DNA of 63,878 nt, filler included, from Hyphochytrium catenoides (lineage: Eukaryota; Protista; Hyphochytriomycota), in assembly GCA_900088475.1 (NCBI GenBank). It is 10 parts of 10 records of this genome, joined end to end, with 100 filler letters (N's around TTAATTAATTAA, not from the genome) between each part and the next. Parts side by side here need not be neighbours in the genome. Positions count along the whole stretch, not along the records: positions 1 to 11,386 come from FLMG01004031.1; 9 more parts are not named here. One strand, written 5' to 3'. Below the pieces are notes generated by a model, which saw only the letters and a list, made by a program, of their open reading frames with translations, made no database searches and was not told where the DNA came from. Within the stretch, counting starts at the first letter, position 1, and each line of letters starts with the position of its first letter. The position numbers and the translations under genes are program-made. Shown here one piece after another: positions 1 to 63,878 of the stretch.

Positions 1-345
1 CGGATCTCCCACACCTGGGGGACAGGGAAGGGAAAAGATAAGAAGAGAAGGGTGAGGAGGGAGAAGAGGAAACAGTGATCAAGATAAACAGACAGATGAA
101 GACGTCAGGAGAGAAGCAGACAAGAGCAATGGTAAATGTCAGAGTATAAGAGAGAGAGAAAGAGGGAGAGAAGCAAACAAGAGAGCAAGAAAGAGGAACG
201 GAAGCATTACCTCGCACGGTTCAAACCAGACTGAAGGAGTTTCGTTGGTGATGACGTAGGACTGACGTTGGACCGAAAGAGGAGACATAGAGAGAAAGGG
301 ACATAGAGAGAAAGAGAGAGAGAGAGAGGGAGAAAGAGAGAGGGG

Positions 346-377
<32 letters not shown>

Positions 378-761
378 AANNNNNNNNNNNNNNNNNNNNN
401 NNNNNNNNNNNNNNNNNNNNAGAGAGAGAGAGAGAGAGAAGCGTCATAGTGCAGAGACAGTGGAAGAGTCAGGTCCAGAACGAAGAAACACCTAGGCTGC
501 ACCGCTTTGCGGCTTTCTTCCTCTCTCTGTCACAGGCTGTGCCCCAGCTCTTCTCTCTTCTTACCTTCTGTTTATCGGAGATCTTGGTCTTATATTCCTC
601 TGTCTTTCTCTTATAGAACTCATCGGTGAAGCCGGACATACAGCGACAGACGCTCTCAAGCTCTCCTTTCTCTCGGTTATACGCTGCAAGAAGAAAAGGA
701 GAGAACCAGCCGGCTTTGCGGCCGTTCCCATACCATGCTCCTGAAGAATGAGCGAACGGGG

Positions 762-807
<46 letters not shown>

Positions 808-1391
808 GAGAAGAGTGAGAGAGTGAAAGAGAGAGAGGAGAGAGCTAAGCGACCATGCTTTAGCCACCACCCTTTTTGTGAGCACCGGCTTTGGCTCTCT
901 CTCTCTCTCTCGCAATGTCCCTAGATGCTCTTGGCCCCCTTCCAATCTCTACCTTTCTCTTTTCATTCTCCCTCTTCATTTTTCTCTTTGACTCACCGAT
1001 AGGAACAAGATCAATGGATTCGTGCAGCGTTGCGAGGTAATCTTTCTTCAACTTTAGCCAAGAACCGGTCCGTTTGTCCGCCTCATAGCTACTCTGAGGA
1101 CCATCCAACAGCTGAACATGAAGAAAGAGGAGACAGAGACAGAAGGAAAGAGAAAAAAAGACAGAGAGAGAGAGAGAGAGAGAGAAGAGGGAACGAGAGA
1201 GAAGAGGAAAAGAGAAAAGAGTGGAGGTAAGGAAAAGTCGGTGAGAGTTATGGGTGAGACCTACGAAGAGCGACGATTATCACGAATAGTAGAGAGATGG
1301 TGACGTGGAGATGGAAACCAGCAGGCAGAACAAAGAGAGAGAGGCGAGAGAGGGAAAGAGGAAAGAGCAAAACAAAAAAAATAAAAAAGAA

Positions 1392-1442
<51 letters not shown>

Positions 1443-1898
1443 GAATAACGACTTCCGCCATGTGGAACAGCATAGAAAGGTGAGAAAGAGTGAGACCTTG
1501 CACATCAATCCTTCGCAGTTGTTTTCTATTGACTCTGTGAGGAAGCTGCTAACTAGCCTTTCCGTCTCTTCTTCTGACTTCCCTTCTTTCTCTTCCGTCA
1601 GGGAAGAAGATGGGGTTGGTGAAGTGGAAGGGAGAGAAGAGAGAGAAGATGACGAAGGGCCGATGGCACTGACTTCTAGGCTCGTGGTAAAGGTCAGACA
1701 TCCATCCACGGGCTTGAAAGCCTCCATCAGCCTGGTCGCAAAGTTCACGGCGGGCGGTGGAAGTGAGAGAGAGGGACACACGCAGAGAAGGGGAGAAGAG
1801 GTACAAGGAGAGAAGAAAGAAAAGAGAAGAGCGGTGCGGGTTGGAGGTTGAAAAAAAGGAGAGAGAAGAGCGGGGGGGGGCGGATTGGGGGTGAGACA

Positions 1899-1932
<34 letters not shown>

Positions 1933-2404
1933 CAAAGAGAGAGTGGGGTGAGAGTGTTTCCAGCTTACTTCTTCCTTCTCTCTCTGAAGGGCGCGGTGAG
2001 CAATGGCTCATCGTTCAGCACCATCAGATCAAAGAGAAAGGCGCAGACGGTGATGTCAGATCCCTCTCCTTCCCTCATCTTCTTTGGTCGGTTACTGAGA
2101 GTCTGAAAGGGAAGAATGACGGGAGCTTTCTCTTTATCTCTCCGGTCGACAGCCACCAGCTCAGCATCTACCACGAAAGACATTGTACCGGGAGACAGAG
2201 ACTCCTACCGATTGTGGCAGGAGAGAAAGGGCTTAGTACTGGCCGAGTAACCGGACTAATGCTTGGAAGAGAGAAAGAGAGAGAGAGAGAGAGATGAAGG
2301 GCAGGCATGCTGAGAAAGGGAAATGTGTCGAGGGAGAGACACATTAGAGCCCCACGTGGAGGGCGGTGTCTGCACATTGCTCGCGTCTCTCAGTCTCTCT
2401 CTTT

Positions 2405-2435
<31 letters not shown>

Positions 2436-5400
2436 GCGACCTCCATTCCCCCCAACCACACACACATCTTCTCTCTCTCTTCCTTCCTCTCTATGTCGAT
2501 CTTCCTATTCTGGCTTCTTTTCTCCTCACCAGTATAATGCTGTGAATATCTGCCCACTTCTCCGTGGTCTCGTCCAGTTGCCGACTGTAGACAGAGACCT
2601 GGCCGTCTACCCATCACAATGGAGAGAGAGAAGAGAGACAGACAGAAGAGAAAGAGAGAATCACTGACGCAGAACTGAGAGGAGAGACACATAGTGAGAG
2701 AGAGAGAGACAGGTTTGATGCTTTCTAGGGTTAGAGCACCTACAGACGTGAACATGGATCAAGAAAGAGAGAGCAGAAAAGGCACTCTAAAGCCAAAAAG
2801 AAATGGGAAGGAGGCATCGGGAGCAGCTCCTGGAGCTTCTCACCTCGTCGTCCATGGATCTGCGCACGTTGACTGCAGATAATAACGGAACCAGGGACAT
2901 GGTGAAGAGAGAGGAAGAAAGAAAGAGAGCAGACAGTTAGAAAGAAGTAGAAGGTTAATGTTAATGAATGAAGTCACGAGAATTTAAGCAGCGCTGCAGC
3001 TGGCGAGGGACAGACGGCCGAGCCCAGAGAGGAACGGGTCAAAGAGAACGGGGAGTACGATAAGAGAGAGATGAGAGAGGGCATGTCCGTAGGATCAGAG
3101 AGAGAGAGAGAAGAGCAGATGGGGCTAAGCAGAGAGAGAGAGAGCAAGAAAACGGGAGAGAGTGCAACAAACGCAAAGGCGGCTCACCCATCGTATTTGT
3201 ACTCGCAGAGGAAGGGCTGGTTCTTGAAAGTCTTGAAGAGCTCTTCATAGCCACTGCAAATCTAGAGCAAAGAATAAGGGAGAGAAACACCAGGAGAGGC
3301 AAGAAAGAGAGCTTCCTGCCCCGACAAGTAGAATGCACCAGCAGCAAATCGTCCTTGGATACCAGGGTGATGATTATAATAGAGAAAACTCTCCTCTTGT
3401 TCTCTCCCAGAGGATGAGGAATCTGCCCATGCTCCGCGTCATAACTGCACCAATTCCATACTTCGGCATCCAGTCTCTCTCTTTTTCTCTCCGCGTTTCT
3501 CTATCTCTGTCTCTCTCTCTCTGTCTCTTTCTCTCTCCCCTCTCTTTGCCTCACCTTTCCGCACATTGGCTTGATAGGCACTCCGACTGTAGGTTGAGAG
3601 CGCTGAGCGAGAAGCTCCACTCCGCCCTCCAGCATTGGGGGAACCACTAGGAAGAGACTGGGAGAGAGAGAGAAACTCTCTTTTACGCTCTCTTGCGCCT
3701 TGCTTAAGAGCGCTTCCACCTGTTGAGGGAGAAGCGGGATCCTGGGAGAGCCGGAAGCTGCGGGAAAAGGATAAGAGAAAGGGCGATAAGAAGAAGGGAA
3801 AGATGAACCAGGGAGAATGGCAGTGGCAAGACGTGGGGAGCAGAGAGAATTGAGCGGTAGAGAGATAGGAGAAGCCATTTAGCCGAACCAAAAGGAATAT
3901 TGGGGTAGAGAAAAAGTATAGCCAAACTCTCTCTCTCTCTGTCTGCCATTCTAATACGTCCCTTTCTCTCTTTCTCTCTCTCTTTGTCTCTTTCTCTCTC
4001 ACTCTGTCTCCCTCTCTCTCCCTCTCTCTCTCTCTTCTGCCTACCTTTGGCATCCTGCTCAAGTCTATGGTAGGTGACAGCCCGCGCTAAGGCATAGAGA
4101 GAACTTAGCACTGTCGCGCCAATCCGCAGGTGAGCCACCAAGGCGCGCACCAAGTATCTGAGGAAGAGTTAGTGGGATGTATGGGCTGGACGAGGAAAAG
4201 AAGAGAGAGAAAGGAAGAGGAGTATGAAAGAGAGAGGAAAGGGAGAATAGACGTCAAGAAAGTCGTAGCTTCCAGGCCCAAAGCTACGGCAGCTCATAAG
4301 AAGGAGACTGAGAGAGTGAAGCCACCGATGGATGGTCTCTTCTACCGCTTTATCGGGAAAAAATAGCTAAAAGTTGAGGAGGACAGGGTAATATGAAAGC
4401 AAAGGAAAGAGAGAGATTGAGAGAGAAAGAGGGAGAGAGAGATGACGAAGATGAAGGGAGCTAAGGGAGAGACAGAGGATAAGCAAGCTGGGCAAGAGGC
4501 TTACTGACTTTGTCTCTTGCGGCTGGCAAGCCCTAAGAAGCCCTACAATCATCTTCTTCTTTCTCTCATTACTTCCTTGGCCTTTCTCCTTGGCAATCTT
4601 CTCCATTGTCTCCACCACGTGGCCAATCCCTAGCGGCCCTTTGGCGCCGTTTCCTCTTGTCTTCCCGCTCGGAAGAGAGAAGGAAGAAATAGTGGACTGG
4701 CTCTGTTTGCAGGCCGCAGCAACATCACCTGTTGAAGGAAAGGGGATCAGAGAGAGAATAGAGGTCAAGAGATATTATACGGTGGCAGGAGAAGGAGAGA
4801 ACGAGAGAGAAGAAAGGAGAGCGAGCGAGGGAGAGAGCCGAAAAGAGAGAGCAACAGAAAGGGAGAGAAAAGATTGAGAAACGGAGTGGCACATTTAAAA
4901 GGGCTGAGGCTCTTCCTGGAAGAGAGATAGACCATTCCACGGACCAAAACGTGACAAGAAAGGAAAAGAGAGAAGAAGGAAAGCAAAAGGGGAGAGAGGA
5001 AGACAAGAGAGACTCACCAATGTCTCCCATCTCTCTGTACAAATTCCTCAGGTGGGTGGCAGAGGCTCCTGTTGCCTCTCTAATAGCGGCAGAGATGAGA
5101 GACCCTCCGATCCCGCTCTGTAGAGAGAGGTAAGAGTGACCATGAGGATCAGAGAGAAGAGAGAAGAGAGAGAGATCGAAAGGGATAAAGAGCAACCACT
5201 AGCATTGCCATGGGAAGCACAGAGAGAGAGAGAATATAGTCGCATAAAGAGAGCAACAGAGAGAGGAGAGAGAGATAGAAGGAAGGAACAAGAGGGAGAG
5301 AAAGTGAGAGACAGAGACACATAGAAGAGAGAGAGACAGAGAGCGAGAGAGAGACACTCTCATGAGACCTGTTGAGGAATGGCAGCGTTGGCGCAGAGGA

Positions 5401-5980
5401 GAACGGCAGGGAGAACGTCTTCAGGACTACGAGCCTTATTTGAAGAGAGAGACACCGAGTCAGAGCCCGCTCTACAGAGAGAACAGCAGGCGGGACAGAG
5501 GGAAGAGACAAGAGGATGTAGCGAAGGAAAGGCAATAAAGAAGAGAATGGATGGAGAGAGATGGGGACAAGAGACGGAACCTGAAGAGAGTGGGAAAATG
5601 CGAGAGAAGAAATGGATAGATATCTAAAAAATGAGGGTTGACACAGGGAGAGAGGCGCTGGAGCCTGGAGGGAGGAGAGAGAGGGAGAATCGTAGAGAGG
5701 TGCACGGAATGGTGCATGATATCGTACGATTAGCGTCCTGAACAGGTTGGTGAGAATGAGAGTGATGGATAGTCTCTTCGTCGTTCCCAGCAGAAGATCA
5801 AAGGCGGCCGTTAGGCAAGCTGTGGCGGAGAGAGAAGAGAGAGAAAGTCAAGAGAGTACGTTCCTGAACCAGAACAAAGGAGGCAAGGGGCCTCGTGGAG
5901 GATGGGAAGAAAGAGTGACGTACATGAAAAGAGAAACACAGAGGCAACGAAGAGAAATAAAAGAGGGAGAGAGAGAGAGG

Positions 5981-6027
<47 letters not shown>

Positions 6028-8182
6028 TGCATATAGAGGAGAGATCGCAATAGCTGGGAAACAACCTAAACCGAAAAGAGTAGACAATGATAATGGGAGA
6101 CTGAAGAGTAGGAAAAGAACGAGGGACGGGAAAGAGAAAGGAATGGAAGAAAGTCTAAGTCCGTCTCTCTACCGAATGGCGCTCGTTCTCCCACTTTCCA
6201 GTGGTTCCAGCCCTTTAAGGGGTCAAACTTCTGAAGAGGAAGCTGGAAGTCGAGTTCTCCTCTCGCACTCTCTTCTTCAACGCCTCTCTCCATCTGCTCT
6301 TTCCTCTCTTTCTCTCCTTCCCCATCCGCTTTCTCTCTCTTGGCTTCTCTCTTTTCCGGGGAGAGAAGAGGCGCAGTCTGTGGGGAAGAGAGAGAGGAGA
6401 AAGCCACAGGAGCACTTTCTCTTTCTGAAAAGGAAGACCGAAGAGGTGGCACTGCAATCTCCTCTCCCTTCCCTGCTTGTGTTTCTCCTTCCTCACTTTT
6501 AATTTCTTGCGCCTCCTCTCCCATATTTCCTCTCTCCTGGAGAGAGAGAGAAGTCTCCGGTTTCTCTCTCTCTTCGGAAATGGTGAACAGAGCTTGGGGC
6601 TTGAGTCTTCCCTCTCTTTTTTCTTTCCCCTTATCCGTTCTGTCTCCCATCTTCTGAGGTGTCTCTCTTTCCTCTCTCTCTCTTCTTCCATCTCTTCTAT
6701 CTTCCTTGAATTTTAGCTGCGTCTCTCCCAAGGAGAGAGTGAAAGAGGGAGAAGAGTTGGAAGAAGAGAGAGAAAGAGGAGAAGAGACCGGGGGAGGAGA
6801 GGACCGGGAGCCAAAAAAAGAGGTGATGTGCTGCTGTTTGAGGGGAGAAGGAGAGAGCGAGGACGGAGGAAGCTTTCTCTTTCTCGTTGGTTTGTTGGCT
6901 GTCTCCGCCTTCTTCGCTTTTTTTCCGGCCCCAGCCTTGTCTTTACCTCGTTTGGCTTCTCTCTCTCTTTCTTCCGAATCTGTTGTCTCTTCTTCCTTGT
7001 CCTCTCTTCTTTCGTCCCCTTCCGCTGCCCTAGGCCGAGACCTTTGCCGCAGGACAGAGGAAGAGAGTGACGGGATGCTGGTGTTCTCTCTCTCTTGTTG
7101 AAGAAAGAAGGACTCTGGGAGGAAGAAGGGTCACAATTGAGAGAGAGAGAGAGAGAGAGAGAAAAGAGGTGAGAGAAAAGTAATGGAGACTATATTTTGC
7201 CCAGCATAAAGCAGGGAACGGGGGCTTTCACAAGAGAATAATTAGAGAGAAGAGAGTGGTATAAGAGAGACAGCTACAGAGAATAGAAACCGCTATAGAT
7301 GTATTCATAGAGAAGAGAGAAAGAGAGAGAGAGAGAAGAGAGACCGGAAGAACTATATGGTCGACGAGGAGAAGGCGAGAAAAGCAAGAGCAAGAGAGTG
7401 CAGAGAGGGGGAAGACAGAGAAAGAGGGACGGAGCGAGGAAGAGAGAGTGACGGGGAATCGCCAAAAAGAGGAAAAAGACAGAGAGAGAGAGAGGGGGGG
7501 GGGGAGGAAGAAGAAGATAGAAGCGGAGTATCACAGAGAGACGGGAGCAGGGAACAGAGAGAGAGAAGCATGGAAACAAAGAGAGAAAGAGAGAGAGCAA
7601 AAGAGGGAGAGGGAGAGAGAAAGACCTGCAGCTTGTTGGATGTTCCATTCTGAGGCCTCCAGCTGCAGTTCTGCCTCGACCTTTCCAAGCCCCGTCAGGA
7701 GCATCAGCTGGTCAACTGCCTCTTCTTTCTCTTCTTCTCTCTTTCCGTCTCTCTCCATCTCTCTCTCTCTATCAACTTTGGCTTCCGAAGCCCTTCCTGT
7801 CAACCCTTCTCCAGCCATTTCTCTCTCTCGATCCTGTTCTCTCTTCGTTATTTCTCTTCCTCCCTGCTCTGGATGTGAGAGGACTGAGAAAAGAGGACGT
7901 CAGCCTATAGACTTGAGTCAATGAAGGGAGGAGAGAGAGAGAGAGACAGAGAGAGAGAGAGAGACAGAGTGAGAGAGACGCAGCAACGAAAGAGAAAAGG
8001 AGCGCAGATCAGAACAAGAGAACGAGAGGCGGAGCGAGACGGAAAAGAGAGATGGAGACGGAGAGAGAGAGAGAAGCACCTTCGATATCGGAGTCAAGTT
8101 CCTCTGTCTGTTTATCTCCAGTGCTGCGTCGACTTGTTGCTTCTCTCTTCTCTTCCGTCATCGCGTTCTCTTCTTCTGCCAT
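1..8182 (-). CDS. ATP-dependent DNA ligase, LIG1/LIG6 family (LIG6-like); about 19 exons visible, 3' end runs off the window
   Basis: Hand-spliced GT-AG exons give MAEEENAM..., UBA-like QLMLLTGLGKVEAELQLEASEWNIQQAAESFF, PIP box QQHITSFF (~6813-6836), and the DNA-binding domain (LPLQKFDPLKGWNHWKVGERAPFACLTAAF; SPEDVLPAVLLC; GIGGSLISAAI; LRIG). Then PIKPMCGK, motif I CEYKYDG|QRAQIH (~3189-3210, 2844-2876), motif III VVDAELVAVD, IIIa FLFDLMVLN, IV CEGLMCK, V WLKLKKDY, and the OB domain (DLVPIGAWYGNGRKAGWFSPFLLA; CRCMSGFTDEFY; WFEPCEVWEIR). Confidence 0.95.
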
Positions 8183-8497
8183 TGAAAGGAAAGACCTCTT
8201 CTCTCTATTACTCGTCTGGATTCTCAGTGTCAGAGTCAGAGGCACTGCGAGGACCCTAGTTAAAGAGGGGGAGAAAGAGAGAGAGAGCTAGAAGAGAGAG
8301 GGAGAGAAATAAGAGAGAGAGAGAGATCCACCTCAAAGGAAAAAGACAGCGATCTACAACGGAAAAGCCATTTAGCAAGGGTGTCAACCTTGTACCATAA
8401 GATCCATAAGATAGAGAGGGAGGAGTAACGAGAGAGAGAGAGCGCGAGAGAGAGACAGCGAGAGAGAGACAGCGAGAGAGAGAGAGAGCCGCGCGGG

Positions 8498-8541
<44 letters not shown>

Positions 8542-9357
8542 CACAGCATCTCTGGAGGGACTAGAAGAGGAAGCGCAATGATGTCAGAGGATCAGAAGCC
8601 GCGCGAATCCAAGAGCAGCGATGATCGCGGGCCCCGATCCAAGATATAGTTACAACATATTTGAGCTGGAGACCAACTTACAAAGCCTTATTTGAAATAA
8701 CGCTGAGAGGAAGTTTCAGAGAGGGAAGAGACATTCACAGGAGAGACTGTTCGCTTTTCTTTCTCTCTCTCTCTCTCTCTTCTCCCCTCCCCGGTCTTCA
8801 AGGCCATCTTTCTCTCTCTCTCTCCCTCCCTACCTCTCTAAGGCCATCTTTCTCTCTCTCTCTCTCCATCATTCCTCAGTCTGATGACCCTTCTGCCACC
8901 TTTCTCTCTCTACGTCTATAGTGGGTGGTACTTACCATTCTTGTTGTCTGTCCTATCACTGTCGTTGGGCAAAGAAGCTAAGCTATTAAGAAGCATCAGC
9001 AAGAGAGAGAGAACAAGGCATGGACAGAGCTACTCTCTGTACGCACCTACATGTGTCCACAGAGGGGACAGCGTGCTGACCAGAAGGAAAGGAAAAGGAG
9101 AGAAGAAGCTTGGTCGGGAGAGAGAGAGCGAGAGAGAGCCAATAGAATGCCTTGTCAAACTGACTTAAAACTTAATAGCAAGAGCGGTTGCTGGAGCTCT
9201 TTAGCTGTCCGTATGCTGATTCTCCTAGGATTAGCTCTACCTGAACCCCCTATTGGCCACTGGCCTACTAATCCCTCTCTCTCTTCTTTTCTCTCTCTCC
9301 CTCTCCATATATTCATATCTAGGTTCTTTCCTACAAGATATGTCTCTGCCTTATAGT

Positions 9358-11071
9358 CTACTCATGTCCTCCGCCTACGCTGCCAGGCATAGCAACCTGA
9401 GCGGTAGCGAGAGAAGAGACCTCGTCGGTCACAGGAGAGAAGAGAAGACGCTTGCCGGTTGGGCTCTCTCTGAAGCGGTAGAAGAAGCGGCAAGCAAGAG
9501 AGCGGATTGGAGGGGAAGTGAGGGCAAGGAGAAGGACAAAGAAAGAGATGCTGCCAAGGAATAGAGCGACGCCCACCAGGAGTGGGACCCACAGGGGAGA
9601 GGTGAAGAGAGCAGAGAGAGACACCGGCACAATCCAGAGAGGGAATGTGAACAGAGTGATCAGTCCTGCAGGGATCAGGAAAGCGAGAGCGAGGCCGATG
9701 AGAGCGAAAAGCACTGCCAGGCCGGTGGCGGCAGAGGTGAAGAGAATCTTCCTGTTGCTGACCACATACTTGGCGCCCTGCGCAGCGGGCCTGAAGAGAT
9801 AGACGGACGAGACACGAGAGAGAGAGAAGCAGCGCATTATGTGAGTTTCGGGCAGCAGAAGAGAGACAAGGAGCACATCGGGCAGACCTAATAGACCAAG
9901 AAAGAGAGCCGCAAAAGATTCAAAACGACATGAAGAAGGCGTGGGAAAGACAGAACCTTTGCCACTTTCAGCTCTCTCTCTCTCTCTCCCTCACTATCTT
10001 ACCCCTTAACATAGCCCCAGGTGTATAGCAGCATAAGGTTTCTGACTCCAATCAGACGATCGACGAGCGCATCCCGTAGATCAAAGATCACGCCAAGCTT
10101 GCCTACGAACAGACACAAAGGTTAGGAAAGGAAACAATGTGGCTCTCTCTTCAACGTGTGGCTTCTCTCTCGCGCTGAGAAGCCACCTTATATGCTCTTT
10201 TCCGCTTATCCTCCTCCAAACCGATCACTAGGAACCCTTCGAAGCCCTACTCTCTCTCTCTCTCTCTCTCTTTCTGTGTCTGTCTCTCTTTGTCCAGCTT
10301 ACCAATGAGGCGAACAGGGGCGCGGAGAGGAGGAAGAAAAGTGACGTTAAGCTTCACTTCTCCTCTTGGAGCCTTAGCTGCTCCTGAGTCCTTCAAACGG
10401 ACCAAGACAGTGGCTGCCTCGGGATTGTCGAAGCCTTGAGGACACAAAGACGATTAGGCGTCACATGAGCGAAAGAAGCGAGACAGAGACGAAGAGATGT
10501 ATTCTAAATGACGTATGTAAGCCAGATAGAGACGGATATTGGAAAAGAGAGCGGGCACTTACGGGCATCGCTGAGGATCTTGCTAATGTCCACAGTGTTG
10601 CTTCCTAGCACCTCATCAGGCGCTCCATCCTTCTTCTCCCAGACCTGGACCGAGATGGTTGCCTTCTCTCCTCTCTCTACTCCTCCATAGTGAATTAGCA
10701 TCTTGCTGCCCTCTTCTTCCTTGAACTTGTGGGTGGAGAGAGTCGTCTTGACGGGAAGAGAGCTTGCAACACCTCCATCCTTGCTGCCAACCCTGATGGT
10801 GACTGACGAGCCAGACAAGAAGGAGGAGAGACAAGTGAGCAAGGTGGAGATGTGGGTTTTCGGAGACGAGAATCTTGTTCCAGACGAAGGCACGGGAAGA
10901 CCCCGTCCATGACAGAAGAGGAATAACGAAAGGAGAGACGTCCTCTTTAATAGTCGTCTTTAGGAAAGACTTACCATAGAACTTCTCTCTCTGTACCTCG
11001 GGAGCAACAGGAAGGTTAGTCACTTCAAGCAGCTCGAACTGCAGGGACGCGGGCTGGTGGAGCTGGACCAT
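9358..11071 (-). CDS. C2-domain protein with C-terminal oleosin-like hydrophobic hairpin (putative lipid-droplet protein), 5 exons
   Basis: Exons ~11071-10975, 10802-10563, 10434-10303, 10102-10003 and 9790-9358 join in frame via GT-AG introns. The N-terminal half has a C2 pattern (LQFELLEVTNLP; FYVTIRVG; ISVQVWEKK...DEVLGSNTVDISKI; RGEVKLNVTF). The C-terminal half has 81 consecutive uncharged residues containing FPLWIVP and TSPLWVP. Confidence 0.75.
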
Positions 11072-11386
11072 CTAGATGGTGGGGAACGAATAGAATATCT
11101 GTCATTACAACGGCCTTGTTCTACTCTCGGTGGAGATGCCATATATCCCTTGTGCTTTGCGTCTATGGCAATACTGTCCGTGATGTTGTTACAAATGCTA
11201 GAGATGGGGTCTCTCCTCTCTCTCTTTTCCTCTATCTCTCCTTCGCGCTGCGCACATCCTGGCGCGGTCTCAGCCTTTTTACGCCTACGATCTCGGTTCT
11301 TACCTTTTGCTTGGGATGTGGCGGCAGGTCAGCGATTGTTCTTGATCTGAGGCTGGGCTGGGAACTTCGGAACTGGAACTTCCTTT

Positions 11387-11486
11387 NNNNNNNNNNNNNN
11401 NNNNNNNNNNNNNNNNNNNNNNNNNNNNNNTTAATTAATTAANNNNNNNNNNNNNNNNNNNNNNNNNNNNNNNNNNNNNNNNNNNN
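11387..11486. other. Artificial scaffold spacer (N-run, TTAATTAATTAA, N-run); first of nine. Others at 19598-19697, 41726-41825, 43920-44019, 46314-46413, 51739-51838, 54238-54337, 56286-56385, 62304-62403
   Basis: The same 100-nt N-flanked six-frame-stop linker recurs nine times, and genes are truncated at these points. Confidence 0.97.
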
Positions 11487-11503
11487 CACCGCTCCATTCT
11501 CAC

Positions 11504-12013
11504 TTACTTTCATAGCAATAGTAGACAAGGATATAGTAGTTTCCCGTCATTGTATACGTTGCCCATACAATTTGCCCGGTCCAGCTCCTCACGTCGAGCC
11601 AGAGCTGCTGCACTGTGAAGCCCTTCAGCTCAAGAGAGAGAGAGGGAGAGAGAAGGAGAAGAAGAACAGAGAGAGAATGGAGAAAGACAACTAGGAAAGA
11701 GGCGGTCTTGAGCTTGGTCCAATCCTCCTTCTTCAGGAAAAAAGGATAGGAAAAGGCCGTGATAATATGATAGGGCAGGTGGATGGTGAGGAGCGCCAAA
11801 GTGAGCTAGAGAGAGAGTGTGTGCGTGTGTGAGAGAGAGAGAGAGAGAGAAGGAGAAAGAGAGAGAGGAGAGAGATGCAGTTAATTGAGCAAGACGGGGG
11901 AGAGAGGGAACGTATGAGAGAGAGACACACACAGATATCAGAAAACCCGCGGAGAGGACATCATATTAGTGACACAAGGAGAGAAATATGCATGGACAGC
12001 GCAAAAGAGACAA

Positions 12014-12044
<31 letters not shown>

Positions 12045-12277
12045 CAGAGAGAAGGAGAGAGAGAGAACTATAAAGTGACCTCTATAGAGACGGATGGGTA
12101 GATAGACGGTGAATAGATAGAGAGAACGGTGAGAGAGACAGATAGGGAGATAAGCAATGCGAGAGAAGAGCGAAAGGGAGTGCGATAGACAGCTTAACCA
12201 GAGCGAGAGAAAGCTAGAGGCCTAGAAACGAGGGGGCAGAGGGAGACAGCCCAGAGCAGAGAGAGCTGGTAAAAAGA

Positions 12278-12343
<66 letters not shown>

Positions 12344-12997
12344 CAAGAACCGCTGGTCAAGTTGCAATCAATGCCTGTGTCTCTTTGCTCTCATTCTTTC
12401 TCTTACATTTTTAGGAGATACTTCGAGGTACTGGACAAGATACTCCTGCCCCTCAGGCATCATCGTGAAGAAAGACACCACAGCGTGCGCAAAGTCGGCA
12501 AGAGTGTACATCCCAGTGACATTGCCCTAGAGAGGGATAGAGAGGGGGAGAGAGACGCAGAGACAGAGAAACAGAGAGAGAGAGAGAGTGTGTGACAGAG
12601 AGGTTAATGAGAGAGGTGACAGATAGAAAAGATGGCGCGAGAGAGAAGGACCCTCTCTTCGGAAGAGAGGAACAAGAAACATACAGTTCGCAAAAGGAAA
12701 CAGAGAGAGAAAGAGGACCAAAGGAGAGACTGGAAATGGAAGAGGAAGGAAGAGAGAAAGAGAGATAGCAGAGGACACAGAGTGGGAGAGCGAGAGAGAG
12801 TACCAAGAGAGAGAGAGAGAGTAACGATCAGGAAAGCTGCATTACCCTGGTGAACTCATAGCAGCACCAGAGCGTGACGAGCCAGATGAAGAAAGACTGC
12901 GGGATGAACTGGAGGCCAGGGAGCTCCTGAGACTCATCCACCGTCAGAAAGTGGGCCAGAAGGTCACGGAAGTAATCCGCGCGCTCCGCTCTTGACA
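11504..12997 (-). CDS. Hypothetical multi-exon membrane protein (partial, 3' end lost at spacer)
   Basis: Phase-0 GT-AG junctions link MSRAERADYFRDLLAHFLTV...FFIWLVTLWCCYEFTR | GNVTGMYTLADFAHAVVSFF...YLVQYLE | LTLALLTIHLPYHIITAFSYPFF. A further exon reads QQLWLDVRSWTGQIVWATYTMTGNYYILVYYCYE. No family recognised. Confidence 0.55.
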
Positions 12998-14142
12998 TTA
13001 TGCCAGCTCTGCTATCAGATACCCTCTCTCTTTTCTCTCTCTCTCTCCTCTCGGTTTCCTTTCTCTCTCTCTTCCTCGTGCACTTGCGGCCCACGTTCAA
13101 AGGTCGTTTGCTGCTTGAGCTGTGCTGCTGGTGATCAGTGTAAGTTTCGAACTGAGTCCTGCACCNNNNTCTCTCTCTCTCTCTCTCTCTTCTCTTGTCT
13201 ATGAGCTCTATGGCAGGCAAGCAGGAGGAGAGAGAAGAGAGAGACGACGCTTGGAACCCGCTCCGCAGCTTGATTTCCTATCTCCTGAAGCGCTCTCTGT
13301 TCCTCCTTCTACGAGTACGTCTTCTGTGGTAGAGCAGCCAGCCCACCCCCAGGACCCAATGATTGCCCCTGGGGGAGGACTGGTGTGTCTTGAAGAAGTC
13401 AAAGGTCCCACTATAAGCCCGAATCTAGAACCCAAGTGAGCCAAACGAAACTATCTACCAATACGCACCGAGTTTAGGCCAGCTTTGACCTTATGGAAAC
13501 GGCGACTCTGGCCGAGAAAAAGAAAGAATCACCTCGGGCAGTAGAAGGGGAAGCCCGAAAACCGAGTTAAAATGAGCCAGAACCCCGAATCAAAGAGGTA
13601 CTCGGCGACCGAAATCAACAGCAAAAGCTGTTAGGAAGTTACACAGTAGAAGAGCTCAAGAGCTCATCGCATCGCTGAGCTTCGGAAAGGAGACCAAGCA
13701 TCGCAGATCAAAGATCTGCCGCCGTGAGAGAGATCCAAAAGGCAAGTCAGCGACCTCAAGGGAGCTCTAATGACGAGCTCATCTGGAGAATCGTCCTAAG
13801 AACAACGAGCTGATCGCCCCATCGCCAAGAAGCTCCACAATTAACGATTCCTCTCACCACAGATCTTCTTCTAAAAGTGGGAACAGAATACCCGAGTAAC
13901 TACATCGTAGCGACAGCAAGGCTCATAACATAGCTGGGTGGGGCATAGCAAGAAAGGCACAAGCCAGAGAGCACCCAAACAGACGCTAGAAGCTCACATC
14001 CTGCCGCAGCCTCGACGGGATAAAGTAAACAACAGGATAGTGTTTATTCGGGTACTCTCTATCGAGTCCTTCATGGACAGGGTGAGACCCGCTGCATAGT
14101 CGAGCACCTCAAAGTGCACAAAAGGGTATGCCTTCGTAGATT

Positions 14143-15210
14143 CTACGCATTGCGGGAGGTAGCGACAGACCTCAAAGGTTGATGTGCTGAATGGGGCATA
14201 GTGGGAGGTAACACGTGGTTATTGAGTCCTGGTATTCGTGCCAAAACATCTCTCTCTGTGTGTTCGTGCGTTGCCTCGGTAGTATAGGTCGGCGCATTGC
14301 ACCGCTTGACCGGGTGATCGGTTGGTTTGGCGAGAAGTTGTTTGGTCTTATTGTCTTCGATGGTGGCGGCGTGTGTGCCAGTGATCGTTGGTCTAGCTTT
14401 CGTTTAGGCTGAGACTCGCTCACACCAGGATTCACTCACATAAGTATCGAGGACTGCAATCGAATCTTCCCATTGCTGGTTGCTCTTGTTAGGGTCTTCC
14501 CTGGGATCTGAATTAGCACATCTTTTGGCATTGTGGCATGAGTTTGTTGAGGGAGTTCTCCTTCATTGGCTTCGCTCGTTGGATGCTTATTTGATGCAGG
14601 TTGCCTTTAGCTCCTAGCCCATGGCCGACTGAACAAAGCGAGCCCCAAAGTCTGGGAAGAGGACTCTGTCCGGAAGTCTATGGATATAATCCGTTCATAC
14701 ATGCTACTTTTCCGCACAGGGCAAAAGAACACTGGAGGGGTATCGATGAGGTGGAGAAAGCATCAAGAGAGCGACGCCAGTGAAGAAGGGCAGTCCATCA
14801 ACAACCTCATGCCACGATGCCGAAAGAACTATTTAATAAACTAGATCCCAGCAACAAACACTGGCGAGTGGACAGAATATAGATAGGGAGAGCATCCTGG
14901 AGATACATCTAGCCACTGTGGAGCCTCACCCTAGACGAAAGCTAGACCAACAACCACTGGCACAAATCCCCTCACCATCGAAGAAAATAATTGGAAGAAG
15001 CCTGTTCCCGGCCAAAGAGCCACCACTCAGTCGACAGCACACTGTGCTAATGACCTATACTACTACCGAAGCAATCTAAGAACGGAGAAAGATGTCTTGG
15101 CTCAATGAGTAGCATGAGGACACAAGAAGCAAGCGTCACCTCCCGGCACGGCACATGCTGCTTCAGGCACAGCAGCTCTGAGGTCTGCCAATACTACGCT
15201 CACTGCGTAA
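14143..15210. repeat. Diverged long inverted repeat: arms ~14143-14588 and ~14758-15210, spacer ~170 nt
   Basis: Reverse complement of the left arm matches the right arm collinearly: gagtctcagcctaaacgaaagctagaccaacgatc vs gagcctcaccctagacgaaagctagaccaacaacc; aagcatccaacgagcgaagccaatgaag vs aagcatcaagagagcgacgccagtgaag; ctttgaggtctgtc vs ctctgaggtctgcc. Confidence 0.85.
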
Positions 15211-15972
15211 GATCATGATTGCTTAGTCGTGGGTTGCTTGTCTACATGGTCTATATACTGAGTATGTGATTCCTTCTGAGAAGATGCATCAATGAATTCT
15301 GTCCAAGGTTCATTTTGTTTGGGAAGGAGGAGTGTCATTCACAGATGTACCTTCCTTATTCAACCCTCTTACTGAGTTCATTGAGCATGGATGGCACCTG
15401 CCATTGAAGTTAGACAGGGAAGCTGATGCTTGGTAATCGAGAATGGGCTTTGAGAGCCAAGGACACGATCTCACCCTGCGTGCTCCGAGGGAGAGCTTTA
15501 GGCTTGGAACCGCGATGAGAGCTCAGGCTCAGTCAAGCAAAGTAGCGCTGGTGGAGTTTGGTCGAGTATATATTTGCTTGAGCGCCACAAGGGCCTCCTC
15601 AGAAGCGTCCAAGAGGCAGCCGAGGACATCTGTCATATAAACTATTGAGATCCAACACAATTAGACTAAGCTGTAGGAGCTTCGCTCTTGCATACAGAGG
15701 GCATCCTTGACACAGCTTGTAGATGGGCAGATGTATATCATCGGTCAGGGCCGTGTAGGGGACGACGACTGAGGATATGTGTGCATGGCAGAATCAGATG
15801 ATAGTGCATCAGGCTTTAGGTTTACGAGTTAGATTGGTATGCACAATGCAGTTAGGGACCCTGCCTTTCATCAAGTGCTCTGAGGAGATCTCTCGCTGGC
15901 TTTCTGCTGAGTTCAGATTATCCTCTTGTGCTGCGGGAACTCTCATTCTATAAAATAGCAGCGTTCAGAGGC

Positions 15973-17106
15973 TCATGACTCTTCCTTTGCAGGCGGAAGA
16001 ATGAAGTAGGGCTTGTCTTCCTCACTCAACTCAGGCTCTTGGAACTTCCATCCTGGAGGTTTCTCCAACTTCTTCGGGTCACAAATGCTACTCTTTCGGC
16101 TCTCAACGTGCTTGTAAATAAGTGAGCTTAACGGCTGAGGAAGATCAAAGAGCTTAAAGTCCCTTGATTGCTCGCGCTGTGAAGGCACTCCATTTGAGCC
16201 ACGGTAGATCCCCAGGTGCTCGCCCATGCTTGGCGTGGTAGTGTAGAGCTTGCGGTCTGTCCATCTAATGTAATCGCCCCACACAAAGTCAAAGGCAGGG
16301 TCATTGTTGGGCGCCATCCGTACATTGCACTTGATCTCAGAAAGGAGTCGTCTCGTCACGACATTCAGTGCACCGCCCACTGAGAGCTTCTCACAGAGCT
16401 CTCCTTCGCATTCCCCAATCCCATGCGAACAGCTATTATACAGCGTCAACTGGCCATCTGTCTTGTTCATGTTCCGCACCAGCACAGGGATCCAGTCCGG
16501 ATGAAGAATGGTGTCTGAGTCAGCCACCACGCAGATATCATAGTCCGTAGCGGCGCAGTCAGCTTGAAAGAGAAAAGTGATGCCAGCCCCACGCAGACCA
16601 GATGGCTCCTTGAGCATGATAAACCTCTCAGCCATATCGAACCGCTGCCTGAGTCTATCGCTTGAAGGCTGGTCTGAAGCGTCATCATAGACTCGAACGT
16701 GGACGTAAGGCTTCCACTCCGGATTCCGTTCTAGGGAGTACTTGAGCGCTTGGACGAACGTTTCCTGGTAAGGTTCTCTGTTCCGTACGAGAGCTCCTAC
16801 GAGAATGTGTGGTTTATCTGTGGAAAGGACTGGACGCTCTGTGCCTTTCCTTCCGACCGGACAGGTCAAAGGCCAGTTGATCTCCTTGTGGGGAGGCTTT
16901 GTGTCTCGTAGACGAACAGGCGGAAGAGCAAGCAAGTCTTTATCATCCCACTCTCCTCTCCTCGCTGCTAGTAGCTCTTCCTGTCGAAAGATCATTTTTT
17001 CTCCCCTTCGATAGTCCTGCAGGGAGGAGAACAGCCCCAGCAGAACGACGACCATAACCAGGAGAGCCACCAAGCCCACGACCAAGAGTGGCGGACGTCG
17101 ATTCAT
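15973..17106 (-). CDS. Type II membrane glycosyltransferase, GT-A fold (GT2-like), intronless, 377 aa
   Basis: N-terminal TM anchor and stem; ILVGALVRNR; VRVYDDAS; DxD motif ICVVADSDTILHPDW; FDFVW; TTPSMGEHLG. Confidence 0.8.
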   Translation of the reverse strand: MNRRPPLLVVGLVALLVMVVVLLGLFSSLQDYRRGEKMIFRQEELLAARRGEWDDKDLLALPPVRLRDTKPPHKEINWPLTCPVGRKGTERPVLSTDKPHILVGALVRNREPYQETFVQALKYSLERNPEWKPYVHVRVYDDASDQPSSDRLRQRFDMAERFIMLKEPSGLRGAGITFLFQADCAATDYDICVVADSDTILHPDWIPVLVRNMNKTDGQLTLYNSCSHGIGECEGELCEKLSVGGALNVVTRRLLSEIKCNVRMAPNNDPAFDFVWGDYIRWTDRKLYTTTPSMGEHLGIYRGSNGVPSQREQSRDFKLFDLPQPLSSLIYKHVESRKSSICDPKKLEKPPGWKFQEPELSEEDKPYFILPPAKEES

Positions 17107-18410
17107 CTTTGAATTGCGGGTACGCGCCCTGCGGTCACGATATCTAGGCCGCTGATCTTCGGGATCCTTCGCTTACTGCTCCTCCTCCTCCTCCCTCTCC
17201 ATGCAACAGGAGTTCCGAGCAAGGTTCAAAGACGTTCTCGGCTACCTGCTTCAGCGCACTCGCTCAAGACCTCTTTCCTACTACCGGACCGAGGAAGAAG
17301 CACGTACTGCTACGCGGTCACATCGAAAAGGCGTGTTGGCGAGCGCGGATGGAAAAGAGGAGAAGAAGAGCCAAGCCGTTCATCCATCAGATCTCTCTCT
17401 TCTGCAGCAGCGACCTCTTCCTCTGGAGATCTCTAAGGTTAGAACGGCACGGACGATAGCCAAAATCTCCACAGCAAGCCACCAAGAACCGTTGTTCCTT
17501 GGTCTTCATCTCTGGGCGAAGAGAAAAGGTCAAGACCAGCGCCACAGGAGGAGGATCAGATCACAAGCAGCTACTAATAATTTGATTTTCTTCACTTCCC
17601 AGTACTCGTAGCAGATTTTGCGATTTGTCCTGTCTTATTCCGAATTCCAAGGACTCAGAACTCAGCTCTCCAGGATTCTGTACTGTTCTAGTTCCTGTGC
17701 ATGTACCCTTAAAGGCGGGTAGCAAAGGTGTTGTACAGCTACAGTAATTCGGTTTGTACTTTGTTACATTTCGGGTAGGTCCAAGTTAGTTTCGGAGTTT
17801 CTGCCACTTGGGCAGGTGAATGATCTTATGATCATGATCTGAGAGACAGAGAGACGAACGAGAGAGAGAGAGAGAGAGAGAGAGANNNNNNNNNNNNNNN
17901 NNNNNNNNNNNNNNNNNNNNNNNNNNNNNNNNNNGAGAGAGAGAGTGCGTGCGAGAGCGAGCGCAGGAGAAGGGGGAGAAGAGAGAGAGACAGAGAGCGA
18001 GTCAGACAGAGTGAGGGAGAGAGCAAAAGATAGATTCATAGATAAGATAGATAGAACTACATCAAGAGAGAGACGCAGAAAGAGAGAGAGATGGACAAAG
18101 AGAGAGAAAGAGAGAAGAGGGACAGAGGAAGAGAAGCTGGACGAAACAAAGCAAAGCGAAGAGGCAAGACGATCCTAGATAATAACGACCGACCAAGAAC
18201 TCCAGAAAGCTGAGAGCTCAAGAGTAAACAAAGGGGAGAGCGCCGCGGGAGACAAGTGAGGCAAGGGCGCGGAGGAGAGAGACACGACGGGAAGAGAGAG
18301 AGAGAGAGAGCGACAGGAGAGAGCATTAGAAGGAAAGTACGAGGAAGAGCTAGAGCTCTCAAAGGGAGGAGAGTGAGAAGCAGGCCAATGACGGGAGAGA
18401 GCAGGAGAGA

Positions 18411-18629
18411 ATGAAGTCTAGAGAATCATCTCGCTGCGTTGACATCGAGGAAATAGGCAAGAGCAACCTCGTGCACTCTCGTTCCCTCTCCACGCTCAAT
18501 GGCTGTTTCCCCTTGCTTCAGGGTTCATCTCTGCTTAGTCTCTCCCTCTCTCTCTCCTTCTCTCCTCTGTGAATCCCTATTCTCATTATCCACTTTTCGC
18601 CCTTCTTTCTCTCGTTCTCTTTCTCTCTT

Positions 18630-18682
<53 letters not shown>

Positions 18683-18997
18683 TTTTTTTGTGTGTGTGTG
18701 TCTCTCTCTTTCCCCGTCGTCTCTCCTTTCTCTAGCACCGCGCTCTCTCTCTTGGTTTCCTATCTCCTGTTTCTCTTCTCACTGACAGACGACGATACAG
18801 AGCAACTGAAGGCACAAGGCAACAAGGCTTTCTCGGAGAAGAGATATGACGTGGCAGAGAGATTCTATACTGAAGCCATAGAAAAGGATCCTCTGAACCA
18901 TGTAAGGTTCGCACTTCTTTGCTTCCTCACTCTCTCTCTTGCTCAGTCTCTCTCGGTCTCTCTCTCTCTCGCGCGCGTGTTCCCTCTCTGCCCCGCT

Positions 18998-19029
<32 letters not shown>

Positions 19030-19594
19030 TCTCTTTCTCTCTGTTTTTCTTTCTCTTTCTTGCTCGCTAGCGCTGCCTTTCTCCTGATCTCCGCGATATT
19101 CTCGTCTCTCTTCCTCCTCCTTTCTTGTTGACCAAACCTTGTTTAATGTGGCAAAACCTTTCGCCACAATTGTCTTCTCGTCCATCTCATACTTTTCTCT
19201 CCATCCCAATCTCAGTTCGTCCCAAATGGTGGCGCTCTCTCACTCCCTCTCTCTCTCTGACTATCGCTCTCTCTCTCTGACTCTCTCTCTCTCTCTCTCT
19301 GACTATCTCCCTCTCTCTCTCTCTCTCTCTTCCTATCTTTCTTTCTCTCTGACACACAATCTTCCCTCTCTCTCTCTCTCTCTCTCACACCACACCCCAT
19401 CGTGTCTGTCTTTCTCTCTCTTTTTCTGGGCCTCTTTCTCGGTGTCTCTCTCCTCTCGCTCCGCTCTCTGTACTCGCTCTACCCTCAGGTCTTGTACTCA
19501 AACAGATCTAACGCACGGTATCATCTTAAGAAACTGGACGGAGCGCTCCACGATGCGGAGAAGGGAGTCGAGCTGTGTGATGCTTGGGCCAAGG
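18411..19594 (+). CDS. TPR protein (STI1/Hop-type carboxylate-clamp TPR), partial
   Basis: Exon ~18789-18901 EQLKAQGNKAFSEKRYDVAERFYTEAIEKDPLNH and exon ~19489-19593 VLYSNRSNARYHLKKLDGALHDAEKGVELCDAWAK. Candidate first exon 18411-18456 MKSRESSRCVDIEEI. Truncated by spacer. Confidence 0.85.
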
Positions 19595-21619
19595 TTGNNN
19601 NNNNNNNNNNNNNNNNNNNNNNNNNNNNNNNNNNNNNNNNNTTAATTAATTAANNNNNNNNNNNNNNNNNNNNNNNNNNNNNNNNNNNNNNNNNNNNAGC
19701 AATGAAGAAGAAGACTGAGGAAGAGATCGTTAGGGCTATCAACGATTCCCGGAATGTCAATACTGCTTTGCATCTGTCACCTCAGCCTTGGACGCTGGCT
19801 GATCTGAAGGAGGCAATCCTGTCACAGGAGAACGTAAACGCCTTCGTGAGCCTTCCTATCACTGCGGACTTCTGGTGGAGAAACAAAGTCGTTTGCGTGC
19901 TCGAGGATCTTGGTGTGGCGAATGGAGATGGACTTGCTGTGCGGGCAGCCGAATGGACCTAGGATGTCAGGAGAAAAACGTCATGAGTATGCCATGCGGA
20001 AGATGTGGATTGTGGCTTCTTCCAGAGNNNNNNNNNNNNNNNNNNNNNNNNNNNNNNNNNNNNNNNNNNNGATATGTATAAGGATGAATGGGAGTGTTGC
20101 AGGGCACATGGCTTAAACGCGACTGGCTGTCTAGTTGGTGAACACAACTTTGACGGGAAAAGAATGGCCATCATGCGAAAGAGCTCGGACTCCTGGTGGT
20201 AAGTAATGGACCGACGATTAGGTTGCCCTTCCTCAAGTGGTAGCCCCGTAGCACTCCAGCAAAAAGGGCACCCCTTATGGTGAATAAGACGGACCCTCAA
20301 GAGCCGATGCAGAAGGAAGTATTGCGAATAGGTCGTCTTCACCTTCATGCTAAAAGATAACGGCGATTGGTGGAAGGTGACTGAATGATCCAAGTTGGAA
20401 GCTGTGACGACTGCTACTCTTTCCAGGTAGCAACATGAGCAAGCCAATCATATAACCCCAAACGCTAGAAAAGAAAAGTTAGAGATCTCAATTTTCCATA
20501 TAAACCGTGGAACCTCCTGGCTCCTCTTCAGAAGAACGGAGCTGATATATCTTCGCCTAGCAATTCGTAATCTCTATTGTTAGCGCTTTCTATTTATGTT
20601 AAGCCGTCCTTGCCCCGTCCTCACAGTGTTCGCCCTGGAAGCACGGAGCACGCAAGAGGGATATCTGGTGCCAGCCCGTTCTTCTCAAACCGGCGGCCCT
20701 GCTTTTATAACATCTTTATTATCCCTTTCTTGTCCACCAACAAAGCTTAGCGCTAGAGAAATCTTCTGGCTGTAAGATATCCTACTTATGAAAACAACCA
20801 GAAGTAGAGGCAGATAGGGCGAGAGAGGGAGTGCACAAGGAGAGATTGTCCAAGTTGGAAAAAGAGATGGAAATTACCAGAACAAGCGCTCGATCTCACA
20901 GCCAGATGACAAGACAGGGAAATAGAAGGAGTTTGGAAAGGGGACAGACAGCGAAACGAAGAAGAAGAGCGAGCAGGATTAGAGGCGTGGATAAGGGGAG
21001 AGCGATGGAGAGGGTAGATGGAGGTCAGAAGGTGATAGCGAGCGTTGATCAAATTGGAGCCAAACGCAAGAGCAATACAGCGAATAGCTGTTGTTTGGAG
21101 AGCAATAAAGCAAGAAATAGGGAAGGAAAGACAGATAAGGGGCCGTCAGAAAGCAGAAAAGAGAAGAGAGAGTCTGTACTACCCTACCTGGGAAGGTGTA
21201 TGGACAGAAGAAGAAGAAGAAGCGGGTGGCGTGTGGAGATAGTCGCGACCGTAGCTTCTGATGGCTGTGACAAGACAGTCGTTTAACGTGCGCAAGAAAG
21301 AAGAGTAAGTTCTTCCTCCTAACGTAGTGCCTTACTTTAGATACAATGCAATCGATCTGCTATTATGCTTAGGTAGTCCTACGATACCTATTCTCCTATC
21401 GCTGTGTCGTCGTCCATCTCTGCCGAGAAGAGGATGAGTGTTAAGTTTTGACTGCATGTATGACATCAAAGTTATTCTTCTGGCGACGGGTCCCCCTTTG
21501 GTCGTGGTTGGGCTGCTAAACACCAAGAGACAGAAGGGAGAAGCTGTAGAGGATGGACAGCTGCGTTATTAATGCTACCTCGCATCTTTTTCCTGCTTCT
21601 CCATCCGCTCCTTCTTGTT

Positions 21620-22105
21620 TTATACGCGGAACTTGTAGTTGGCGCCATATTTGCTATCCCACTTCTTTTCCTCATTGAATAGTGCGACCTCTACGTCCCA
21701 AGCGTTGGGCTGTCTGTTCTGGTCGAAAGCATAAAAGAAGAGCGCCTTCTCCTCTTCAGGGGCTTCCTGATAGTTCCAGCAGCAAGTTACATTCCGGAGA
21801 TTTCCAAGAGATATGTACTCATAGTTTCCATTATTGGTCAGCTTGAAGGTGCCAGAGCGAGAGTTGAGCTTGACCCATGCATTGACGTTTCCAGGAGTCT
21901 CGTTGTGCAGATACCCATTGTATTGGACAGACAGATGAGGGACTAAACCACCCTTGTTGATGGCGCAAACCTGCACAGGGCCATCCTCCTTGCAATCGAA
22001 TTGCGTGGGATAGTTGGGAGGGTAGTTGGAGGCGTCCACAGAGGATGTGGACAGCGTGGTGAAGACGGCAGCGGCCGTAACAGCAAGAACTCTTAGGAGA
22101 GCCAT
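21620..22105 (-). CDS. Secreted 161-aa protein, paralog A (unknown family; C-terminal WDSKYGANYKF motif)
   Basis: Intact intronless ORF with signal peptide and 4 Cys; collinear without indels with the ORF at 26220-26705. Confidence 0.9.
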   Translation of the reverse strand: MALLRVLAVTAAAVFTTLSTSSVDASNYPPNYPTQFDCKEDGPVQVCAINKGGLVPHLSVQYNGYLHNETPGNVNAWVKLNSRSGTFKLTNNGNYEYISLGNLRNVTCCWNYQEAPEEEKALFFYAFDQNRQPNAWDVEVALFNEEKKWDSKYGANYKFRV

Positions 22106-23699
22106 TCTTCAGAGGAGAGTATGGTTTGCTAGGATTCTCGAGATCGTTAAGTGGAGCCAACTTGGATGTTCTTGATGGGCATTGGGACAATGTTCGAATG
22201 ATGAACTTCTTTGGAAGTGTGTCCGGTCCACTCACATAGTCACCATCGAGGGAGACGGCAGAAGCAGTGCAATGCCTCCATAAGGGAGAGAGGTGGCGAG
22301 GTAACCGGGACCTGAGGATGTCAGAATGTGGAACGACGGCTTTGTCTGGATCGACGGCAACAAAGGAAGATGGAAGAATTAGCTCGTGGCCAGCCGGAGT
22401 AGGCTGAGAAGAGGAATGCTTTGAACTGTTACGACGAGGGACAAGGGACAGTTTGATGCTAGACATCGAGCAGAGTCGTTGGGATATTGTATTCAACCTC
22501 TATAGATCAGGGCTCTACTCTCTCTGGCGCCGGAGGGTTGTCAGCCATTTTACCGTTTAGGATGTTCGGAGGTACAAATAACGAAGACGAAGACGAATAG
22601 AGCGCGGAGGGCAATCCCACCCACAACATGAACGCCGGAACCCCGTAGCAGTAGAAGCGAAAGCCTTCTTATATAATACATGGGACCAGCTCAGTAACGG
22701 AAGATGGTACTTGGAGAGCACAAAATTTTCGGTGGCTGTCCTCTCCTCTTCGTCGCTTTCCTTCATGATCCGCCGTTGCTGCTCGCCTATTCGAATAGCA
22801 GGCGGCCCTGACACGGTCGTGGTAGCTCCCAAAAGGGTGTGATCCATCGTAGGAACATAATCAGTTTCCGCCCCTGCAAACTCCCAGGTTCACGACGTCA
22901 CCTCCTCCTGGTGCGTCACCTTTGCTGGCTCTTCTTTGTCTTAGACGGAGGACCAAGGGGGGTTGTTTCGGCTTTATCATTGACTAGCTGATAAGCAAGT
23001 ATTCGACTGACGGTGGACCAAGAATGAAGAACATGATAGACTAGAAGAAGAGAAGACAGAAGAGACAGCAGAGCAAGAATGATCGATGAAGGATTGGAGA
23101 GATAATAAAGCTACAGAGCACTACGATGTAAAAGTGCTCGAAGTGAATAGCCACTATGAGGAAAGAACAGCCACACTCCCTCTCCGTCGCCTCCGTTATC
23201 CGTGTCAAGATGTGTGTTGTCGTAAACCGCGAGCGCAGTTGAGTCTGAAACGTGAGCTGAGAAGAGAACCGCCAGCCATGAACCGACACACTCCCCTCAT
23301 TTGAACCCTTTGGACTCCGCTTCAACTTCATCAGAACAGGCACTTCAGAACAGGCAAGAACAACAACCCATGTGCTGTCAAACAGACTGCCATGCTGCCA
23401 TGGTAAAGGTAGAATGGACAACGAAGTATAATTCCTCCTCCCTCCTGCCCTTGTTGGACATTGCTTCAAGGTTCGGAGTTGCGGGAGGATGAACCGAGGC
23501 ACTCATTTATCAGACAGAAGAGGTACCTGTTGAACGTGAGTAGGTAAGTGATGTTCAATTATAATCTTTCCTTCTCTTCTCGCCACCTCTGCCTTAAATA
23601 TAGAGGCCCATCATCCCATCCTTCCTTCCCCATCTCTTCTCCATCTCGTAGATACGATCATCGCACTGTAGAACTATCCCCTACTACTCACGACTCAGC

Positions 23700-24460
23700 C
23701 TGTTGAGTAATGCCATGTTTTATGCCCCTTCCTCGGATTTTGTCTATCGTCCAAAGCCTTCTGGCTTTCTTCTTCACAAGCTCCTCCCTGCCATCTAACT
23801 CCTCCCTCTTCTCTCATATCATCCCAGCCTGAGCTTCTTGATGATAACTCATCTACGCTCTTCTCTCTTTCTCATTTCTTCTCCGTTAACTCCTCACCCG
23901 CACCTGAGGAGGTTTCTTTCAAATGTGTGGTGGCTGCTGGGTGGACGTGACCACACAGGAATGTTCATGACGACATGTATCTTCTCTTCTCTCTTCCTGT
24001 GCCTCCATGAAGCTCAAACACTGATGACAAGCTCTCAACAAAGATCAGGGAATGGATGGCTCTTTGGACAGGTCAGAATGCCCTGGTGGTGGTGGAAGGT
24101 GTGATGAATCTTATCTGACTCTGTCTTTCCACTCACCGATTGTCTATTAGGGTTATCTTTATCTCATATGCCCTCTGTTTGGTCATGTCCCTGTGTGTGT
24201 GTATGTCCATTACAAGGTCCTTTCGCTCTGTGTGGTTCATCCCCCCAGGCCCAAGACACTCCCATCCCTGCTCGTTTGACCCACCCACTCACACCTTGGC
24301 TCCAACATAAAGAGCTGAGAGTTCTTATCATACGATTAACCCTACCCACAAACCGTTTCTCCTGCGCCATTTGCAATGATGCCACATATCTTACATGGAG
24401 ATGAAGGGTGGGTGGGCAGGCCTTTATAGCTGTTGGACTACGAGACATGTAACCTTCCCT
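23700..24460 (+). mobile_element. Degenerate non-LTR retrotransposon C-terminal remnant (restriction-like-endonuclease/CRE-like)
   Basis: Stop-interrupted translation SGNGWLFGQVRMP...ILSDSVF...CLLGLSLSHMPSVWSCPC...QGPFALCG resembles the GAWL..P / L.D..F..LRLGL / Cys-knuckle succession of such elements. Recognition by eye only. Confidence 0.3.
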
Positions 24461-25893
24461 CTAAGCCCTTGCTGAGACTCTCCCCTCTGGTTGGAGACAG
24501 AGTGTAATACTCCGGAGTAATAATTCTAAATGAGGCAATGAGAGATCATTCAACCTTCTTTTGGCCTGTCCAACGCAGCTCACGGAGGGTGCCTGAGGTG
24601 CGTCAGGTGGATTGATGGATGAAGAAGACGATGATGGTGGGTGATGCAGCAAGGTGCACCTCTTCCCTCCTCCTTTCCTCCTCCTGGCCTCCTGAGTGAC
24701 CCGCTCCTCCCTCCTCTTCGTCCAGATGGAGAGAATGAAGGAGGAAGGCGCTATGATGATTGCGACATCAAGATGATAAGCTGAGAGGGAAGAAAGAAGC
24801 AGGTTGCGGTGATGATAATTAGAGGAGGAGAAGAGCGAAGAATCGGGTTAGAGATGGTCGATGATTATACTTTATTGGTTGGAAGGAGGGCGAGGTGGTG
24901 ACAGTAAGAGCAGCAAGAAGAAGGATGGAAGGACCACTCTCACTTTCCTGTTCTAAAAAACCTTCTTGAAGCGATGTCCAATACCAGGAACAAGTTCTGT
25001 TCCTTCCTGCTAGACACTCATCACGAAGCTCCCCGTTTCCTCTCCTCACAACAGGCCTGCTGCTGGTGGCTGGCATGACATTGAAAGCAAGGGCCAAAAG
25101 GGGTCAGATTGTCTCCTCGTGCACCGCGAGGCTACTACCTCTCGCTTTTTACGACGCCTTGAGAAAGATGATAAAGCGCAGGGAGCAAATTTTGCACTGG
25201 TCACCAGTAGATAAATTTGGCGTGTTACCTTACGTTCCTTGCTTTCTCCCAGCCTCGTCCCTATTCCTTTGACTACTGAAGCACTCCTACTCTTTCTCTC
25301 GTGTCTGGTCGTCCCTGTCAGTCTACCTAGAGTCCTATGATTATCTTGTTGCTGGCCTCCTCTTCGTCCTGCATGTGACAAGAAAGAGGAAGAACAAAGG
25401 AGACGAGAATTACACCACACACCACTAGGGAGGCTACTTTGTAGGAAGAAGAGGGACGAAAAAGGAAGATGAGGGACAAGAATGCATTGGCTATAGTCTT
25501 ACAGATCAAAGACACCTGGGTCCCTAGTTCATGAGGCAAAAACGAAGTTGACTTCTTAAAGGAGGTGAAAGGTGCGAGTCAGGCAAGACTTGAGAAAAGC
25601 AAAAGTGAAGACGTGTGGCGCTGCTTTGTACTTCCATAGCAAGCAAGAGTGTCGACTTCTCTGACTGCCTGTTCTGACTTCTCGATTCCTCCCTTTTTAC
25701 TTTGTGGAGTTAAAGAGACCTCAGCGTTGATTGGGCTGCAAAGTGTTTGACAGCAGAGGGGGCTGGGACCATTCAGAGGAGACCTTATTTATAATAAAGC
25801 TTTTCAACCTTGTAGCAAGGGGTTTTCCCCTTCGTCGTAATAGTACAAAGACTACTCTGAGGTCATAGCCTGCTCTGAACTTGCTCCTCTTCA

Positions 25894-25973
25894 CGTTCTC
25901 TCGTTGTCAAAGCATCTAACATGTCATAATCGTCGTTCTCTCGTTGTCAAAGCATCTAACATGTCATAATCGT
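25894..25973. repeat. Perfect tandem duplication, 2 x 40 nt
   Basis: cgttctctcgttgtcaaagcatctaacatgtcataatcgt occurs twice head to tail, ~250 nt upstream of paralog B. Confidence 0.95.
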
Positions 25974-26219
25974 CAAGTACGTCGAGCTCCACCACTCCGT
26001 TCGCTCTACGTTCTACTTGCTCTCTTCTAGCTGCTTATGTCTGCTCAGGTCTGTTTTGTGGTGGAGTGGAGCGAGTATGGCAACGTTCACAACATCCACC
26101 TACAGTTCATCACTTAAAGAAATTCCATCCGCTGCCAAGTACCTCCAACCCAAGCTCAACGCTGCCTAATCAAGGGCCACACAGAAGCACAAAGAAAAGT
26201 CTACCTTCCACGAAAAATA

Positions 26220-26705
26220 ATGGCTTTTCTAAGAGTCCTTGCTGTTGCTGCTGCCGCAACCTTTACCGCTCTGGCCGCACCCTCTGTTGAGGCATCCATG
26301 TATCCCCCCAACTATCAGGTGCAATCTGATTGTAGGCAGGACGGCCCTGTGAAGGTCTGCGCCATCAACAAGGACTACAACGTCCCTCGTCTGCTTGTCG
26401 AGTACACTGGCTACCTGCACAATGAGACTCCCGGAAAGGTTAATGCATGGGTTAAGCTTAACTCTCGCACTGGCACCTTTAAGCTGACCAACATCTCACA
26501 GTATGAGTACAAGGTTATTGGCGATCTCCAGAACGTAACCTGCTGTTGGAGCTCCGATCCTCCCCTTGAAGAGGAGAGAGCACTCTTCTTCTATGCCTAT
26601 GACCAGAATGGAAAGGCAAACGCTTGGGATGTAGAGGTTGCACTCTTCAATGAGGAAAAGAAGTGGGATAGCAAGTACGGCGCAAACTACAAGTTCCGCC
26701 TCTGA
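26220..26705 (+). CDS. Secreted 161-aa protein, paralog B
   Basis: Intact intronless ORF with signal peptide; about 117/161 residues identical to paralog A by manual count. Confidence 0.9.
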   Translation: MAFLRVLAVAAAATFTALAAPSVEASMYPPNYQVQSDCRQDGPVKVCAINKDYNVPRLLVEYTGYLHNETPGKVNAWVKLNSRTGTFKLTNISQYEYKVIGDLQNVTCCWSSDPPLEEERALFFYAYDQNGKANAWDVEVALFNEEKKWDSKYGANYKFRL

Positions 26706-29137
26706 AGTAGTAGCAGATTGATGACTAAACGAAAAAAAGTTGGGAAGGGGCCAACCAACGAGAGACGACCGACCATCGTAGGCAGTACCTCAGCGCTATG
26801 AAAATATGCAAGGAGTCCAAGCCACCCAGGACACAGCCTTTCCCCTTTTCCCATAAATTATAAATAGAAGTCTAGGTATATTCTCTTTCTAAAACAATGA
26901 TGATCCCTTGTGCTGCCACGGAGACACAAGGAAGATGTCGACGAGTCCAAATCTAAGAAGAACAACAAAAAATCACTAGGCCTTGCTCATCATTGCACCT
27001 CTCTGTGGGACTATTGTTGGTTGGGGATGCCTCTCGGTCCCCGCGGCGCCAACATTAACTCGCTGTCTTTTGCTCTCGCCCTAAATTCGTTGCTCTCCTC
27101 TGAAATATTTATGCCGTTACGGACCGTCCTTGTCTGTCTCTCGGTCTCTCTCTTCTNNNNNNNNNNNNNNNNNNNNNNNNNNNNNNNNNNNNNNNNNNNN
27201 NNTCTGCACTGTTCTGAAGGAAATTGGACCCAGAAGCGAGTCGCCGACTAAGGGACAGTACTATAGAGTGAAAGGCGATATATCACTTTAACGTTTGAAT
27301 CGGAGCCAGAGCGCTGCTGGTATCTGCATCAGCTGAGGGAAGTACCACCGGACACAGAGGTCAAGTCACTCTCTCTCATGGTCTACGTCCTTCGCATCGT
27401 TATCCTTCATGCTTCTTCCTTCTTTCTTTGGCACTATTAGTAGGTGGTGGAACACTCTGTGAAGGCTGCCGATGAGTCAGTCAGAACACACCGTTCCTGG
27501 AAATGACAATAATGACGAGGTAGCCCCTCGCTCCTGGATTGCTTCTTCATCTTATTCCAATCAACCTGGACAACGATGTTCCTGCTCTTTGTATCCCGTC
27601 TGTCCTCTTCCTCTACCGCTCTTCTCTCCTCTACCCTCTTTTCTCCTCTACCCTGTCTCTCTTATCTCTTCTGTGCCCGCTAAAGTGCTCTCCTTTCTCT
27701 CTGTCGCTTGCTCAATCTCCTTCTTACGCTGCAAGTCCGTTGTGTTATCTGTGAGGCTCTCCTGTTCTTACTCTCTACCGTTGATGCTACTAGCCTCTCT
27801 TCTCTTCTCGTCTCTCTCTTTCTCCTCTCACTATTTTTCGGCTTTCTTCTCTTCCGTTTCTACCCCTTCCGCTCCTTTCGTCTCTTGCGTCTCTTGTCTT
27901 TTCGCTCTTGCTTTAGCGGCCTTGAGTCACTTTTCAGTTTACCCTCATCTATCCTCTCTCTGTACATTCTCTAGTCTCATGGCTATAGCAGCAGTCCTTC
28001 TATGTCAGCCTCTTCTTGCGTGAGTATTATGGCAAGTGTTAGCTATGATGGCAGCAGGAGGTATTAAGATTCGACCGCCGCAAAAGGTCTAGAAGGTAAA
28101 ATGAAAGGGAGGCGACGTATGTACCAAAATATGACGTGGGGACACTCGGCGCCTTTCTTTGCTGCCCGTTCTTTCCATCTGTCATCCGTACTGGCTCGGT
28201 CTCTTGTTCTAGCTTACACTCCTTTTGATATTTTTGGTGATCTTGCTCTCTCAGTGATCATGAGAGCGATATAATACATCGCACTTTCACCGCGACAACT
28301 CTCACCAGTGTCTCTCTTTAGAAAAGCTGGTACCTATGTGTTCTATGTGTGCAGCTTGCAAGTGCCGTTCGTCTTACCACTAGTGGATACTCAGCCATAG
28401 GTTGAGGAACGACTGGCAGCAGGCGGACGGGAAATAACGATCAAGAGCGGCAGCCTTCAAGCTTAGCTAAGCGCAGGACGAGTTCGGCCCGCACGCGGAG
28501 TCGACGACTGGCTCAAGAAGGAGGAGACTTTCCCTTCTCTTATCCCCATCGGGCAAGCTTTCTGTCCTTTAGTTAGCCTACTCTATCCCTTCCTTCTTTC
28601 CTCGTAGCTACCACTGGCCTTTGAATAGCTTCACTAACTTCTATTTGCCAACGCTTTCCCTTGGCCTTCCTCTGACTGGTCTCTCCCCTCCATCACTCTT
28701 CTTTTTCGTTTTCCTCTCTCTGATACATATAGTAAGCAACGCTTCCTTTCTCTCACCTCCTGTTCATGTTCCCACTACAGATTGCTTTAAAAATTCCCTA
28801 GCTCCCCCTTCTTCCTAAGTGTCCTCGGAGACAATCTCTACTATATCGTCCTATTAGATTCGCTAACAACAAGGACTCTTCAGTTTATTATTAACAACTT
28901 CTCTGTTTCTGCATTCTGGCCTCCTCTGCTGTTGCTCCCTTCTTCAGCTAAACCCCAATGTGTGCCTAACCTCAAGGTTGATTGCTCTCTTATCTGGTTC
29001 TTTCTCCTTGCAGCGGCTCTCTCTAATGTAGAGTAGGTTGATAGTGCTACGCTACGTCGTAGCATTCCTCAGTCTCCTTCTCTTCTGAATTGGTGTCCAA
29101 TCCCCTTTTAAGCTCCATCGTCGGTAGTCATGCTCTT

Positions 29138-31010
29138 CTACAAGCGAAACGCAAACTGGACGATCCAGGTAATAAATGCGGAAAATAAACCTGATGTTGG
29201 GATAGTCACCAGCCATGCCAGGACAATACTTCCGATCACCTTCCATTGAATTCGTTTGAAGCCATAAACTGCGACACCAATGAAGACCACGGCTCCAACT
29301 TGGCAATGGGTCGAAGACACGGGAAGTTTAAGCACCGAGGCGATCACGACCGCAACCGCAGAGCCCAGCTCAACACAGAAGCCACGCTGGTAATTGAACA
29401 GGGTCAGGTCTTTGCCGAGGGTTTCCATAACCCTGTAGCCCATGATATAAATGCCGGTAGCTAGAAAGAAGCTCCCAATTAGCATGATCCACCATTCGCT
29501 ATCGGGGGAGTCACAGCTATAAAGTCCATCTGAAACCCATCAATCACAGCGCTAAGTGCTGCAGTGGAGTTTGCGGTGTCATTTGAACCATGCGCATAAG
29601 AATCCAGAGCAGCGGCAATGACCAAAAGATACTTGAACATCCACATAGCGTCTTCTTGCTCCTCACTAAGGCTCTCGTATTCAGTTATGACTTGAAAGGA
29701 AGGCCGGTCAGCGTCTAGTGATGTAAAGTCAGCGGCACCAGGTGAGGAGGAGCTCACTAGTGAGAGATCATCCATGGTTTCTTTTGTTGGAGTTAGCAAC
29801 ACTCTGTAGCGCTATGTCTGACAGCTCGCTATCCTCTTCACTGGTATTATTCTCCAAGTCAGCCGGGCGCAAGCTGTGTCGTGATGGAGAGGGCTGGGAT
29901 ACGGTGAGGTCATTGCTAGTAGTTCCTTCCTTTTCTGTATTTCGTCCCCAACCGCCGAAAAGCCTGTTGTCCCGACGAGCTCGCAAGAGCAAGATAATGA
30001 GATTTGTATAATTAAGCTTGCTCGCAGCATCCACAGAGGGAAGATGTCGCCTTACGTAGGGGAGAAGAAAAACTAGAACCTGGCCAGCAGCCACGAGACC
30101 TCCAATCAATCCGCCGACTATTGACCAATACGTAGCCACGTTTTCCGTCACCGGTGACTTGTATAAGGAGATGAAGACAATAAGAAAAACCACAATGAAG
30201 TAAAGAGCTGGCAAAAGCGAGCAAGCCTACTCGCCGTGGAGACTTCGCCTTAAGGATAAGATAGTATGTTGTAAGATAATGGAAGCAGACAGTCAAGACA
30301 CCAGATACAAGTGGTGAGATAACCCACGACAACATAATGCCGGTGAGGTTGTTCCATCCCCAGCTAAGGCAATCAAACCCGACGGTACTGACGGTCATAC
30401 CAATGACTGCACCCACCACTGAATGCGTTGTCGAAACAGGCATCTTCAGAGCTGAACACATGAGGATGAAGGTGCCCGCACCGTAGAGTGATGACATCAT
30501 ACCGACGTAGTACTCAGTCATTCGACTGTCACACTGACCACAGGCAAAGCAGCTGGGCTCACGATAGTCAGTGATTCCCTTCTGAAGTGACGTTGATACG
30601 CCATAACCCAACGTCGTAGCTCCAAGCATTTCCATAATCCCAGCAATGATACTACAGGCATTTCGTAAGCGAATAGCGTAGGAATGGACACTGGTTGACC
30701 AAGCGTTGGCTGCATCATTGGCGCCAACGCTGAACGCCATGACTGCCATTCCGATGGCTGCAAAGATGAGAAGACCATAGTTGTTCCTCACTGATCTATA
30801 GTCTCCACCGTATGGCGCGCAGGTTGTGGTGCCTGTTGGAAGTGTTGCCAGACTTTCCAAGTATGCACAGTCATAGACTCCGTCATCCCTCGTACACGTC
30901 GTGCCTAAGGGGTCACATTGTTCCCGAGTGATAGAAGGTCTGTGGCTGACAACAGCATAATAGGAAGCAGCAACATTTCTGTTCTGTTCGCTAGCTGCAC
31001 GGACAATCAT
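29138..31010 (-). pseudogene. PiT/SLC20 (PHO4 family) phosphate transporter interrupted by three single-base frameshifts (pseudogene or assembly indels)
   Basis: Both PiT signatures are present: AFSVGANDAANAWST and PVSTTHSVVGAVIG; HGSNDTAN, GYRVMETLG, RGFCVELGSA and LPVSSTHCQVGAV. They are spread over four consecutive ORFs with frame breaks near 30213, 29783 and 29531 and no intron signals. Confidence 0.88.
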
Positions 31011-31932
31011 TTATTGATTCTGCTGGCGACGGAGACTGATGAAAAAGCGATTATTAATGAGGTTTGATTGATGATGCGGTGCACTGAAAATGAAGAGTCG
31101 ACAGCAACGAGTTTCCTTTGTGGAGACGGTCGACAACCTTAAAAAATCAGAGGTCGTTGTTTGCTTTGCAAAAGGTGGCAAACCCCCTTGGTAGTAGTAG
31201 TGGAGATGAGACACGATTGGCTGCTGTAAAAGACTTCAAAGATTTGATGGTTTGCTCTCCTCCTCCACAGATGATGATGAGTCTTGTTGCGTTTGTTTCG
31301 TCTGTACATTGTTCTATTAATAAAGATTCCCTCGTCCCATAGTGTCCTCCAAAACTGCTGGAGGTGGCTATCCTTGGGACAGGCTCCACTTGGGGCCGAA
31401 TCTTTGGGCTGGTGGCTAAAGATAATATGGAACTATAACACCTTGTTGTTGTGACTTCTGGCGGTTCATACCAGCTGCTGCCTTTCAAGTATGGGTGGGG
31501 CCTCTCAGTCGCTGTAAGATTACTACTTGCACTTTCTTTTGGGGATTGTTGGAAGTGGTCAGTCAGGCAGCAGCCAAATTGGCCATTCCCTGAAGTCATT
31601 TTTTCTGAGGTTGACGTTTCCTTGTATCTAATCTAGTAGACTGCTGTATGTATGGAGAGAGAGGTTGACGTTTCTTACGACCTAAAGGACCTTTCATAAC
31701 CTAGACTGTATGGATAGCGAAGCAACTTCCTCCGGCTTCTTGCTGATCATGGAAGTCGACTTCATTAGCTTCTTTCTTCTTGCGCTGAGACAATTTGCGC
31801 GCGCGGATGATGCCGCCGCTTCTTAGTTTCAAAAACAAGATTTCTTATCAGGGAGTACGAAGCCGCGATTAACAATAATAATATCCATGTTTGTGCCCTC
31901 TTCTTGGGTGAAGGAAGTCCAGAAGAAGGAAA

Positions 31933-32511
31933 ATGAATCGAGCTCAAAAGAGAATGATGTCCGCAGTATGTAGTGCAACATTGCCGACGACATTCAAGAA
32001 CTGTGGAGGGGCGGCAGCAATACCTAACGACAATCCTTCTTCTACCGTCAAGGTACTCGATGTGACGCCGACGCGCTTGCGGGGAAGTTCAGATGAGTGG
32101 AAGTTCCCTATTAGCTTCATGATGGCAGGCCCGTCAAAACGACCACTTTTTGTCTATAGGAGGTCTGAAGACATTAGAAAAGCCAAACGCGCTGTCTGTG
32201 ACTACATGCACTTGCTTCTTATTATGGTGGATAGCCCGTTCTACGAGGATGCGCGCAAGATTGGTAGTCTACCCTTTCCGCGTCGACGGTTTTGGTCTTA
32301 CATGCAGAGCAAGATTGCATACGAACGAGCAAGGATAATAAAGCTGTGGCTTGAGGAAGCAAGCGATATCTTGGCAAGGGGCCGCCGAACGAAAGTACTG
32401 TTCTTCTTTGGGGATTCGTTTGGCTTATACAGAGACTTTTTTCTACTTGCTCTTTCACCCGGAGTACTGGTCTATATTTCAAGCTTCTTGCAATATTATC
32501 AAGCAGTTTGA
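31933..32511 (+). CDS. Hypothetical protein with divergent PX (Phox)-like domain
   Basis: 192-aa non-repetitive ORF; FVYRRSEDI...SLPFPRRRF...IAYERARIIKLWLEE follows the PX order RRYSxF / PxxP / ERRxxLExYL. Confidence 0.45.
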   Translation: MNRAQKRMMSAVCSATLPTTFKNCGGAAAIPNDNPSSTVKVLDVTPTRLRGSSDEWKFPISFMMAGPSKRPLFVYRRSEDIRKAKRAVCDYMHLLLIMVDSPFYEDARKIGSLPFPRRRFWSYMQSKIAYERARIIKLWLEEASDILARGRRTKVLFFFGDSFGLYRDFFLLALSPGVLVYISSFLQYYQAV

Positions 32512-32770
32512 ATCTTTGTGAGTCTCCTCCTGCTGCTGGTAAACCTCATCCTCACACACCTTTTTTCTACTGCCATATGGGCTTCAGTCCTATGCGTAGC
32601 AACCCAAGTACAGGCCAAACTGTTGGCGCCCAAGAGCACCAGCTTCAATATAGGCCCCTGGTAGTCGAGCTTCTGGTATCGCCCAAGAAGGTAGCGGTAT
32701 CACCGTTAGCGTCGTGCAAAAAGAAAGAGAAAGCGAAAGAGAGAGAANNNNNNNNNNNNNNNNNNNNNNN

Positions 32771-32805
<35 letters not shown>

Positions 32806-33623
32806 GAAGAAGGAGAACGAAGGAGGAGAGGGAGAAGACAAGAGAGCGAGATAAGGAGTACAGTGATGACCTCCAATCTAAGAACACAAGAGAGAAAGGG
32901 AAGATATTGGACAGAGCCATTAGAGCATGACCAGCAGAGCGAAACCGTCCTATCTTAAATTTCAATCTGGTGGGTTTAAGGAGATTACGAAGAAGCAGAG
33001 AGCAAGATGCATTCCGACGGAGAGAGGTCGACAGTGAGGATGATGGTGAGAGAGACCGAAGAAGAAGGAGGACCGGTGCAGAATGAAAATAGAGCGCGAA
33101 CGAGGAGAGAGAAGCAGGGAAGACCAAGCAGTGAGGAGGAAGGCCGAGGATGATGATAAAAAAGGCTTCCCCCATCCACTCATTTAATGAAACGATGAGG
33201 GTAAAGCGCACGAGGAATGATACTTTGTGCCTGTCTGAGAGACGAGGACCTTCAGCGAGGATGGAGAAATGAAAGAAGAGAGAGACGAAAGCAATAGAGA
33301 AAGCGGGAGAGAAGCAAGGGAGAGGGACAGAAAGAGAGAGAGAGAGGGAAAAGGAGAAAGAAGAACAGGAAGAACAGTAAGGAAAGGGACTTAATCTTAT
33401 TCAACGCATCGTCCTCATTCGAGTAGACAGCCACCCCTTGTCCTCTTCTGTTTTGATTGTCTCTCTTACCACTCCAACTATTCTTCCCCTTTTTTCACGA
33501 CTAACACTGAAGAGAAGACAAAAGACAGCGTGACAGAAGGGAGACCAGGAGGCAGCAAGGTAGCAGCAGTGCCCATATATATTAGTCGTGGAGGAGGATC
33601 TAATGTTCACATCCTTAGGGCTA

Positions 33624-35189
33624 CTATCGCACCGCAACCTTTGAAGACAAGCTCCGCCCACCGCTCCCCTGTTTTGGCTTTGTGACAGCGACACTAGCAC
33701 CTCTCCTGACTCCTCGCGGCTGCTGGACCGAGGACCAGTAAACAAAGCGATTAAAGGGATCGAGTAACATGCTGTACACTTGCTCCTCAACTCTTCGAAA
33801 AATCGAGACTGAAAGTTCTGCACTGTTGTTGGGATCTTGAAGGGCCCCGTTCACAGCGGCGGTGACCGTCTGCCGCAACGAGGAGCTGATGTTAACCTCA
33901 TAAGCGGCTCCAAGGGACAAATGGTCGTGAACAATTTTCTTCATCGCCGGAACTCTTTCGGCTGTCTTGGCTTTCTCCTGAAAGTCGTAGATCGCAATAA
34001 TGAACATCACATTCTCCACAGCCAACTCCCTGACCATGTAGTCTTTGAAGAGGAGAAGCGTCTCCTTTGAAGCCATAAGTTGGTCCCTCAACTCGGCGAT
34101 GTTGCGGACTTTCTTATACTTGTTGCTTGCCATTTGATCATCATCCTGACTACCAATACTCGCCCTGGATGATGTATGAGATGACCTCTGCATATCAGCA
34201 ATCTGCCGGCGGTGGACCCTTCTCGCCGATAAGAGCACTTGGAGAGGGATCAGGATAAGGTAAGCTAGCAGATAGCCTGCAATCCATATGAAAGTACATG
34301 CCCAGCAAAGGTTGTCAAAGACCTCCCGGCGAAGAGATCCATCAGTAAGGAACTGCTTTATCCAAAAGGGCAGCTCTAGAAAAAGATAGCACACAGCGAC
34401 AAAGCTTGACTGCTTTTGAACTAGTCTTCGAAATGGATATGCTTCCTCTACTTGCTTGAGGTTGGCAGCGATGCGCTTCGTGATCCCTACGAAGAGGACT
34501 CCGTTCATGCACTTAACCACAAACTGTCCACAGAGAGAGCATGAACAACATTGCTGAGTACCTCAAAGTTAATCACCAGCAACCTGGGAAGCACCACCTA
34601 CCTCAGTCGTTGTAAGAGATGTGCATCTTAGGTCCTGGAGAGGTGAACGCAGAGTCTCTGCATCCTTGCTGAACAGACGGTAGAGCGGAAAGGTCATGGT
34701 GATACTAAGAGTGAAGATAACCACCATTCCTATCAGACGGTATCCTTCAAAGAATTGCTTGTTTCTCACAAACCAGCTGTTAACTTCACCCTTAGAGAGG
34801 CAGAACTGACACCTATATGTTAACCACAGGTGAAGATGAGTAGATATCCCGTACACCGCAGTTGGGATATAGGTCAGATGAACAGCGAGAATGTGTGCCC
34901 AGCATGGTAGGTTGGGCGTGATCAAAGGGTGAACGTATGAATAGACAGCAGTGACCATTGATAGCGTACTGCCACCAATGATTTGAACAGGGGCCACCGT
35001 GAGAGGGAAAACTTTGCGATAGGCCCACAAGTTTGCGGTGACGAATAACACCGCTACTGCCATAGCAATTTGGACTAGCCAAGCGACATAGTAGGCCCAT
35101 GATCCTGTTCCGCTCGGCCAGTTTGATAGGTACGGGTTCGGTACTCCTTCAAGCATAGTGCTTGACGGATAATAATCCTGGGCTCTCAT
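33624..35189 (-). CDS. 7TM-RGS protein 1 (multi-pass membrane domain fused to RGS domain), 2 exons
   Basis: A 78-nt GT-AG intron (34524-34601) joins ...CTSLTTTE|FVVKCMNG in phase 0. Several TM helices precede an RGS box: FKDYMVRELAVENVMF...HLSLGAAYEVNISSSLR...IFRRVEEQVYSMLLDPFNRF. Confidence 0.9.
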
Positions 35190-38100
35190 TGTTGAGGACA
35201 GCCTTTTCTTCGGCACTGGTGTCCTCCACCTCGTACTAGACTGGCGCCGCGGAAGGACAGAGTTGCACTGTGACATTCACAGCTCACATTGCTACCAAAA
35301 GCGGAGATTGGCGTTTACGCAGCAATGTTGCTCCTGGAAGTTGAGAAGCCAGAAGAGACGATTCTTTACTGCTGCTTATAGTATACTCATAATCTACCTT
35401 AGACTAATCGTGAGAGATGACGGTCGTTACTTGTGGTTGTGTTTATTACTTCACTGCTCTTGATCCACTTATTGTTGTGCGTACTCAAAGCCGATGGAGA
35501 TGAGACGGTTTAGCATTACGCTTTAGGCAGCTAGAGGGCGATGACGGGTGGTGATTAACAACTGACTGCAGCGTGAGCGAACCAAAGCTTTGTGGGGATT
35601 GTACGGGAAGGGGAGGGGTAGCTCCTTATTTGCCTCTGGCTTTTTATTGGAACGCAACTTAAAAAAAATAAGGTGGTGATGATGCAGTTGGCTAGTCATA
35701 GCTGAGGAAGTAATGATGGCTGTGGCGCAGGGTTATGCGTCTTCGCCGGTGAAGATACGCACACAGTAAAAACCTCTACTTCAAGCACAATCCTAAGGCC
35801 AAGCATTCCCTAGCAGCCCACTCTAGGAAGGTGTGGAGGAAGTAGCTCTAGTAGAGCTACTCTAATAAAACAGGAAGATGGGGCCAGGAGTCAGGAGTCG
35901 CTGAGACGTTATTGACATCATGGGTCCAATGCATTCGTGGCCGGGTAGGTTCGCAGTCTACTGGGTTCTGTCCATTCGACCCGAAGGCAGAAGGCACAGT
36001 AATACTGAACCCAAAACGGTCACTTATGAAACGGACGAGGAAAGAAACATTAAATTTGTTGAATTGTGTTACTTTCAACTGCGGAGACGGAAGCCCGCAG
36101 TGGTAAAGACGCTGTCCTTGTACCTCTGCGATCTGCGCTCTGCTTCTTCCCACAACGAAAAATCCTCCTCACATCCTCAATCTTTCATTGAATCTTTCCT
36201 GCCTAAAGAGGCGGAGACTAATTGCCACAAATGACGTGGCGCGTGTCTTGCCACACCACCAACCCATCTCCCCGCCCATCAACATCAAAAGAGGCAAGCA
36301 TCCCCACCACCATCTCCAGCCATAATGAAACATCCCCAGTCCCTAGCAGTTTATTTATAGAAACAACGCATGCAGCTTCTTCTGGTGAATAGGAGGTGAG
36401 CTAGGTGAAGCTCAGAGTTTCCATGGGACGTCGGTCTATGAGTTGGGCTTGGCTGAATGACATGAGCAAGTGTTCTCGAAGGCACAGTGCCACTCGATCC
36501 TTCCATGCCAGGACCGGACCGCAGACCTAGGCAGAAAGGAGATGATGACCAGCTGACAGGGGCAATTATTTTTAGGTCCTACTACCGCCCGTCGGCCGCA
36601 GGCATAGAATGGCTAAATTAGATAGCTGACGGGAGCAGGAGCAATAATGCCTAATAACGCCTTACCTACTAGAGCCGGCAGGACCATGAAGACTTGAAGG
36701 AGATTAGCAGCTGGCTGGCTGGAGCAGTGCCTTGGGCCTACTACGGCCCGCCAGATTCATGCTGCAAGAACCAGCGTACTACTACCAGGATGAGGGCTGC
36801 AGCGCCAGCCACTTTGCCAGTCGTCTGCATGCATTTTTTGACAGTGGTTGCTCCCAGCAGTTCTCCCGCATCATGCTTTGTTTCAAACAAAATTTGAGCA
36901 CGATATAACCGAATCGGGTTCAGCAATAGCGTGATGGTGTAAGGTTAGCTCAGTGATCATGTGAAGAGGAAAATGAGAGTACGCGCTGAGCAGACTCTTA
37001 ATCTGCAGCAATGATAATAGCCGCTCAGCTGCGTCACTGTGGGATGGAACTTAAGAGGAGGACCATACCCTATCCTGTTGCCCCACCCTTTTTGTCACCG
37101 CGCCCCAAATCATTGTCTATCAGTGATAAGATCAACAAGTTTGAGGAGGGAACAAGGGGACCGTTAACCCCCCTCCTTACCTCCCCGAGGTCACTCTCTT
37201 ATAGTGAAAGTAGCACTATGATGGGTGGCGACGCTGCATCAGTGCCGCCCACAGCTCCTTCTCTGTCACTGCTAGTGCTGCCGAGCGGTATAGCATCGGA
37301 ACAACTCTTCCTCCTCCCTAAATTCCAGAGGGTTACCTTTCTTCTCTTAACTCTGGCTCTCAAAATTGCCAAATCATGGCTCTCACGAACCCTCGCAGAG
37401 CACTAATGGTTGATGGACCTGTTGATTATTATAGTTCTCGCATTGCATTCATGATCCATAGTGCACGTCCTTGGAACCTCTTGAACTCTCTGCTCCTACG
37501 TCCAGAATCGGTGATGGGACCTTCAATTCAGACTGCGACCTCGCCTCCTATGTAATAACCCTGGTGCTCTACATGATAACATTTATCTTCTGATCTTCCC
37601 TTGCTCGTCACGTTAAGTATCCTTGGGCTGCTCAGGTCAAGTCAACCTAGGCATTGAAATCAAATTCTCTACTCCTTGACCTATGCACCTACAGCGGGTA
37701 ACCATTTAGGCCGGTCCCCGCCGTTCAAGTCGTGTAAGAAAGATTTTCCAAGACTTTTGTCCATTATCTGTTCTCTATTCCATGTCGTTTGCCATCCGAA
37801 TAGGGCAATCAAAGCTCTTCGTCGTGACTGCCAACATCTTGTATAGTAGGGAGGAGACAGAGAGAGAGAGAGGATTGATTGCCGAGGAGAAGTGGAGAAT
37901 GTGCAGGTGAAAAGGTCGGCAGCTGGAAGCAGACATAACAAGCGGGACGGTTTTATGGTCCATTAAATAGTTCTTTGTTCCCTAAGCTGCTAGATACAGG
38001 AAAGAGGGCGAGCAACAGGGATGCTATGACCAACAACGGACAAGATTAAAAAGAATAATACTCGGCGATGGAAAGAGAGAAGAGGAAAGAAGGAATGGGG

Positions 38101-41100
38101 CAGTAAGAGAATGAGAGCGGCCTGTAAAAGAAGTGTAGGTACGAAGAGAAGAGGTTAGGACGTAGACGAAGAAAGAGCCGCAGAGCATGTAACATCGACG
38201 TGGTGTGATAACAAGAACGCTGGGATAGGAAATGTCCATAGGAAAGAAGAGGATGATTCTTGAAGTAAAGGCCGAAGCGATAAAAGATAGCATAAGGGAA
38301 AAGACCCTTGAACAGAGAGGGGGGAGATGATACTAGAGAGAGAACGAAATGAGATTGTGATAGAGCAGAAAAAGACGCAAGCAACGTGACTCTACTCTGT
38401 ATTAGAGGCTTTATTAGCTGCGGCAGCTGTGATGCCAGAGAAGTCAGACGGGTACTCATGGGCAGAAAGACGAAACTCTATAGACAATATAAGAACGAAC
38501 GAGCATGACCACTAAACGAAAAGTAGGAGAGGGGCATGACCACTAAACGGAAAGTTAGTTGCCCGCAGCAAGAGAAGGACTGCTAAGGCATGTCTTCACT
38601 TCAGAAGTAAAGCGAAAGGCGATGGAGGTGGAAAGGAAAAGGAACAAGGCAAAGATGATAAAGAGAGGGTTATGGAGGCCATGGCAGAGAAGAAGCAATA
38701 AATATAGACCAAGAAAATCACTTTATTTGGCCCGCAACTCAAGATCGGGCTGCTCAGGCTGCTACACACAGGATTAGAGACTGAGAGCTTTTTGGGATAC
38801 CCGAAAGAACAAAGAACCACCAAAGATTGTGTCTGGAGACGAGATGATTGTGAATAGTTGGCATAGAGCGAGGGTGTGCTTAGAGAAGACGGAGAGAGAA
38901 GGCAAGACAAATATAAGAGCTGAATGGATAGAGAGAGAGACAAGGAGACAAAAAAGAGAGCGAGAGCTAGCCTGATAGAATTGAGCCATGACCCTTGATG
39001 AAAACAAGAGCCGCTCCCGCTCCCTCTCGTGATGAAGGAGTTCGACGCGTTAAACATCTGTCATCGTTCTTTCAACATCTAACCACGGTCCAGCAGCCGA
39101 CGAATGACAAAGTGCTAAGGTTACACAGGCATCAGACTTGATAGTGCACGGACTGTAGGGTGACCGTCTCAGTGCGGCAGAGCGCACACGGAATGGCAGC
39201 TCCATTCCGCTCCTACCTGAACGAGAAAGAGAGCGGCGTCTGTGTAAAGACGGAAGGGACAAAGAGCCAACCACCGCCAAGCTGCCATGACTGATTGACG
39301 GACGGTAGAATCAACGGCATTAGGAGGTATCCTTCAAACAGATGCACAGTGTATCGACCGAGTCCGACGAAACGAGCGCATCAGCAGGCTCAAACTGGAA
39401 ACAAGGGAAGTAAATTACTCTCCTGTTCATCCGGTTTAAGGCCTATCATCTTCGTCAACTCAGCCACTGTCGATATTTGAGCTGGAAAAGAGCAGCCTTC
39501 CGGTGGCAGTGTTTATGCCGGCATAGCGAACTGTCTGCTCCCTCTCCCTTAGGAAGAGCCAGCGGATCAGCCTGATTCTTCTTCATTGATGATGGGCAGC
39601 AATACTACTAGTTGTTGAGAGCGTTCTTCTTGGTTTTGACCACTGATCCCCAGCTTGGGCGCCTCGACCTTCTTGGGAAAGCCGGGCAGTGGTTTCTGCT
39701 CAACGGGATATAGAAACAGTAGACAGCGCCTGACCAGCAGACAGAGATCTCAGAGCCCCGATGATTTCTCCTCTCCCAAAAAAAAAGCTACCTGGTCTTT
39801 TCTACTTGTGTGCAAAGGGGGAACTGGCAACGGTTGGCTCCTTTCAGGGGGAGCCCTGGGGTTGTACCTGTGTAGTCCTTTTGTCCTTCGTAGTATCTGG
39901 GAGGGCGCTGCACAGAGACTTCTCAACCGGTAGCGGCAGGGCGGCAGCGGCGATAAAGGCCCGCCGCCCCACCACTAGTTGCCGGCACTTCCAAGAAATG
40001 CTGTATGATGAGTCAGAGTCAGAGTTGCCCTGATGGCTGATATACTCATCTGCTGAGTTACTTCTCCACCTTGGAGACAGCGGCCAGATGTCAGATTGCT
40101 GTCGGAGGGGCAAGTCTTTGAGGACGATTTGTATTATCAAAGCGACACTATGATGAACACTCTCTTGCTGATGATCTACGTCATCTGCATTCGTCTCTCT
40201 CTCTTCTATCTCTCTGTGCCCCTTCTGCTGCTCTTCTTAAGTTCCTCTCTATTTGTCTCTTGCTCATCATTCTTCTGAGTCTCAAAAAATCCTCGATTGT
40301 CTTATCTGGTTGTGGAGGTGTCTCTGTTCATTGATCTCTCCACCCTCGTAGCTGCTACTCTTCTCTCTTCCTCCATCTTGCGCTTCTTGTACCTCTCTCT
40401 TCTAAAGCTCTCCTCTCTTCCCTTTCCCTCTTTCCGCTCCTTTTAACGGCTTTTGTCCCGGTCTCACTTGCTTTAGCGCTTTCCAATCTATCCTCAACAA
40501 GGTTCGTTCTATCTATGTACAATCTGCAGTGTCGCATCATGGCTTTAGCAGCTGTTTTCGTATGCCGCCTCCGAGGTGCTGAGGAGAAAGCTGAGTAAGC
40601 CTTTTCCTGCACAAATATTCAGGCCAGGACTACTAGTGGGAAACAGAAGAGATCACATCAAACCGCGGATACCGTTCGAGAGCTAAAGCGAGAGGGATGC
40701 AATGTATGTGGCTTAATAGGGAGTGCTGCGTGCCTTTCCTCACGATGCAATCTCGCGACAATCCACCCGCGAGTGCTTCCCATTCTGAAATTTCATCATC
40801 TTAGGCAGTCACAGGTTCCAGGTGGCCGGCTGGGCTCGAGCCACCGCCAAGTTTGCTGTTCTCGTTGACAGCGGAGGTGGAGGGCGCGGCAAAGAGGGAA
40901 CCTAGAGTAAAGTCCGCACCAACTTCTCAAGACTACTAAGCTCCTTTATAATGATCCATCAGTCTGTTTTTCTTCATATTTGCCTCCTCTCTTTCTGTTC
41001 CGCCTTGCTTTCTTACTTTGACTCTCTTTCTCTTCTGCTTATTGTGTTGCTCTATATCTCCCTTTCCTCTTCAAATTGGCCCTCTGCCTTCCCTTTTCAG

Positions 41101-41456
41101 TCTTACTGGCCTCTTCCCTACCTAGTGCTGGGTCTTTTCCTCTTTCTCTCTTCTTATCTCTTCACCATGACTGCCTTTCTTCTTACTCTTCCTCCTGCAC
41201 CAGGCCTTCTACTTGCTTCTCTTTCCCCTTCTCCCTAGTTATTTTCTGTCGCTGTTCGCAGATTGACAGGCAGAGCACTAAGAGACACACAGTCATTCAG
41301 TCAATTGACACATAATCATCAGCAAGTCCCTTTGTTACATGTACATCTAGACAGAGCTCCAGACATCATCAATATCTACCTCTGCTAAAGGTCGTCAGGT
41401 TTCTTTTTACTCCCTCCTCCTTTCTCCAGTGTGTCTGTCTCTCTTCCTGTCTTCTG

Positions 41457-41504
<48 letters not shown>

Positions 41505-42453
41505 GTTAAAATCTCCGTCACTTTCTTTTCTCCTCGTTTTCTCGCTTTATGTTTCCTCCTTTATTCTTTGCACGCTCTCTCCCTCCTCGTTCAATGTCTC
41601 CGATCTTTTCCCTCCTCAGTCATGAACCTTCCTCTATCCTCTCCCTCTCGCTGCTACTCTCCCAACCAGTTTCAAAATGCCATCGCGCATACTCTTCCTA
41701 ACTCAGCTCTGTCTTCTTTATGATANNNNNNNNNNNNNNNNNNNNNNNNNNNNNNNNNNNNNNNNNNNNTTAATTAATTAANNNNNNNNNNNNNNNNNNN
41801 NNNNNNNNNNNNNNNNNNNNNNNNNCTGTGAGCCTTTTAGAGCTCTTGTCAGCTTCTGCTCTCAACAGATTGTGAGGTCCTACGGGCTTACAAAGTCATA
41901 TCTAATGACATTGTCCAAGCATCCCATACAAATACATCATGTTATGGTCCAGGAGACCGGGTTCCACTTCAGGAGGACGTAGATATTTTGTCCAATATAC
42001 GTAGACAACCCTGAACTCTAATGGGAGATATTAAACACCAATCTAGGATTCTATTCCCAAATTATAGATTTGCTTTAGGGAGTCAATAAAGATTGAAAAA
42101 CACCAAAAGTCGGATCAAACAGCGAAGCCCTCTACCTGGCATAAATTTAGGAATTTCCAAGATCTACCTCCGAAGCATATCCTCCGGCTGGATTTTTTCA
42201 CCAGGGAAAAATTTGGGTTGTCCTGGGAGACTTCTGACTTGTTCTGGGGTTCGCGACATCTGGTAGAATCTGGTAGGTAGGATCGAATCTAACTCTACGA
42301 TTATGAAGGGGTTTTGATCCTGGGGTTTGGCTGAATGAAACTTTTCCTATTGGTTGTGTTGAACTGTGATCGACGCTGAAACCAAAAAGTGTACAGCGGA
42401 CGACGCAGAGGGGAAAATCCCTGGTATATAACAAAAACGGAGATTAGTCAAGA

Positions 42454-42534
42454 GTACGTTTGGTGTATGGTGCATACTGGTTAGGGTGTCGGCATCAAAG
42501 ACAGAGGTCATGGGTTCAAATCCCGGAGCGTACA
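42454..42534 (+). mobile_element. tRNA-derived element (SINE head or tRNA pseudogene)
   Basis: Acceptor-like stem GTACGTT/AGCGTAC, A-box TGGTGCATACTGG and B-box GGGTTCAAATCCC. The anticodon stem is mismatched and the D region carries a short duplication. Confidence 0.6.
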
Positions 42535-42759
42535 AAACTTTTCTCCGGTATATCCAGACATCCCCCAATATTAATACAAAGTGCTCACCATCCAAATGAT
42601 AAAATCTAACAGGTTGGAGCAATCTGTACTGGATCTAGAACCTGAGATTGGAATCCTAGATCGGTGTTTAATACCTTCCACTGTAAAGTACTCATCACCA
42701 ACTCTTTTAGAGTAACATGGTGTACGTTGCGACCAAACATCTCAGACAATAATGAGCCA

Positions 42760-43110
42760 TTCGGTTGTGTTTTCACAGACGACCGTCACAGTTCCATGTG
42801 AATCTAGAGCTTCCGGTATGGCACTTGGTAAAGCTCCTCAGCAGCCCTGCCTTTGTGATGCTGGATTTGTATGAGATGATTGAACAATGTCCTTAGTCGA
42901 GAGTGCTCTACTCGTAAGCCCAACTGGGATCCCACAATCTAGAGCTATTCTGACTATGCCAACTATTCCTACTGAACCCTAAGATATCCAGTCATAGAGG
43001 TATTCTTGTCCAGAACAGTCAGTCTTGAAGGTATTCGCGGATACTGACCATAAGCCATAGATATAAACAGGGACATCTCGATTGCTTAGTATCTCGGCTT
43101 CTATTGAAAG
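42760..43110 (+). mobile_element. Highly degenerate Ty3/gypsy RNase H-like remnant
   Basis: Broken translation TVTVPCESRASGMALGKAPQQ ... VFADTDHKP echoes the xDASxxGLGAVLxQ ... TDHKPL motifs; many stops. Confidence 0.3.
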
Positions 43111-43530
43111 TTTTTTGGAGCTGGGATTTGGGTAGTTAAGCCAGCTTGTAGTCCACATAGCTGAGCCCTCAGGTTTCAACATCTGAGAGCTGCATCTCGC
43201 AAAGCATACCCATAACATGGAGCGCTGCTAACACTGGGTGATTATAGTTTCATGAGGTTGGCGGGGCGGGGCGATGGACTTCTGATCATGTTTTCCCAAT
43301 CAGACCTACTGTAGGAGGCCGTCCGCATAACAGTGGTGGCCGCTTTTCCAATCGACCGATGTTAGGCTTAGACTGTATTAAGGGCTACACTACCCTCCCA
43401 AAAAAGTGGTCGCCGAAATTGGGTGGGGTTACAGGGTTTAAGCGTTAGTCCAGTCAATTGACCTGGGACACTATCCCTATACAAAAGAATGGCTTAAGGT
43501 GGACGACCACTCAGTGCACCTGTCAGACTT

Positions 43531-43645
43531 CTTTGGCGAGCCCGAAGGGCGAAGCTTTTTTGTTTAGGTTTTTGCGCCAGGCGATGCAGAATTTTTTTCC
43601 GATTTGTTCGTCCGCGTCTGTCTGTCTGTCTGTCCGTCTGTTCAC
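43531..43645. mobile_element. Possible Helentron-associated (DINE-1/HINE-like) element end
   Basis: Short GC hairpin gcccgaagggc next to T-runs, followed by a (GTCY)n microsatellite gtctgtctgtctgtctgtccgtctgt. Confidence 0.35.
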
Positions 43646-46600
43646 AGGTAGTAAATCGTACCCCCGGACCAGCACAATTCTGAGGTTGACGTTAGTTAAT
43701 TCATGATTTGTTTCCAATCACCATTTTGATAAGCATTCTCTGTTCGAATAAACGTAAGTGCTTACCTAAATAGGACCATGAAAGGGGGGTAAAAAGAAGC
43801 CAAAAGGACTTTGAAAACAAATGCGAACGTCGTTAATTCTGTGATTGGTCAGTTTTTGAAATCACCAACTAATCAATTCATCGAAAGCATATTGTTCGTC
43901 TTGGGTTCATTAGTTCATTNNNNNNNNNNNNNNNNNNNNNNNNNNNNNNNNNNNNNNNNNNNNTTAATTAATTAANNNNNNNNNNNNNNNNNNNNNNNNN
44001 NNNNNNNNNNNNNNNNNNNTACAATGCGTCGCGACTACGTCTGTCAAAGTCTCATGGAGCAAGGAGGAGAGAGAGGCGGAGGTGGGGCAGCTGGAGGAGC
44101 AGGAGGAAGAGTGAAGCGAAGGAGCTCCTTAGAGAAGTCCTTCCTGTCCCCCGTCTTTCTGTCTCCGGCCCCCCGGTTTCCCCTTCACACCAAATCGAAC
44201 ATGTCCGCCCGCTCCTGACGCTGCGCTACTCTCTCCCGTCCGTTACACCCACGCTCAGCCGTTATTTCCTTTCCCCACAAAAAAGACAGATCTCGACTCC
44301 TGGAGAAGCTCTGAAGATTCAGTACCAAACAAATAAGATGGTTTCTTTTATGGGAGGACGGGACTGAATAGTACTTCCTGATACGACAGCCTTTCATGCT
44401 TCTCATGTCATTCTTCTCTCTCTTCTTCTGTTGCCTGCTGCTTCTGCTTGAGAGGAGCGAACATCCTCAGATTGCTAATAGATGATGGTGGTATGGGCTA
44501 GCACGTAGACCCAGCAGCAGTATTAGGAGTAAGGACCATACAGAGCAACTGGAGCAGGCAGTAGTGTCGTCGCGATCATGCATCCCTGTCAGCTGCAAGT
44601 GTCAAATGTTCTCAAACTGTAGAATAAAGAAGGTAGCAGGGCTGCTGACGCCTTTATTTCTACAGCTGATGCAAGAAGGTATTATAGGAAGGACAAAGTT
44701 AGATAAATAGCGGAGGAAGAAGTGACGCTGACAACAACGAGAGTTCGGAGGAGGAGAGTGAGCAACGAATTGAGCACGTTGAATAAAGTTCCATACCAGG
44801 ACTGATGTGTGGCGGACCGGAGAGCCGGCCGCTTACCGGCGCGGCAGCGGCGTAAAGGGAAATGCGCTTGTATTTACTCTGTGTTTACCATCCAGAAGAG
44901 CGTGAAGCATTTTCCGACAGTGGTGGTTGCAACTCTGCTGATGACGGTGTTCTCATCATTTTGAATCCACTTGCACCGGTTGGAGGAGGAAGTTATTATA
45001 AAGAAGACCGATCAATCATCTTACAAGAACGGACGTAGTAAGCTTCCGGGTAGTGGGTTGCGACAATAGCGCAAACCGTGTAATGATAGCTGACTTTTTA
45101 GTTATAGCTGAAGTCTCAGCTACTAGGTGAATGATAGGCTGATAGTTAGCACACCCGTTCAATGATCCGTTCAATGATGATCGGAAGCATCCGGTAACCT
45201 CGCTAGGCTCTGTTTCTTGCGTTAATTGCTGTACTACCACCAAGATTGACGATTAAATGAAGTCATTCACTGTCTCTTGGCCGCCCTCTGCCAATTGGGG
45301 CCACCACCTGCCAGGCCTCAAAATACTGGATGAGCAAATGCTCCCGCACTCCAAAGTTTTATTTATTCAAATAGTGTTGTCTTCCTTCTATTCCTGCCCA
45401 CGTCGCCGCAACCGCAGTCGATAATATTCTATGACTATCTGTAAGGAAAGTATTCTGAGACGAGGTGACATGGGAAGAATGTTGTTCAATCATAAATGGG
45501 ATCAGCAAAAAAATACAAGTGTAAGGACCACTTGCTCATTCATCAGCTAGCTCCTTACGAGAGAGAGAGAGGCTTTCAGCGACGACCCACTTGCAATCGG
45601 TAAGAACAAGCCTGCACTTAACAGACTTCGAATTCAGCGCCTGGAAAGCAGAGGCCGCGGCCTCTTTTACCATCATTCAGCAGATCCTGCTCCACCATGC
45701 CCGACGGACAGGACTGATTACTGATCAATAAAATAGCTTTCCATCGTCGAGAAGGATGGCCTTCTCCTGTCGTGCTAGGGGGTCAGAGACGAAGCATTCA
45801 AACATTTCGACCCACCACTCGAGAACTTGAATGAGGTCAGCAGACGACATCAGCAGTGGCCGCCGCCAAGGAGAAGATAGAACGAAGAAGGCCTGGGCCT
45901 GTTCAGCAGAGCCTCAGTGCCTGCCTCATCAGCACATCATCATTCCTGATTCTGCTATCGAGTGCGTCCAAAGTCCTTTCGAGACGAGGGACGGATGTAT
46001 GACTGAGAAGAGAGTGTGGTCGGCGGCGGCGGGGAGAGGACAGAAGATGCGAATCCTGCCTTTTGGTCAAGGGAAAAGATGGCCGACAGCCCTTTCTTTG
46101 GAGAGGAGGGACATCCGCGCCGTAGTAATGCCCTGTAGTCACGGGATATACCTTACCAGAGACCTACACGCTGAAATAATAGTCCTGTGCACAAGGGCCA
46201 AAGCTTGTCCTGTCTGTTCTTCTCTTTCTGCCCTGGTCAGCCTCCCACCCTCCTCACCCCTCACCTTCTCCTCCTGGACATGCTCACTCAAGCCCACCCA
46301 GCCCATTCTTGTTNNNNNNNNNNNNNNNNNNNNNNNNNNNNNNNNNNNNNNNNNNNNTTAATTAATTAANNNNNNNNNNNNNNNNNNNNNNNNNNNNNNN
46401 NNNNNNNNNNNNNCATTTATGAAAGGAATTTCCAGTTCTTGGCCAGATCAGCTCGTAGGGCCATAGAGTATTTCGTAGTTCTGAGGTTCGAAGGGTTGTA
46501 GTGGACGAAGAAGGAGCAGGAGAGGAAGTGTCGCTTGATGCTTGACTGATCGGGCTGCCTCTTCCTTCCTTCCTCTTCTTTTTCTCTCTCTCTCTCACAC

Positions 46601-46971
46601 ATTCTCTCTCTCTCTTTCTCCATCTCTGCTTGGCGTTATTCTTCTCCCCGTTTTTCCTGATCACTGTTGCCATTATTCTCTTTGCTCTTTGGCTTCTGTC
46701 TCAGTCCCCGAGTCCCTCCTCGCTCTTGCTTATTGCAGGTCTCGGGCTTAACTTTCTCCCGCTTTATCTCTTTATCTCCATGCCCTCTGTCTCCCTCCCT
46801 CTCCACCCTCCCCCTGTTCGCTCGCCTGCCCTATCTCCGGGTACTATGGACCCTATGTACCCTTATCCTACTCCTGCGTCCACCTTAAGACCCTCTCATC
46901 ACCCTCCTATCTTTCGCCGTTGCTCAACAACATCTTACTTTTCTCCCTGTCTCATGTCTGGCTCTATCTAG

Positions 46972-49900
46972 GCCTTGTTGCTACCTATCGCCCTGGTTTC
47001 TTCTTCATTCTCCTCTATCCCAGAACGTCTAACTATTGAGGCTCCTGCCTCTTGTCTGTCGGCTAGACAAGGACGAGGTTGGTAAGTATGATGATCTCTG
47101 AGAGGTGAACTTGGTTGGAGTGCAGTCCTCAAAGCCAATGCTCTGGACTCTCCTACAGCCCTTCCTATAGCTGTTCTGGGATCAATAACCCGTCTTGTTA
47201 TTCAGATGTGTTCTGGCAGCAGTGAGACTCTGACTCCTCACCTATGCCGCTTCGACAATAGCAGCCCACTAGGCTTAGTGTGAGGGAATTAGAAGGAGGA
47301 GGCTGTCTTGTAGGTTAAGACAGAGGAAGATATGGCGGCGTTCTTCCTAAGTACTCTCCTACCTCAGGACCCGGCCTTGCTGAGAAAGATGAAGAGAAAG
47401 AGGACCAGGGACTGGACATTATGGAGGCTCCATCTCGCCGTTTTTCTAAGCTGTCTATGTAAGTACTGCACCTCTAGATATCCCCTCTCTCTCTCTCTCT
47501 CTCTCTCTTAGCAATGGATCTCAGTCCAGCTCCAAATCTGCTATCTTTCTTCGTGAGATCCTCCAATCCCGGGAATAATGGTTGACTATTAATTCTCTCT
47601 CTTGTCTATGTCTCTCGCCCCGGTCAATATGTTTCTGTGGATACGTCTCCCTTCTGTGCAACAGATCTTTGTCTGTTCGTTCTGTCCACAGTGCATCCCC
47701 ATTGCTATCTCTCTTTCTTCTACTTTGCATCGCAGATCCTCTGCTTTAGCTCTAATCTTCTCTCTTCGGCCTCGTGATCCAGGGGCGTCACCGTCTCACG
47801 GACAGGTGCCAACTCCAAAACTGCCGACGCCCAGTCCTACTGCCGCTCCTACCCCTGCCCCTACTCCCACTCCTCTTTCTCTTCTTTCGTCCAACCTGAC
47901 TCTCACCGCTGGTAGCACTACTTCGTTTTCGGTCAACGGAGCGGGCTTCGTTTCCTCCATGACAGCCGAACTCTTTTCCAGCAGCGGTGTTGGCAGACTT
48001 CCAACTGTGATGGTAGGGCCCATCACCTCTGGAACCTCTGCTGTCTTAAAGCTCAACGAATCGCTTGACTCCTCCCTAGTTGGACAGGCTCTTAGTGTGC
48101 AATTAACCCGCGGTCCCTCTCGAACTCCAGTTACGGTGGTGGCGGAGCGTGTGACAGGGCCTCCTATCACCATAGAACGGAGCACGTTGGCCAAATTTCA
48201 TCTCTCTAACTCTTCCCTAGAGGTAGCAGGGACGGGGTTCTCTCGCACTAGCAGCCTGAACAACGTGACTGTCATTCTCAAGCCACTTCAAGGCTCGGCA
48301 ACGACTCTGTATCCTTCATCTGTTTCAGCAGCAAACACGACTTCTCTTACTCTTTTCTTTGGCATTCAGTCACAAACTAGGGCTTGTGCAGCCCTAGGCT
48401 CTTCCATCTTTGTGGTGGTGAGCACTGGAAGGTTGAGCTCTCTGGAGACCCAGGTAGCCGGGGCTATTCAAGGTAAGCCCAGGTAGAAAAGCGAGAATGA
48501 AGCGCTAAGTAAGGTATAGTTCGCCTAACGTAGTCGAGCAAGGAAGATAAGAGAAGAGAAAAGGAGTCAAAGAACTACTAAGGGAGAGAGAAAAATAAGA
48601 TAGGGAGAAAGAGTTACGGACAACAGGACAAAAGAGGGCAGATGACGAGCTATTGTACATGACTAAAGTATCCTTCTATTGCCACAGACAGTACAGACCT
48701 CCCACATTTATCTTCGATTTCCACACTGAGTGCTGGTGACAAGTGGATGATAGTCCAAGGCGCTTTCTTCCCTATCTCCAATCCTTTAGACCTCGCCTTC
48801 TCCGTCGCAGGGAGCAGTGGTTTGCTTCCCAGCATTGCAAGCATATCGGCCATCACCTGTAGCAGTCTGTCTCTCTCCTTTGATGCAGCATTGGACTACT
48901 CTCTGGTTGGACAGAACTTCACTCTACTAGTCAGTAGGGAGAGTCTAGGGTGGTGGCAAAGGGTTTCCATACAGAGCCCTATCATAACAGGTATGAAGGC
49001 CCAAGGCACTGAACGGCACAGGGGAAAGGACCAACTGTTAGTGCCGAGGTCGACAAGAAAGGGCATGAATGATAGGAGGTCTTAGCCAGTTTTGTACAGA
49101 AGGACGAGCCGCCAAATTTGAGAAAGAGGCTGGGAACATCTACAGGAGTGCGTGTGGTCGTTAGGAGATGAGAGACTGAAGGAAAAAAGAGAGAAGAGAA
49201 AGACAAAAGATGTGGTGTCTAAGGCGGAAGGATTAGCATTTAGGACCTGCGTATGCGACTTGACTCACGTTTCCGTTGTCCCAAATGTCATACCCTTCCT
49301 CTGTTGCCCAACCAGGTGCAGCTCCGACCATCAATATCGATACCTCGCGTGCCTACGTACAGGGCAATAACTCCATTACAATTCTAGGGGACCGCTTCTC
49401 TCGGAGCAGCTCCATGATGGACCTTATCCTCTCTTCCTCTAGTGGTCTTTTCCTTGAAGGCTTTATTTCTGCTTCTAATGCCTCAGTTATTGTCTTCCAG
49501 CTCTTCACTCCTCTTAACTATACAGTGTCGGGAGCCTTTATTAGGGGGTCTGTCACCATGAAGACCTCACTCCTCTCATCTGGGCCTGCGGTTCAGGTCT
49601 CCTCTGCTATTCGTCCTGCCAGTTTTGCCGTTGTGCCGTCTGTAGCATCTTCGACCCTAGTAGCTGGTTCGTCAGCCAATTATTCTTTCGTATTGAGAAT
49701 CTCTGCTCCTCTCCCGAGCCGAGGGCAGATTTGGCTTGACTTCCCTCAAGAGTTTCCTTCTCTTCCCGTATCCATCATGGCGTCTCTTCACTTAGAGGTC
49801 GGGGTAGTTGACCCCGTTACGTTCAGCACGTCGGGCAGAAGGCTTATGGTGACGAGGATGAGTGGGGACTCAATTACCCCAGGCCGTGAGTTAAGTTTAG

Positions 49901-51738
49901 TTGTTAGTGGTGTCCTTAACCCAACCTACGCGAGAAAGACGAGTGCCTTTCCTTACGTGGCAACCATAGCTCCTGTGTCCTTCGGAAATGTGGAAATCAA
50001 TGTTGCGAGCGACGAGCTCAATGCCCAGATGAAACCTGTCGGAGTGTTCATAATGCCTGGGATGCTCCGACTGCCCGTCCAAACGGTCCTACATGCAACC
50101 ACTGTTAACGCTTTGAACGATTTTAATGTCAGCTTCTACACGGCCAACCCATTGACTGGAGGAGGTACAATAGCCTTTGTTGTCAACCCTATCTTCAAGC
50201 TCCACTCAGCGTCAGAGGAGATAGTAAATGTACCACAGTTAGGCCTTTGCACCTATATGGTCAACCGCTCCAACAGCAGCATTACTTTGCAGCTTCCATC
50301 TCAAATGGCTGTGGCGGATCCGAACTTCCCTGTGCAGGTCATTATTCCTGACTTACTAACAAATCCAGACCACTCCGTTTCAGCAAGGCTGGTTGAAGCC
50401 ATGACTACCGCAGATGCTGACGGCAACATTATTGACCAGTTGGACGCCAACTACGGGAGCGCAGCCCTTCCACAGCCTGTCATTATCAACCCGGGACGTT
50501 TCTCATCTCCTTTTGTCTCTGTAACGAAGACCACAGCTGGAGCCCTCGCAAATCTGACTCTCTCTTTCGTTCTGTTAGACCCTTTGCCCAGTAACGGCTC
50601 CATCGTCTTGCAACTCCCCGCCAACTTTAGCTTCGCAACCACGCAATTGACCGCTTCGGAACTTAGGGGCATCGAAGACCCTGTCAATCTAGTCGTGTCA
50701 AACTCTTCCTCCGTTCTTACTGTGGAGCTCAGCGGAAATGGATCAGCGATCCGAGCAAGCACCGAGGTGAGCCTGCAGATCACGGCCCCATCAGGATCTG
50801 TAAAGCTTATAGGGCGTTCCCAGGCTAGTCCCACGCTCACCTTGTTAAGAACATTAACCAATGCTGGTGCGGTAATCAGTGAGGCAAGCTCCAGTCGTCA
50901 TCCAAGCGACCGCCCTAACTTCACGGATGTCCATCCGGCCACATTTTCTCGCCTTCCAACCATCTCGACGAACACTTCGGAGGCTGGTGCCCCTGTCCGT
51001 TTCACTTTCTCCTTCCAGACAGCCAATTCGCTTTCTGTCGGCGATGGCTTGGTAATTGGCTTTCCTAGTGAAGTATTGGTGTTGGACGCTATTGGCATTT
51101 ACTCCCTTCTACGGAACGATGTCGCCCTGTCGTTATCGGGCTTCGCCGCAATCAAGAGAACTAGTAGCAGCAGCGAAGTCCAGATATCTATCCTCGGCAG
51201 CGCTGGCGCCTTGCCAGCTAATTCCAACGTCGTTCTCACTCTGCAAGGGTTTACAAACCCCAACCTGGCTATGACTACTTCAGCCTTCTCTACCTTCTAC
51301 ACCTACTACTCCTCTAACCTCGTCAAAGTAGATGACTGCTTTGATGCGCTTCCGTCGGGCTTAATTATCAGTCCTGGCGCATTTTTGTCGTTCTTGCTGG
51401 CCCCTATGTATGGAATGGTCGATGCTGTGGGGCCATTAAGGCTGAGTTTCACGTCAAACAATCCGTTCCCTTCTGGTGCAACTTTGCAGTTGACTCTCCC
51501 TCTCTCGTTTACGGTTCTGAACTCTGCCTTGGAGGTAAAAAACGTTTCTGCACAGCTATTAGCAGGAACGATGGCCGTATCCCTAACTAATGATCGCACT
51601 ATTAGCTTAATGTGGACATCAAACTCTGGAGTGGGCATACCGAAGAGGATACCGCTGACAATGATTATCACTTGCCAGACCAGAAAATGCTTTAAGAACG
51701 CTGCCACAAGTGGCAGTCATTCATTGGAACTGGTCCAA
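46972..51738 (+). CDS. Large secreted/surface Ser/Thr-rich protein with tandem Ig-like repeats (partial at both ends)
   Basis: In-phase exons ~46972-47081, 47172-47221, 47511-47551, 47783-48472, ~48690-48991 and 49316-51738. PTPAPT linker; four ~100-aa IPT/TIG-like units (VNGAGF, VAGTGF, VQGAFF, ILGDRF); five ~145-aa units with an AG..A....SF....PLP..G.I....P..F motif. Confidence 0.8.
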
Positions 51739-52024
51739 NNNNNNNNNNNNNNNNNNNNNNNNNNNNNNNNNNNNNNNNNNNNTTAATTAATTAANNNNNN
51801 NNNNNNNNNNNNNNNNNNNNNNNNNNNNNNNNNNNNNNAGAGGAAGAAGTTAGAGAAACGAGAGCTTCTTCCCTTTCTCCCTTCTTTCCCTTCTTTCTTA
51901 GTGCTCAGATTCTCTCTCCCGCAACTCCTTTTCGTTCCCTTTCTCTCTCTCTCTCGATGCTGGCTCTTTATCATTTTGAGGGTGCTCATGCATCTCTTCT
52001 GGCGCGGTTACTTGGCGTCCACAG

Positions 52025-54237
52025 GTCGATTTTGTGAAAGATTATTGGAACCATGTCTTCATGCCCTTCGTCGAAGGATACAGAGAGGTGAGGTCAAGTG
52101 TGGGAGAGAAGGAGGATGAGACAAGGAGAAAGACCGGGAGAGAGAGAGACAAGTGATCGAAGCATAGGTACATAGATCAGAGAAAGACGAGAGAGAGAGG
52201 AGACAGAGAGGGAGACAGAGAAATAGAGGGAGAGACAAGAGACAGACGGACAAAGCGGAAGGAGAGGTAGAAAGAGGGAGAGAGAGAGAGAGACAGCCCC
52301 AAGCACGTTTCAATGACTAGAAGCATGCCGTCACGAGCACTGGCGGGAGAGAAACAGCCTAGAAGGAGACGGAAGATGAGAAATAGTAGAAATAGAGAGG
52401 AACCACGCCACTAGCAAAAAGTATGACTCTCTTCTTCCTCGTCGCCTCTCTTTCCTCTTCAGGGCCTCACGCCCAACCCTGACATCGCCTGCAACCGTGA
52501 GATCAAGTTCAAGCGGTTCTTTGAGTACGCGCTCTCAAACTTTCAGGCTGACTTCGTAGCTACTGGTCACTACGCACAGTTAAGAGAGAGAGGAAAGACT
52601 AGAAGGGAAAGAGAGGGAGAGAGCACAGGAGAAGAAAGTGATGGAGAAGAAGAGGCCGATATGGAACTCTGTTGCGCGGTGGATGAGACGAAGGACCAAA
52701 GCTACTTTCTGGCCGATATTTCTTCCTCTTCTCTTCGAAGGGTGCTGTTCCCAATAGGAGGACTAAAGAAAACGGAGGTAAAAGAGAAATGGACTGATGG
52801 CAGAGAGCTCGGGCACACTGTTCTCTTGCCTCTCCTTTCTATACTTTCTTCTCCTGGTGGGGGCCGAGTCCTGTTGAGGTCTCTTCCTTGTCCATCGCGC
52901 CCCGCTAAGGTTTCTCATCCAAGGTTACCTCTATCCTTCTTCTCCCACTTGGTACCGCTTTTTCAGGTGAGGAGAATAGCAGCGGAAGCTGGTCTTCCCT
53001 CTGCGACGAAGAGAGACAGCGTTGGGATTTGCTTCATTGGGAAGAGGAAGTTCAAGGATTTCCTAGGAAAGTACTTGGAAATGCAGCCCGGAGAGTTCCA
53101 GTCTGTCGAAGGGAAAGTAGTGGGGAAGCATGAAGGCAGTGAGGCTTACACGATCGGACAGGGTAAGGGAGGAGATTGGAGAAAGGAGCACCTGATGCCC
53201 CTTCGCCTCTTAAACGCCTATCGACGCTGTCTTCCCCGTCCTCTCCGCCCTCGCCTTGTTCTCACTTCTTTATCTATTTTAGCTCTTCTGCCTCTTTCCT
53301 GTGTCCAGATATGCTTGCTCCCTTCGCACAATTGATCTCCACTTCATTTGGACGCTTTCTCGTAGCTAAAGACTTCTCACGTGTGTCTCTTGGAAACACC
53401 AGAATCTACAAAGCGTGCCGCAGACCATAGTTTCCTGAAGTGCTCTTTCATCTATCATCTTCCTTTAATTGCATCTTCCTGTCTGCCGCTAGCCGCTCCT
53501 CGTTCTAATGTCAGTTGCAACCCATCTGTCACCCTCCTCGGCTCGCACAGGTGCGAAGATATCTGGCCAGATCGTGAAATGGTTCGTGGCAGACAAGAAC
53601 CCCTACACCAACACCGTTATCGTCGCACCAGGTAACACGGAAAGAGAGGGCTAAACATTATGAAGCAGAGGAGAAGACCGTAAAGATAAAGAGAAGGGGA
53701 GAATGGCCAGTGTCAGGGTTACGATAATAGGACTATAGCGGAAAGATAATCAGCTTCAGCGTTGTCTGTTAACTGACATGTGTTGCTATCTTATAGGAAG
53801 CAATCATGCCATCCTCCTCTACAATTACGCTTTTATTAGCTTGAAGGCTGTTAACTGGGTAAGCGGAAGGCCAATGCTCCCCAGAGAAGGAGAACGACTC
53901 AGGTTCGTCGCGTCAGAGACTATCGTTCCTAACGAACTCTCCGGAACGTTTTCAAAGATTGAAAGGACCTACCTTTCCCTTTCTCACCCCTTCTACTTCC
54001 TCCATTGTCCCCTGCTGCTGATGCTTAGTCTGCGACCCATTCTGTGTCTCTTGCTCAACAATTTGCTAGCTCTGTCTGCCCATTCTCTAGGATGACCTTC
54101 TACCTGTTCCTAACAGACTCCATCACCGTTGCTCCCTATCGCTGCCCACTGCGCTCTAGGCTGCAAACGAAGATTCGATATCGCTCGTCAAAAGTAGACT
54201 GCGACGTTACGATTGAGAGCATTCAAGATCCTAAGAC
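52025..54237 (+). CDS. mnmA: tRNA-specific 2-thiouridylase MnmA/TRMU (organellar), internal exons
   Basis: VDFVKDYWNHVF; GLTPNPDIACNREIKF; ATGHYA; KDQSYFL; LFPIGGLKKTE|VRRIA; KRDSVGICFIGKR; H.G...YTIGQ; KIRYR. Six exons, truncated by spacers. Confidence 0.96.
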
Positions 54238-54582
54238 NNNNNNNNNNNNNNNNNNNNNNNNNNNNNNNNNNNNNNNNNNNNTTAATTAATTAANNNNNNN
54301 NNNNNNNNNNNNNNNNNNNNNNNNNNNNNNNNNNNNNACCGCTTCAGGAAGTCAAGATGTTAGGCATTGAGATTAAGTAGAATAGCAGCCTCTGGCATAC
54401 CACTATTGGCTTCCTTCATGTTCTAACTCAACCCTATCGCTATGTAAGCTATCGAGCTACAACAGGCGGGAGTGTACGGAGAGATGAAGGCGGATGCAAC
54501 GTGTATCATTAGAGTCATAGGCGGTGTGAGGAAGTGCAGAGATTGAAGGTCCAAGGTCACCGCAGTGCAAGCAGTGATAGGC

Positions 54583-54689
54583 CTTGTTTAACAGCCGCCT
54601 AGTTGACCCGCCCATGTCTTCAACCAAGACGGCAGCTTGTTTAACAGCAGCCTAGTTGACCCGCCCATGTCTTCAACCAAGCAGGCAGC
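54583..54689. repeat. Near-perfect tandem duplication, 2 x 53 nt
   Basis: cttgtttaacagc(c/a)gcctagttgacccgcccatgtcttcaaccaag(ac/ca)ggcag occurs twice. Confidence 0.9.
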
Positions 54690-57150
54690 TTTCTCCATTA
54701 CCATCCATCTCCGCAGCAATCGTTGTGGGTCTGGGAAAATCAGAAAGTGACCCCTTCAATTCCAATGGCACGATCTTCATTATGATCTTCGAAGAGCTTC
54801 ATTATCGCGCTAATTTTTCTAAATTTTTTCCACCAGGCGACGGTAGAAAGGATATGCAGGGGCGCCAAATCAATTGGGGAAGGCGCATTCTCGTCTCTAT
54901 AGAGGGGAATTATACGGTGAAAAAAAGGGCCCGACACGACGACGTCACCTTTGGTAACCCTAAACCTACGTAGAGCAGTCACTACTTGTTGTCTTGGTGG
55001 CGGTTGCTGCTACAAACACTAATAAAGACAATGATGATGGCGCCGCTAGTAGTCATTCACTCTTATATAAAGCTTTTTCTTCTTGAATCTCTTGCGTGCC
55101 CAACCTGGCTGCGCTTTTGTTGGTGTTGGATACTCATAGGCGGTGCAAAGACGAGTAGTGCCCCATTGTCTTACTTTTGATGTGCGTTGAATGAGGTCGT
55201 TGAGGTAACTTCTTTCAGCTACTACACTGTTGTGACTCCCCACGATCACCGCGTTATCTCTTCAACAAGTTGATAATGAGATATGTTCAGTACATGGCTG
55301 TTTTGTAAACAAGAGGCATCTGCAGACCAATGACTAGCTAAATGAGGCTTCAAGAAGGATGTTGGACCACCCACAAAGAAGATAGAAGAAGTGAAGTAGA
55401 AGGAGGAGGTGTTGATATTAGGGGACGACGGATCGGAGCTGAAGAGGAGGAGGAAGAGGAAGCAAGAGAAGAGAAGGTCGTCTGGCTGAGACGACAACAA
55501 ACAGCTGCCAATTCAACAACACAGTTCCGTATGAACAAGTAGTAAAGAAGAAGAGTCGTTCTTCTCGCTTTGATAAATTCAACTTCTTCAGCCAGAGCTC
55601 TCCTCCTGTTAAGTTTGGCTCCTGCGCGAGATCTCATGACGTGGATTGCACTTTCGTTGAAGAAAGAGGAAGGATGGCAGTAGACGTGCTAACGGCTTCT
55701 CCACAGCTTCTAATCTCCCCGTGGGAACGGCTTGCGGTCCATGTTGTGTCCAGCTCTTTGATGAAGTCGACGTCGTCACTTTTGGTATATCACGATGGAC
55801 GTATTATTATATGATGAACCCTAATACGTGCTCTTTTGGTCCACGTTAGGCCATCCTCCTAGGATGACCACGTCGGCAAAAACAAGCAGGAGCTCATCTT
55901 ACCCTCCATCATGATGATATACCAAGGAAAGGAAGATGAGCAATGAGGTATGGAGCGAAGAGAGGGAGAACTCTATTGAACTGTCTGATGCTGTCGAATG
56001 AAGGGCGACCTAGTTAAGGACGATAGAGCTCTTTGTTATTGTTGAAGATGTAAAGTACAGATTTGTTGGTAGTTGCGGATAGAAGCGTGCCACTCGATCT
56101 TTAACCCCTAACAACTCTGACATTGACGCTCTACTAGGAACAAGCTCACCATCGCTTGGTGGTGTTATGTTGCTGTCCATTAAACTCAGTCGACGACGAC
56201 AAGTTATTAGTAGCAGGCCAGGGATATCAGCGAGGCGACCTGGATACCAACTTGGTGTTGGCCTTGGTTTGATGATACTCGGTTCNNNNNNNNNNNNNNN
56301 NNNNNNNNNNNNNNNNNNNNNNNNNNNNNTTAATTAATTAANNNNNNNNNNNNNNNNNNNNNNNNNNNNNNNNNNNNNNNNNNNNTGCTCCTTGATCCTT
56401 ATCGTCGCTTCTATCACAATGTGAAGAGAGCAGAAGAGGAGAGAGTAAGAAGAGAGAGAATCGAAGAAGGGAAGAAGAACGTAGGTGCAGCAGCTGCTGC
56501 AGCAGCAGCCAAGAAAGGGAAGAAGAAGACACCAGTCACTGCCAGGATCAGGGTGAAGCCCTCAAGAAGTTGATCTCCGTGGCTTTGCCGGCACTTTCGG
56601 CCTTTGTACCAAGAGGAAGATAGCACACAGAGCTCAACAATGATAAAGAAAAGGAGAAGAGACACTTCTTCCTCCTTCTTCTCCTGATCAACAAGGAAAC
56701 ACGCTGTTTGTCCGCGCTCCTCGCTTAGGGCGCGGCGTCGGCGGGACAGTTCTGCCCATCAACAGGAATCTTCTTCTGCATCGTTCATCCACTAGCAGCA
56801 GCAGCAGCAGCAGTAGTAGAAGAAGAAGAAACCTCCGCCTGTGTGATGATGATGATGAAGAGGCCGAACATCTGAGGAAAGCCGTTTACTGATTAGCTTT
56901 GTAAGACAAACAGTTGCTTTCCTTCCTTCTTCTTTCATTCTCTCTCTCTCTCTCTCATTCTCTCTCTCTCTCTCTCTCTCTNNNNNNNNNNNNNNNNNNN
57001 NNNNNNNNNNNNNNNNNNNNNNNNCTCTCTCTCTCTCTTTCTCTCTCTCTCTGTTCCTGTCCCTCTGCGCCCGTGCTAGACCTACTGACCTCGCAACATC
57101 TTTGGAGAGGAGAGAAAGAGAGCTCTGACATCTCTACTATACTTAGCGTG

Positions 57151-57181
<31 letters not shown>

Positions 57182-57844
57182 GAGCTAGAGATAGACAAAG
57201 CGGGCTTGGTGCTACTCGTGCTGTGCTTCTCGATCATCTTTCTCTCTTTCTTGTTGCTTCCGCCATCATCACCAGTCTGATGGAAGAGTCTCTCTCTCTC
57301 ACTTCCAAAGCTTGGCTTGCTCTATAGCGCGTCCGCTCTTCTCTTCTTCTTCTCTCTCCTCTCTCCTTCTCTCTCTCTCTCTCACTCTCTCTCTCTCTCT
57401 CTCTCTCCCCTTTCTCTTTCTCTCGGATGGTCTAGCTATCATCCCATTGGCACTAGCCCCAAACAGAGAAGGTGAAGGTCCAAGAGCTGTCGTCAGTCCT
57501 GAAACAATGCTGCGCGCCTTTCTTCTCCTCGCTCTTTCTCCCGCGCCATTTCTCTCCTTTTCTCAAGCTCCTTCATTTAGCCAAGACGAAGGAGGAATAA
57601 AGAGGGAGAGAAAGAAGACGAAAGGGAAGAAGAAACGGAAGAAGAGAGGAAGACTCTTCCCTTTTATCACGAGGTTGTGTCTCCTTGTTGTCTCTTTCTT
57701 CGGCAGCGTAAGAAAAGAGATGGTCTTCCTCCTGTGAGATGAGGACGGAGGAAGAAGAGAGGACGAGGGAAGTCAAGCGTGGACATGATGAGGCGGCAAG
57801 GAAGCAGCAGCATCGAAGAGAGAGAAGAGAAAGGGAAGATGGAG

Positions 57845-57911
<67 letters not shown>

Positions 57912-58068
57912 AGAGACGAAGACAGGTATTGCTTGTGCGTTGTACCTGTACCCTGGCTGTTCGTGCGTGGTCTCACACTCCAGAGGGTAACTCCTCCGCA
58001 GGACCGTTACAGAGAGAAGGGGGAGAGAGGCGGAACGGGGAGAATGAGAACACAGTTAGAGGGCTGGG

Positions 58069-58106
<38 letters not shown>

Positions 58107-59421
58107 AAGAGAGAGGGGAGAGAGAAGACTGAGAGAAAAGAAGAGAGAGAAGACAGACGGACAGCGCCACAGGCAGAATAGGAACAGAAGATGCATGAAG
58201 AGAAAGACAGAGGACGAGAGAGAAAGGGAAGCGTAAGTGTGAAGGAAGAATCAAAGAGGAAGATGGTGGTCGACACGACAGGAAAACGGGAGAGAGAGGG
58301 ATGCACAGAGAGCCAGGGTGGGGGGAGTGAGAAAGAGAGAAGGAGAGAAGAGGGAAAGAGAGAAAGAGAGAAGAGAGACAGGGGGCTTAGAGAGAGGGTA
58401 CGAACAAGAGCTCTTTCGTAGCAGCAGAAAAGAGGGAAAAGCTGTTTTATATTTATAAAGGAGGCCCTCTGGGCCTGGGCTTGGACGCAAGAAGAGAGAG
58501 AGAAGAGAAGAACAGCAAGAGGGGAGAGAGAGAGAAAACAGAAAGAGAGAAAGGGTGAGAGAGAAATGCGCTTATCAGAAGGGGTTGTCAGACGTCCCCC
58601 GAAGAGCAAGAGAGGTATTGCCAGGACCTTCCAAGAGAGCTGCCCATTGCAGAGTTATTTCTATCTGCAGATCTCTTCCTCTTTGCCGATAGCAGCGCCC
58701 CCCGCTGACAGGCATAATAGAGCAAAAGCAAGAGAGAGAGAGAGAGACAGAGAGAGAGAGAGACAGAGAGAGGGGCGAGACAGACAGAGAGAATCTGGAT
58801 AGGGACGAGGCAATGAAGAGGAGCAGAACGACTGACTTTTCTGTTTCAAATAGTAGGTCCTAGCGGCACGCGAAGACGCAAAGAAAGCTTTCATTCTCTT
58901 CTTCCCCCTTCTTCTCCCGATATCTTTTCTCTCTTTCTCCTCTCCTTTGCAATTAGCTGTCCCTCCACCCGCTGTCTCAACCGTTGAACACGACTGGCGC
59001 GAGGAGCAGAAGAATTTCTCCTCTTGACCTCTCGGCCTGGGCTCGAAACACCACGAGAAGAGACCTTCTAGAAGAAACCAAAAGAAGAGAGAGACCGAGA
59101 AAGAGAGAACCGAGTGTCTTCTTCTGATCAGGAGATGCTGCGGTCTGCCCAGCGTTACAGTCCTAGAGGCAGGATGGCTCAAGAGGAAAGAGGATCGGAC
59201 AGTTGTCTCTAGCCTGTTGCTAGCGCTCAACCAGGAGGAAAAGAAGGCGCTATTATACTCTTCCGGCCTCAAGCTCATCCTTTCTCTCTTTCTCTCTCTT
59301 TCCTGTCACCCAACCCACGCCTTCGCTCTCTTCGCTCCAAGACCATCGTGAAGCTGGTCCTCTTTCCCTACATATCTCTCTCTTTCTCTCCTAATAAGCA
59401 GAGCTTGAGGATCAAGTCAGG

Positions 59422-60136
59422 ATGCTAATGGATGACTGCACAGCTTGGCTGGAAGGAGAGGACGAAGAGAATGGCTCTTTCTCTTCTTCTTCCTCTTGCA
59501 GCGGGAACAGCAGCAGCAGTAGCGGCTTTCCAGAGGAAGAGACAGAGGAAGAAGACTCCTTCTATACCGTGACATTCTACCTAGACCACAGTCTCATGCT
59601 TCTCTCTCTCCTCTCGACACTGATCAACTGTTTCTTCCTCTTGACAAGGAGAAAGAAGTATCCTCTCTACGCCATCAACATTCCCTTTGCAATCCTCAGG
59701 GAGCTAGGAACCTTCTTCGCTGTCTTCGGAGGGTTGATCCCTGACTCTCTCTCTTGTTTGTCAGGCACTCTCACGTGGGAGTCAGACAATTTTCCCTTTC
59801 TTACCCTGCTGATCTATGAGGAGTTCCAGCTTTATCTGAAGTTTAGACAGCACCAGCAGATGTTGCTTCTCCGTCGAAGGAGAGGCTTGAGACACTTTAG
59901 GCTGCTCACTTCTTACACGTTTGGCATCTTTGTCATCGCGTTGAGCGGGCTTATCTTCAACACTGTCACGCTGGACAGACTCGTGAGGATCACGCCAGAG
60001 ACGGCGATGAGTCTCACTAATNNNNNNNNNNNNNNNNNNNNNNNNNNNNNNNNNNNNNNNNNNNNNNNNNNGCGCATGTTGTTTACAGTCCGCTCTTACT
60101 CTTCTGCCTCTTCTCTCTTTCTCTCTCCCTCTCTCC

Positions 60137-60169
<33 letters not shown>

Positions 60170-61332
60170 ACTCGAAGCCATTTCCTTGACGACCAATCCC
60201 TTTCTCAACGATCTTCACTCCCATTTTCCTTTTCCTCTCGATCTAACAGACGGTAGGAGACACGATCTTTGGCATCGTCGTCGTGGCGTCAATTTCCTTC
60301 CTCGCCATTCTGATGCGAAAGGTGGACGATGCCTTTGGCTGGGCTCCACGCTATCGCCGCTGTGCCGCGCTCATTGGCGTTGGGATCTTTGCCTGGCAGG
60401 CGGTGGTGCTGCTGGATGCCGTGGTAGAGCTTGAGGATGAGCTTAGTCTGAGGCTGTATATCGTCGTGAACTGGTTCTATGCTTTCTGCATGTACGCCTG
60501 CTCGTGGCTGCTCACTGTCTCTGCATTATGGCACTCTTTCTCTTATGAGAGAGAGAGACTCGCCTCTTTTGCCATGAAGAGCGCCGCCTTTCAGTCCGCT
60601 CTGGTCTCAGAGAAGCTCATCTCCGGTCTGCAGGCCGCAAAGATTCTCTCTCAGCAGGTGGCGCTTATGAATGGCCAACAACAGAAGAAAGCTCTCTTCT
60701 CTTCATCAGAGGCCGGAGCAGGGGCCAGGGAGAGAAGAGATGATGGTGATGAAGCGCCAACCACAGCGGGACGAAAGCCTGAGCTCTATAACATTCTTCT
60801 CCCTGTCTCTTCCGTGGAAGAGCTCTGGAAATCTCTTGCAAATGAGCAGATCATGGACGCGTTCCATCAGCATCTGGTCAAAGAGTTTGCCGTGGAGAAC
60901 GGCTTCTACATCATGGCCTCACAGAAGTACAGGGCAGCGCAGAGAGAAAGAGAAGAAGAAGAGAGCGCCAAGTGGGCGAAAGAGATATTAGAAGCGCATC
61001 TGGACCCCGACAGCGCCACGCAAGTCAACATCTCAGACGCGCTGCGGAGACAGAAGATCCAAGAAGTGAAGAAAGCACAAGCGACCAATGTCTTTCTCTT
61101 TGACCTCTTCTACGCTGTGGATGACGAGGTGCTGGCCATGCTCCTGGATCCTTACAGGCGATTCTATTATCGCGTCAAGGGAGAGTATGAAGCGGGAGGC
61201 GGCGGAGGAAAGAGAGAAGGCGGCGGACAAGGAAAGAGAGAGAAAAAAGAGACGGCAAAGACCGGCTCCGGGGCGAAGAAGGTGAAAGTGCAGGCAGCGA
61301 GTTCCAGCACTAATAAGGTTTCCCCTCCATAG
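59422..61332 (+). CDS. 7TM-RGS protein 2, 2 exons (donor hidden in N gap 60022-60071; exon 2 starts at 60250)
   Basis: TM helices with RRKKYPL and MRKVDDAFG; acceptor ctaacag at 60243-60249; RGS box AFHQHLVKEFAVENGFY...HLDPDSATQVNISDALR...FYAVDDEVLAMLLDPYRRF. Confidence 0.9.
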
Positions 61333-61762
61333 ATTTATTATGAGCAGAGAACGGTGATGGAGACGACTAGATCTTTAATTGGTTTATAGTAGATGCTGTC
61401 GCTCTCTCTCTCTCTCTCTCTCTCTCTTTTCCTCTCCTCTCCCCTCTTCTAGCTCTAAAGATCTCTCTCTCTCTCTCTGTTCTCTCTCTCTCGCTTTCTC
61501 TTTCTCTCTCTCTGTTCTCTCTCTCTCGCTTTCTCTTTCTCTCTCTAGATCTCTCTCCCTCTTCATCTCTCTCTGCTTTTCTCTCTGTTTCTCTGCCTCT
61601 TTCGCTCTATCTTTTCTCTCTTCTTTCATTCTCTCCTCCTTTACCCTCTTGCTCTTCCCTTTCTCGCTCTCTGCTGCTCTCGTACACTGATCTCACGGTG
61701 ATCATACTCTACTCTAACAAACGTACATCCTGCTGTCTTCCTAGTTGCTCTATCCTTTATGC

Positions 61763-61816
<54 letters not shown>

Positions 61817-62442
61817 CTGCGGTCTTTCTCTCTCTACATATCTTCTCTTTCTCTCTCTCTCTCTCGCTATCGTGCTACTTTACTACTACTCTTCTTAAGG
61901 GGGTCTAGTATCTTGCTGAGAGCGGCGCTGGTACATCTTTGTCTCTCTCTTCTTCTCCCTTCGAACAGCAACAAGAAAGGGGCTAAGAAGAGAAGAAATT
62001 TCGGGAGTAACAGTTCTATCACTTCTCTCTCTCTCTCTGCTCTTTCCAATCCTCCTTTTCTTCTCTTTCTCTCTCTCTCTGGTTCTAACAACTTCTCATT
62101 CTTTCTGTCCTCTGTCTCCCCCTCTCTCTCTCTCTGTGGTCTCTACTCAGTAGAACTATCAGTTTTATTCTTGAGAACACCTCTTCTCTTCTCTCTCTTT
62201 CTCTTCTGTTACTAGTAGCCTCTTCCCTCCCATGTCTTTCTCTCTCTTGTCTTTTCCCTCTTATTACCCCTCTATCCTGTCTTCTCTCTCTCTCTCTCTC
62301 TCTNNNNNNNNNNNNNNNNNNNNNNNNNNNNNNNNNNNNNNNNNNNNTTAATTAATTAANNNNNNNNNNNNNNNNNNNNNNNNNNNNNNNNNNNNNNNNN
62401 NNNTCTCTCTCTCTCTCTCTCTCTCTTCTCTCATATGTTCAG

Positions 62443-63878
62443 ATTGTGAAGGGCGGGAAAGGGCTTCCGGTAGGGAGGGGACAGAGCGATCGTCTCATAA
62501 TCCAGAAATTCAAGGAGAAGCTTGGGAAAGCTCTGGATCGGGAGGGAGGAGGGACGGCAGGAGGAGGGAGAGGAGGAGACGAGGACGTAGAGAGAGGAGC
62601 CATTGCCGCTGCAATGGAAGAGATGCTAGCCAAAGATGAAGAGAGAAGCAACGAGGAAGAAAGCAAAACGATAGAAGAGAGAGAAGAAAGACCTCAGGAG
62701 ATATTGCCTCCGAGGGATGTCAGGGAACACGAGAGAGGAGAAGAGAGGGCAAGGAATGACAGGGACGAGAGTACTAGGACCGCGTATCCTAAGCGGGAAA
62801 GACAGAGAAGCAGAGAGAGAGAAGAAAGAAGAAGAGACTATAGCAGGGAGCCACCGAGAGACCGTCAGAGAGACAGAAGTCGCGAGAGAGATAGAGACAG
62901 AGACAGAGAGAGAGATAGCCGCTACCGGAGGAGAAGCCGCTCAAGATCCAGAGGTCGGCGGGACGGCTATGAAGATGAGAGGGAGAGGAGAAGAGAACGA
63001 GAAACTGCGGAATCTGTGAAGGAGAGGCTGAAGGCTGCTGCCCCGAGACTCGACATGGAGACCGTGGAAGCGGTAAGCAAGAGGGGACAGACGGGGTTAG
63101 TAAAGAGCGCAAGCGACAGAGTTCGAGAAGAAAGGAAAGAGTAAGAAAGAGCATTGATAGCTCTCTCTCTCTCTCTCTCTCTCTCTCTNNNNNNNNNNNN
63201 NNNNNNNNNNNNNNNNNNNNNNNTCTCTCTTTCTCTCTTTCTTATACAAGGAAATGAGAAAGAGGAAAGAGGCCATGGAAGCAGCCAATCGCCGGAAAGC
63301 CTTTCTTTATGGGACAGGTGAGGCAGAGAAGCAAGACAAGAAAGCACAGCCAATCAAGGCGAACCTTGAGAAAGAGGAGAAGAAAGAGAAGAAAGAAGAA
63401 GGAGGACTCCTTTCTCTCCCGCCAACTACCTCGGTGGCCGCAATATCCTCGAGTACAGCAGCAGGAGGAGGAAGCAGCGTTGGCCCCGTGGACCTTAATA
63501 AGCTGGCATCTAAGGTGAGCTGTCTCTTGGAAGATTAGGTTGGGACATATGACTCCTCCATTGTCCCTCTCTTCCTCCATTTCATCTCCATTTCTTCTCG
63601 GTCTGGGCTCTTTGTGTATCTGCTTTGTTGGCGCTCTCATCGTCTTCGACTCTTCCCTTCTCTCTCTCTCTCTCTTCTTTTTCTCTCTGTCTCTCTGTCT
63701 CTCTGTCTCTCTTCTTTCTCTTCTCTCTCTCTGTCTCTCTCTCTCACTGTTTTTTTTCTCGTATTTTCGTCCGATGTCTTTAACTTTATCTATGTCCTCT
63801 AGATAATGAAAGCTCAGCTGATGGGAAATGACGCTGAGTACCAAGAGCTGTCCCGACAGTATGAGGCAGCAAAGGCAG
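62443..63878 (+). CDS. CWF19-like protein 2 (spliceosome disassembly factor)-like, N-terminal part
   Basis: Exons ~62443-63140, 63251-63514 and 63803-end. An RS/RD/RE-rich region precedes DLNKLASK|IMKAQLMGNDAEYQEL, matching the N.L.AK..KA.LMG motif I recall from CWF19L2. The CwfJ domains lie outside the window. Confidence 0.6.

Follow-up and report, generated by a model that had tools for sequence, protein, structure and literature searches.

The gene at positions 11071-9358, on the minus strand of the window (the whole 63,878-nucleotide stretch of Hyphochytrium catenoides DNA analyzed here), belongs to a small family of membrane proteins that join one C2 domain to a long, charge-free hydrophobic domain with a strict proline/tryptophan signature. 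Both the family and its hairpin domain are undescribed. On balance, we lean toward reading the protein as a cytosol-facing, hairpin-anchored C2 tether or sensor that may work like the MCTP and extended synaptotagmin (E-Syt) proteins.

By its sequence, the gene is intact, with five exons that encode a membrane protein of 333 amino acids. The five exons have GT..AG boundaries and together span 1002 nt, corresponding to 333 codons and a stop. Each of the four introns begins with GTAAG and ends with AG, and the open reading frame of the spliced gene contains no internal stops. The same genome carries a second copy of the gene (L002), making two in total. The features of the window gene are as follows.

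10975..11071, minus strand: exon 1, 97 nt, start codon at 11071-11069, ending in phase 1; its product comprises the opening strand of the C2 domain plus loop 1 (..LEVTNLPVAPEVQREKFY)
10803..10974, minus strand: intron 1, 172 nt, GTAAGT...CAG; position and phase common to L002
10563..10802, minus strand: exon 2, 240 nt; encodes loop 3 (..VQVWEKKDGAPDEVLG..) together with the strands at the core of the C2 sandwich
10435..10562, minus strand: intron 2, 128 nt, GTAAGT...AAG; position and phase common to L002
10303..10434, minus strand: exon 3, 132 nt; closing strands of the C2 domain, which ends with a conserved PP-x-R
10103..10302, minus strand: intron 3, 200 nt, GTAAGC...TAG; missing in L002
10003..10102, minus strand: exon 4, 100 nt; contributes to the long linker helix (..DLRDALVDRL..YTWGYVK)
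9791..10002, minus strand: intron 4, 212 nt, GTAAGA...CAG; missing in L002
9358..9790, minus strand: exon 5, 433 nt including the stop codon at 9360-9358; hydrophobic hairpin domain and conserved basic tail
9505..9747, minus strand: charge-free stretch (no D/E/K/R), 81 residues, ILFTS...LTSPPI, exon-5 residues 15-95
9583..9642, minus strand: family signature P-L-W-I-V-P-x9-P-L-W-V-P, exon-5 residues 50-69
9439..9504, minus strand: basic amphipathic helix and tail motif, predicted to be cytosolic; AF2 helix at exon-5 residues 93-108

Searches were run with single exons, and the orthologue P0001, an uninterrupted relative of 333 amino acids, served as a stand-in for the whole protein. Exons 1-5 align with P0001 collinearly and without overlap, covering its residues 1-32, 35-111, 117-155, 165-188 and 190-312, and the spliced product has the same length. 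Residues 1-32 of exon 1 are identical to P0001 residues 1-32 at 22 of 32 positions, and exon 4 is identical to P0001 residues 165-188 at 17 of 24. The family profile detects exon 5 (E 2e-35), exon 2 (E 7.1e-10, spanning profile positions 29-114) and exon 3 (E 3.6e-6). Residues that are invariant across the family include R149 of P0001, in the region aligned with exon 3, and the R-D pair of exon 4 (R165 and D166 of P0001). The first-pass annotation had claimed five exons spliced in frame into about 335 residues; with 333 residues, canonical splice sites and collinearity with P0001, that gene model stands. (CT/GA)n repeats are abundant in the window and give rise to many spurious open frames, but a mis-modelled or dead gene, whose exons arose as chance open frames of CT-rich DNA or belong to a pseudogene, is highly improbable given the canonical splice sites, the lack of internal stops, the shared order and length of the P0001 protein, the three exons matched by the family profile and the intron positions common to the paralogue L002.

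The N-terminal half of the protein is a true C2 domain, as seen from the family profile and from structure. The profile matches the C2A domain of synaptotagmin-7 (Syt7) with an E value of 5.6e-14, and its C2 part is the part matched by window exons 2 and 3. The AF2 model of P0001 has a beta-sandwich with strands across residues 8-145 (block pLDDT mostly 60-85), and the sandwich is eight-stranded as judged on this model, standing for the window protein. All PDB matches listed by Foldseek for the P0001 model are C2 domains (E 4e-8 to 1e-6, probability 1.00, target-normalized TM up to 0.78), among them the C2 folds of plant and trypanosome E-Syts, and an ESM Atlas search with P0006 returned generic C2 clusters only (score 0.80). 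The Pfam C2 model (PF00168, cut-off 22 bits) scores 28.9-47.7 bits in 6 of 10 relatives. The clade of the window protein is weak against Pfam, with P0001 reaching 13.6 bits, below the cut-off. Pfam gave no C2 match on the single exons of the window; since the C2 domain is divided over three exons, these scans are uninformative. Each full-length member aligned has one C2 domain.

The putative Ca2+ site of this domain is degenerate, with the canonical ligands largely missing. Both Asp positions of loop 1 are non-acidic in the window (LPVAPEVQREKFY vs LPAKDFSGTSDP in Syt7), the D-x-D of loop 3 is not conserved in the Syt7 C2A and family alignments, and at most two of the five acidic Ca2+-ligand positions are left. 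A C2-like sandwich with few acidic loop ligands had been called from the DNA at the outset, and both parts of that call are borne out. The N-terminal C2 domain has no signal peptide and would therefore face the cytosol.

A linker helix of about 40 residues, modelled by AF2 as a helix at P0001 residues 150-188, lies between the C2 domain and the hairpin. The charge-free stretch that follows contains prolines at exon-5 residues 40, 50, 55, 65, 69, 93 and 94, and its hydropathy profile is bimodal, peaking at residues 25-44 and again at 71-88, with the dip at 59-68. The charge-free stretch measures 75-81 residues in each of the 17 family sequences. The conserved motif P-x-W-x2-P-x9-P-x-W-x-P is likewise present in 17 of 17 sequences, with its last Pro replaced by Gly in one member; the first three prolines and both tryptophans are invariant (n = 17), and the residue before the third Pro is Ser or Ala across the family. 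Because stretch and motif are conserved in 17 sequences that share 23-63% identity with the window over the hydrophobic domain, they are not products of chance.

Both flanks of the stretch in the window carry a net charge of +3. All 17 family members have a C-terminal flank of net positive charge (+1 to +7), and 14 of the 17 also have a net basic N-terminal flank. The tail follows the pattern R..L..R.....[RK]-x-[ST]-x2-G-x-[RK]-hydrophobic-hydrophobic-[YF], in which R96 is invariant and G112 nearly so. Most of what the first-pass annotation had read from this region is confirmed: the run of 81 uncharged residues is exact, the flanks are basic, an S-P-x3-P element is present (S64-P65...P69), 8 residues lie between S64 and the nearest upstream proline (P55), and hinge prolines in a hairpin of oleosin length are supported by their conservation in 17 of 17 sequences.

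AF2 models exon 5 with a mean pLDDT of 83.6 as helices at residues 13-63, 67-91 and 93-108. The break at 64-66, with a turn at S64-P65-L66, separates two unequal arms of 49 and 29 hydrophobic residues, and the helix/break/helix unit has pLDDT values of 86-96. The pTM of the model is only 0.35, so that the tertiary arrangement is not fixed by it. Searches of the PDB with this model (Foldseek, VIA-align) yielded nothing or generic long helices (Z<=5.7, rmsd mostly >20 Å); they gave no analogue of the hydrophobic domain, and the matches are uninformative on fold or topology. The hairpin domain has no Pfam model.

In the mechanism that we favor, the hydrophobic domain would insert from the cytosolic side into a membrane derived from the ER, forming a helical hairpin that turns at the T-S-P-x-W hinge. 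Both ends of the hairpin would then be cytosolic, and there would be no lumenal domain. The linker helix would hold the C2 domain out from the membrane, where it may bind acidic phospholipids, either in the same membrane or in an apposed one, with no need for Ca2+. The protein would thus serve as a C2 tether or sensor anchored by a hairpin, after the manner of MCTP or extended synaptotagmin proteins. With no predicted lumenal part, and with a hairpin that exceeds the thickness of a bilayer, it would be physically able to reach droplet monolayers. Some points weigh against this reading: the AF2 arms are unequal and the pTM is low, the Pro-x-Gly at exon-5 residues 40-42 may be a further turn, PDB searches gave no analogue of the hydrophobic domain, the C2 domain of the protein's own clade scores weakly against Pfam, and the hinge does not have the positive charges of the GPAT4, ALG14 and UBXD8 hairpins (PMC12687460).

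There are precedents for such a design. For MCTP1 and MCTP2, C2 domains on a hairpin anchor have already been put forward as acting at lipid-droplet contact sites, and in human cells the MCTP anchor behaves as a reticulon-homology domain at droplet-forming ER subdomains (PMC8351558). The principle of a hairpin-anchored C2 domain at droplet contacts is therefore not new. Like MCTP1/2 and the plant MCTP/QUIRKY/FTIP proteins, the window protein places a cytosolic C2 domain N-terminal to a C-terminal hairpin-type anchor. The two differ in that the window protein has a single C2 domain where MCTPs have three or four, and in that its hydrophobic domain is a single unbroken stretch of 75-81 residues with its own Pro/Trp signature. 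MCTPs are also larger, at about 700-1000 amino acids compared with 333 here. The Pfam PRT_C model (PF08372) has no match in exon 5 at E<=10, nor in ten relatives at E<=1, and the weak PRT_C matches in the genome lie on other contigs and loci. The extended synaptotagmins and tricalbins are similar in combining an ER hairpin anchor with C2 domains that reach another membrane. Their anchor is N-terminal and short, and they contain an SMP lipid-transfer domain; Pfam scans of ten relatives of the window protein found no SMP-type family.

The alternative that holds up best is the one put forward in the first-pass annotation, namely that the protein is mainly resident on droplets, with an oleosin-like proline-knot hairpin inserted in the monolayer and oil core while the C2 domain docks another membrane. 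It would then be a tether dedicated to joining droplets to membranes. Several observations are in its favor: (i) The 75-81 charge-free residues are close in number to the roughly 72 of the oleosin hairpin. (ii) In ER-to-lipid-droplet (class I, or ERTOLD) proteins, a pair of hydrophobic helices carries hinge prolines and aromatic residues between basic flanks, and a lumenal domain is lacking (PMC12687460). Most of these sequence criteria apply to the hairpin, including the hinge prolines, basic flanks, invariant Trp and lack of a lumenal domain. (iii) LDSP of Nannochloropsis and StLDP of Phaeodactylum, which are stramenopile class I hairpin droplet proteins, likewise use proline-rich hydrophobic regions (PMC8100218). 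A lipid-droplet location is plausible.

Other observations weigh against residence on droplets as the main role. Reticulons, MCTPs and many other hairpin proteins remain in the ER. A search of the stramenopile-droplet literature found no publication that connects a C2-domain protein with these droplets, and a review of them that covers LDSP and StLDP never uses the term "C2 domain" (PMC8100218). Homology to oleosin is not detectable, and the knot spacing and the symmetry of the arms are unlike those of oleosin. We regard this alternative as unlikely, though a serious contender. The fuller proposal that the family is a pseudofungal (oomycete and hyphochytrid) droplet-surface family, in which a double Pro-x-Trp hairpin arose independently of the oleosin knot and a Ca2+-independent C2 domain docks droplets to the ER, plasma membrane or another organelle, seems to us rather doubtful.

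On sequence grounds, the protein is an analogue of oleosin and not a homologue. The Pfam Oleosin model (PF01277) has no match in exon 5 at E<=10. Among ten relatives, P0001 scores 13.7 bits and P0003 11.7 bits, against a gathering cut-off of 25, and the other eight give no match; the two scores are scattered among other sub-threshold matches to membrane families. A near-threshold Oleosin match of 23.3 bits in the whole-genome scan proved to be a CT-repeat artefact and is no evidence of an oleosin. Since an artefact can reach 23.3 bits with the same model, the 13.7 bits of P0001 mean little. The oleosin knot P-x5-S-P-x3-P is absent, the window having P55-x8-S64-P65-x3-P69, and the exhaustive search with the family profile retrieved no oleosin, caleosin, LDSP or StLDP among its 15 matches. 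Of the first-pass reading, kinship with oleosin is not supported: exon 5 has no Pfam Oleosin match, the prolines of the knot are spaced differently, and its Ser is not kept across the family.

The likeness to oleosin is one of kind, comprising a charge-free hairpin of similar length, near-central helix-breaking prolines, amphipathic flanks and, in the window's protein, the S-P-x3-P element. Oleosin hairpins also exceed the thickness of the ER bilayer (PMC12687460). The differences lie in the family motif (P-x-W-x2-P-x9-[ST/A]-P-x-W-x-P), the predicted inequality of the arms and the attached C2 domain of 150 residues with its 40-residue linker helix. Caleosin combines a proline-knot hairpin with a Ca2+-binding EF-hand, and steroleosin combines one with a dehydrogenase. 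The window protein shares with them the design of a hairpin anchor bearing a functional cytosolic domain; here that domain is of the C2 type and its Ca2+ site is degenerate, and Pfam scans of exon 5 and ten relatives found no sequence relation to either.

A further possibility is an ordinary bilayer-spanning protein with no special relation to droplets. It would have three transmembrane helices (about residues 15-39, 41-63 and 67-91 of exon 5) joined by tight turns at I-P-A-G and T-S-P, with the C2 domain cytosolic and the tail lumenal or extracellular. The three segments measure 23-25 residues each, and AF2 cannot place the membrane and may draw two helices as one. The Pro-x-Gly at residues 40-42 is kept in most members and might form another turn, for three membrane passes in all, but Pro 40 is missing in several members. 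This topology would also put the conserved basic tail on the non-cytosolic side, contrary to the positive-inside rule. Moreover, the middle segment would contain two invariant prolines and have the lowest hydropathy, and 0 of 17 members have any charged residue in either putative loop. Together these points make a three-pass protein distinctly improbable.

The family is small and unstudied, and has so far been named only in oomycetes. The survey of the architecture wished for in the first-pass annotation is now available: among 1.84 billion cluster representatives searched with HMMER, only 15 related clusters emerged, and all 10 of the full-length clusters aligned have the identical architecture. 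The named members come from Peronospora, Hyaloperonospora and Albugo, all oomycetes, and their functional annotation does not go past "C2 domain-containing protein". The genome of the window is probably itself closely related to the oomycetes. A word-indexed protein search with the family alignment found three proteins among the 8000 candidates sharing most words; the same kind of search with the open frame of the window gave no match, and exon 5 had no usable match in the ESM Atlas. Literature searches returned no paper mentioning the named accessions and nothing relevant for a droplet protein combining a C2 domain with a proline knot.

Hairpin-anchored C2 proteins such as MCTPs and E-Syts organize membrane contact sites, and proline-hinged hairpins are the route by which class I proteins reach lipid droplets. 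The present family joins one C2 domain to a hairpin domain without a Pfam model, a solved analogue or a literature, and its Pro/Trp signature is unusually strict. If the hairpin remains in the ER, the family would be a modest addition to the C2 membrane proteins. If it partitions to droplets, it would represent an independent stramenopile invention of an anchor of oleosin length and offer a compact natural tether for studies of droplet contacts; should the droplet-surface reading be true, the protein would define a new class of droplet anchor and be the first C2 droplet tether made of a single polypeptide. The named members belong to downy-mildew and white-rust pathogens, in whose life cycle lipid storage in spores is central, and the location of a lineage-restricted membrane protein in these organisms merits attention.

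L002 shares two of the four intron positions and phases with the window gene. Its introns are about 60 nt long and have CTAAC-like branch sites, compared with 128-212 nt in the window gene. Given the differing intron lengths and branch sites, we considered that L002 might derive from another organism in a mixed assembly, and set this aside in favor of a paralogue. With shared intron positions and a well-supported four-member clade (99/100), a paralogue within a single genome is the simpler reading.

The C2-hairpin gene lies on the minus strand of the window in five exons, placed from the strand read and junction motifs:

Window 11071-10975, minus strand: exon 1
Window 10802-10563, minus strand: exon 2
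Window 10434-10303, minus strand: exon 3
Window 10102-10003, minus strand: exon 4
Window 9790-9358, minus strand: exon 5, translated as 143 residues

The four introns (172, 128, 200 and 212 nt) all have the form GTAAG...AG, and the exons sum to 1002 nt, i.e., 333 codons and a stop. In order, the exon translations match residues 1-32, 35-111, 117-155, 165-188 and 190-312 of the database orthologue P0001, with identities of 51-71% per exon and the junction residues explained by split codons. The first-pass annotation had therefore joined five exons in frame correctly, but its length of ~335 aa becomes 333 aa. With A3, a profile of 14 family members, exons 5, 2 and 3 were recovered from the genome at E 2e-35, 7e-10 and 3.6e-6, and only two loci were found, the window gene and a second copy, L002. 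Based on the collinearity with P0001, the profile matches and the intron positions common with L002, the gene model is sound at the level of sequence. Queries from the window were single exons, and P0001 was used where the whole protein was needed, including the whole-protein structure and fold searches. Pfam found nothing on the separate exons, and neither a word-indexed protein search nor an ESM Atlas search with the window sequence gave a match. P0001 begins at the same Met as the window protein. On the minus strand of window 11072-11386, an AG directly precedes the start codon (..tctag, then ATG) and a donor-like GTAAGA lies near 11296, motifs that, by themselves, hint at an intron of ~220 nt in the 5' UTR. 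The published Hyphochytrium catenoides assembly comprises 4758 scaffolds and a mitochondrial genome; its introns average 208 bp and number 3.64 per gene (PMC5795050).

Searching the 61.0-Mb, 4759-record assembly located L002 on another contig (G000:C1638:10543-13869), where the gene has three exons:

L002 707-860, plus strand: exon 1 (gene span 707-1830)
L002 921-1169, plus strand: exon 2
L002 1229-1830, plus strand: exon 3

This paralogue encodes about 334 aa with the same architecture of C2 domain, linker and hairpin, and is 37-40% identical to the window protein across the hydrophobic domain. Both of its introns share alignment position and phase (1) with window introns 1 and 2; they are ~60 nt long with CTAAC-like branch sites, compared with 128-212 nt in the window gene. 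A gene for an S1/P1 nuclease (L002:2292-3173, minus strand; Pfam E 3e-14) is convergent to the paralogue.

With an alignment of the two genomic copies (A2) as the query, we searched 1.84 billion cluster representatives exhaustively with HMMER and found only 15 related clusters at E<=0.001. The top cluster is P0001 (E 6e-42), whose 333 aa are encoded on a 1238-nt contig. The members with a named source belong to Peronospora, Hyaloperonospora and Albugo alone and are labeled "C2 domain-containing protein" or carry no label; the others, all unnamed, derive from public read assemblies and metagenomes. In a tree of the hydrophobic domain, the window protein, P0001, L002 and a further relative, P0002, form one clade (support 99/100) separate from the oomycete sequences. 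We found no mention in the literature of the named accessions, and none of a C2 domain linked to a droplet hairpin of the proline-knot type. Neither the family nor its hairpin domain has been described; the design principle is already known.

Profiles and structure prediction agree on a C2 domain in the N-terminal half, as the C2-like sandwich of the first-pass annotation implied. Six of 10 relatives exceed the Pfam C2 gathering score (28.9-47.7 bits), P0001 reaching only 13.6 bits. Against solved structures, the family profile retrieves C2 domains, with synaptotagmin-7 C2A the best (E 5.6e-14). AlphaFold2, run on P0001 with the family alignment, gives a model (mean pLDDT 70) with a beta-sandwich over residues 8-145, and the PDB matches listed for this model by Foldseek are C2 domains throughout (probability 1.00), including Itch, intersectin-2, CAR4, E-Syt and otoferlin. 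In the Syt7 alignment and in the family alignment, where the window exons enter as fragments, Pro and Lys occupy the two loop-1 aspartate positions in the window protein, and the loop-3 D-x-D is unconserved. Acidic loop ligands are thus as scarce as first noted, and it is reasonable to infer that the domain would bind lipid independently of Ca2+. A signal sequence is absent from the N-terminus, and the C2 domain is accordingly expected on the cytosolic side.

Across exon-5 residues 15-95 (ILFTS...LTSPPI, window 9505-9747), D, E, K and R are all absent, giving exactly the 81 consecutive uncharged residues first reported. Prolines occur at exon-5 residues 40, 50, 55, 65, 69, 93 and 94, and the S-P-x3-P element is present as described (S64-P65-x3-P69, with P55 eight before S64). 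In all 17 sequences compared, whose identity to the window in this domain is 23-63%, the charge-free run spans 75-81 residues and the C-terminal flank is net basic; the N-terminal flank is net basic in 14. Every member has P-x-W-x2-P-x9-P-x-W-x-P, without exception at prolines one to three or at either tryptophan; one sequence has G in place of the fourth proline. Hydropathy is bimodal, with maxima at residues 25-44 and 71-88 and a minimum at 59-68. The AlphaFold2 model of exon 5 from the family alignment (mean pLDDT 83.6) predicts a helix at 13-63, a break at S64-P65-L66, a helix at 67-91 and an amphipathic helix at 93-108; with a pTM of 0.35, it gives helix calls but does not fix their three-dimensional arrangement. 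PDB searches with this model returned only generic long helices. A hairpin whose two ends both lie in the cytosol is favored because of (i) the two basic flanks, (ii) the uncharged putative loops in all members and (iii) the proline-rich, less hydrophobic center.

The likeness to oleosin drawn by the first-pass annotation holds in kind but does not extend to homology. Pfam Oleosin has no match to exon 5 at E<=10 and reaches 13.7 and 11.7 bits in two of 10 relatives (cut-off 25), amid other sub-threshold membrane-family matches. Oleosins, caleosins and algal droplet proteins are absent from the exhaustive-search matches, the oleosin knot is spaced differently, and its Ser is not conserved in the family. 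Sequence comparison thus offers no evidence in favor of descent from oleosin. The sole genome-wide match to the Oleosin model (G000:C1271:13171-13419, L005:1501-1749; 23.3 bits, just below 25) was rejected as an artefact: it is the translation of a CT-repeat (..SLSLSLSLSVLSFSF..) and contains an internal stop.

Known ER-to-droplet hairpins have two hydrophobic helices, hinge prolines, basic flanks, tryptophans inside the helices and no lumenal domain; the oleosin hairpin is longer than the ER bilayer is thick, and those of GPAT4, ALG14 and UBXD8 carry a hinge arginine (PMC12687460). The family shares most of these points, lacking only the hinge arginine, and droplet partitioning is therefore physically plausible. 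The best explanation, to which we give slightly better than even standing, is a cytosol-facing C2 tether or sensor on ER-derived membrane: the hairpin would anchor the protein there, and the C2 domain would tether or sense on the cytosolic side. A droplet-resident tether, as first proposed, is the main rival, though we judge it rather unlikely. An ordinary three-pass membrane protein, with the mostly conserved P-x-G at exon-5 residues 40-42 as a second turn, is less probable still, as it would leave the conserved, strongly basic tail on the side away from the cytosol.

The MCTP group (multiple C2 domain and transmembrane region proteins) offers the closest working analogue for the hairpin-anchored tether or sensor; the family differs from this group in having one C2 domain and no match to PRT_C, the MCTP C-terminal membrane region. 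Exon-sized, sub-threshold PRT_C matches of 19-24 bits occur at G000:C4422:114572-114751, C1030:195-479 and C3560:41071-41286, which suggests genuine MCTP-like genes elsewhere in the genome, distinct from the C2-hairpin family.

Repeats of (CT)n/(GA)n are very abundant in window 1-9300 (982 bases in runs of at least 5 units) and give rise, on either strand, to numerous long but spurious open frames of SLSLSL or ERERER; the plus strand of this piece is 60% purine. A scaffold gap of 41 N lies at 380-420. The same strand carries, downstream of the C2-hairpin gene, pieces of an ATP-dependent DNA ligase gene rich in introns (window ~470-5200, minus strand), with DNA_ligase_A_C in the open frame 472-945 (Pfam E 5e-8) and DNA_ligase_A_N in 4370-4768 (E 3e-9) and, weakly, in 4728-5195.
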